Source: Candidatus Methylomirabilota bacterium (GTDB taxonomy: Bacteria > Methylomirabilota > Methylomirabilia > Methylomirabilales > JACPAU01). From it: 42,075 nucleotides of DNA. The notes below the pieces were generated by a model. That model saw only the letters and a program-made list of their open reading frames with translations, ran no database searches and was not told the DNA's origin. Below, piece by piece: positions 1 to 42,075 of this stretch (positions are counted from its first letter, which is position 1; every line of letters starts with the position of its first letter). The translations under genes and the position numbers were made by a program. Location: positions 1 through 42,075 of the forward strand of contig JAKEHP010000254.1 in the NCBI GenBank assembly GCA_022614955.1, given 5' to 3'.

Positions 1-186
1 GACCGCGGCCTGGGGCTCTTCATGGTGGCGAAGATCGTGGGGGAGTACCGGGGGAGCCTGCACCTCCGCTCGGGCGACGCCCGGCTGTATCTGCGCCACC
101 GGGCCCGCCGCCTCGCCGCCGGCCCGTTTCCGGGCACCCAGCTGGCGATCAGCCTGTCCGCCCGGGGCGCGCAAAAAAGGGCTTGA
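1..186 (+). CDS. 3' end of GHKL (HATPase_c) ATPase / anti-sigma-type kinase, truncated by window start
   Basis: Frame +1 reads DRGLGLFMVAKIVGEYRGSLHLRSGDARL...GPFPGTQLAISL...RA* (G2 box GLGL and the terminal FPGT strand); TGA at 184-186. Not in the ORF track because it lacks a start. Confidence 0.8.
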   Translation, partial: DRGLGLFMVAKIVGEYRGSLHLRSGDARLYLRHRARRLAAGPFPGTQLAISLSARGAQKRA

Positions 187-212
187 CAACCAGGGTGTGT
201 TTATCCTATTTA
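183..212 (+). promoter_or_regulatory. Putative sigma70 promoter for the STAS-wHTH gene
   Basis: Perfect TTGACA at 183-188; AT-rich -10 candidate (TATTTA 207-212) just upstream of ATG 219/222. Confidence 0.4.
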
Positions 213-218
213 GTGAAC

Positions 219-803
219 ATGATGAAATCACCGCTGATGGCCGGGCTGAAACGGCAGAAGCCCCACGAGGTTAGGGGCAAGACGGACGTGCTCAATGGCC
301 GGCGCGAGGGGCGCGCGCTGGCGGACCGGCTGCTGGCGCACCTGGCGGCCATCGAGCCGGACAGTATCCTCCCGCTGGATTTCGGGCAGGTGCGCTTCAT
401 GGACTTCTCCTGCGCCGACGAGCTGCTGACGCGCGTCCTCCGGCGCATCAGGAGCGGTGAACTCGGGACGCGGTTCATCCTCCTCCAGGACCTCGCGCCG
501 AGCGTGGAGGAGAACCTCGCCGCGGTCTTCCAGATTCGCGACCTGGTGTGCCCGAAGCGGACCAAGGGGGGCAAGATCGAGCTGCTGGGCAAGATCGGCC
601 CGGAGTTGGCGGAGACCTACCAGCTCGCGGTCCGAAAAGGCAGAATTACCGCGCGCGACGTGATGGCGATCGCCCCGGACGTGGGGATCAGCGCCATCAG
701 TAACCGGCTCGCGAAGCTCCAAACGCTGGGGCTGTTGGTGCGAACACAGGAGGGAGCGCCGGGAACCGGGGGGCGGCAGTTTGTCTACCAGGCCGTCTGC
801 TGA
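219..803 (+). CDS. STAS-like domain (DUF4325-type) fused to C-terminal winged HTH; putative phosphorylation-controlled transcriptional regulator
   Basis: LDFGQVRFMDFSCADELL resembles the SpoIIAA/STAS phospho-Ser motif; C-terminal ITARDV...ISAISNRLAKLQTLGLLVR...GGRQFVY is a wHTH. Start could be ATG 219 or 222. Confidence 0.75.
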   Translation: MMKSPLMAGLKRQKPHEVRGKTDVLNGRREGRALADRLLAHLAAIEPDSILPLDFGQVRFMDFSCADELLTRVLRRIRSGELGTRFILLQDLAPSVEENLAAVFQIRDLVCPKRTKGGKIELLGKIGPELAETYQLAVRKGRITARDVMAIAPDVGISAISNRLAKLQTLGLLVRTQEGAPGTGGRQFVYQAVC

Positions 804-861
804 TTTTTTTTTGCGTGGCAATTCATCGCGTTCAGTGAATCATGTAAAGATTGAAACGTCG

Positions 862-1135
862 ATCGCCGCCATGGCCGAGTTCGAGCGCGAGCTTCATCCG
901 GGAGCAAATCCAGGCCGGCTTGCGCCCGGGCCGGGCCCAGGGGAAGTGCCTCGGACGGCCCGCCGAGATCTACCACCGCGACCGCGTTCTCCCCCTCCGG
1001 GAGGCTGGCCGGAGCCTCCGGGCCATCGCCCGGGAGCTCGGGGTCTCGCGGTGGGCCGTCCAGGCGAGGGCGCAAAATCATCCTGCTGACTTCCGGACCA
1101 TGGAGGCCATATTCCAGGGCCCACTGCGAGGCTGA
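862..1135 (+). pseudogene. Serine recombinase (resolvase/invertase) C-terminal remnant, frameshifted and 5'-truncated
   Basis: IAAMAEFEREL in one frame continues after a 1-nt shift near 893 as IREQIQAGL..GRAQGKCLGRP...REAGRSLRAIARELGVSR (helix E plus HTH). The catalytic N-terminal domain is absent. Confidence 0.8.
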
Positions 1136-1167
1136 AGGGGAGCGCGGGAATCACCTGATTTCGCGCC

Positions 1168-1350
1168 ATGAAGCTGGGAAAGGTGACCAACGCGGCCATG
1201 CTTACCGCCCGCCTGGGTGTGGACCTGCTGCAGGCCATGGTGCTGATCGTCCAGGACGTTCGAACCCTCCGTGAGCCCCCCCTCGCCGGCGGTGGAGAGC
1301 GGTCCCGGAACCGTGAGCGCACGGGCAGTACCGCAGGAGGCCGGCGGTGA
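1168..1350 (+). CDS. Small hypothetical protein of the element
   Basis: 60-aa ORF whose stop overlaps the GTG start of the next gene (GTGA). Confidence 0.4.
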   Translation: MKLGKVTNAAMLTARLGVDLLQAMVLIVQDVRTLREPPLAGGGERSRNRERTGSTAGGRR

Positions 1351-1625
1351 GGCGACTGCCGAGGAAGCAGAAGGGGCAAGCGAGCGGCCCCCGCCGGCTC
1401 GATGGTACGGTCCTGGACGTAGCCGCCGCGGCTGAGCTCCTCGGGGTGACGGAGAAGCTAGTCCGGGCCCGGGCGGCGCGGGGTCTGCTGCCCTGGCGGC
1501 GCTGGGGCGGCCGCGTCCTCTTCCTCCGCGAGGAGCTGCTGGCCTTCATGGGGGCGCTTCCTGGCGTGAGCGTTCAGCAAGCACTTGAAAACGTGGGCGC
1601 CCGGGCGGTAGAGCAGGACCTGTGA
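1347..1625 (+). CDS. Excisionase-like HTH (HTH_17/MerR-like) DNA-binding protein
   Basis: VLDVAAAAELLGVTEKLVRARAARGLLPWRRWGGRVLFLREELLAFM is a typical Xis-like HTH_17 pattern. Confidence 0.8.
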   Translation: MRRLPRKQKGQASGPRRLDGTVLDVAAAAELLGVTEKLVRARAARGLLPWRRWGGRVLFLREELLAFMGALPGVSVQQALENVGARAVEQDL

Positions 1626-1707
1626 AGGGAGGTTGCTTGAGACATGAGGGCTTCCGGTATCCTGGGCACCTGGCTCCCGGTAGTGGCTGGGACGCCGGCA
1701 GAAGACA

Positions 1708-1884
1708 TTGGACGCGCCTCCTTTGGGGGAGTTCGCCTACCTCAAGCGCCAGGTCGCGACCTTCCCGCGGCAGCGGGAGGCGCTCGTCCGGCTGCTCGAG
1801 ACGACGCCGGATCCACTCGGGGCGCTCGAGGCGGTGGTCGGCGCCGGGCGGCGGCGCGGCCCGGCGGACGGGACGAGCCCCTGA
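1708..1884 (+). CDS. Possible small or degenerate hypothetical ORF (..GEFAYLKRQVATFPRQREALVRLLETTPDPLGALEAVV..)
   Basis: This frame has protein-like composition and GC3-rich codons, unlike the two overlapping ORFs in the track; only a TTG start. Confidence 0.3.
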   Translation: MDAPPLGEFAYLKRQVATFPRQREALVRLLETTPDPLGALEAVVGAGRRRGPADGTSP

Positions 1885-2017
1885 AGCCCCCGACGACACG
1901 ACTGTTCGCGGTTGACAAGGTGAGAGAAGGGGCTGCCCGAAAAAAATGGCTCACCACGTTGCCCCAGGTTGCGAGATCTCCCGCCGGGCCAGGCCGGAGC
2001 CCGGGGGAAAATGGCGC

Positions 2018-2046
2018 TTGACAGCGTCGTAGCCCCCGGTTACAAG
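2018..2046 (+). promoter_or_regulatory. Sigma70 promoter with an overlapping imperfect palindrome (probable Xre operator); likely leaderless transcript
   Basis: TTGACA(2018)-17 bp-TACAAG(2041); GTAGCC-ccc-GGTTAC inverted repeat in the spacer/-10; ATG 7 nt after the -10 with no SD. Confidence 0.55.
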
Positions 2047-2053
2047 TTGGGGC

Positions 2054-2278
2054 ATGACCCCCGCCGCCCTGAGGCGCATCCGACGGGACCTCGGCCTCAC
2101 CCAGGAGCAGCTGGCGAAGGAGCTCGGGGTGGATCGCGTCAGCGTGGCGAGGTGGGAGACGGCGGCGCGCCCGATCAGCGAGCCGGTCGCCCGCCTCGTG
2201 CGGCGGATCGCGGCCGAGGCCCGGGGGAAGGCGAAGCGGAAGGGGGAACGTCCGAGCCGGGGTAGCCGTGACAGCTGA
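2054..2278 (+). CDS. Xre/Cro-C1 family HTH regulator
   Basis: LRRIRRDLGLTQEQLAKELGVDRVSVARWET HTH_3 signature. Confidence 0.9.
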   Translation: MTPAALRRIRRDLGLTQEQLAKELGVDRVSVARWETAARPISEPVARLVRRIAAEARGKAKRKGERPSRGSRDS

Positions 2279-2344
2279 CGGCTCGCCGGGATTTTGCCCT
2301 CTTCGATTAGGGCGCGAAGGCCACCTAGGGCAAGGGAGGAGCGC

Positions 2345-3457
2345 ATGGCACGACGCGGCGACGGCATCTACCTGCGGCGGCGGACCTGGTGGCTCGACTT
2401 CATGCACCAGGGCAAGCGCCACTACATCCGCCTCGGGAAGAACATCAACCGCACGGCGGCCGGGGAGCTGGCGCGGGTCCAGCGGGCCGCGATCCTGAAG
2501 GGCGAGGCCGGCATCGGCCGGAAGCGGAGGGACCTCCCCTTCGAGAAGGCGAAGGAGGAGTTCCTCGCGTGGGCCGAGGCCAACAAGCGGCCCAAGACGA
2601 TGCAGGGCTATCGCCAGTGCCTGAAGCCGCTGGCGCAGGCCTTTGCCGGGAAGCGCCTCGGGGAGCTCCATCCGTTCGCGATCGAGCGGTACCGGCGCGG
2701 GCGGGTCGAGGCCGGGGCCCCGATCGCCTCCAACCGCGAGCTCGCGGTCCTCAAAGCCCTTTTCAACCGCTGCCTGGAGTGGGGGAAGTACGAGGGGGAG
2801 AACCCGGTCCGGCGGGTGAAGCTCCGGAAGGAGCCCCGGCGCCGCCTCCGCTACCTCGAGCCCGAGGAGGAGGCCGCGCTCCTCGCGGCGGCGGCCGAGC
2901 CGCTGCGGACCATGATCCTGGTCGGGATCCACGCGGGCCTCCGGCTCCGGAGCGAGGCCCTGACCCTCCGGTGGGCCGACGTGGATCTGCGGCGGCGCCT
3001 CCTCACGGTGCAGGCGGCCTACGCGAAGTCGGGGCAGACCCGGAGCGTCAACCTCAACGCCCCCTTGCGCGACGCGCTCGGGCGGCTTAGGATGCAGGAC
3101 GGGGCCGGGGAGTTCGTGTTCAGCCGGCGGGACGGGAGCCCCTACCGCTCGGTCCGGACGGCCTTCGCCACAGCCTGTCGGCGGGCGGGCCTGAAGGAGG
3201 TCACGCCGCACGTCCTCCGGCACACCTTCGCGTCGAGGCTGGCGATGGCCGGGGTGGACCTCCGGACGCTCCAGGAGCTCGGGGGCTGGACGGAGCTGGA
3301 GATGGTCCAGCGGTACGCGCACCTGAGCCCGAGCCACAAGGCGGAGGCGGTCGAGCGGATCGCCCGGGCGAATTCCCCGACGCTTTTCACGACACCCCTT
3401 CCGGGGGTCGCGCTAAGTCCGCGAAAAGCCGGCGTAGCTCAGTGGCAGAGCAGCTGA
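2345..3457 (+). CDS. Tyrosine recombinase / phage-type integrase
   Basis: SD GGAGGAG before ATG 2345; arm-binding N-terminus (GIYLRRRTWWLDF); catalytic R (GLRLRSE), K (AKSG), HVLRH, GGW, QRYAH; stop lies inside the tRNA. Confidence 0.95.
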   Translation: MARRGDGIYLRRRTWWLDFMHQGKRHYIRLGKNINRTAAGELARVQRAAILKGEAGIGRKRRDLPFEKAKEEFLAWAEANKRPKTMQGYRQCLKPLAQAFAGKRLGELHPFAIERYRRGRVEAGAPIASNRELAVLKALFNRCLEWGKYEGENPVRRVKLRKEPRRRLRYLEPEEEAALLAAAAEPLRTMILVGIHAGLRLRSEALTLRWADVDLRRRLLTVQAAYAKSGQTRSVNLNAPLRDALGRLRMQDGAGEFVFSRRDGSPYRSVRTAFATACRRAGLKEVTPHVLRHTFASRLAMAGVDLRTLQELGGWTELEMVQRYAHLSPSHKAEAVERIARANSPTLFTTPLPGVALSPRKAGVAQWQSS

Positions 3458-3502
3458 TTCGTAATCAGCAGGTCGCTGGTTCAACTCCAGTCGCCGGCTC
3501 CA
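3428..3502 (+). tRNA. tRNA-Thr(CGT)
   Basis: GCCGGCG acceptor stem, TAGCTCAGTGGCAGAGC D arm, GCTGA-TTCGTAA-TCAGC anticodon arm, GGTTCAACTCC T arm, encoded CCA. Confidence 0.97.
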
Positions 3503-3628
3503 CTAGCGCCCACCTCTGGCCTTGACAACCGGTGAGATTGCCTGGCATTGTACCCTCGGCACGCAGCGGAACGGGAGGCAATGCCTCCTGTTTCTGTTTC
3601 TAGCATCGGGTAGCGGGAAGGGAAGGCC

Positions 3629-4072
3629 ATGAGGCAGGGGAGGTCCAGGGTCTGCTGGCAAGGGGGGCTGGCCACCGGCCTGCTTCTCCTCGCGGCGACC
3701 TTCACGGGCGCCGAGCCCCCGAAGGCGCCGCCGAGTAAGCCGCCCGCTCTCAAACCGCCCGCGGGCGACGCTGCCGAGAAGGCCCAGGCCCACTACGAGC
3801 TGGGGGTCCTGTACCACGACCGCCTCTTCGAGCACCTGGACAAGGCCATCGAGGAGTACCAGGCGGCGCTCAAGCTGAAGCCGGACCTTGCCGAGGCCCA
3901 CTACCACCTGGGCCTTGCCTACCATACCAAGGCGAAGCTCACCACGGAGGACAAGGCGCTCTACCGGAAGGCGCTGGAGGAGTACCGGCTGTACCTGAAG
4001 CACAAGCCGAACGGGGAGTTGGCCAAGAGCGCCCAGACCAACATTAAGGCCCTGGAAGCCCGCCTCCGCTAG
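3629..4072 (+). CDS. Exported tetratricopeptide-repeat protein
   Basis: N-terminal hydrophobic signal; AQAHYELGVLY...AIEEYQAALKLKPDLAEAHYHLGLAY TPR motifs. Confidence 0.85.
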   Translation: MRQGRSRVCWQGGLATGLLLLAATFTGAEPPKAPPSKPPALKPPAGDAAEKAQAHYELGVLYHDRLFEHLDKAIEEYQAALKLKPDLAEAHYHLGLAYHTKAKLTTEDKALYRKALEEYRLYLKHKPNGELAKSAQTNIKALEARLR

Positions 4073-4098
4073 CGCCCGCCCTGTTGCGCCCCGCAGCC

Positions 4099-4830
4099 AT
4101 GCCTGCGCCTGCCCCCCCCGACGCCGCGGCCCACACCGCCGCCATCCGGCGGATGTTCGCCGCCATCGCCCCGCGCTACGATTTCCTCAATCGGCTCCTC
4201 TCGTTCCGCCGCGATGTGGCGTGGCGGCGGGCGGCGGCCGCTGAGGCGGTCCTCCCCCCTCAGGGTGCGGCCCTGGATCTCTGTACGGGCACGGCAGACC
4301 TGGCGCTGGAGGTGGCCCGCCAGCACCCCGGGGCGCGGATGATCGTGGGGGTGGACCTGTGCGAGCCGATGCTGTGGCTGGGGCGCCGAAAGGTGGCGGG
4401 GCGGGAGCCCCGGGTGTGCCTGGCGGCGGGCGCGGCGGAGGCCCTCCCATTTGGCGCCAGGACCTTCGACGCGGTTCTGGTAGCCTTCGGCATACGGAAC
4501 GTGACCGACCGGGCGGCCACCCTGGCCGAGATGCGCCGGGTCCTGCGCCCCGGCGGGCGCGCCATCGTCCTCGAGTTCTTCCAGCCCCGGGGGACCCTTT
4601 TCGCGGCCCTCTACCGGTTCTATAGCCAGGCGCTCCTCCCCAGGATCGGGGGCTGGATCTCGGGCAATGCCGAGGCCTACGCCTACCTCCCGGCCTCGGT
4701 CGAGGCCTTCCCGGAGCCGGCCGCCTTCGCCGAGGCGCTGCGGGCGGCGGGGTTCGGCGGTGTGCGCTGGAGGGCCCTCACCGGCGGGATCGTCTGCATT
4801 CACGTCGGCGTGCTGGACAGGGGAAAGTGA
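4099..4830 (+). CDS. ubiE: Ubiquinone/menaquinone biosynthesis C-methyltransferase UbiE/MenG
   Basis: MFAAIAPRYDFLNRLLSF, LDLCTGTADLA, AFGIRNV, AYAYLPASV motifs. Confidence 0.92.
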   Translation: MPAPAPPDAAAHTAAIRRMFAAIAPRYDFLNRLLSFRRDVAWRRAAAAEAVLPPQGAALDLCTGTADLALEVARQHPGARMIVGVDLCEPMLWLGRRKVAGREPRVCLAAGAAEALPFGARTFDAVLVAFGIRNVTDRAATLAEMRRVLRPGGRAIVLEFFQPRGTLFAALYRFYSQALLPRIGGWISGNAEAYAYLPASVEAFPEPAAFAEALRAAGFGGVRWRALTGGIVCIHVGVLDRGK

Positions 4831-5690
4831 GAGTGGGGCCCCTGGCGCGCATCCGTCTCTTTCTGGAGATGATCAAGTTCTCCCACACCATCTTCGCCCT
4901 CCCCTTCGCCCTGATGGGGGCGATTCTGGCGGCGCGGGGGATCCCGGACGGGCGGACCCTCTTCTGGATCGTGGTGGCCATGGTCGGGGCCCGCAGCGGG
5001 GCCATGGGGATGAACCGGTTCGCCGACCGGGACCTGGATGCCCTCAACCCCCGAACCAAGGAGCGCGCCCTCCCCCGGGGCCTGATCCGTCCTGGGCAGG
5101 TCCTGGCCCTGGTCGGCGCCTCCTTCGCCCTGCTCCTGCTGGCTGCCTACAATCTCAATCCTCTCTGCCTCGCCCTGGCGCCGCTCGCCATCGTCATCCT
5201 GGCTGGCTACTCCTACACGAAGCGGTTCACCACCCTCTCCCACCTCATCCTGGGCCTCTGCCTGGCCTTCGCCCCCATGGGCGCGTGGATCGCGGTGGCT
5301 GGACGTCTGGAGCTGGCGCCGCTCCTGCTGGGGACGGCGGTCCTGTGCTGGGTGGCCGGGTTCGATATCCTGTATGCCCTGACCGACATTGCATTCGACC
5401 GGGCCCATGGCCTCTTCTCCATCCCGGCCCGCCTGGGCGAACGGGGCGGGCTCACCGTGAGCCTGCTGCTCCACGCCCTGACCCCCCTGTTGCTGGCGGT
5501 GGTCGGGTCCCTCCTCGGCCTGGGTGCCTGGTATTACGCTGGCGTCCTCTTCGTCCTGCTCCTCCTCGCCATGGAGCACGCCATCATCCGCCGCTACGGC
5601 GTCTCCCGCCTCGAGCTCGCCTTCTTCAACGTCAACGGGGTTCTCAGCGTCGGAATCTTCCTCTTCACGCTCGCGGATTTGCTCCGGTAG
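4827..5690 (+). CDS. ubiA: UbiA-family prenyltransferase (4-hydroxybenzoate polyprenyltransferase / MqnP-like)
   Basis: IKFSHTIFALPF, NRFADRDLDALNPRT, YSYTKRF, WVAGFDILYA; polytopic membrane protein. Confidence 0.9.
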   Translation: MRVGPLARIRLFLEMIKFSHTIFALPFALMGAILAARGIPDGRTLFWIVVAMVGARSGAMGMNRFADRDLDALNPRTKERALPRGLIRPGQVLALVGASFALLLLAAYNLNPLCLALAPLAIVILAGYSYTKRFTTLSHLILGLCLAFAPMGAWIAVAGRLELAPLLLGTAVLCWVAGFDILYALTDIAFDRAHGLFSIPARLGERGGLTVSLLLHALTPLLLAVVGSLLGLGAWYYAGVLFVLLLLAMEHAIIRRYGVSRLELAFFNVNGVLSVGIFLFTLADLLR

Positions 5691-5731
5691 ACCGCGGCGG
5701 ATCCGAGAGGACCGTCTGTAACTCGGGATCC

Positions 5732-6283
5732 TTACCGGGGAAAGTCGCGGGCGGCCACGATGCGCTGGATCTGGGAGAGGTGGCGCGCCTCGTGCCAGGC
5801 CTGCAGCTTCACCCAGCCGCCGAGGGTGAACCAGACGCCGGTCGCGGGGTCCGGGGCTCGCAACGCCTCCGGGTCGTCGCCCTGAAACGCGGCGAGTTCA
5901 CTGCGAAAGCGCGCATGCGCTTCCGCCAGCTCCCGTTCCAGGGTCTCCCGGTTGCGGACCGGGCCCGGCACCAGGGCGGGCGGCGCCTCAAGAGCGCCGA
6001 AGGGATAGCGATCGAGGGCGGCGGTGTAAGAGATTGCGCCCGCCGGGAGGTGCTGAGCGTGGAAATCGCCCCGGATCAACTTGCGCGCCATCTTGCTCGA
6101 TCCGATCTCGGCGCGGAGGAGGTGCTCGACCTGCTCACCGATGCACCACGCGTGGGCTGCGGGCCGGAAGACCCACCGCGCGGCCGTGAGTGGCCGGATG
6201 GTCTCGAGGAGCGTGGCTCGCACCTGCTCCGCTAAGTCCCACGCTGTCCGGAGCACAGGGTGGAGGTCACCAGGCCTTTGCAA
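5732..6283 (-). CDS. DinB/YfiT-family protein
   Basis: WCIGEQVEHL...HEARHLSQI His pattern of the DinB superfamily; start uncertain (TTG 6283). Confidence 0.8.
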   Translation of the reverse strand: MQRPGDLHPVLRTAWDLAEQVRATLLETIRPLTAARWVFRPAAHAWCIGEQVEHLLRAEIGSSKMARKLIRGDFHAQHLPAGAISYTAALDRYPFGALEAPPALVPGPVRNRETLERELAEAHARFRSELAAFQGDDPEALRAPDPATGVWFTLGGWVKLQAWHEARHLSQIQRIVAARDFPR

Positions 6284-6293
6284 AGGCCATCCC

Positions 6294-8258
6294 CTATTTC
6301 ACGGGAGACCCCGGCGGCACCTCCTGGTCCGGCTGCAGCAGGACCACGCGGCCGTCGGGGGCTTCGGCGGCCAGGACCATCCCCTGGGAGGTAACGCCCA
6401 TGAGGGTGGCCGGCTTCAGGTTGGCGACGAGGATGACCTGCCGCCCGACCAGCGCCTCCGGGGCGTACTCCTGGAGGATTCCCGCCACCACCGTCCGCTC
6501 CTCCCCTCCGACATCTACACGCAGGCTGATCAGTTTCTTGGAGCGGGGCACGGCCTCCGCCGCCACGACGGTCGCCACACGTAGATCCAGGCGGCCGAAC
6601 TCCTCGGCACTGAGCAACGGCGGCTCGGCGGGGCGGTCCGAAGGTGTCCCGCGCTGGCGGCTGGTCTCCCCACCGGCCCGGCCCTGGGCGGCTGCCACCT
6701 TGGCCCGGACGCCAGCCGTCTCGACCCGGGGGAAGAGCGCCTCCCCCTTCTGCACGCGACCGGTGGAGACCGGCGCCCCCCACCTTCCCTCGGTCGGGAG
6801 CCGAGCCTCCTGGATCGGGAGCGTGATCCCCAGTTGCCGCCAGATGGCGGCGCCGGTCTCGGGCATGGCCGGGGAGAGGAGCAGGGCCGCCTGTCGGATC
6901 GCCTCCCAGAGATGGTAGAGGACCCGCTCCAGGTCCGCCGGCCGGGCCTTCACCAGATCCCAGGGCTTTACGCTGTCAATGTACCGGTTCGCGAGACTGA
7001 CGATCTCCCAGATGGCCTCCAGGGCCCGGTGCCAGGCGAAGGTCTCCACCGCGCTCCGGGCGGCGGCCTTCGCCGCCTCCACCGTCCGCGGGAGCTCCGA
7101 GTCCAGCCCCGCTGTGGGCGGGGAGAGCTTGGGGATGCGGCCTTGCAGGTACCGCTCCAGCATGGTGCAGGTCCGGCTGACCAGATTCCCCAGGTCGTTG
7201 GCCAGGTCGGCGTTCAGGCGCGCGACCAGCGCCTCCTCGCTGAACGTCGCGTCCAGGCCAAAGACCATCTCCCGCAGCAGGAAGTACCGAAACGCGTCGT
7301 AGCCGTACTGATCCACCAGGTCCAGGGGCCGGACCACCGTCCCGCGGCTCTTGGACATCTTGCCGGTCTCTACGGTCCAGTAGCCGTGGACATTCAGGTG
7401 GCGGTAGACCGGGATGCCGGCGGCCCAGAGCATGGTGGGCCAGTAGATGCCGTGGGGCTTCAAGATGTCCTTGCCGATGAGGTGCTGGGCGATCGGCTCC
7501 TGCTCGGTTCCCCAGAACTTGGCATAGAGGTCGCCGTCCGGGTAGCCCAGGGCGCTCGCGTAGTTGATGAGGGCGTCGAACCAGACATAGGTGACGTACC
7601 GGTCGTCGAAGGGGAGCGGGATCCCCCACTGCAGGCGGGCCTTGGGGCGGGAGATGCAGAGGTCCTCAAGGGGATCCTTCAAGAAGGCCAGGACCTCGTT
7701 CCGGTAGCGCTCCGGCCGGATGAAGTCCGGGTGGGCCGCCAGGTGCCGCAGGAGCCGCTCCTGGTACTTGCTCATCCGGAAGAAGTAGTTCTGCTCCTTG
7801 ATGTAGGTGGGTACGGTCAGATGGTCGGGACACTTCCCGTCCACCAGCTCCCGCTCCGTGTAGAACCGCTCGCACCCGAAGCAGTACTGGCCGCCGTACT
7901 CGCCGAAGTAGATGTCCCCGGTCTCGTGGATCTTCTGGAGGATGCGCTGGACCACCTTCCGGTGGAGGGGGGCCGTGGTCCGGATGAACTGGTCGTGGGT
8001 GATTGTCAGCCGGCGCCAGGTCTCCTGGAAGACGCCACTGATCCGGTCGGTGTAGGCCTGCGGACTCTCGCCGGCCGCCGCGGCCGCCTGGGCAACCTTG
8101 TCGCCGTGCTCGTCGGTCCCTGTGAGGAAGTAAACCGCGTCCCCGAAGAGGCGACGGAAGCGGGCCGTGGCGTCGGCCAGGATGGTGGTGTAGGCGTGCC
8201 CCAGGTGGGGGGTGGCATTGACGTAATAGATGGGTGTGGTGATGTAGAAGCGGGTCAT
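6294..8258 (-). CDS. metG: Methionine--tRNA ligase with C-terminal tRNA-binding OB domain
   Basis: FYITTPIYYVNATPHLGH (HIGH), KMSKS, C-terminal DLRVA...SQGMVL; true start ATG 8258 (the track ORF over-extends). Confidence 0.97.
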   Translation of the reverse strand: MTRFYITTPIYYVNATPHLGHAYTTILADATARFRRLFGDAVYFLTGTDEHGDKVAQAAAAAGESPQAYTDRISGVFQETWRRLTITHDQFIRTTAPLHRKVVQRILQKIHETGDIYFGEYGGQYCFGCERFYTERELVDGKCPDHLTVPTYIKEQNYFFRMSKYQERLLRHLAAHPDFIRPERYRNEVLAFLKDPLEDLCISRPKARLQWGIPLPFDDRYVTYVWFDALINYASALGYPDGDLYAKFWGTEQEPIAQHLIGKDILKPHGIYWPTMLWAAGIPVYRHLNVHGYWTVETGKMSKSRGTVVRPLDLVDQYGYDAFRYFLLREMVFGLDATFSEEALVARLNADLANDLGNLVSRTCTMLERYLQGRIPKLSPPTAGLDSELPRTVEAAKAAARSAVETFAWHRALEAIWEIVSLANRYIDSVKPWDLVKARPADLERVLYHLWEAIRQAALLLSPAMPETGAAIWRQLGITLPIQEARLPTEGRWGAPVSTGRVQKGEALFPRVETAGVRAKVAAAQGRAGGETSRQRGTPSDRPAEPPLLSAEEFGRLDLRVATVVAAEAVPRSKKLISLRVDVGGEERTVVAGILQEYAPEALVGRQVILVANLKPATLMGVTSQGMVLAAEAPDGRVVLLQPDQEVPPGSPVK

Positions 8259-8320
8259 CCCCGTCCCCTGCCCGGAAAAAAATCCGGGCGAACGGCTGCC
8301 CCGCCCGCCCGGCCCCACCG

Positions 8321-8352
8321 CCCCGGCGCCGCTACACGGCGCGGGACTTCCC
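8321..8352 (-). promoter_or_regulatory. Putative bacterial SECIS element
   Basis: Minus strand UGA-GGGAAG-UCCC-GCGCCG-UGUAG-CGGCGC-C-GGGG: perfect 6-bp upper stem, bulged C, lower stem, G in second loop position, loop starting after 16 nt downstream of UGA. Confidence 0.65.
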
Positions 8353-9294
8353 TCAGCCCCCGCCCGACCCGCAGCCACCCCCCCCGGACCCGCACCCGCC
8401 GCCCGACCCGCACCCACCCCCCTTGGACCCGCAGCCCCCACCGGAGCCGCAGCTACCGGAGATGGGGGGGATCGCGGGCTGGTCGGGGTAGTCCGCCTTC
8501 CGGACCGCCACCTCGTTGGCCCGGTACCGGACGAAGCTCCCATCCTCGAGCTGGACCATCAGGCTCTCCTCGAGAACATGGTGCTGCTTCACGAGACCCG
8601 CCCCCTGGTGGGTCATCACGTGTCCCCCGACCTTGGGCAGGCCTCTCCGGAGGTCCTGGTACATCGTGTACTCGTAGGAGAGGCAGCATTTCAGGCGGCC
8701 GCAGGCCCCGGAGATCTTCGAGGAGTTGAGGGAGAGGTTCTGCTCCTTGGCCATCTTGATGCTGATCGGCTGGAACTCCTTCAGCCAGGACTTGCAGCAG
8801 AGGGTCCGGCCGCAGGTGCCGATCGCCCCCGTGACGCTGGCCTCGTCCCGGGCGCCGATCTGGCGCATCTCGATCCGCATCCGGAGGCGGTGGGCCAGGT
8901 CCCGGACCAGGTTCCGGAAGTCCACCCGCCCCTCGGCGTTGAACCGAACCAGGCAGCGGGACTGGTCGCCGGAGAAGCGCACGTCCACCAGGTTCATCGG
9001 GAGCTGGTGCTGCTGAATCGCCTCCTCCACCGCGACCCGCGCCTCCTTCTGTCGGGCCTTGAGGTGCTCCGCCCGCTCCAGGTCGGCGGGGGTCGCGGGC
9101 CGCCGGATCTCCCGAAGCGGCTTCGTCAACTTGTGGACGGGGTAGTAGGGGACCTTCGCGGTGACCTTCCCGACCAGGATCCCGCGATCGCTCTCCACCA
9201 CTACCGGCATGCCCAGGGAAATCGGGAGCGACCCGGCGTAGTAAAACTGCTCACGCTCCTGGTCGCCGAAGCTCACCTTCACGACGGGTGCCAT
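8332..9294 (-). CDS. PSP1/YaaT(RicT)-family Fe-S protein with Cys/Gly/Ser tail; candidate selenoprotein (TGA 8353-8355 read as Sec; otherwise ends at 8353)
   Basis: EGRVDFRNLVRDLA..RIEMRQIGARDEA..GTCGRTLCC..KISGACGRLKCCLSYE PSP1 motifs; SD GGAGGTG before ATG 9294; holB-PSP1-metG order. Confidence 0.9.
8353..8455 (-). repeat. Imperfect 18-21 bp tandem repeat encoding (C-G-S-G-G-G)n
   Basis: TGCGGGTC(C/G)GG(C/G)GGNGGN units; protein SCGSGGGCGSKGGGCGSGGGCGSGGGGCGSGGG. Confidence 0.9.
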
Positions 9295-10300
9295 TCCTGT
9301 CACCTCCAGACGCGGGAGCGAGAAGATCCCGCAACCGGAACAGAAGCGCCTCACAGGTGAGGCGCGGGTTGGCGTTGGTCTCCAGGGCCTCGCGGGCAGC
9401 CGCCACGACGGCCACCGCCTCGGCCAGTGCCTCCACCGGGAACCCCCCGGCCGCCGCCGCCAGGGCGTCGGCCCGGTCCCGGTTCACCACGAGCCCGGGG
9501 TGCCCCAGGACCGCGGTCACCAGCAGGTCTCGGCACCAAGTGAGGAGCAGGTCGAACGCCTCGCCCAGGCCCTCCCGGTCCCGCGCGATCTCCTCGGCGA
9601 GTTCGACGCAGGCGGCCGGGCCCCGCTCGAGGGCTGGGAAGAGCCGACTGAGCAGGGCATCCCGGGTCTCGAGCACCGCCTCGCCCGCCAGCGCCAGCGC
9701 ACCCCCCACGCTCCCCCGCGCCAGGGCTGCCACGGCGTGAGCCCGGTCGGCGGGGACGCCCGCCGCTGCCAGGTGCCGCGCGATGAGAGCCTCCGGCACC
9801 GGACCGAAAGCCAGGCGCTGGCAGCGGGACACGACCGTGGGGAGCAGCGCACCCGCCCGCTGGGCCAGGAGGATGAACGTGGTGGCCCCCGCTGGCTCCT
9901 CCAGCGTCTTCAGGAGGGCGTTCTGGGCCTGCTCCGTCAGCGCCTCGGCCGGGTCCAGCAGGGCGAAGCGGCGGCTTCCCTCGTAGGGGCGGCGGCCCAC
10001 CTCCTCCCGCAGGGCCCGCACCTGCTCGATCCGTACCGTCGCCTCTTCCGGGGTCAGGAGGAGCACGTCCGGATGGACCCCGGCAGCGACCTTCCGGCAG
10101 GCCACGCAGGCGCCGCAGGCGTCCCCGTCCGGGAGGCGGTGCAGACAATTCACCGCCTGGGCGAGCGCGAACGCGACCCGGCGCTTCCCAACTCCCCCGG
10201 GTCCGACGAACAGGTACGCGTGCGCCAGGCGATCCGCCCGGAGAGCCTGCCGCAGGAGGGCGACGGCTCGGTCCTGTCCGATGATTCCACCGAAACCCAT
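9251..10300 (-). CDS. holB: DNA polymerase III subunit delta'
   Basis: IIGQ, HAYLFVGPGGVGK, CxxxxxxxxxCxxCxxC Zn module, HPD, AQNALLKTLEEP, SRCQ. Confidence 0.95.
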   Translation of the reverse strand: MGFGGIIGQDRAVALLRQALRADRLAHAYLFVGPGGVGKRRVAFALAQAVNCLHRLPDGDACGACVACRKVAAGVHPDVLLLTPEEATVRIEQVRALREEVGRRPYEGSRRFALLDPAEALTEQAQNALLKTLEEPAGATTFILLAQRAGALLPTVVSRCQRLAFGPVPEALIARHLAAAGVPADRAHAVAALARGSVGGALALAGEAVLETRDALLSRLFPALERGPAACVELAEEIARDREGLGEAFDLLLTWCRDLLVTAVLGHPGLVVNRDRADALAAAAGGFPVEALAEAVAVVAAAREALETNANPRLTCEALLFRLRDLLAPASGGDRNGTRREGELRRPGA

Positions 10301-10671
10301 GGATGCTCCGGGTGCTCGCCGGCCCCCTGTGGCCGGGAATCCTAGCACAACAGGGAAGGCGCGACCAACAGGGTTTTGCGCGGTCCGCCTAACGTGCCGG
10401 CTCCCCTTTCGTTGAGCGGAGGCAGGCAGCGGGCCGTCCTGAAATCCTCCGTCTGCTGACCCAAAGATGCCGAGATTGCCCCTATAGGATCAGGGTTTCC
10501 CTCTCTCCTACCAGCTCAAAATGGGTCGGATTCGCCCGAGCCGAGGCGCCTTGAGACCCCTTGGAAGGTCATAGAAGCCAATGAAATCAGCAAAGATTCG
10601 ATGGTTTTCACTATCCGGAATACCTGAAGGGAAGCGCAGACCGCAATCCTGCCGGGAGGGCCTTGAGCCGA

Positions 10672-10688
10672 TTGGCATTGATATTGCT
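10672..10688 (+). promoter_or_regulatory. Sigma54 (-24/-12) promoter
   Basis: TTGGCATTGATATTGCT matches TGGCAY-N5-TTGCW. Confidence 0.7.
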
Positions 10689-10933
10689 GGTGCCGGTGGG
10701 TGGGACCGACATCAAAATCACGTGAAACGACTTGTCCCCCTGGCCAGGCGGCGCGTTCATCGCCGCCGCCGAGGAGATGGCCATCGGTGGGGACCCGAGT
10801 TCGTCGGGAGGGTGGTCATCGAATGCGGGTTTCCTCTCCGCGTCCTCGCCTGGCGGGAGGTGACCGAGCGATCGAGGCCAGCAGGATGGGTGGAGGCGAT
10901 GCGCCGCCCTGCCAGGCAGGGACGGTGGAGGAG

Positions 10934-11578
10934 ATGACGATGAAAGCGACACAGGCTCTCCCGTGGTGGCAACGAAAGTTCTACGTCCACCCGATCCAAC
11001 GGAAGTATTTCTTCCTCTCCCTGGTCCCGCTGATCGTCTGTGCGTTCCTCCTGCTCTTCCTGGTCTTCACTCCCCTGACGCTGTCTTTCCTGGGGCCGGC
11101 CTTCGATCCCGAGAAGGTGGCCACCCTGGGACAGATCCACGCCCTGGCTGTCCGGATCTGGCCTGCCGTGCTCCTCAGCATGCTCGTCATCTCCCTCGTG
11201 AGCATTTTCGTCACCCACAAGTTTGCCGGGCCCCTCTACCGCATCGAGCGGATGATGCAGGGGGTCGCGGAGGGAAATCTCCCGTCCTCCGTTCGGGTTC
11301 GGAGTGACGATGACCTCCAGGATCTGGCGCGGCATCTGGACAAGGCTTTCGGGAGGATCACCTCGGCCCTGACAGGGATTCGGGAGCGAGGGGTGGTGGC
11401 AGCGAGGGAGCTGGCCGTCCTCCAGGGGAAGTGCAAGGTTGGGCTGAAGGACGCCGGGGAGATCCTACAGGGCCTGGAGGAAATCGGCCGTTGCCATCGG
11501 GAGGTGGAGAATATCCTGGGCGGTTTCAGGTTCCCAGGCCGGAGTGACGATGAAGGCGGCCAGGACCGGGAAGCCTGA
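10934..11578 (+). CDS. Membrane protein with two TM helices, HAMP domain and short coiled coil (MCP-like, no signalling domain)
   Basis: SD GGAGGAG; two hydrophobic segments; THKFAGPLYRIERMMQGVAEGNL..VRVRSDDDLQDLARHLD HAMP pattern. Confidence 0.8.
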   Translation: MTMKATQALPWWQRKFYVHPIQRKYFFLSLVPLIVCAFLLLFLVFTPLTLSFLGPAFDPEKVATLGQIHALAVRIWPAVLLSMLVISLVSIFVTHKFAGPLYRIERMMQGVAEGNLPSSVRVRSDDDLQDLARHLDKAFGRITSALTGIRERGVVAARELAVLQGKCKVGLKDAGEILQGLEEIGRCHREVENILGGFRFPGRSDDEGGQDREA

Positions 11579-11834
11579 GAAAGCGCCGGCCCTCGCTTCT
11601 CATAGAGCGTCCCTCTCCTGATCGCGTTCCTCTCGTTCCCCTCGAAAGCACCTAGCCCGCAGGCCGATCCCGTTGCCGATCCCGTCCCCCGGGATCAGGC
11701 TGCCGGCGGGCACGCCCCCGTTCTCGGGTTCCACGGTAGGGAGATCATCCGCCCCGCGCCCTGGCCTTTTGGCTGCATCCGGGGGCGTGGTAGACTGGCC
11801 CGCTCACGGCATCGGAACAGGGTGGGCGGGAGGC

Positions 11835-12461
11835 GTGGTGCACCTGCGGGAAGGGATCCTACTGGCCCTCGAGGGGATTGACGGGGCGGGGAAGACCACG
11901 CAGGCGCGTCGTCTGGAAGCCACGCTGGGGGAGGCCGGCTACCCCGTTCTCTATACCCGCGAGCCGACGGCCGGTCCCACCGGGCAGCGCCTTCGGGCTC
12001 TCATCGCGGGGGGCCGGGTGGGGCTGAGTCCCGAGGAGGAACTTAACCTCTTCGTCCGCGACCGGCAGGAGCACGTCCTGGCCGTCATCCGACCGGCCCT
12101 GGCCCACCACAAGGTGGTTCTCCTGGACCGGTACTACTTCTCGACGATGGCTTACCAGGGGGCGCTCGGCCTGGACCCCGAGGCGATCCGCCGCCGCAAC
12201 GAGGCCTTCGCGCCGCGCCCGCACCTGACCTTCGTCCTGGACCTCCCCCCCTCGGCGGGCCTTGCCCGGATCCGCCACGCGCGGCAGGCCGCCCCGGACA
12301 CCTTCGAGCGGGAGGAGTATCTGGAGCGGGTCCGGACCATCTTCGCCGGACTCAGCGGCCCGGACATCCTCCATCTGGATGCGACGCAGCAGACCGACGT
12401 CCTTGCCACCCGGATCCGGGAGGCGGCCTACGCTTTCCTCCGTCCCCGCCAGGCCCCCTAG
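11835..12461 (+). CDS. tmk: Thymidylate kinase
   Basis: LALEGIDGAGKTT, TREP, LDRYYFSTMAYQG; GTG start after GGAGG. Confidence 0.93.
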   Translation: MVHLREGILLALEGIDGAGKTTQARRLEATLGEAGYPVLYTREPTAGPTGQRLRALIAGGRVGLSPEEELNLFVRDRQEHVLAVIRPALAHHKVVLLDRYYFSTMAYQGALGLDPEAIRRRNEAFAPRPHLTFVLDLPPSAGLARIRHARQAAPDTFEREEYLERVRTIFAGLSGPDILHLDATQQTDVLATRIREAAYAFLRPRQAP

Positions 12462-12465
12462 CGCA

Positions 12466-13277
12466 CTAGTGCCCGCCCCCCGGCGCCCCCCCCGGGGGCT
12501 TCTTGTGCCGCTCCAGGACCTGCTTCGCCGCGCGCGAGACGGCCGCCGGGATGTTCCGGTTTCGGGCCAGCCCCTCGACCTCCTTCTCTGTCAGGCTGGC
12601 GATCCCCAGCCCAAGCGAGACCCCCACGGGGGTCTTCGGGTTGTGCAGGAGGGCCAGGACCACCAGCTTGTTGCTCCGGTGGCGCTTCATGTTGGCGATC
12701 TCCCGGAGGACCTTCTCCGAGACGTCCCGCATCTGGGCGATGCTCATGATCTCGGTGTCGGTGATGCGGGGGCCCTTCACCACCTCGAGCGCCACCATCT
12801 CGTTCGCGTCCTTGACCAGGATCATCCGGGCTTCCTTGTCCCCCTTCTTGGCCAGCGTCAGCTTCTGGCCGGCGGCGAGTCCCTTGATCGTGGCGAAGAG
12901 GCTCTTCTTTTTCTCCTCTTCGGTCGCCCCCCGGGCCTCCTGGTGAAGCATGGCCTCCACCGCCGCGATCTCCTCCTCGGTGGCCGCCGGGTTCTCCAGG
13001 ACCGCCTGGGGGATCTGGGGGGAGCGGCCCAGGAGGCGGCGATTCCCCGTGAGCTGCTTCAGGAGGCTGAGGGGGGCGGCGCGGGCGATCCTGGCCAGCA
13101 GAGAGGGGGGGGTGGCGGGGTGGAACAGGATGAGCTGCCAGATCTCCTCGTCCACCACCGGCTGGGAAAACACGTGGTCCAGAAGGGCGGGGTCGGCCTT
13201 TGGGTCCCGGATGAGGCTGAGGAGCTGGTCGCGGGAGACGCCCTCCAGGAACTCGCCGGAGAGGGGGAGGTCGGCCA

Positions 13278-13278
<1 letters not shown>
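12466..13278 (-). CDS. Conserved hypothetical alpha-helical repeat protein (LRV/HEAT-like NPxTP repeats)
   Basis: HPATP, ENPAAT, KGPRITD, HNPKTP repeats; KLTLAKKGDKEARMILVKD; start overlaps the selA stop (TGATG). Confidence 0.75.
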
Positions 13279-14684
<1,406 letters not shown>

Positions 14685-14765
14685 CCGTCGTCGCCTCCCG
14701 GCGACGGGTCTTGCTTAGCATAGTTCCGAGGGGGGTTCAACGGAAAGTTCCCGCCCTGAGGGCGC

Positions 14766-14802
14766 AGAAGAACGCCCGGCCACCCGTGGGGGGCGGCCGG
14801 GC
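14766..14802 (-). terminator. Putative intrinsic terminator after the zinc-ribbon gene
   Basis: GCCCGGCCGCCC...GGGTGGCCGGGC hairpin followed by GTTCTTCT on the minus strand. Confidence 0.55.
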
Positions 14803-14819
14803 GGACTGGGGCAGGAAAA

Positions 14820-15122
14820 TCAGGCCGGCGTAGAGCGGGGGGCGGATGCGCGGCGGGCCTGGAAGCAGGTCTTGCAGTAGACCGGCTTGTCCAGGACCGG
14901 CCGGAAGGGGACCGTGGTCCGCTGCCCGCACTGGGAGCACGTCACCTCGTGCTCCTCCCGCGTGGGGTTCCCGGTCGCCCCGCGCCGGAGGGCCTTGCAA
15001 GGCTTGCAGCGTTTCGGCTCGTTGGTGAATCCCTTCTGGGCGAAGAACTCCTGCTCCCCCACGGTGAAGACGAACTCCTGGCCGCAGTCCACGCAGGTCA
15101 AGGTCCTGTCCTGAAAGGGCAT
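14820..15122 (-). CDS. Zinc-ribbon protein (zf-trcl plus CxxC-x17-CxxC domain)
   Basis: FQDRTLTCVDCGQEFVFTVGEQEFFAQKGFTNEPKRCKPC...CSQCG..TTVPFRP...PVYCKTC; SD GAGGAG before ATG 15122. Confidence 0.92.
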   Translation of the reverse strand: MPFQDRTLTCVDCGQEFVFTVGEQEFFAQKGFTNEPKRCKPCKALRRGATGNPTREEHEVTCSQCGQRTTVPFRPVLDKPVYCKTCFQARRASAPRSTPA

Positions 15123-15211
15123 CCGGGTCTCCTCGGCGCCCGCGCCGGGGCGGCCGGCCCACGGCTGCGCGGCAAAGACGGGTGGCACCTCCGGCTCACG
15201 CGGATCGGATC

Positions 15212-16411
15212 TTATCCCATAGGCACCCCCCGGGCCGGGACCGCCCCGCCGGCCGCCAGCCCGAACCGCGGGAAGATGAGCTCCTGGACGGCCGCCACGC
15301 TCGCCCGGGCGTATCGCCAGGCCTGCGCCCGCTCGAGGGGGTCGGGCGGAGCGAGCGGGTCGCTCAGGGTCTCCAGCCGAATGCCTTGCTCCTGGAGGGC
15401 GCGCCGGGCGGCGTCCGGGAGCAGGTCCGGGATCTCCCGGCCCGTCATGACGGCCCAGGCGGCCGCCCAGGCCCGGGGGACGTTCGCCAGGTCGTATCCC
15501 CCGCCCCCCAGCGCGACCCACGGGAGGTCGCACCCCCGGAGGATCTCCACGGCCCGCCGGAACCCCTGGATGGTGAGCTTGAGGTGGGCCAGCGGGTCCG
15601 TCCGGTGCGTGTCGATCCCGAGCTGGGTGACGAGCAGGTCGGGGGCGTAGGCCCGCAGCAGGGGAGGGACCACGGCCTCCAGCGCCCAGAGGAAAATCTC
15701 GTCGTCGGTGCCGGGGGCGAGGGGGACATTCACGCTGAACCCTTCCCCGGGCCCCGCCCCGGTCTCCTCCGGGAACCCGGTGCCGGGGAAGAGGGTCTCG
15801 CCGGTCTCGTGCAGGGAAATGGTCAGGACCCGGTCGGTGTCGTAGAACCCGAACTGCACGCCATCCCCGTGGTGGGCGTCAATGTCCACGTACGCCACCC
15901 GCCTGCCCCGGGCGAGGAACTCCGCGATGAGCACCGCGGCATCGTTCACGTAGCAGAAGCCGGAGGCGCGGGCGGGGGCGGCGTGGTGCAGCCCCCCCGC
16001 GATGTTGAAGGCGACCCGGACCTCCCCCGCCTCCACCAGCCTCCCGGCAGAGAGCGTCGCGCCTGCCAGCAGGGCCGAGTACTCGTAGAGGCCGGGGAAG
16101 GTGGGGTTATCCCCGCTCCCGAGACCCCATCGCAGCAGGTCCCACCCGGGCTCGCCGGCGGAGGCCCGCTTGAGGGCGGCCAGGTACTCGGGCCGGTGGA
16201 AGCGGTGGAGGTCCTCGTCGGGGGCGGGCTTCGCGGGCAGCACCCGGACGCCCGGGCCGTCGAGCAGGCCGTAGGCGCCCGCCACCTCGACGGTCAGCGC
16301 CAACCGGCTGATCCGCATGGGGTGGGCGGCACCGTAGTCGAAACGGGCGTACTCGTCAGAGAAGAAGAAGGCGATCGGCGGGGGCTCGTGCATGGTCGGG
16401 GCGCGGCGCAT
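15212..16411 (-). CDS. acuC: Zn-dependent deacetylase, AcuC/histone deacetylase family
   Basis: HPM, GDNPTF, GGLHHA, SGFCYVND, YVDIDAHHGDGVQ, LGGGGY; start 16411 or 16393. Confidence 0.9.
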   Translation of the reverse strand: MRRAPTMHEPPPIAFFFSDEYARFDYGAAHPMRISRLALTVEVAGAYGLLDGPGVRVLPAKPAPDEDLHRFHRPEYLAALKRASAGEPGWDLLRWGLGSGDNPTFPGLYEYSALLAGATLSAGRLVEAGEVRVAFNIAGGLHHAAPARASGFCYVNDAAVLIAEFLARGRRVAYVDIDAHHGDGVQFGFYDTDRVLTISLHETGETLFPGTGFPEETGAGPGEGFSVNVPLAPGTDDEIFLWALEAVVPPLLRAYAPDLLVTQLGIDTHRTDPLAHLKLTIQGFRRAVEILRGCDLPWVALGGGGYDLANVPRAWAAAWAVMTGREIPDLLPDAARRALQEQGIRLETLSDPLAPPDPLERAQAWRYARASVAAVQELIFPRFGLAAGGAVPARGVPMG

Positions 16412-16426
16412 CCAGGCGCCGCGGGG

Positions 16427-16912
16427 CTATTCCTCGCCGGGGCGGAGGTACTCTCCGCTCTTGCCGCCGCGCTTCGCCACCAGGCGGACGTCGCCGATCA
16501 CCATCCCCTTGTCCACGGCCTTGCACATGTCATAGATGGTCAGGGCGGCCACCGACACGGCGGTGAGGGCTTCCATCTCGGCCCCCGTCTGCCCGGTGGT
16601 CTTTACCCGGGACTCGATCTCGATGCGGGCCGCGTCCTCGCGGGGGGCGAAGGTCACCTCGGCGGAGGTGATGAGGAGGGGATGGCAGAGAGGGATGAGC
16701 TGGTCAACCCGTTTGGCGGCCAGGATGCCCGCTACGCGCGCAGCCGCCAGCACGTCACCCTTGGGGAGGGCCTCGTCCAGGATCAGGCGGATGGTCTGCT
16801 TCTGGCACGCGACGTGACCGCGGGCCACCGCCTCGCGGGCGGTCTCGGGCTTGGCGGTCACATCCACCATCTTGGCCCGCCCCTGCGGGTCAAGATGAGA
16901 GAACCTTCTCAT
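16427..16912 (-). CDS. moaC: Cyclic pyranopterin monophosphate synthase
   Basis: [48 protein letters not shown]. Confidence 0.97.
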
Positions 16913-17135
16913 TCTGTCCCATGAACTGGCGCATGATGGCGTACATCTGGTCCTTCACCACGAGCTTCATCTTCTGCAGCTCTTTGCGCTTCCGCTCCTG
17001 CTCGGTGGTCAAATAGTAGATCCGGTCGAACTCCCCGATCTTCTGGTCGTACTCCCGATGCTTCTCGGCGAGGCGGCGGAATTCGGGATGCTCCTCCTTC
17101 AGCCGCGCAAAGAGCTGCGCCTCCGTTTCATTCAT
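16890..17135 (-). CDS. DUF465/YdcH-family small coiled-coil protein
   Basis: [19 protein letters not shown]...[13 protein letters not shown]; strong SD AAGGAGGTG. Confidence 0.85.
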
Positions 17136-17181
17136 CTTTCACCTCCTTGGGGGGAGCGGGGAGAAACGGGGAGAAACAGGA

Positions 17182-17204
17182 ACGCCCCGGGGGTCCCGGG
17201 GCGT
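17182..17204 (-). terminator. Terminator-like hairpin inside the leader of the DUF465-moaC operon
   Basis: ACGCCCCGGG-acc-CCCGGGGCGT followed by TCCTGTTTCT on the minus strand. Confidence 0.5.
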
Positions 17205-17316
17205 GCAGGCTGGCTAGGGGTGGACGACTGGGCCGGAACGGAGCGGAAGAGCAGAACCTCTGGCGTGAGCGACCGGCGCATACCCACCGTCGGTAGGGGA
17301 AAACCTACCACGCGTC

Positions 17317-17345
17317 AGCCTAGTCCAGAGCCGGGGACAAGTCAA
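17317..17345 (-). promoter_or_regulatory. Sigma70 promoter for the DUF465-moaC operon
   Basis: TTGACT-17 bp-TAGGCT on the minus strand. Confidence 0.65.
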
Positions 17346-17369
17346 GGCAAAAAGCGGTGGCCGAGCGGC

Positions 17370-18470
17370 CTAGGGGCGCGGAGAGAGTCGTGGCAGGCAG
17401 TGGGCTGCGGAGGCCTTGAAGGTGGCGATGACCGCTGTCCCCTCCGCCAGACCGAGCGCGGCGGCGGAGGGCCGGGTCACCAGGGCCGTCACGGGCGCGC
17501 CGCAGTCCAGGTGGACCCGGAGCAGCGGCCCGGCCGCGACGAGCCTGACCACCCGGCCGGGGAGATTATTCCGCGCGCTGCTCACGCGCCCCCTCTCCGC
17601 CGCCGGCAGCAGCGTCACATCCTCCGGGCGGAGGCACAGGAGGGCCCGCTCCCCGGCGGGGAGGGTCCCGACTGCCTGGACCCGGTTTCCCGCCACCTCC
17701 AGGGTCAGGAGACCCTCCGCCGCCCCCAGAACGGTCCCCTCCAGAATGGTGTCCGCCCCCACGAGGCGCGCGACGGCCGGGGTGGCCGGCCGCGTGAAGA
17801 CCTCCGCTGCCGGCCCCACCTGCGCCACCCGGCCCTCGAGCAGGACCGCGACCCGGTCGCCCAGCCGCAGGGCCTCGGCCCGGTCGTGGGTGACCAGGAC
17901 CGCCGCTATCCCACGCTCTCGCTGCAGGGCCAGGAACTCCTCCTGCAGCGGCTCGCGGCTCCCCGGGTCGAGGGCGGCGAAGGGCTCGTCCAGCCCGAGC
18001 AGGTCCGGGTCGGGGGCGAACGCCCGCGCCAGGCTCACCCGCTGCGCCTCCCCCCCGGAGAGGGTCGCAGGCCGCCGGCCAGCCACCCCGGCCACACCGA
18101 GGCGCTCGAGCCAGCGGAGCGCCCGGGTCTCCGCCTCGTGCCGGGGCACCCCCCGCAGGCGCAGCGGCAGCGCGGCGTTCGTCAGGGCGGTGGCGTCGAG
18201 CAGGAGCGGCTCCTGGAAGCAGCAGCTCAGCCGCCGACGCCAGGAGACCCGCCCCGCGGCCGCAACGGGGGCTCCCTCGAAGATCACCTCGCCAGCCGAC
18301 GGGGCCTCGAGGAGCGTCAGCACCCGGAGGAGGGTGGATTTCCCTGCCCCGTTCGGCCCGAGGAGGGCGAGGATCTCCCCGCGCTCCACCGTAAGGGCCC
18401 CCACCGCCAGAACCGTCCGGTCCCCATAGCGGACCCGGACATCGCGCAGGCTGGTGAACGGTGCGCTCAT
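17370..18470 (-). CDS. Tungstate/molybdate ABC transporter ATPase with TOBE domains (TupC-like)
   Basis: GPNGAGKST, LSGGEAQR, LDEP, VTHD; C-terminal SSARNNLPG...FKASA TOBE domains. Confidence 0.9.
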   Translation of the reverse strand: MSAPFTSLRDVRVRYGDRTVLAVGALTVERGEILALLGPNGAGKSTLLRVLTLLEAPSAGEVIFEGAPVAAAGRVSWRRRLSCCFQEPLLLDATALTNAALPLRLRGVPRHEAETRALRWLERLGVAGVAGRRPATLSGGEAQRVSLARAFAPDPDLLGLDEPFAALDPGSREPLQEEFLALQRERGIAAVLVTHDRAEALRLGDRVAVLLEGRVAQVGPAAEVFTRPATPAVARLVGADTILEGTVLGAAEGLLTLEVAGNRVQAVGTLPAGERALLCLRPEDVTLLPAAERGRVSSARNNLPGRVVRLVAAGPLLRVHLDCGAPVTALVTRPSAAALGLAEGTAVIATFKASAAHCLPRLSPRP

Positions 18471-19165
18471 GGACGGCGCGCCCGCTGCTGGACGGAGGTG
18501 AGGGCGGCGTTCAGCGCAAAGGCCAGGGCGAGCAGGATGATCCCGAGGGCGATGGCTGTCTCGAACTTCCCCATGCTGGTCTCGAGGACCGTCGCGGTCG
18601 TGAGGACGCGGGTGAGGCCCCGGATATTCCCGCCGACCATGAGGACCGCGCCCACCTCCGCGAGGAGCCGGCCGCCGGCCGCCATGACCGCGGCGAGCAG
18701 GGCGCCGCGCGCCTCGTACAGGAGGAGGGCGACCGCCTGCACCGGCGAGGCGCCGAGGGCGAGGAGTTGCAAACGGAGCCGGGGATTCAGGGCCTGCAGC
18801 GCCGCCATGGCGAGCCCGGTGACGATCGGCAGCGCGATGATCGTCTGGGCGAGGACCATTGCACTCGGCGTAAAGAGCATCTCCAGGAAGCCCAGGGGGC
18901 CGCTCCGCCAGAGGAGGATCGTGACCAGGAGGCCCACGACGACCGGCGGGAGCCCCATCCCGGCGTTGACGGCGCTCGCCAGCAGGTGCCGCCCCGGGAA
19001 GCGGCCGAAGGCGAGGAGGGCGGCCCCGGGCAGGCCCAGCAGGAGGGCAACGAGCAGGGCTGCCCCGGAGACCCGGAGCGTGAGGAGCGTGATCTCCCAG
19101 ACCCCCGGGTCGCCCGTCAGGACGAGCCGCAGGGCCTCCCGGATGCCTTCCCAGATCAGGTCCAT
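18467..19165 (-). CDS. tupB: Tungstate ABC transporter permease
   Basis: MGLPPVVVGL..SGPLG..LFTP.AMV.AQ, EVGAVLMVGGNIRGLTRVLTTA. Confidence 0.88.
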   Translation of the reverse strand: MDLIWEGIREALRLVLTGDPGVWEITLLTLRVSGAALLVALLLGLPGAALLAFGRFPGRHLLASAVNAGMGLPPVVVGLLVTILLWRSGPLGFLEMLFTPSAMVLAQTIIALPIVTGLAMAALQALNPRLRLQLLALGASPVQAVALLLYEARGALLAAVMAAGGRLLAEVGAVLMVGGNIRGLTRVLTTATVLETSMGKFETAIALGIILLALAFALNAALTSVQQRARRP

Positions 19166-19166
19166 G

Positions 19167-20018
19167 CTACCCGCCTCCGGGCGCGGCCGTGTTGGCGTCT
19201 GGGAAGAAGAGTGGTTGGCCGTAGCGCTCCACGCCGAAGGTCCGGATCACCTCCTGCGCCTCGGCCGAGACCAGGAAGTCCGCGAGGGCCTTCCCCCCCG
19301 CCGCGTTGACCTTCGGGTGCCGGGCCGGGTTCACCTCCATCACGTGGTACGGGTTGAGGAGCGGGGCGTCCCCCTCGAGGAGGATGGCGAGGCGGAGCCG
19401 CTGCTGGAAGGCCAGGTACGTCCCCCGGTCCGTCAGCGTGTAGGCCCCCTTCTCTGAAGCGATGATGAGCGTCACCCCCATCCCCTGCCCCGACTCCAGG
19501 TACCAGCGCCCCTTGGGCCCGACGGCGGCGGCCTTCCAGAGGGTCTGCTCCTTGTTGTGGGTGCCGGAGTTGTCGCCCCGCGAGACGAACCGGGCCTGGC
19601 GTCCGGCGATCCTCCGGAAGGCCTCGGCCGCTCCCGTCGCCCCCCGAATCCCCGCCGGGTCGGCGGGCGGACCCACCAGGATGAAGTCGTTGTGCATGAC
19701 GGGACGGCGATTCGTCAGGTTCCCCTCGGCGACGTAGCGGCGCTCGAGTTCCGGAGCATGGGCCAGGACCACGTCAGCTTCGCCCCGGGCGCCCAGTGCC
19801 AGGGACTGCCCGGTCCCGACGGCGATAGCCTTGACGGTGTAGCCCGTTTTCTTCTCGAAGAGCGGGACGAGGACGTCGAGGAGGCCGGAGTCCTGGGTGC
19901 TGGTCGTGGTCGCGAGGAGGACCGTTCGCTCCTGCGGGGCGGCGGCTCTGGGCCCTAACAGGAGAGCGAGGAGGAGTCCGACGACCATCGGTTGCCACCT
20001 GGAGGGTTTCCGTCGCAT
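19167..20018 (-). CDS. tupA: Tungstate-binding periplasmic protein
   Basis: Signal peptide; ATTTSTQDSGLL (TTTS), VGTGQ, FVSRGDNSGTH, YTLTDRGT motifs. Confidence 0.9.
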   Translation of the reverse strand: MRRKPSRWQPMVVGLLLALLLGPRAAAPQERTVLLATTTSTQDSGLLDVLVPLFEKKTGYTVKAIAVGTGQSLALGARGEADVVLAHAPELERRYVAEGNLTNRRPVMHNDFILVGPPADPAGIRGATGAAEAFRRIAGRQARFVSRGDNSGTHNKEQTLWKAAAVGPKGRWYLESGQGMGVTLIIASEKGAYTLTDRGTYLAFQQRLRLAILLEGDAPLLNPYHVMEVNPARHPKVNAAGGKALADFLVSAEAQEVIRTFGVERYGQPLFFPDANTAAPGGG

Positions 20019-21170
20019 CTAGTTCACCTCCCGCACCCGGCCGGTCTCGCGGGTGTCGTAGCCCCCCAGGTGCCGGACCTGCTGCCGGAAAGCCCGGTCC
20101 CGCAGGGCGGCGCGGAGGATGGTCAGCGGGGGGCGGCTTACGCGCGCCAGGGGGCAGACGAGATCGTAACGCTCGCGGAACAGGGGGACAAAGCCGAGAC
20201 CGAAGGCCTCGGCAGCCGCCCGGAGGCCCAGGCCGGCGTCAGCTTCCCCCCGGGCCACGGCCGCGGCGACCTCGAGGTGCGTGGTGGCCTCCCGGGGGAC
20301 GGGGCGCAGCCGCGCCATCGGGATCCCGTCTTGCCGCAGCCCCCACTCCAGCAACAGGTGGGTCCCGGAGCCGGCCGTCCGCCGGATCAGCCGCACCCCG
20401 GACCGGGCGAGGTCGGCCAGGCGCCGCAGGCCCCGCGGGTTGCCCGGCGCCACGAGCAGCCCTTGCTCTCGATGGGCCACCGTGACGAGGGCCATCCGCT
20501 CTCCCGGGAAGAGGCGGGCCACGATGGGCCCGTTGTACTCCCCCGTCGCCGGGTCGAGTAGGTGAACGCCCGCGATGTCCGCCTCCCCCTGCCTGAGCGC
20601 GAGGAGGCCGGGGAGGCTCCCCACGGCGCGGATGTCCAGGGAAAGGCGGAGGCCTGTCTGGCGCAGGGCGGCGGGGAGTAGATCGAGGGTCAGGTCGTGG
20701 CTCCCGACGAGGCGCAATGTGGCAGGCTCCCTGCGCCGGGCGGCAGCCGGGGGTGCCACGGCGTCGGGCGCTCCGGCCGTCCGCCACCGGCCGAGCTGCA
20801 GGGAAAGCGCTGCCTCGATCTCTGCCGGCTCTGCCCCCAGGCTCAACGCTTCTAGGGCCGCCCGGCCGAGGAGACCCCGGACCTGCCCCGCCCGCCGCGC
20901 GAGGAGCCGTGGGTCCCCCGGCGGCATCGCCACAATCGTCCCGGCGCGCCGCCGTGTAGCCAGAAGCCCCTCCCGTCCCAGGGCAGCGTAGGCCCGGCCC
21001 ACCGTGTTGGGGGTGACGCCGAGCGTCCCGGCCAGGCGGCGAACGGGGGGGAGCCGGTCGCCGGCCTTCAGGCCCCCGGCGGCGACCGCCGCCCGGACCT
21101 GGTCCATCACCTGGGTGTAGAGGGTGCGGTCCGGCTTCAGGCGTAGGCGTAGCGGCATGGGGAGCACCAT
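20019..21170 (-). CDS. GntR(YtrA-like) HTH fused to PBP-superfamily oxyanion-binding domain; putative regulator of tupABC
   Basis: LYTQV..GDRLPPVRRLA..LGVTPNTVGRAY HTH; VGSHDLTLDLL, VGSLPGLLAL..GEADIAGVHL, REQGL, GSGT, ERYDL PBP_like; start 21170 or 21158. Confidence 0.88.
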   Translation of the reverse strand: MVLPMPLRLRLKPDRTLYTQVMDQVRAAVAAGGLKAGDRLPPVRRLAGTLGVTPNTVGRAYAALGREGLLATRRRAGTIVAMPPGDPRLLARRAGQVRGLLGRAALEALSLGAEPAEIEAALSLQLGRWRTAGAPDAVAPPAAARRREPATLRLVGSHDLTLDLLPAALRQTGLRLSLDIRAVGSLPGLLALRQGEADIAGVHLLDPATGEYNGPIVARLFPGERMALVTVAHREQGLLVAPGNPRGLRRLADLARSGVRLIRRTAGSGTHLLLEWGLRQDGIPMARLRPVPREATTHLEVAAAVARGEADAGLGLRAAAEAFGLGFVPLFRERYDLVCPLARVSRPPLTILRAALRDRAFRQQVRHLGGYDTRETGRVREVN

Positions 21171-21194
21171 TTGTATCAAGATAATTAGTACAAA
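21170..21194. promoter_or_regulatory. Palindromic GntR/YtrA-type operator
   Basis: TTTGTA-tcaagataattag-TACAAA AT-rich inverted repeat between the -10 and the start codon. Confidence 0.65.
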
Positions 21195-21221
21195 CTACTT
21201 CGGCGACGGGTACCCTGTCAA
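21192..21221 (-). promoter_or_regulatory. Sigma70 promoter for the regulator-tupABC operon
   Basis: TTGACA-18 bp-TAGTTT on the minus strand. Confidence 0.6.
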
Positions 21222-21315
21222 GGGGGGTGCTGCGGGGCCGGGGCACGGGCGGAGGGGGTGGGTTGTGCGGGAGGAAGGGCCCGGCGCCGGGGAGGGGCTC
21301 GACCTCTCCCGGGCC

Positions 21316-22497
21316 TTAGCGGGAGGGCCGCAGGCGCCGGAGGCGACGGGCCGCCTCAGCGAGCGTCTCCAGGCGCTTGCAGAAAGAGAACCGGACGTAG
21401 TGGCGGCCCATGGCGGGGTCGTGGAAGAAGCTGCTGCCGGGGACAACGGCCACCCCCACGGCGCGGGTCAGGTGCTCGGCGAACTGGACATCGTGGGCGG
21501 CGCCGAAGGGCGTGAAGTCGGCCATCACGTAGTAGGCCCCGTCCGGGTCGCGGAACCGGAAGCCCACCTCCCGGAGCGCCCCGCAGAGGAAGTCTCGCCG
21601 CTCCTGGTACTCGGCCTGCAGGCGCTGGTAGTAGGCGGGCGGGAAGCGCAGAGCCGCGGCCCCCGCCTCCTGCAGCGGGGCGGGGGCTCCCACCGTGAGG
21701 AAGTCGTGGACCTTCCGGATGGCGGCGGTGATGGCCGGCGGGGCCAGCACGTAGCCGATCCGCCATCCGGTCACGGCGTAGGTCTTGGAGAGGCCGTTCA
21801 CCACGATGGTGCGCTCCCGCATCCCCGGAAGCGTCGCCGGGCAGAGGTGCCGGAGGGGGTGCCCGGCGCTGGGGTAGTAGATGTGCTCGTAGATCTCGTC
21901 CGTCACCAGGAGAGTGTCGTGCTCCTGGCAGAGGGCCGTGATGGCCTGGAGCTCCTCGAGGCTGAAGACCTTGCCGGTGGGATTGTTGGGCGTGTTGAGG
22001 ACCACCGCCTTCGTCCGGGCGGTGAAGGCCCGCGCGAGGTCGGCCGGGTCGAAGGTCCAGTCGGGAGGGCGCAGGGCAACGTAGCGCGGGGTGGCCCCGG
22101 AGAGGATGGCGTCGGGCCCGTAGTTCTCGTAGAAGGGCTCGAAGACGATGACCTCGTCCCCCGGGTCAATCACCCCCATCAGGGCGGCGATCATCCCCTC
22201 GGTGCTGCCGCAGGTGACTGTGATCTCCCGCTCCGGGTCGAGTTCGAGACCCAATGACCACTTCACCTTGGCTGCCAGGGCGTCCCGGAAGGTTTTGGCG
22301 CCCCAGGTGATGGCGTACTGGTTCACGTCGGCGCGGATGGCGGCGACGGCCGCCTCCTTCACCTCGGTTGGCGCCGGGAAGTCCGGGAAGCCCTGGGCCA
22401 GGTTGATGGCGTCGTGCTGCTCCGCCAGCCGGGTCATCTCCCGGATGACCGATTCGGTGAAGATCCGCGTCTTGGCGGCAACGTGGGATCTGGCCAT
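21316..22497 (-). CDS. PLP-dependent aminotransferase class I/II
   Basis: INLAQGFPDF, NTPNNPTGKV, TDEIYEHI, GLSKTYAVTGWRIG. Confidence 0.93.
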   Translation of the reverse strand: MARSHVAAKTRIFTESVIREMTRLAEQHDAINLAQGFPDFPAPTEVKEAAVAAIRADVNQYAITWGAKTFRDALAAKVKWSLGLELDPEREITVTCGSTEGMIAALMGVIDPGDEVIVFEPFYENYGPDAILSGATPRYVALRPPDWTFDPADLARAFTARTKAVVLNTPNNPTGKVFSLEELQAITALCQEHDTLLVTDEIYEHIYYPSAGHPLRHLCPATLPGMRERTIVVNGLSKTYAVTGWRIGYVLAPPAITAAIRKVHDFLTVGAPAPLQEAGAAALRFPPAYYQRLQAEYQERRDFLCGALREVGFRFRDPDGAYYVMADFTPFGAAHDVQFAEHLTRAVGVAVVPGSSFFHDPAMGRHYVRFSFCKRLETLAEAARRLRRLRPSR

Positions 22498-22552
22498 CGG
22501 TTCTCTCGGAGCGGCGAAAGCCCTCTCCCCCTATCAGAAAGGGAGAGGGGTG

Positions 22553-23758
22553 TCAACCCGCGGGAGGACGGGCGGCTGCGGGTCGGCGGCGGCGCCGGCG
22601 GCGCCGGCGACGTCCGGGTGGGCCCGCGGGCGGGGCCAGGGCGTTGAGGAGGTCAGGCCCCAGCAGATCCGCCTGCCAGTGGTAGAGAACGTCCAGGGCC
22701 CGCAGTCCATCCAGTGTGGAGGGGCAGGTGGTGGCGATGGCCACCAGGGCCGACTTCGGGGCTACCAGCGCGGGGTCGAGCAGGAGGCGCCTGGCGGCGG
22801 CATCCCGGGCCTCGCGTAACCGCGCGACCCTCGGGCCCAGGGCCGGGTCCTGGGGTTGGCGCTCCGGTTCGGGGAGGACCGGCCAAGCCTCGGGGGGGAG
22901 GGCCAGCCCTCGGGCGATGGCTGCCTCCAGCCCTTCCCGGAGGGCGCCCGTGACGTTGCGGGGGAGCTTCACCCCTGGCGGGATGCCCACGGCCCCCACT
23001 TCGGCTGCCTTTGCCGCCAGGTTGACCAGGTACTCGTTGCCGATGATCCGGAACGGCGCGACATCCCGGTCCCGCGCCAACGCCTCGCGCCATCCCCAGA
23101 GCTCCCGGAGGACGGCCAGGGCGGGCGGGGGGAGGGCGTGGCTCCCCCGGAGCCGCCACGTTCGCTCGGGGTCCGGCTCGCGCGGGCTGAAGCGGACGGC
23201 GGCGAGGCGCTGGCAGGTCTCCCGATGCCAGGCAAGGCGTCCCGTGGCGGCCAGCTCCGTCTCGAGGCGCCCGGCCAGCGGGAGGAGATACCGGATGTCG
23301 CCCAGCGCATAGGCGGCGAGGTCTGGGGGCAGCGGGCGTCGCGACCAGTCCGCCCGCTGGACTCCCTTGTCCATCGCGACGCCGAAGTACCGCTGAATGA
23401 GGGCGGCCAGGCCGAGTTCCTTTTGGCCGAGCAGTTGCGCGGCCAGCATGGTGTCGAAGAGTTCGCCCGGGACGAAGCCGAAGTGCCGGTGGAGGAGCCT
23501 GAGGTCGTAATCGCCCCCGTGAACGATGAGGCGCTTCGACTCCAGGAGCTTTACCAGAGGCCGCAGATCCAGACCGGCGAGCGGGTCCACCAGGGCCTCG
23601 CGGTCGGGTGTGGCCACCTGGATGAGACAAAGCTTCTCGTAGTAGTGGTGGAAGGAGTCGGCCTCGGTGTCGAGGGCGACGATGGGGGCGGGCCGGACAT
23701 CATCGAGCACTCCGACGAGGCCATCGGACGTATTGATGATGGGGGGATGTGGAGCCAT
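22553..23758 (-). CDS. rnd: Ribonuclease D-like 3'-5' exonuclease with HRDC domain
   Basis: ALDTEADS, LCLIQ, HGGDYD, FDTMLAA, ADWSRRPL..YALGD; HRDC WREALARDRD. Confidence 0.88.
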   Translation of the reverse strand: MAPHPPIINTSDGLVGVLDDVRPAPIVALDTEADSFHHYYEKLCLIQVATPDREALVDPLAGLDLRPLVKLLESKRLIVHGGDYDLRLLHRHFGFVPGELFDTMLAAQLLGQKELGLAALIQRYFGVAMDKGVQRADWSRRPLPPDLAAYALGDIRYLLPLAGRLETELAATGRLAWHRETCQRLAAVRFSPREPDPERTWRLRGSHALPPPALAVLRELWGWREALARDRDVAPFRIIGNEYLVNLAAKAAEVGAVGIPPGVKLPRNVTGALREGLEAAIARGLALPPEAWPVLPEPERQPQDPALGPRVARLREARDAAARRLLLDPALVAPKSALVAIATTCPSTLDGLRALDVLYHWQADLLGPDLLNALAPPAGPPGRRRRRRRRRRPAAARPPAG

Positions 23759-24025
23759 CGCGCCTCATGAGACATGAGAATAGACAGCAAGGGGCCTCCG
23801 CGCGGCAGCGGGTAGCCCCCTCCGCTTCGGCTACTCTATTCTACCGCCCATGGCTATTGTGGACCAGGGCTTCGATGGCCCCCTGGTCGGTCGGGGCCCG
23901 TTCTCAGTGAGGACGTGCGCTGGAAGGTGTGGCTGCGGAAGTGGGCCTACCCCCGGAGCGGCAGCCCCCGGTCCCCGCGGCCCCCCAGGCTGTGGGTGAC
24001 GCTGCCGGCTTGGAGGGTGGCTCCC

Positions 24026-25105
24026 CTACCGGCAGGCCTTGCCGACGACCCGGATGGCGTCGCTCCCGCTCATCCGATCGCCCGAGAAGGTGACGCCGCT
24101 GAGGGTGGCCTGGGTGTCGGCACACGTGAGGCCGGTGGCGGGGATCGAGAACTGGAGGAGGAGGTCGGGCCGGCCATCGTCGTTAGTATCTTCCAGGTGA
24201 TGCTTCGGCTTGCCCCTTGTCCCCGTGTGCTTCCGCCGGCCTTCCCGATCCTCCTCCTCATCGTCTTCGTCATCGTCTCCAGCGAGGGGCGGGGCCTGCC
24301 CTGGGCCGAAGCGCACGGTCGGGGTGTTCACCGTGGTGGCAGCGAAGGTCGGCGTGGACAGAATGGCCACGCGCACATGCCCCCCGGAGTCGAGGTTGAT
24401 GGTGTTGCGCCGATCATCCGGCTTGATGTCGAGGGGGACGGTGAGCTTTCTGAACTTCACGGTGACCGGGACGGTGGTGGATTTGTCCTTGTAGGTCACG
24501 GTGATCGTGGTCGTCCCGGGCTCCACGGCCTCGACCAGGCCCTCAGGAGTGACAGTGGCCACTTGGGGATTGCTCGAGACATATGTGATCTCCCGGGATT
24601 TCGAGATATCACGCGTCGTCCCGTCGGTGAAAGTACCCTCCACCTTGAGCCGCTGCTCGGTCACTCCTGCAATCAGAGCAACGCTGGCTGGCCGGCCAAC
24701 AGTCCTTGACCTCACCCGGATCATTTGAACCGGCGCCACGGTCTCCACATGAATCGTAATCGTTGATTTGACGGAGTCATCCTTGCCGAGGCCGATAAAG
24801 GCGGTGAGTGGCTGGGGCCCTAGGGGAGCGTCGGGAGGGATCTCGAGGGTGAAGACGAAGGGGGGAGCGGTCTTGAAGTCGCTGGCAAGCGGAGAGAGGA
24901 CGGCGACGCCCCGGAACCGGTCAGTCGGCGAGGCCTCGACCGTCACGGTCAGGGTCTCCCCGGGCTCCACGGCGGTCCCGTCGGCAGGGGAGAGTATGCG
25001 AAGAGTAATTGGGGATCCCGCCGCGGCCGAGACAATCGGGAAAGTCGAGAGGCTGAGGAGAAGAGCGGACACACCTCTCAGCCAATGGCGGGCCCTGGAC
25101 TTCAT
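24026..25105 (-). CDS. Secreted Ig-like (Big_2) domain protein with C-terminal DIKP..INL..VAIL / DxNxDGxxDL domain
   Basis: Signal peptide, SD GGAGGA; TYVSSNPQVATVTPEGLVEAV..GTTTITV Big_2; EDTNDDGRPDLLLQF Ca-binding-like motif. Confidence 0.8.
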   Translation of the reverse strand: MKSRARHWLRGVSALLLSLSTFPIVSAAAGSPITLRILSPADGTAVEPGETLTVTVEASPTDRFRGVAVLSPLASDFKTAPPFVFTLEIPPDAPLGPQPLTAFIGLGKDDSVKSTITIHVETVAPVQMIRVRSRTVGRPASVALIAGVTEQRLKVEGTFTDGTTRDISKSREITYVSSNPQVATVTPEGLVEAVEPGTTTITVTYKDKSTTVPVTVKFRKLTVPLDIKPDDRRNTINLDSGGHVRVAILSTPTFAATTVNTPTVRFGPGQAPPLAGDDDEDDEEEDREGRRKHTGTRGKPKHHLEDTNDDGRPDLLLQFSIPATGLTCADTQATLSGVTFSGDRMSGSDAIRVVGKACR

Positions 25106-25168
25106 TCCCTTTCCTCCTCCCGAAGAGGTATCAGGCGGAGAACGATCTGCCCGCTAACTCTCGGTTGG

Positions 25169-27763
25169 CTACCGCAGCCCTGGGGGTCGCACAAAGAAGT
25201 CAAAGAGTTCTGACTCCAGCACGCCATTTAGCAGGAGGATGACTCGCTGGGCAATGGCTCCGGATTCCAGTTCGGCCTGGCCGATGAAAAGTTTCGGGAT
25301 CCGCGTGTGGATGACCGCATCGCTAAGGGGGAAAGGGCCAAACGTGCTTACGCTCAGGGCGCCGGGGGAAAAACTCCCCCGCTGGCTCGCCGCCTCGACC
25401 ACGAGATCGTGATCCAGCGTCCGGAAGATCTGATCCAGACCCCCCGGGGGAATCGCCCCCGCACACCCGATGCTGAGCGTCTGGAATTTCGGGCTGGTTT
25501 GGCTCGCTGCCTTCTGCTGCGGGCTCGCAATGCCCACAATCGTGTGCATCCTGATGGGGGAGAGATTCCGGTTCACGAGCTCGAGGTTTGGGCTCCGCGG
25601 AACCATATCGGCAACGGCGCCTTGATCCGTTCGCAACCCCGCAGCGTTGAGCGCATCGCTCAGGCAGGCGCTTCGGCGCACCCGGCGTGCAAGAGCAGAG
25701 CCAAAATGGGGCGTGCCGATGGTGACGAGCTTATGGGTGTCGCCCAGGCCGAAGTTATCATCGCGGAAGAACGCACTGCCAAGCAGGGGCAGCCCCCGAA
25801 CCAGCAGGCCCCCCATGCTGTGGGCGACTACATCGGCTTGGATGGCAGCAACCTGTTCTGTTGTCTTAAACTCTTGGATAAAGCTCTTAATTTGGTTTCC
25901 CACGACCGGCGTGTTGAAGCTCAGCCCTGCGGCATTGAAATCCTCGTAGTCTGCGAAATTTAATGAGAACGGAGCATTGGTTATTAGGGGTACGAAGTTG
26001 CTCCAACTTTTCTCCGAGCCCCACAGGCCATGCACGAGGACTACGGGAGGCCGGGCGATCGTGATCGGGATCGTGGCCTCCTGGGCCGCCTCGCCCGTCT
26101 GGGGGGTGAAGCGGCCGCGGAGGGAGACCTGCCGATCCCTCTCGTTGGCATCCCCGGATCCCGCCCGCGCAAAGCGGCTCGGAGCATGGTAGATGGCGAA
26201 GGCCATCGGGCCCCTGTCGGGGACCTGCACGGTGGGCACGAAGAGGCTATTGGACCCCACTGTGTCTCCTACCTGGGTCAGGAAGCCGGCCTCCTCCGCA
26301 GGAGCAAGCGGCGTGCCAGCGGCATCCACCAGGGCAAGTTCCACCGTGCCCGGCCCCGGGGGGATCACCCGGACCACCACCCGGGCCACCCCGTCGGCGG
26401 CCACCCCTCTGACCGTCTCGACTCGTTGCGCCAGCGCGGCCTTGGCTTCCTCCGCCGTCTGGGTGAGTTCTGCCAGCAGGTCCGGCACCGGATCGACGAT
26501 CTCCATCTCCAGACCACCTGGAGAGGCAAGGAAGATCCCGCGCTGGCCCGTGGATAATTGCGATTGGAATGCGATCTCGCGCTTATTATTGAGCCGACCA
26601 AAAACGAACTGAAAAGTCCCGCCCCTCGGCGCTGTATCGCCCCTCCGCACAACTTTGGATAACGCGCCTTCCGTGCTCAGGAGAAAGATTCCATTGCTTG
26701 ACCCAAAGGCGATATCTCCCTTGTCATTGATGTCAACCTGGATCGTAACAAAATTCCCAAAACCAAGAGCGCTCCAAAACGTCCCCCCTCCCGGGGCAGC
26801 ATCATCCTGATGCACGAGGCTCGTAAGGGTGCCATCGGGAGCTCGGCGGAAAATGGCCCAGGTGAAATCGCTCAGTTCAGCCACAAAGACAACTTGCCCT
26901 ACGTTATTCATATCCGCCGCTGCACCCCCAAATTGCCGGAATGTGGTGCCCTCTCGGGCTGGCCCCCCGGAGAGCGCAACGGGAATTCTTGAACTCCCAG
27001 TCTGGATGAATATGCCGCTGGGTGCGGGGGGTTGGGGCGCGGAGGTGATTCCAGTGCTGAACCAAACCAGGACATCTCCGAGATCACTGATAGCGGGGAT
27101 GGTGGCCGAATCGATTGTCCCTCCTCCGGGTGCGGAGGCGCCTCGCAGGGCAAGGAGGGTCGGGGTTCCACCCCGAATGAGGAAGTGCTCAATGCCCCTG
27201 TCAAGCGTGAAGAGCTGTAAGGCTATCGTGCCGGTGTTATTCATCGAAGTTACAACCACGTCGATGGTGCGTACGAAGCCCCCCGGACCAAAAATATCGG
27301 GGCACACCCCGAGACGGGTCAAGGTCCCACCCGAATAAAGGGCGGGGAGACCATGAAGAAGAGAAGGATGCGCTTCGGGAAAAACAATATCGCCGGAGTC
27401 GTTCATGAATGGAGGTCCTGGGGACGATGAGCTAATGCCTAGCAGTTCAAACGTAACGTCGCAGGACACACGAATCGGATCGCCTGGCTTGATAAGTCTT
27501 GTAATCCTTCCCTCCGCAACCAGATAAAGACCAAAACCGCCAAAGGGAATGAAGGGGTTCGTCCTGCCCGAGAAAGCGATCGCGCCGAGATTATTCGCCG
27601 CGAAAGTGAGAAGGTCGACGAATTCCCCTCCCTCTGGAGCGGTATCTCCAGTCAGGACGACAGGCTTGATCGTAAATTCGGCAGTCTCAGCGTGGTGCGA
27701 GGTGAGGAGGGGCAGGAGGAAGACGCTGAACATCAACAGATGAGGAGGGCGTTTCCGGGGCAT
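25169..27763 (-). CDS. Secreted alpha/beta hydrolase (PGAP1/lipase-like) with N-terminal NxxGxxAF tandem-repeat domain
   Basis: Repeats NNLGAIAF, MNDSGDIVF, MNNVGQVVF, INDKGDIAF, LNNKREIAF; VLVHGLWGS, VVAHSMGG nucleophile elbow, IGTPHFGS; SD GGAGGG before ATG 27763. Confidence 0.85.
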   Translation of the reverse strand: MPRKRPPHLLMFSVFLLPLLTSHHAETAEFTIKPVVLTGDTAPEGGEFVDLLTFAANNLGAIAFSGRTNPFIPFGGFGLYLVAEGRITRLIKPGDPIRVSCDVTFELLGISSSSPGPPFMNDSGDIVFPEAHPSLLHGLPALYSGGTLTRLGVCPDIFGPGGFVRTIDVVVTSMNNTGTIALQLFTLDRGIEHFLIRGGTPTLLALRGASAPGGGTIDSATIPAISDLGDVLVWFSTGITSAPQPPAPSGIFIQTGSSRIPVALSGGPAREGTTFRQFGGAAADMNNVGQVVFVAELSDFTWAIFRRAPDGTLTSLVHQDDAAPGGGTFWSALGFGNFVTIQVDINDKGDIAFGSSNGIFLLSTEGALSKVVRRGDTAPRGGTFQFVFGRLNNKREIAFQSQLSTGQRGIFLASPGGLEMEIVDPVPDLLAELTQTAEEAKAALAQRVETVRGVAADGVARVVVRVIPPGPGTVELALVDAAGTPLAPAEEAGFLTQVGDTVGSNSLFVPTVQVPDRGPMAFAIYHAPSRFARAGSGDANERDRQVSLRGRFTPQTGEAAQEATIPITIARPPVVLVHGLWGSEKSWSNFVPLITNAPFSLNFADYEDFNAAGLSFNTPVVGNQIKSFIQEFKTTEQVAAIQADVVAHSMGGLLVRGLPLLGSAFFRDDNFGLGDTHKLVTIGTPHFGSALARRVRRSACLSDALNAAGLRTDQGAVADMVPRSPNLELVNRNLSPIRMHTIVGIASPQQKAASQTSPKFQTLSIGCAGAIPPGGLDQIFRTLDHDLVVEAASQRGSFSPGALSVSTFGPFPLSDAVIHTRIPKLFIGQAELESGAIAQRVILLLNGVLESELFDFFVRPPGLR

Positions 27764-27854
27764 GCGATCCCCTCCTGATGGCGCGAAGAGACGAGGTCGA
27801 GGAGGAAAACAATCCCAATCTGGCAAGGATCTTAAAATCATGGAAGGCCTACGA

Positions 27855-27883
27855 ACTCTAATGGAAAGCGTGTTTGACCGCAA
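27855..27883 (-). promoter_or_regulatory. Putative sigma70 promoter of the hydrolase cassette
   Basis: TTGCGG-17 bp-TAGAGT on the minus strand; short palindrome GAGAT-N4-ATCTC just upstream. Confidence 0.35.
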
Positions 27884-28051
27884 GCGAGATGTCTATCTCA
27901 CTAATGGTTGAGATCGGGCTGCGAGCGTTCGGGAAGACGCGCCGCCAAGCGGTAGAGGTAGCGCTCCTGGCTCGGTGGCCTCTTCCCCCAGCGCAGCGGA
28001 GTCTTCGCCCCTTGGTGGGGTTCCAGGAGGGCGGCCGCGCATGGGCAGGGG

Positions 28052-29017
28052 CTAGTACCCGCGGGTGGGCCTGACCAGGCCCCTGAGGGGACGGCGGCTT
28101 CGCAGCCGCCGGAGGTTCTCCACGAGGACGGCCACCTCCCGCTCGGGGAAGGCAGCGCCGGCAATGTGCGGGGTGACGATCACCTTTGGATGCCGCCAGA
28201 AGGGATGGTCCGGTGGGATCGGCTCCTCGGCAAACACGTCCAGGACCGCCCCCGCGATCCAGCCCCGATCCAAGGCGTGAAGGAGGGCTGCCTCGTCCAC
28301 GACCGGACCCCGGCCGATGTTCATGAGCCAGGCGCTCCGCCGCATCGCCCGAAGCGCGCGCCGCCCGATGAGGCCGCGGGTCTCGGGGGTGAGGGGGAGC
28401 AGGACGACGAGGAAATCGAGGGACCTGAGGAAGACCTCCATTTCCTCCATCCTGAAGATCCGCTCTGCCCCGCTTGCCCGCCCTCCTGTCCGCCGCAGCC
28501 CCCAGACGCGCATCCCGAGGGCCCGGGCTTTCCGGCCGACGAGCCGGCCGATGGCGCCGTAGCCGGCGATCCCCAGCAGCCGCCCCTGGAGGTATTGGGG
28601 GACAAACGGCGACCAGCGGTGCGCCGCCTGCTGGGCCAGAACCCGCGGCACGCCCTGGCTCACTGCTAGGAGGTAGGCGAGGGTGTACTCCGCCATGCGA
28701 TCCTCGAACACCCCCACGGCACGGCAGAGGGGAACGCCGGCTGGCAGGGGGGACCGGAGGAAGCCGTCCACCCCGGCGGACATGGCCTGGATGAGCCGAA
28801 GGCGGCGGGCGGCGGCGAAGGCCTCCGCGGGGACCCTGTAGCCGAAGACCACCTCCGCCTCCGGCATCTTCCGGAGGACCTCCGCGGGCGACCGGCAGAA
28901 CAGGAAGCGGGCTCCGGGCAGGGCGCGTCGCAGGAACGGTGGATAGCGGTCTCCCTCGACGGGCGTATAGACGAGGATCCGGGGGTGGGCGGGCAGGGAT
29001 GGCAGGCGGGTGGGCAT
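28052..29017 (-). CDS. D-2-hydroxyacid dehydrogenase (GhrA-like)
   Basis: SAGVD, GIAGYGAIG, LPLTPETRGLI, NIGRG, LDVF.EEP, TPHIAG; real start ATG 29017. Confidence 0.9.
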   Translation of the reverse strand: MPTRLPSLPAHPRILVYTPVEGDRYPPFLRRALPGARFLFCRSPAEVLRKMPEAEVVFGYRVPAEAFAAARRLRLIQAMSAGVDGFLRSPLPAGVPLCRAVGVFEDRMAEYTLAYLLAVSQGVPRVLAQQAAHRWSPFVPQYLQGRLLGIAGYGAIGRLVGRKARALGMRVWGLRRTGGRASGAERIFRMEEMEVFLRSLDFLVVLLPLTPETRGLIGRRALRAMRRSAWLMNIGRGPVVDEAALLHALDRGWIAGAVLDVFAEEPIPPDHPFWRHPKVIVTPHIAGAAFPEREVAVLVENLRRLRSRRPLRGLVRPTRGY

Positions 29018-29787
29018 CAGGCCACAGCCGCCCGGGCCGTGGCCTCCCGCACGAAGCGGGCCAGGGTCTCGAAGTAGGCCCGGCCCCCGACGACGTACGT
29101 GTCGTTGTGGCCGGCCCCCCGGATGACCTCGAGGGCCTTGGGCTCGCGGGCGGCGGCGAAGAGGCGCCGGGCCATCTCGAGCGGGATGATCTCGTCCCTC
29201 TCCCCGTGCAGGAAGAGGACCGGGCAGCGGACGCTCCCGATCTGCGCCAGGGAATCGTACGTCGGGGTGCCGGGGGAGGGCGGGGGGAGGAAGGGAAAGT
29301 AGAGGCGGATCACGTCGGCGCTGGACGTGAAGGCCGCCTCGAGGACTGCACCCGCGCACCGGTGGCGGGCAGCGATATGCACGGCGAGCGCCGTTCCCAG
29401 CGAGCGGCCGAACAGGATGAGCGGCAGACCGGATTCCGTCGCCCGGGCCGCAGCCGCCTGGAAGGCGGCCTCACCGTCCAGGAAGGTGCCGGCCTTGGAG
29501 ATCTCCCCCTCGCTCCGGCCGTACTCCCGGTAGTCGAAGAGAAAGACCGACACCGGCACCGCCTCGTGCAGGAGGGCGAGGTTCTCCAGGCGGTGGGAGA
29601 TGTTGCCCGCATTCCCGTGGAACCAGAGCCAGGTGGCGATAGCTCGGGGATGGGGGACCCACCAGGCGTGCAGCCGCACGCCATCGGTCGTCCGGAAGAA
29701 AACATCCTCGTAGGCGAGACCCGCGTCGGCCGGGGTCCCGATGAACGCCCGCTCGGGGAAGAAGACGGTGCCGCGTTCGGGAAGCAT
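29017..29787 (-). CDS. Alpha/beta hydrolase (BEM46/ABHD13-like)
   Basis: FHGNAGN, DYREYGRSEG, GRSLG, HGERDEIIP, GAGHND. Confidence 0.9.
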   Translation of the reverse strand: MLPERGTVFFPERAFIGTPADAGLAYEDVFFRTTDGVRLHAWWVPHPRAIATWLWFHGNAGNISHRLENLALLHEAVPVSVFLFDYREYGRSEGEISKAGTFLDGEAAFQAAAARATESGLPLILFGRSLGTALAVHIAARHRCAGAVLEAAFTSSADVIRLYFPFLPPPSPGTPTYDSLAQIGSVRCPVLFLHGERDEIIPLEMARRLFAAAREPKALEVIRGAGHNDTYVVGGRAYFETLARFVREATARAAVA

Positions 29788-29824
29788 GGTGTGCCGCCAT
29801 TCTCCGGGAGGGCCCCCGGGGGTG

Positions 29825-30807
29825 TCAAGGCGGCGGGGGGCGGAGGTGCGGGAACTCGCGGGTCAGGAGGGCGATCAGGACATCGGGGACATCGGTAATG
29901 ATCCCGTCCACGCCCATCTGGATGAGCGTCCGCATGCTGGCCTCGTCGTTTACCGTCCAAGGGATCACCCGGACACCCCCCGATGGGCCTGCTCCACCAG
30001 GTCCCGGTCCACGAACCGGAAGGTGGGGGACCAGGCCGCTGCCTGGGCCTCCTTGGCCAGCTGGTCCGGCCGAACGGGGTTGCCGGTGCTGGTGAGGACG
30101 ACGGTCTCAATGGCGGGACTGAGCTGGTGGACCCGGAGGGCGGAGCGGTGGTCGAAGGATTGGATGGTCACCCGGTCGGCCAGGCCGTTCTGCTCGATGA
30201 GCCGGACGATGGCCCGCTCGAAGGCCTGCCCGTCATCCCCGATGTGCTGCGGGTCGAACGGGACCCGCTTGGTCTCGGCGTTGAACCGGACGCGCCGCGC
30301 GTAGGGGGCGTCCGCGGTCCGGCCGAAGGCGGCCACCAGGTCGAAGATCTCCTGCAGGGTGGGCACGGTGTAGTCGGCCGCGGCGATCTCCCCTCGGAAG
30401 GCCGGGTCCTGCCTCGGGAACTCCTTCTGCTTGACGTCGCAGACGTACCCCCGCTTGAGCTCTTTCAGGCTGAGCCCGGCGATGGCCACGGGGAGGTCGG
30501 GCACATCTGCTGCCACCTTGCGGCACTTGCCCGCCGCGAGGGTCGGGTCGTGGATGACCACCACCTGCTGGTCCCGGGTGAAGTGGAGGTCCAGCTCCAG
30601 GGTGTTCACCCGGAGCTGGAGGGCCCGCTCGAAGGCGGGGAGGGTGTTCTCGGGGATCAGGCCCCGGGCTCCGCGGTGGCCCTGGACATCGAACGCGGGG
30701 ACGCGGCCGATCCAATTCGCCTTCTGGCCGGCAAGCTCCCGGGTCCCGGCCAGGAGGAGGAGGCTCAGGGGCAGGAGGAGCAGTACGGGGCTCCACCGGC
30801 AGCGCAT
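29825..30807 (-). CDS. Exported glycerophosphodiester phosphodiesterase with a 1-nt frameshift in a G run (29976-29981)
   Basis: [28 protein letters not shown]; the C-terminus VIPWTVND...[10 protein letters not shown] continues in another frame to TGA 29825. Confidence 0.85.
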
Positions 30808-30848
30808 GATGATCTCCCGGTGCTCAGGGGTCGCCTACCCTTACACGC

Positions 30849-32603
30849 TCACTTCGCCTTGAGGCGGCGGGCCAGGGCTTCGTACTCCTCGCGGATGCCG
30901 GCGGGGAGCCGGTCCCCGAATTTCTCGAAGAACTCGGCCTGGCTGCGGAGGTTTACGCGCCAGCCCTCGCGGTCCACCCTGAGCAGCTCCTTGAGGGCGT
31001 CGGCCGAAACGGTGAGCCCCTTGCGGTCGAGGGCGGATTTCGTGGGGACGTATCCGATGGGCGTTTTCTCCGCTTCACCGCCGCCCTTGCAGCGCTCGAT
31101 CACCCACTTGAGGATCCTGAGGTTCTCGCCGTACCCGGGCCAGAGGAACTTGCCCTTCTCGTCCCTGCGGAACCAGTTGACGCGGAAGATTTTGGGCGGC
31201 TTCGACGCTCGCTTTTCCATCGCGAGCCAGTGCCCCCAGTATTCGGCCATGTTGTAGCCGCAGAAGGGGAGCATGGCCATGGGGTCCCGGCGCACGACGC
31301 CCACGGCGCCGGTGGTCGCGGCGGTGGTCTCGGAGGAGAGGGTGGCCCCCAGGAAGGTGCCGTGCTGCCAACTGAAGGCCTGGTACACGAGTGGCACGAG
31401 GGTCTGGCGCCGCGCGCCGAAGAGGATGGCGCTGATCGGGACCCCCTTCGGGTTCTGCCACTCGGGCGAGATGGAGGGGCAGGCACTCGCGGGCGCGGTG
31501 AAGCGGCTGTTCGGGTGCGCCGCCGGCTCTCCGCTCGCCGGCGTCCATGGCCGCCCGCGCCAGTCGCGCGCGTGCGGCGGCGGGGGATCGTCGTGCCCCT
31601 CCCACCACACGGTGCCGTCGGGCCTGAGCGCAACGTTGGTGTAGAGGGTGTTCTTCCGGATGGTCGCCATGGCGTTGGGGTTGGTCTTCGAGCTGGTGCC
31701 CGGGACCACCCCGAAGAAGCCGGCCTCGGGATTGACGGCCCACAGTCGGCCATCGGGACCGACGCGCAGCCAGGCGATGTCGTCCCCCAGCGTGTGGACC
31801 CGCCAGCCCTTCAGGGAGGCCGGCGGAATCAGCATGGCGAGGTTGGTCTTGCCGCAGGCGCTTGGGAAGGCGCCGCAGATGTAGGTGATCTCGCCGTCAG
31901 GGCTCTCGACCCCGACGATCAGCATGTGCTCGGCGAGCCACCCCTCGCGTCGGCCCATGTGGCTGGCGATGCGAAGGGCCATGCACTTCTTGGACAGGAG
32001 CGCGTTGCCGCCGTAGCCCGACCCCACGCTCCAGATGGTGTTGTCCTCGGGGAAGTGGCAGATAAAGCGCCGGTCAACGTTCAGGTCGGCCTTGGCGTGC
32101 AGGCCGCGCGTGAAGCTGTCCGAACCGCCGAGCTGCTCGAGGGCCACCGTCCCCATGCGGGTCATCATCCGCATGTTGAGGACGACGTAGTCGCTGTCAG
32201 TGACCTGGATGCCGACCTTGCTGAAAGGAGAGCCGGGCGGTCCCATGAGGAAGGGGATGACGTACATCGTCCGGCCTTCCATGGAGCCGGCAAAAATTTT
32301 GGTGAGGCGGTCGTAGGCCTCCACCGGGGCCATCCAGTTGTTGGTGGGGCCGGCGTCGCCCTTCTCCCGGGAGCAGATGAAGGTGAGGTGCTCGGTGCGG
32401 GCGACGTCGTTCACGGCGCTCCGGTGGAGGTAGCAGCTCCGCAGTTCCCGCTGGTTCAAGGGGATGAGGTCCCCCACGCGAACGGCGGCCTCCAGGAGCC
32501 GCTCGCGCTCGGCCTCGGAACCGTCGCACCACACGACGTCCGCGGGGCGGCACGTTCTGGCGACGTCGCTCACCCAGCGGCGGGCAGATTCGTTTATCGC
32601 CAT
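30849..32603 (-). CDS. pckG: Phosphoenolpyruvate carboxykinase (GTP)
   Basis: DVARTE, SGYGGNALL, WLAEHM, AFPSACGKTNLAM, GDDIAW, HPNSRF, RDPMAMLPFCGYN. Confidence 0.97.
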   Translation of the reverse strand: MAINESARRWVSDVARTCRPADVVWCDGSEAERERLLEAAVRVGDLIPLNQRELRSCYLHRSAVNDVARTEHLTFICSREKGDAGPTNNWMAPVEAYDRLTKIFAGSMEGRTMYVIPFLMGPPGSPFSKVGIQVTDSDYVVLNMRMMTRMGTVALEQLGGSDSFTRGLHAKADLNVDRRFICHFPEDNTIWSVGSGYGGNALLSKKCMALRIASHMGRREGWLAEHMLIVGVESPDGEITYICGAFPSACGKTNLAMLIPPASLKGWRVHTLGDDIAWLRVGPDGRLWAVNPEAGFFGVVPGTSSKTNPNAMATIRKNTLYTNVALRPDGTVWWEGHDDPPPPHARDWRGRPWTPASGEPAAHPNSRFTAPASACPSISPEWQNPKGVPISAILFGARRQTLVPLVYQAFSWQHGTFLGATLSSETTAATTGAVGVVRRDPMAMLPFCGYNMAEYWGHWLAMEKRASKPPKIFRVNWFRRDEKGKFLWPGYGENLRILKWVIERCKGGGEAEKTPIGYVPTKSALDRKGLTVSADALKELLRVDREGWRVNLRSQAEFFEKFGDRLPAGIREEYEALARRLKAK

Positions 32604-32654
32604 GGCTCACTCCGGGCGATGCGGCCGCCCCGACGGCGCGGACGCGGCCGGGCG

Positions 32655-34592
32655 CTAGACCTCGCCCACCACCTCGCCCATGCGGCTCACGCCGTAGCCC
32701 CCCAGGGCGCCGACGGCGGCCCGGAACTCCGGGCCGCGGATGAGGGCGAGGAGGGGCACGAGGAGCGGAGCCTCGTAGTGGGCCCTGGGGATCACCAGGT
32801 CGTATCGCTCCTGAAGCAGCGGGACGAAGGCCAGGTCGAGGGCGCGGGCGGCCGCCAGGATGCCGAGGCCGCAGTCGGCGGCGCCGCTCCGGACGGCCGC
32901 GGCCACGTTCAGGTGGGTGTACTCCTCGCGGGCATAGCCGGGGATCCTCGCGGGGGAGATCCCCCGCTGTTTACACTGATAGTCGAGCAGGATGCGGGTC
33001 CCAGAGCCCCGCTGCCGATTGATGAACTGGAGATCCGGGCGCGTGAGGTCCTCCAGGGTCCGGATGCCCTTGGGATTCCCCTTCGGGACGATGAGCCCCT
33101 GCTCCCGGAACGTCAGGTTCACCAGGACGGCCGGGACGCCGGGAAGGGTCTGGCGGACGAAGGGGAGGTTGTACTCCCCCGTCGCCTCGTCCAGGAGGTG
33201 GGCGCCGGCCAGGTGGGCCTCCCCCCGGGACAGCGCCGTCAGTCCCCCCAGGCTCCCCACGTTGGCCGAGGCGAGTGTGAGGTCCGGGTGGCGCTGCCGG
33301 ATGAAGCTCGCCAGCAGATCCAGCGTGAGGTCGTGGCTCCCGATGGCCACGATGGTCCGGGCGATCTCCTCGGGGTCGCGGAAGAGCTCCACCGTGACCT
33401 CGGCCCCGGCGTGCAGCCCCTCGGAGCCCCGCGGGATCTTCACGACGCCATCGGCCCGGACCAGCGACATGATGACTCCGGCGCCGCGGGAGACGGGGGT
33501 GGCCACAACCTTGCCCCCGACCTGCCCGACTTTAACCCGGAGGAACTCGTCCTCCCCCATGGGGGAGAGGACCTTCCGGGTCAGGGTGGCCCGGACCTTG
33601 GGCCGGCCCGGCAGCGGCAGGCCCAGCATCCGGCACAGGAGGGGCCGCCCCAGCAGCTCGAAGGTGACGGCGGCCGAGACCGGGTAGCCCGGGATTCCCA
33701 GGACCGGTTTCCCCTGGGCAATCCCGAGGATCACCGGGTGGCCCGGCCGGATGGCGATGCCGTGAACCAGGAGCTTTCCCAGCTCCGCCACGGCCGCCGC
33801 GGTGAAGTCCTCCGAGCCGGCCGAGGAGCCGGCGTTCACCACGACTAGGTCGTGCTCCTTGAGCGCCTCCCGGACCGCCTCCAGGACCCGGGGATACTCG
33901 TCCGGGACGATGGGGAACCGGGTCGCGATGCCCCCCCATTCCTCCACCTGGCCGGCGAGCATGAGGGAGTTGTACTCGATGATGTCCCCCGGCTTGACGG
34001 CAGTCCCGGGAGGGACCAGCTCCGTGCCCGTGGGGATGATGGCCACCCGGGGCTTCCGCCGGACGAGGAGGGTGGGGCAGCCGCAGCCGGCCGCGGCCCC
34101 CAGGTCCACGGGGCGGAGGCGGTGGTTCTCCGGCAGGATCAGCTCCGTCGCCACCATGTCCTCCCCCATGGGTCGGACGTGGTGCCACGGGGCGACGGGG
34201 GCCACGATCTCCACCGCCTCGTCCCCGACCGGCTGCAGGGCCTCTAGCATGATGACGGCGTTGAACCCCTCCGGGATGGCATCCCCGGTGTCCACCCAGC
34301 GCGCCTGCTCTCCCAGCTTCAGGTGGATGGGGGTGGCCTCCGAGGCCCCCCGGGTCTCGCTGGCTCGAACCGTCACCCCATCCATGGCCGCCGCGTGGTA
34401 GTGGGGGGAGGAGAGCGCCGCCCAGACCGGGCGGGCCGTCACGCGCCCCAGGCACTCGGCCACCGGGAGGGCTTCCCCCGGCAGGCGGGTGGAGGCCCCG
34501 ACCTCGTCCAGGGCGGTGAGGAAGCGCTCGACCGCCACGTCGAGGGGGATGTCCTCCAGGTAAACCTTCCTGCCCTTCAGCGGATGGACCAT
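32655..34592 (-). CDS. moeA: MoeA fused to a C-terminal PBP (oxyanion-binding) domain
   Basis: AAMDG, VDTGD, TGTEL, AGSSAG, IRPGHP, PGYPVS; then GSHDL...REQGL...NRQRGSGTR...ERYDL. Confidence 0.92.
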   Translation of the reverse strand: MVHPLKGRKVYLEDIPLDVAVERFLTALDEVGASTRLPGEALPVAECLGRVTARPVWAALSSPHYHAAAMDGVTVRASETRGASEATPIHLKLGEQARWVDTGDAIPEGFNAVIMLEALQPVGDEAVEIVAPVAPWHHVRPMGEDMVATELILPENHRLRPVDLGAAAGCGCPTLLVRRKPRVAIIPTGTELVPPGTAVKPGDIIEYNSLMLAGQVEEWGGIATRFPIVPDEYPRVLEAVREALKEHDLVVVNAGSSAGSEDFTAAAVAELGKLLVHGIAIRPGHPVILGIAQGKPVLGIPGYPVSAAVTFELLGRPLLCRMLGLPLPGRPKVRATLTRKVLSPMGEDEFLRVKVGQVGGKVVATPVSRGAGVIMSLVRADGVVKIPRGSEGLHAGAEVTVELFRDPEEIARTIVAIGSHDLTLDLLASFIRQRHPDLTLASANVGSLGGLTALSRGEAHLAGAHLLDEATGEYNLPFVRQTLPGVPAVLVNLTFREQGLIVPKGNPKGIRTLEDLTRPDLQFINRQRGSGTRILLDYQCKQRGISPARIPGYAREEYTHLNVAAAVRSGAADCGLGILAAARALDLAFVPLLQERYDLVIPRAHYEAPLLVPLLALIRGPEFRAAVGALGGYGVSRMGEVVGEV

Positions 34593-34607
34593 ACGCGCAC
34601 CGGCTCT

Positions 34608-35840
34608 TCAGAAGAGGCGAACCGTCACCCGCTCCCCCGCCGGGATTCCGCTGGCGTCTGCCGGGACCTTCACCAGGCCATCCGCCCGGACCAGGGTGTA
34701 GATAAGATTGGACTTGCCGAAGACCGGCTCGGCCGTGAGGACCCCGTCCCTCCGGGTGATCCGCACCGGAACGTAGTCCTCCCGCCCCGGGATCGAGTTC
34801 ACGTTCTTGCCGAGGATTGCCGTCACCTCGGTCCGGTGGGGGGGGTCCCGGAGCCCGAGGAGCGCCGCGATCGCCGGGAGGACGAAGAGCCCGGCAATGA
34901 CCATGGCGGAGACGGGGTTGCCGGGGAGTCCGACCACCGGCTTCTCGTCCACCAGGGCCAGGATGGTCGGCTTCCCCGGCTTGATGGAGATGCCGTGGAC
35001 CAGGACGCCCGGGCGCCCCAGGGCGCTGATCACCTTTGCCGTGATGTCCCGGACGCTCACGGAGGAGCCGGCGGAGAAGACGGCCAGGTCCCCCTCGGCC
35101 ACGGCCCGCTCCGCTAACGCCCGGAGCGCCTCCTCCCGGTCCGGCGCGATGCCCAGGGGGACCGGGATTCCGCCCGCCTCCCGGACGAGGGCGCCGATGG
35201 TGTAGGTGTTGATGTCGCGGATCTGGCCCGGCCCGGGCTCCCGGTCGGGGGGGACTACCTCGTCCCCCGAGGAGACTATGGTGACCCGGGGCCGGCGCCG
35301 GACCCGGACCGCCGTGATCCCCACTGCCGTCAGGCCCCCGAGGTCCTGGGGCCGGAGGCGCTGCCCCGCGGCGAGGAGGACCTGTCCCTTCCGCACGTCC
35401 TCCCCCACCTGGATGACGTTCTCGCCGGGGGCCACGGGCCGGACCACCTCAATGGTAGTGGCGTCCACGGCCTGGGTGTGCTCCACGATGACGACCGCAT
35501 CCGCCCCGTCGGCCAGCATCCCACCCGTGTGCGCCTTCGCCCCCTCCCCCGGGTTGAGCCGAACCGCGGGAGCCTGCCCCATGGGGACCTCGCCGACGAT
35601 CTTCACGTAGGCCGGCAGGCCCTCCGTGGCCCCGAAGGTGTCCTCGGCCCGGACGGAGAAACCGTCCATGTTGCTCCGGGGGAAGGCGGGGAGGTCCATC
35701 GGCGAGGCGAGGTCTTCTGCTGTGACCCGCCCTAACGCCTCCGGCACCGGGACCACCTCGGTCTCCGGGATCGGGGCGATCCGGGGCAGGAAGCGGGCGG
35801 CGGCCTCCTCGACCGTGAGCACCTGGAAGAGTTCTGGCAT
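34608..35840 (-). CDS. moeA: Molybdopterin molybdotransferase MoeA (gephyrin-like)
   Basis: RSNMDGF, HTGG, GEDV, SSGDEV, IKPGKPT, LPGNPVS. Confidence 0.95.
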   Translation of the reverse strand: MPELFQVLTVEEAAARFLPRIAPIPETEVVPVPEALGRVTAEDLASPMDLPAFPRSNMDGFSVRAEDTFGATEGLPAYVKIVGEVPMGQAPAVRLNPGEGAKAHTGGMLADGADAVVIVEHTQAVDATTIEVVRPVAPGENVIQVGEDVRKGQVLLAAGQRLRPQDLGGLTAVGITAVRVRRRPRVTIVSSGDEVVPPDREPGPGQIRDINTYTIGALVREAGGIPVPLGIAPDREEALRALAERAVAEGDLAVFSAGSSVSVRDITAKVISALGRPGVLVHGISIKPGKPTILALVDEKPVVGLPGNPVSAMVIAGLFVLPAIAALLGLRDPPHRTEVTAILGKNVNSIPGREDYVPVRITRRDGVLTAEPVFGKSNLIYTLVRADGLVKVPADASGIPAGERVTVRLF

Positions 35841-35997
35841 GGAACGCTCCGGGCAACGCGGTTGTGCCTCCGAGTAAAACAGGGGGGGGAAAGGTTGTCA
35901 AGGAGCGCAGGTGGGGATGCCATAGGGGAGCGGTTGCCCGTGGCGCCCGGACAGCATATTATCCCGCGGAACCTGGCCTGCGGGGGGAGGTCGTGGC

Positions 35998-36789
35998 GTG
36001 AGCCTGTGGGAGGCCGCAATCCTGGGAACGGTCCAGGGCCTGACGGAGTTTCTGCCGGTCAGTAGTTCGGCCCACCTGGTCCTCGTCCCCTGGGCCCTCG
36101 GCTGGCCCGACCCCGGCCTCACCTTTGATCTGACCGTCCACCTCGGGACGCTCTGCTCCCTGCTCCTCTACTTCCGGAGGGACCTGATGCACCTGACGCG
36201 GCAGGCCGTGGCGGGCGCGCCGGGCGGCGTGCGCCTCCTCACTGCCCTCGCCGTGGGGACGGTGCCGGGAGCGGCGGCCGGCTACTTCGGGAAGGGGTTC
36301 TTCGAGGCGCTCTTCGCCCGGCCGGATTGGGTGGGGGTGTTTCTCCTGGGGACGGCGGTGCTCCTGGGGGTGGCGGAGCGAGTCGGGCGGCGCTCCCGGT
36401 CCCTGGAGGCCCTCGGCGCTTACGAGGCCATCTGGATCGGGGTGGCCCAGGCCGTCGCCATCGCGCCGGGCATCTCCCGCTCGGGGTCCACGATCGCGGT
36501 CGGGCTGCTCCTGGGGTTCACGCGGGAGGCGGCGGCCCGGTTCTCGTTTCTCCTCGCCATCCCCATCGTCCTCGGGGCAGGCGCCCACCAGCTCCTGGGC
36601 CTCCGCCACGCCAGTGGGGCGTCCGTTGCATGGGGACCCCTGCTCGTGGGCTTCGTCATCGCCTCGGCAGCGGGCTACGCCGCCATCGGCGCGCTCCTCC
36701 GCTACCTCCGGACCCGCTCCCTCACCCCCTTCGCCCTCTACTGCGCGCTCCTGGGCATGCTGGTCGTGGCGGCGACCTGGCTCGGCTGA
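35998..36789 (+). CDS. uppP: Undecaprenyl-diphosphate phosphatase
   Basis: GTVQGLTEFLPVSSSAHL, PGISRSGST, AARFSFLL. Confidence 0.96.
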   Translation: MSLWEAAILGTVQGLTEFLPVSSSAHLVLVPWALGWPDPGLTFDLTVHLGTLCSLLLYFRRDLMHLTRQAVAGAPGGVRLLTALAVGTVPGAAAGYFGKGFFEALFARPDWVGVFLLGTAVLLGVAERVGRRSRSLEALGAYEAIWIGVAQAVAIAPGISRSGSTIAVGLLLGFTREAAARFSFLLAIPIVLGAGAHQLLGLRHASGASVAWGPLLVGFVIASAAGYAAIGALLRYLRTRSLTPFALYCALLGMLVVAATWLG

Positions 36790-36802
36790 GGGGACGGGCC
36801 CC

Positions 36803-37600
36803 TCAGGCCTCGCCCGCGGCCTCCGCCACAGCCGCCTTCCGCTGGGCCTTCTCGATAATGCGGGCGGCCAGGATCCCGATCTCGTAGAGGAGGGTGAGGG
36901 GGACGGCCATCAGGGTCTGGTTAAAGATGTCGGGTGTGGGGGTGAGAATGGCGGCGAGGGTGAAGTTGACCAGGATGGCGTACTTCCGATTGCGGGCCAG
37001 GAACTTCGCGGAGACGAGGTTGGCCGCAGCCGCGACGGCGATGGCCAGCGGCAACTGAAAGATCACCCCGAAGGCGAGAAGAAACTTCACGGAGAAATCA
37101 ATGAACAGGCCCACGGAGAGGAGGGGCCGCAGCCCCTCGGTCTTGTAGGTGAGGAGGAAGTTCATGGCGAAGGGGAGGACCAGGAAGTAGCAGAAGGCGA
37201 CCCCGCCGAGGAAGAAGACGACCGACAGGAAGAGGAAGGGGAGGGCGAACCGCTTCTCTCGCTGCAGGAGGCCCGGGGCCACGAACTTCCAGGTCTCGTA
37301 GAGGACAACGGGAAGCGCGATCAGGAGGCCGGTGAAAAACCCCAGCTTGAGGTGCGCCCAGAAGGCCTCCGCCGGGGCCAGGAAGACCAGGTCCGGGGCC
37401 ACCCGGGGCAGCGCCACCAGGTAGGGGTAGGTCGGCTGGAACTCAAAGGCGGTGGCGAGGGACCGCTTCAGGAAGGCGAGGACGACCTCGGAGTAACTGA
37501 AGGAGAGTACGAAGCCGATCCCGATCGCGATGAGGGAGACGACGAGCCGGCGCCGCAGTTCCTCGAGATGGGAGAGGAAGGGCATCTTGGCGTCGGCCAT
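36803..37600 (-). CDS. tatC: Twin-arginine translocase subunit TatC
   Basis: MPFLSHLEELRRRL, WKFVAPGL...EK, FQLP, AAILTPTPD, LYE. Confidence 0.96.
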   Translation of the reverse strand: MADAKMPFLSHLEELRRRLVVSLIAIGIGFVLSFSYSEVVLAFLKRSLATAFEFQPTYPYLVALPRVAPDLVFLAPAEAFWAHLKLGFFTGLLIALPVVLYETWKFVAPGLLQREKRFALPFLFLSVVFFLGGVAFCYFLVLPFAMNFLLTYKTEGLRPLLSVGLFIDFSVKFLLAFGVIFQLPLAIAVAAAANLVSAKFLARNRKYAILVNFTLAAILTPTPDIFNQTLMAVPLTLLYEIGILAARIIEKAQRKAAVAEAAGEA

Positions 37601-37612
37601 GCCGGGTACCCC

Positions 37613-37924
37613 TCAGGCCTCGCGCGAGGCGGGCTCACCCCCGGCCGTCGGCTCGACAGTCGGCAGAGGGGTCTCCCCTGGGGCGGGGGTGGGCGCGGGC
37701 GCCTGCTCCGCCGGGGCAGCAGCCCCGGCCGCTGGCGCAGCAGGGGGCTCCTCCACCGCCGCCACCTCGGCGGCCCAGCCCTCCTTGAGGTCCTCCGAGG
37801 CCCGGCGCAGCTCCCCCAGGGCCCGCCCGAGCTGCTTCCCGATCTCCGGCAGCTTCTTTGGGCCGAAGATAAGGAGGGCCAGGACGAACAGGAGGAGAAG
37901 CTCGGACATCCCGATACCGAACAT
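37613..37924 (-). CDS. tatA: TatA/TatB-family subunit
   Basis: MFGIGMSELLLLFVLALLIFGPKKLPEIGKQLGRAL; could be TatB. Confidence 0.85.
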   Translation of the reverse strand: MFGIGMSELLLLFVLALLIFGPKKLPEIGKQLGRALGELRRASEDLKEGWAAEVAAVEEPPAAPAAGAAAPAEQAPAPTPAPGETPLPTVEPTAGGEPASREA

Positions 37925-37961
37925 GGTGTGCCTCTCCGGGCCACGCTCAGCGCTCGGGGGA

Positions 37962-37991
37962 AGCCTAGTGGCCGCTTTCCCGGAGTGTCAA
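37962..37991 (-). promoter_or_regulatory. Sigma70 promoter for tatAC
   Basis: TTGACA-18 bp-TAGGCT on the minus strand. Confidence 0.6.
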
Positions 37992-38481
37992 GCCGAATCT
38001 CGCCCGCCCCGCTCACGAGGTCGAGCCCCGGCGGGGTCAGGGCCGCTGCCGATGCGCATTACACCCAGCGACGAAGCGGCAGGTAGGTGAGGCAGGCCAC
38101 GAGGCGGGACTCCGGAAAGGTGGAGAGCCAGGCGGAAACGACCTCCGGCTGATCCCCCGGCGGACAGCCGAGTCGCCCTGCGCGCCGTCCTGGCAGCGCG
38201 TGATGTGGGGGGCGATTGCCGTTTCCAGGGTCTGCGAGCTTGCGAAGCACGTTCGGTGGCAGTGAATCGCGGCGAATCCCCTTGAAAATTTTGGCGACAT
38301 GCTCCAAGATGCAGCAACGTCCGGCTCGCCAGGGGGGCGGATGAGAACGCCCCTCAGGTTCACGCCAACAGCGCCCGACGGCGATTCAGGTTCCTCCAGA
38401 ACACGCAAGGATCATAATCCGCTCGCTGAGGAGGAAAAGGATTTCCGCGAAGCAAGAACTTGGGATAGGAGGGAGGAGAAA

Positions 38482-39642
38482 ATGGGTCCATATTGGAAAT
38501 TCCAGGTTGGGGGTCTTTCCCGGCGTGCCTTCCTCGTTCAGACCGGGGCAGCGGCGGCGCTGCTCAAAGGGGGACTTCGGGTTCCGCTGGCCTTCGCTCA
38601 GGAACCGGTCCCCGGCAAGGAAAGACTGATCGTCCGATCCGGGCGCCCCCTCAATCTGGAGACGCCGCTCAGGGAGCTGACGTCCTGGCTGACCCCCACC
38701 GACCGCTTTTTCGTTCGGAACAATTACGATGCCCCGGCCCTCGATGCGACTCAGTGGACGTTGCAGGTAGAGGGGGAGGTGGACAGGCCCCTCACCCTGC
38801 GCCTGGACGACCTGAAAAAGCTGGAGCCGGTGACCCAGGTCGTGACCCTGGAGTGCGCGGGCAACGGCCGCGGCTTCCACACCCCCAAGGCGTCGGGCAT
38901 CCAGTGGGAGCGTGGGGCCGTGGGGACCGCTGGCTGGGGCGGTGTGCGCCTGGCCGATATCCTCCGGATGGCTGGGGTCCGGCCCGCGGGCCGGCACGTG
39001 GCCCTCGACGGGGCGGACAAGCCCCCCTCCCCCGCGGCTCCGGACTTCATCCGGAGCGTCCCCATCTGGAAGGCCCTGGAGCCCCACACGATGGTCGCCT
39101 TCGAGATGAACGGGCAGCCCCTGCCGCCCCTCCACGGCTTCCCGGCCCGGGTCGTCGTCCCCGGGTGGATCGGCTCGGCCTCCGTCAAGTGGATCACGCA
39201 TATCCGCGTGATCCGCGACGAATTTGACGGCCCGTTCATGAAGCGGAGTTACCGGGCGCCGCGGGCGGAGGACGAGAAGGAGACCTACTCCCTCCAGTCA
39301 CTCGAGGTCAAGTCCGTCATTCTCCAGCCGGCGGACGGCCAGCAGGTCCCGGCGGGATCAGTGACCGTGGCTGGGTGGGCATGGGCGGGGGAGGGGGAAC
39401 TGGCCGGCGTGGACGTCTCTACGGACGGCGGGCAGAGTTGGAAGCCCGCGGGGCTCGTGGGGGAACAGCACCGCTACGCATGGCGGGGCTGGGAGTACGC
39501 CTGGGAGGCCAAGGCCGGGCAGCACACGGTGATGGCCCGGGCGACGGACAGCTACGGCCGGATCCAGCCCCCGCAGCCCAAGTGGAACCCGCTGGGCTAC
39601 CGCTGGAATGTGATTCATGCCGTTCGGGTCACCGTGGGGTAG
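38482..39642 (+). CDS. Tat-exported sulfite oxidase-family molybdoenzyme (SorA/SorT-like)
   Basis: SRRAFL Tat motif; NLETP, FFVRN, TLECAGNGR (Mo-ligating Cys), HGFPAR, SVKW; C-terminal dimerisation domain; SD GGAGGAG. Confidence 0.93.
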   Translation: MGPYWKFQVGGLSRRAFLVQTGAAAALLKGGLRVPLAFAQEPVPGKERLIVRSGRPLNLETPLRELTSWLTPTDRFFVRNNYDAPALDATQWTLQVEGEVDRPLTLRLDDLKKLEPVTQVVTLECAGNGRGFHTPKASGIQWERGAVGTAGWGGVRLADILRMAGVRPAGRHVALDGADKPPSPAAPDFIRSVPIWKALEPHTMVAFEMNGQPLPPLHGFPARVVVPGWIGSASVKWITHIRVIRDEFDGPFMKRSYRAPRAEDEKETYSLQSLEVKSVILQPADGQQVPAGSVTVAGWAWAGEGELAGVDVSTDGGQSWKPAGLVGEQHRYAWRGWEYAWEAKAGQHTVMARATDSYGRIQPPQPKWNPLGYRWNVIHAVRVTVG

Positions 39643-39949
39643 GCGGCTGGCCCGGCGCCTCCTCCTCGGGCTCCCGGGGGTGGGGGTCGTTCTCCTCGCC
39701 CTGGCCCAGCCGGATGCGGCCTTTCCGGCGACAGGACCCCTCCCACCGGGAAAGGACGTGGATCTGGTTACCGGGCGGTGCATTATCTGCCACGGCCTTG
39801 AGCTCGTGGCCCAGCAACGTCAGGGCCGGGGAGGGTGGACGGAGATTGTTGACCGGATGATCACGTGGGGGGCGCCGATCACCCCTGACGAACGCCAGAT
39901 GATCATTGAATATCTCATAAGATACCTCGGCCAGTCTCAGACCCCGTAG
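39617..39949 (+). CDS. Monoheme cytochrome c partner (SorB-like)
   Basis: Signal/TM segment, LPPG..LV..CIICH, W...V.RM..WGAPI. Confidence 0.85.
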   Translation: MPFGSPWGRRLARRLLLGLPGVGVVLLALAQPDAAFPATGPLPPGKDVDLVTGRCIICHGLELVAQQRQGRGGWTEIVDRMITWGAPITPDERQMIIEYLIRYLGQSQTP

Positions 39950-40181
39950 GTCAAGTCCCAATTTCGGTGTAAAAGTCTCCAGGGGCAGGGTCCCATGTTA
40001 GGCCACAGCGTGTGCTGTCCCCGGGGCCCACTCGGGGTGCAGGGCATCGAGGGCCCGCAGGATCTTCGGCGTCATGCGGAGGCCGCGCCACCGCGCCGAG
40101 GCGGTGATGAGCGTGGCAAAGAGGAGTGTGAGACACGCCTGTTCCCTGGCGAAGCGGGCTTAGATAGCTGAGGAGGTCTTC

Positions 40182-42075
40182 GTGTACCGGCACATTTACG
40201 TCCCGGTGGACAACTCCGAGCATTCCAATGCCGCCATCGACGTTGCCGTCGCCCTGGGGAAGGCATTCGGGGCCGATCTCGTGGGCAGTCATGTGTACGC
40301 GGCCAAGATGCACGACTACCGGTTCCGCCAAATGGAGTACACGCTGCCGCCGGAGTACCAGGACGAGCAGGAGATGGAGAAGCAGCGGAGGATCCACGAC
40401 TCCCTGATCACCATGGGACTGCAGCTCATCTCAGACTCCTACTTGGAGGTGATGGCCCAGAAAGCGGGGGCCGCGGGGCTCACTTGCAGAAAGGTGATGA
40501 TCGACGGCAAGAACTACGCCGAGCTGGCTCGGGACATCCAGAAGTCGGACTACGACCTGGTGGTGATCGGGGCCCTGGGGATGGGGGCGGTGAAGGAAAG
40601 CAGCCTGGGGAGCGTCTGCGAGCGGACGGTCCGCCGGATCCAGACGGACACCCTCGTGGTGAAGACCGTCATGCCGCCCGACGCGCTCCCCGATGCGGCG
40701 ATCGTGGTCGGTATCGACGGGAGCCTGCAGTCCTACGCCGGCCTGCAGGCGGCCATTGCGCTGGGGAAGGCGTTCCACCGCCGGGTGGAGGCGGTGGGGG
40801 TGTACGACCCCGTCCTACACTACGCGGTGTTCCACAGCCTCGCCGACGTCTTGACGGAGAAGGCGGCCAAGGTCTTCAAGTTCAAAGAGCAGGAGCAGCT
40901 CCACGAGGAGGTCATTGACACCGGCCTGGCCAAGATCTATCAGTCGCACCTAGAGGTCGCCCGGGAGGTAGCCCGTGACCAGGGGGTGGACCTGAAGATC
41001 ACCCTGCTGGACGGGAAGGCGTTCGAGCGGATCCTCCGGTACGTCCGCCAGACGGAAGCCTGGATGCTGGTCCTGGGCCGGATCGGCGTCCACAGCGACG
41101 ACGGGATGGACATCGGCTCCAACACCGAGAACCTCCTGCGGCTGGCCCCCTGCCACGTCCTGATCACCAGCCGGAAGTTCTATCCCCCCATGGATGTGAA
41201 GGCGGAGGCCAGCATCGCCTGGACGCCGGAGGCGGAGCAACGGATGGAGAAGGTGCCGGGCTTCGTGAAGGCCATTGCCAGGACGGCGGTCCTCCGCTTC
41301 GCGCTGGAGCGGGGACACTCGGTGATCACCAACTCCGTGATCGAGCAGGTGATGGACATCTTCATGCCCAGCCGGACCGCAGAGAAGGCGCAGGCGCTGG
41401 CCTTCGAGCTGGCGGTGGAGAACATCCGGGCTTCAGACATCCCGGCATACATCTGCCGGGTCTGCGGGCACACGGTGCGGGGCGTGCAGCCGGCGGTCTG
41501 CGTGGTCTGCTCCGCGGACGCGGCGAAGTTCGAGAAGCTGGACAAGGCGACGGTGGAGGTCCTCGCGGCCTCAGAGGGGGCGATCCGGGAGGAGGAGACC
41601 TTCGACGGGCTCAAGCTCCGCTGGACGGAGGAGGCGAACCGGGTTCTGCGGATGGCCCCCTCGGGGTACATGCGCCGCCGGGCCAAGGCCCGGATCGAGA
41701 AGGCGGCACGGGTGCAGCAGGTGGAGGCGGTCAGCAAGGAGCTGGCGTGGCCGATCGTGGCGGAGACTCTTGAGGATCAGCGGGTGATGCAGGACCGGGA
41801 CGCCCTGACGCCGGAGCAGCACATGCTCCGCGCCACCCGCGCCACGGGCAGGACCGACGACCTCTTCACCTGGACGGAGGAGGCGGTGGCTCGCCTCCAT
41901 CGGGTCCCCGAGGGGTACATGCGGGACATGACCAAAAAGCGGGTGGAGGAGGCCGCCGCGGAACGGGCGACTCGGGAGATCACGCTGGAGATCGTGGAGG
42001 CCGGAATCGAAGTCGGGAAAAAGATGATGGCCGAGCTGATCGAGGCGTACAACAAGACCGGGAAGACCCCCGGAC
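40182..42075 (+). CDS. Multidomain universal stress protein: USP-USP-PCP_red-rubredoxin-like-PCP_red-PCP_red; runs off the window end
   Basis: SD AGGAGG then GTG 40182: MYRHIYVPVDNS..., GALGMG...LGSVCERTVR, second USP IVVGIDGS...IGSNTENLLR; WTPEAEQRMEKVPGFVK, YICRVCG..PAVCVVC, WTEEA twice. Missing from the ORF track because it has no stop. Confidence 0.88.
   Translation, partial: MYRHIYVPVDNSEHSNAAIDVAVALGKAFGADLVGSHVYAAKMHDYRFRQMEYTLPPEYQDEQEMEKQRRIHDSLITMGLQLISDSYLEVMAQKAGAAGLTCRKVMIDGKNYAELARDIQKSDYDLVVIGALGMGAVKESSLGSVCERTVRRIQTDTLVVKTVMPPDALPDAAIVVGIDGSLQSYAGLQAAIALGKAFHRRVEAVGVYDPVLHYAVFHSLADVLTEKAAKVFKFKEQEQLHEEVIDTGLAKIYQSHLEVAREVARDQGVDLKITLLDGKAFERILRYVRQTEAWMLVLGRIGVHSDDGMDIGSNTENLLRLAPCHVLITSRKFYPPMDVKAEASIAWTPEAEQRMEKVPGFVKAIARTAVLRFALERGHSVITNSVIEQVMDIFMPSRTAEKAQALAFELAVENIRASDIPAYICRVCGHTVRGVQPAVCVVCSADAAKFEKLDKATVEVLAASEGAIREEETFDGLKLRWTEEANRVLRMAPSGYMRRRAKARIEKAARVQQVEAVSKELAWPIVAETLEDQRVMQDRDALTPEQHMLRATRATGRTDDLFTWTEEAVARLHRVPEGYMRDMTKKRVEEAAAERATREITLEIVEAGIEVGKKMMAELIEAYNKTGKTPG

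Follow-up and report, generated by a model that had tools for sequence, protein, structure and literature searches.

The window that we analysed, 42,075 nucleotides of contig JAKEHP010000254.1 from a Candidatus Methylomirabilota bacterium, carries on its minus strand a gene of the PSP1/RicT family (ricT) between the genes for DNA polymerase III delta' and methionyl-tRNA synthetase. The translated ricT frame starts with an ATG at 9294-9292 and runs for 313 codons (8356-9294, minus strand) up to a TGA. The upstream neighbour, holB (9254-10348, minus strand; PF13177, 171 bits, and PF09115), overlaps the start of ricT with its 3' end, and metG (6297-8258, minus strand; PF09334, 349 bits, and PF01588) is the downstream neighbour. 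The same strand also carries selA, the gene for selenocysteine synthase (13302-14648; TIGR00474, 580.5 bits, above cut-off). Profile searches with the RicT protein gave 100.4 bits for PF04468 (PSP1) against a cut-off of 27, and 266.6 bits for NF041131 (RicT_YaaT_fam) against a cut-off of 70. The Fe-S motif of RicT, CX4CCX30CX4CC, is intact and reads C-GRTL-CC, 30 residues, C-GRLK-CC (spacing from the translation).

The protein ends in a Cys/Gly-rich tail with five Cys residues, the first in the context GS-C-G and the other four in the context GGG-C-G. On the minus strand, the end of the frame reads ...SGSCGSGGGCGSKGGGCGSGGGCGSGGGGCGSGGG-[TGA 8355-8353]-GKSRAV-[TAG 8334-8332]. The TGA (8353-8355), which would encode residue 314 as the proposed selenocysteine (Sec), stands in the context GGG-TGA-GGG, in the Cys register of the repeat, and takes the Cys place of a sixth GGG-C-G unit. 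The Cys of the five preceding repeat units is found in the matching context, and the DNA at the site reads GGC-TGN-GGG, identical to the preceding unit. Six sense codons follow (GGG AAG TCC CGC GCC GTG, encoding GKSRAV; 8335-8352, minus strand), and then the TAG (8332-8334, minus strand), which is the proposed true stop. An original prediction, made from the DNA letters, had read this arrangement as a C-terminal Sec in RicT. Its account of the family, of four of the five tail Cys residues and the TGA sharing one context, of the two stop codons and of selA in the window agreed with what we found in every statement about the sequence.

Downstream of the TGA lies a SECIS-like hairpin (8320-8347, minus strand) of 12 bp with one bulged C (8325), the lower stem of which pairs 8347-8343 with 8324-8320. 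The hairpin was previously drawn as UCCC-GCGCCG-UGUAG-CGGCGC-C-GGGG. It is present; the drawing improves if a U.G pair closes the loop, which turns its top (8342-8326, 17 nt) into a 7-bp stem (GCGCCGU/GCGGCGC) with a GUA triloop (8335-8333). The upper stem starts 10 nt and the triloop lies 16-17 nt after the UGA, and the UAG falls in the loop and the 3' stem. The predicted energy of the upper hairpin is -11.5 kcal/mol and that of the 12-bp hairpin -22.1 kcal/mol (z = -2.46; 3 of 200 shuffled sequences folded equally well), whereas the fold of the whole 121-nt spacer was no better than that of shuffled sequences (z = -1.08). The hairpin sequence is unique in the genome and not a repeated element. 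An alternative stem with the UGA in its loop was rejected, as it is not kept in relatives. Rfam searches of the whole window at gathering thresholds, and of 8230-8480 at E values up to 10, returned no SECIS, T-box or riboswitch match; weak matches to GRIK4, Glutamine-II and MEG8 were judged to be chance.

The minimal SECIS of Escherichia coli fdhF is an upper stem-loop of about 17 nt, which starts about 11 nt after the UGA and has a G and a U in its loop. The ricT hairpin resembles it in size, distance and the G and U of the loop, and differs from it in details of loop and bulge. Published criteria for bacterial SECIS elements, as given in PMC13188914 (legend of Fig. 2), are a loop of 3-9 nt with a G in its first two positions, a stem of at least 4 bp, an energy of -7.5 kcal/mol or lower, a distance of 16-37 nt from the UGA and a loop of the form N1-G[G|U]N-N2 with N1 and N2 paired. 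With its 7-bp stem, U-GUA-G loop, spacing of 16-17 nt and energy of -11.5 kcal/mol, the ricT hairpin falls within these limits, at the lower edge of the spacing range.

Such criteria are loose, and 130 of 812 ordinary terminal TGAs of the genome pass them too; when the energy limit is tightened, the number of these 812 controls that pass is 9 to 13. A hairpin with a G[GU]N triloop, a stem of 6 bp or more, a distance of 14-26 nt from the UGA and an energy of -7.5 kcal/mol or lower, a criterion set after the data had been seen, follows 11 of the 20 selenoprotein candidates of the genome with an in-frame TGA, but only 5 of the 812 ordinary terminal TGAs. Measured against the genome's own SECIS elements, the ricT hairpin is of the type that dominates among its selenoprotein genes, and none of the 20 candidates shows its particular GUA loop. 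We also ran a blind scan for TGA-ended ORFs with a further in-frame stop within 12 codons and a hairpin with a G[GU]N triloop. Of 364 ORFs, four matched: ricT, the gene for rSAM_CUAEP, which is a known C-terminal selenoprotein, and two frames of non-coding appearance.

The hairpin is distinct from the transcription terminator of the locus. A separate intrinsic terminator (8276-8312, minus strand) lies upstream of metG and consists of a 12-bp G+C stem (8312-8284) and a run of seven T residues (8282-8276). It is conserved in five loci of the genus, and two terminator-like sites were found where 0.2 would be expected. The first hairpin was rejected as an intrinsic terminator because it is followed by G-rich sequence, while the T residues follow the second one. 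The suspicion that the hairpin after the TGA is a mere terminator was thereby answered in the negative. A strong canonical terminator is available 8 nt downstream, and transcription can end without another hairpin.

The window belongs to a metagenome-assembled genome (MAG) of Methylomirabilales with 624 contigs, a completeness of 95.5% and an estimated contamination of 8.3%. A genome search found the machinery for Sec insertion to be complete: tRNA-Sec (76.8 bits), SelB (376 bits), SelD (390 bits) and SelA are all encoded, each above the curated cut-off. In five other genomes of the genus, selB scored above cut-off in three and was cut by a contig end in a fourth. Family models span one in-frame TGA in genes for UGSC, DUF3179 (twice), an Rdx/SelW-like protein and SelD itself, and the model of the radical SAM selenoprotein with CUAEP/CCAEP tail also spans an in-frame TGA (651 bits). 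About a dozen further candidates with an in-frame TGA were found at the level of motifs in the genome scan. Judged by these genes, the genome is rich in predicted selenoproteins and UGA appears to be decoded widely as Sec. For a Methylomirabilota MAG in which 63 selenoprotein genes are predicted, and for new candidates that are unvalidated, PMC13188914 cites Deng et al. 2026 (Cell Rep 45:116760).

The TGA, the six codons, the TAG and the hairpin are kept in all six genus-level sequences, the TAG without any change. These sequences comprise all five genomes of the genus that carry the gene and the metagenome contig L053, and share 90-96% protein identity; as only one genus carries the UGA form, the comparison has little evolutionary depth. 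After the TGA, 2 of 28 nucleotides vary, compared with 134 of 313 third codon positions (43%) of the gene and 25 of 45 third positions in the tail, and just 3' of the hairpin most sites vary. One of the two changes is synonymous (GGG to GGA); the other (GTG to GCG, Val to Ala) is a U to C exchange that turns the U.G pair into a C-G pair. Across the relatives, 95% of the pair positions are paired, and the unpaired ones (3 of 60) are all in the lower stem. Three changes preserve a pair from one side and none from two sides, because the sequences are so close. At the sequence level, the conservation of the six codons is inseparable from that of the hairpin, and the 10-nt spacer before the stem is the one part that bears on coding: one of its 10 sites varies, by a synonymous change (p = 0.01-0.03, a rough binomial estimate).

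Beyond the genus, the pattern was not encountered. Among 251 genomes of the phylum, a match through the TGA to residues 319-320 occurs in this genus only, and in 11 Rokubacteriales loci the match contains a TGA that proved on inspection to be a plain stop. In other Methylomirabilales families, ricT and metG abut or are separated by 10-70 nt, with no hairpin; the sister families have neither tail nor spacer nor hairpin. A search of metagenomes and genomes for related loci gave L053 as the sole close relative, the other 159 loci being distant PSP1 genes. The PSP1 frame has a stop in 158 loci, of which 11 have at least three Cys residues in the tail. A TGA in Cys register is seen in none of them except L053. 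With the full read-through protein as query, the best homologue among those listed, which do not include the genus's own proteins, was 52% identical, and no close Cys form was found among them. A search with the tail alone gave no match. In a MAFFT alignment, the last Cys of the nearest family, which stands in a low-complexity tail, misses the column of the U by one, and neither the alignment nor the tail-only search yielded a strict Cys homologue at the exact Sec column. The expectation that relatives would bear out the prediction was therefore borne out in part: the TGA, the short peptide after it and the hairpin are kept, but TGA/TGC alternation at this column and two-sided covariation were not seen.

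Taken together, the Sec machinery, the published SECIS criteria, the SECIS type of the genome, the conservation in congeners and the separate terminator all favour the C-terminal Sec reading. From them and from the anatomy of the tail, we infer genuine Sec insertion at the UGA (8355-8353) of ricT with a probability of roughly 0.7. SelB with Sec-tRNA(Sec) would bind the predicted hairpin, with its 7-bp G+C stem and GUA triloop 10 nt past the UGA. Sec would then be inserted, GKSRAV added and translation terminated at the UAG (8334-8332) inside the hairpin. The product would be a RicT of 320 residues with a flexible Cys/Gly arm, which would bear a near-terminal Sec in addition to the five Cys (...CGSGGG-U-GKSRAV). 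Part of the ribosomes would probably stop at the UGA and release a 313-residue form, as at any bacterial Sec site. The Sec codon may go back to a change of TGC to TGA that the ancestor of one genus-level lineage acquired in the final repeat unit.

The same change is the starting point of the most serious competitor, an ordinary stop, which we consider unlikely while granting it real weight. Here, a TGC to TGA nonsense mutation in the last repeat unit would have clipped seven residues from the tail, and the hairpin would have been kept for a role in the RNA that has nothing to do with Sec, for example in 3'-end stability or processing or in support of the adjacent terminator. TGA is indeed the commonest stop codon of the genome (817 of 1562) and ends about half of its confident ORFs, and most orthologues elsewhere likewise end in TGA. 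The Cys register, and the Gly and basic residues past the TGA, could be relics of the former frame. The six conserved codons overlap with the hairpin, and the comparison contains neither two-sided covariation nor Cys/Sec alternation. Nevertheless, an ordinary stop needs a coincidence, as the Sec machinery of the genome is complete and the TGA coincides exactly with a Cys position of the repeat, and as a hairpin of SECIS type at the right distance follows only 5 of 812 ordinary TGAs (by the post hoc criterion). Help with termination is made less plausible by the canonical terminator 8 nt on. The absence of such a hairpin from sister families and the conserved 10-nt spacer, with its sole change synonymous, also argue against a plain stop. 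Moreover, a hairpin of this kind should be a target for SelB wherever it came from.

Alternatively, the UGA might be read through by other means than SelB and Sec, either by a near-cognate Trp or Cys tRNA or by stimulation from the hairpin. In some systems, stable structures just past a stop promote read-through, and the six conserved codons after the UGA would fit this. We regard it as very improbable, because a dedicated Sec system is present and widely used, because the hairpin fits the SECIS pattern in loop sequence and spacing, and because there is no sign of TGA reassignment in a genome that ends about half of its confident ORFs in TGA.

A sequencing, assembly or binning artefact, with a true TGC or a contaminant contig from an organism without Sec machinery, might be suspected in a MAG of 624 contigs with 8.3% estimated contamination, but its likelihood is negligible, because the TGA is present in six independent assemblies (five genomes of the genus and L053) and in contigs of three other studies, and because selA on the same contig ties ricT to a Sec-using organism despite the contamination estimate. 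In the contigs of these studies (runs X3, X5 and X8), none of the listed differences falls in 8318-8358; differences lie upstream at third positions and downstream in the spacer. Contigs of RNA run X15 do not cover 8255-8401 and are hence uninformative on transcription and on the 3' end.

For Sec at the C terminus, a close comparison comes from the same genome. The radical SAM protein with CUAEP/CCAEP tail (NF040546; C433) likewise carries its Sec close to the C-terminal end, at 11 residues from the stop, with a G[GU]N-triloop hairpin 20 nt after the UGA, and was found in the blind scan alongside ricT. It differs in belonging to another family, already curated as Sec/Cys, and in having its hairpin inside the coding sequence, whereas the ricT hairpin straddles the stop. 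Another likeness is that to animal thioredoxin reductase, which has a C-terminal GCUG arm with a vicinal Cys-Sec pair and a eukaryotic SECIS in the 3'-UTR; a flexible C-terminal arm with a Sec tip is what we propose for RicT. Near-C-terminal Sec is documented in bacteria for UXX-star, KCU-star/DUF466 and the Cys-Cys-COOH selenoprotein SaoC (Table 1 of PMC13188914). Because Sec stands within the last few residues of these proteins, their SECIS has to be located at the stop codon or past it. As far as described there, these are mostly small metal-handling proteins unrelated to PSP1/RicT, and the review suggests Sec as a metal ligand in some of them. RicT, by contrast, is a conserved protein of housekeeping type, and its putative Sec stands at the end of a long Cys/Gly repeat.

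A further comparison is with RicT (YaaT) of Bacillus subtilis, a member of the same family (NF041131, PF04468) and part of the RicAFT complex (PMC6751060, PMC10470536). In the available accounts, the CX4CCX30CX4CC motif, which Bacillus RicT shares with the RicT studied here, ligates one [4Fe-4S] cluster and gives C167 to a second (PMC6751060), which is completed by Cys from the RicA and RicF tails (PMC6751060, PMC10470536). The firmicute protein as described there has six conserved Cys and no Cys/Gly tail, and no Sec form is mentioned. The RicA/RicF family (Com_YlbF, PF06133) had no match in the 95.5%-complete MAG, while RNase Y is encoded (626 bits). A PDB sequence search returned no RicT structure, its single match being spurious. 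Some PSP1/RicT homologues (P0063-P0119, one named Ktedonobacteraceae; ...GGCGSCG[VI]KKK) also have a flexible Cys/Gly-rich arm, in which Gly and a short basic peptide come after the last Cys, in parallel to U-G-K-S-R-A-V. They differ in being all Cys forms and in the spacing of the last two Cys (CxxC, against Cx5U here); homology at the level of residues cannot be established because the tails are of low complexity.

As to the function of the arm, our guess is that it provides the Fe-S centre of RicT with additional ligands or with a redox-active tip, in a genome in which the RicA/RicF partners were not found. A more specific proposal, which we put forward as doubtful, is that of a new selenoprotein family whose Sec-tipped arm donates in cis the ligands of the second [4Fe-4S] cluster or acts as a selenium-based redox or metal switch. 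If true, the arm would tie RNase Y-dependent RNA processing to selenium or redox status, and the gene would be a natural case of a bacterial SECIS straddling the true stop of a housekeeping-type gene. The link to selenium, redox or metal status already drawn in the original prediction is speculative.

PSP1/RicT is absent from the 2026 catalogue of 119 selenoprotein families, and the literature and catalogues that we searched, a set outside which lie Deng et al. 2026 and the supplements of deep-Sep and BSepDB, contain no link between PSP1/RicT and Sec, in line with the initial impression that the family is not known as a selenoprotein. The gene, if our reading holds, exemplifies how C-terminal Sec tails are lost in standard annotation when few codons follow the UGA, a class of extension to which homology-based selenoprotein finders are blind. 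If our reading is correct, PSP1/RicT would join the roughly 119 catalogued prokaryotic families and would be among the few with Sec on a conserved protein of RNA metabolism and Fe-S chemistry rather than on a thiol oxidoreductase. It would also offer a datable origin of a Sec codon, by TGC to TGA in a repeat unit and with a SECIS derived from the old 3' end, within one genus, and would provide a handle on the role of the widespread Cys/Gly tails in non-firmicute RicT proteins.

The PSP1/RicT gene is read on the minus strand in the order holB (9254-10348), ricT, metG (6297-8258). It starts at ATG 9294-9292, preceded by GGAGG, and about 40 nt at its start are shared, in a different frame, with the 3' end of holB (9251-9294). 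The translation contains the six-cysteine motif of the RicT family with the spacing CX4CCX30CX4CC, identical to that described for firmicute RicT in PMC6751060. It continues into a Gly-rich C-terminal tail, SGS-C-GSGGG-C-GSKGGG-C-GSGGG-C-GSGGGG-C-GSGGG. At the next Cys position the DNA reads GGC-TGA-GGG (TGA 8355-8353). The preceding unit, GGC-TGC-GGG, has the same context; of the five cysteines of the tail, four share the GGG-C-G surroundings and the first lies in GS-C-G. Six sense codons (GKSRAV) lead from the TGA to TAG 8334-8332. The original prediction had described this arrangement and proposed a C-terminal selenocysteine (Sec); the description was accurate in every detail when the sequence was re-checked. 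As argued below, the TGA is probably a genuine Sec codon at which Sec is inserted, a reading to which we assign a probability of about 0.7.

The metagenome-assembled genome (MAG) that carries the window comprises 2.8 Mb in 624 contigs, with 95.5% completeness and 8.3% contamination; the names on its closest protein hits assign it to Methylomirabilales / NC10. Its Sec machinery is complete: to the selA gene already noticed inside the window can be added tRNA-Sec (76.8 bits), selB (376 bits) and selD (390 bits), the last with its own UGA within HGAG-U-ACK. A search of the genome for in-frame TGAs flanked on either side by coding signal gave 136 places. Nineteen, two of them doubtful, were chosen by redox-type motifs and together with SelD form a 20-member candidate set. 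The motifs include WUPHC, CUINC, UGSC, thioredoxin-like UxxC, and CxxU in AhpD/CMD-like and HMA-like proteins; other candidates are of OsmC, MoeB, rhodanese, YedE-like, methyltransferase, DUF3179 (two genes), SelW-like and SelD type. Family models confirmed the in-frame TGA for six of the roughly 20 candidates, among them UGSC, both DUF3179 genes, the Rdx/SelW-like gene and SelD. The MAG is selenoprotein-rich. The current record, 63 predicted selenoprotein genes, is held by a Methylomirabilota MAG according to a 2026 review (PMC13188914), and the prior for unrecognised selenoproteins is therefore unusually high here.

The element downstream of the TGA, a hairpin at 8347-8320 on the minus strand, has 12 pairs and one bulged C. 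Its upper part, GCGCCGU-GUA-GCGGCGC, is a 17-nt stem-loop that starts 10 nt past the UGA and consists of seven pairs, including a U.G closing pair, and a GUA triloop; the UAG occupies the loop and the first base of the 3' stem. Folded alone, the hairpin has an energy of -22.1 kcal/mol, equalled by 3 of 200 shuffles, and a search of Rfam over the window gave no match for it. In PMC13188914, the SECIS consensus is a loop of 3-9 nt on a stem of 4-16 bp (figure legend), a G in the first two loop positions, mostly as N1-G[G|U]N-N2 with N1 and N2 paired, a distance of 16-37 nt from the UGA, and an energy of -7.5 kcal/mol or below. The RicT hairpin agrees with all four criteria, and its loop, U-GUA-G, reproduces the N1-G[GU]N-N2 pattern exactly.

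These criteria are loose at 70% G+C: they are passed by 130 of 812 ordinary terminal TGAs, compared with 13 of the 20 candidates. The genome has its own SECIS type, in which a stem of 6 bp or more, located 14-26 nt past the UGA, carries a G[GU]N triloop; it is present in 11 of the 20 candidates (triloops GUC, GGC, GGA, GUG, GGU and GGG; four at 17 nt, as in RicT). It follows 5 of the 812 ordinary TGAs, a contrast somewhat inflated because the triloop criterion was set after the data had been seen; the pattern is nevertheless the published one. With G-first loops of 3-5 nt, 13/812 controls pass at -10 kcal/mol or below and 9/812 at -11.5 kcal/mol or below. One control TGA (contig C33, minus strand, offset 5123) has a 9-bp GUC-triloop hairpin 18 nt on and long open frames on both sides, and could be a gene junction or an additional selenoprotein. 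We also ran a blind scan for the triloop hairpin over every TGA-ended ORF that meets another in-frame stop no more than 12 codons on, 364 in all. Only four matched: RicT, a gene on contig C433 (2508-2510), and two frames that are not coding-like. The C433 gene (tail WYC-U-AEPTEEQVAPF; NF040546, 651 bits; 9-bp hairpin with GGU triloop, 20 nt past the UGA) is a known C-terminal selenoprotein of the curated CUAEP/CCAEP-tail radical SAM family, and served as positive control. The hairpin had been called SECIS-like from its sequence, and these comparisons bear this out.

Of the five other genomes in the genus, four contain the gene; the fifth is 76% complete. In each of the four, and in a 90% identical metagenome contig, the TGA occupies the identical column, with GKSRA[V/A] and TAG after it. 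When the six sequences are compared, third codon positions are variable at 134 of 313 sites overall and at 25 of 45 in the tail, and so is the majority of positions immediately 3' of the hairpin. By contrast, the 28 nt between the UGA and the end of the upper stem vary at only 2: the first codon past the UGA shows a synonymous GGG>GGA, and a U>C at the closing pair turns U.G into C-G and Val into Ala. The lower stem shows two more one-sided, pair-keeping changes (G-C to G.U; U.G to U-A) and 3 unpaired cells out of 60. The TGA and the short post-UGA peptide, which the original prediction proposed to check in relatives, are conserved; the stem covariation it proposed to look for is limited to one-sided changes, with no two-sided compensatory change in the six sequences. 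Contigs from three other studies, 3-9% divergent, differ from the window at 8359, 8368, 8374, 8383 and 8386, of which the first three were mapped and are third-position synonymous, and at 8297-8317; none of the differences listed, which leave out 29 less-supported ones, lies in 8318-8358.

Among 251 genomes of the phylum, the match runs through the TGA to the query end in this genus only; at eleven Rokubacteriales loci the match also contains a TGA, and inspection showed ordinary stops. In sister families the RicT tails differ, ricT and metG abut or are 10-70 nt apart, and no hairpin lies between them. In the nearest family the last Cys aligns one column off the U, which is not homology at the level of residues. 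In many distant RicT/PSP1 proteins the C terminus is a long Cys/Gly-rich tail that closes with a conserved GGCGSCG[VI]KKK-type motif. These tails share a common plan with U-GKSRAV, a last Cys (or U) with Gly and a short basic peptide after it, without residue-level homology. We know of no described function for such tails.

Alternatively, a TGC>TGA change may have truncated the tail, the hairpin being conserved for some other reason. This is possible because the classical criterion, Cys in homologues at the Sec column, applies only loosely, and because the hairpin and the six codons past the UGA share sequence; the argument for their translation as such comes down to the 10-nt spacer, with its one variable, synonymous site. 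We nevertheless consider truncation unlikely, as the TGA falls exactly in Cys register and is followed by a hairpin type found after 0.6% of ordinary TGAs, one that the organism's SelB is expected to use.

Two other roles for the hairpin are ruled out: the 33-nt element is single copy genome-wide with 5 mismatches tolerated, so it is not a repeat, and it is not the terminator, since an independent textbook intrinsic terminator (8312-8276, minus strand; 12-bp stem, then T7) lies 8 nt downstream. This terminator separates ricT from metG, about 18 nt ahead of the metG start, and is specific to the genus among the families compared. The sister-family and phylum comparisons indicate that tail, spacer, hairpin and terminator appeared with the TGA in one lineage. 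In sister families ricT and metG abut, so the expression of metG must follow a different organisation in this genus.

The original prediction knew of no selenoprotein in this family. Table 1 of PMC13188914 (119 families and subfamilies) has no PSP1/RicT/YaaT entry, and these terms are absent from the text of that review and of the deep-Sep and BSepDB papers. A literature search found no link between PSP1/RicT/YaaT and selenocysteine; the one paper mentioning both YaaT and selenocysteine concerns, by its title and abstract, the evolution of resistance in Staphylococcus. Deng et al. 2026 or the supplements of these papers might list the gene as an unvalidated candidate. The putative Sec tail of RicT is therefore apparently undescribed in the literature searched, although it may have been listed in that form.

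Two further genes of the MAG belong to types missing from the 119-family table. A peptidase M20 gene (contig C378, 4409-4411, minus; PF01546, 160 bits, match spanning the TGA) has an in-frame TGA in MHA-U-GHD and an 8-bp hairpin with loop GGGGU 24 nt downstream, and may be a further unlisted selenoprotein. A BNR/Asp-box repeat protein (contig C129, 2788-2790, plus), with Sortilin-Vps10 and Ycf48-like Pfam matches, has a TGA in SADCF-U-GWKPV, followed by a SECIS-like hairpin (7-bp stem, loop GGUCU, 18 nt; or 8 bp, triloop GUC, 19 nt).

If the TGA encodes Sec, SelB bound to the hairpin would decode UGA 8355-8353, and translation would terminate at the UAG within the hairpin. Sec near the C terminus, as in rSAM_CUAEP, is documented in bacteria for the UXX-star, KCU-star and SaoC families (Table 1, PMC13188914). 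Bacillus RicT carries one [4Fe-4S] cluster, and a second is shared with cysteines of the RicA and RicF C-terminal tails, according to PMC6751060. In contrast to Bacillus, where these cysteines complete the second cluster, no member of the RicA/RicF family was detected in this MAG; RNase Y is present. A Sec-tipped Cys/Gly arm could provide the ligands of the second cluster in cis, or could serve as a sensor of redox state or metal.
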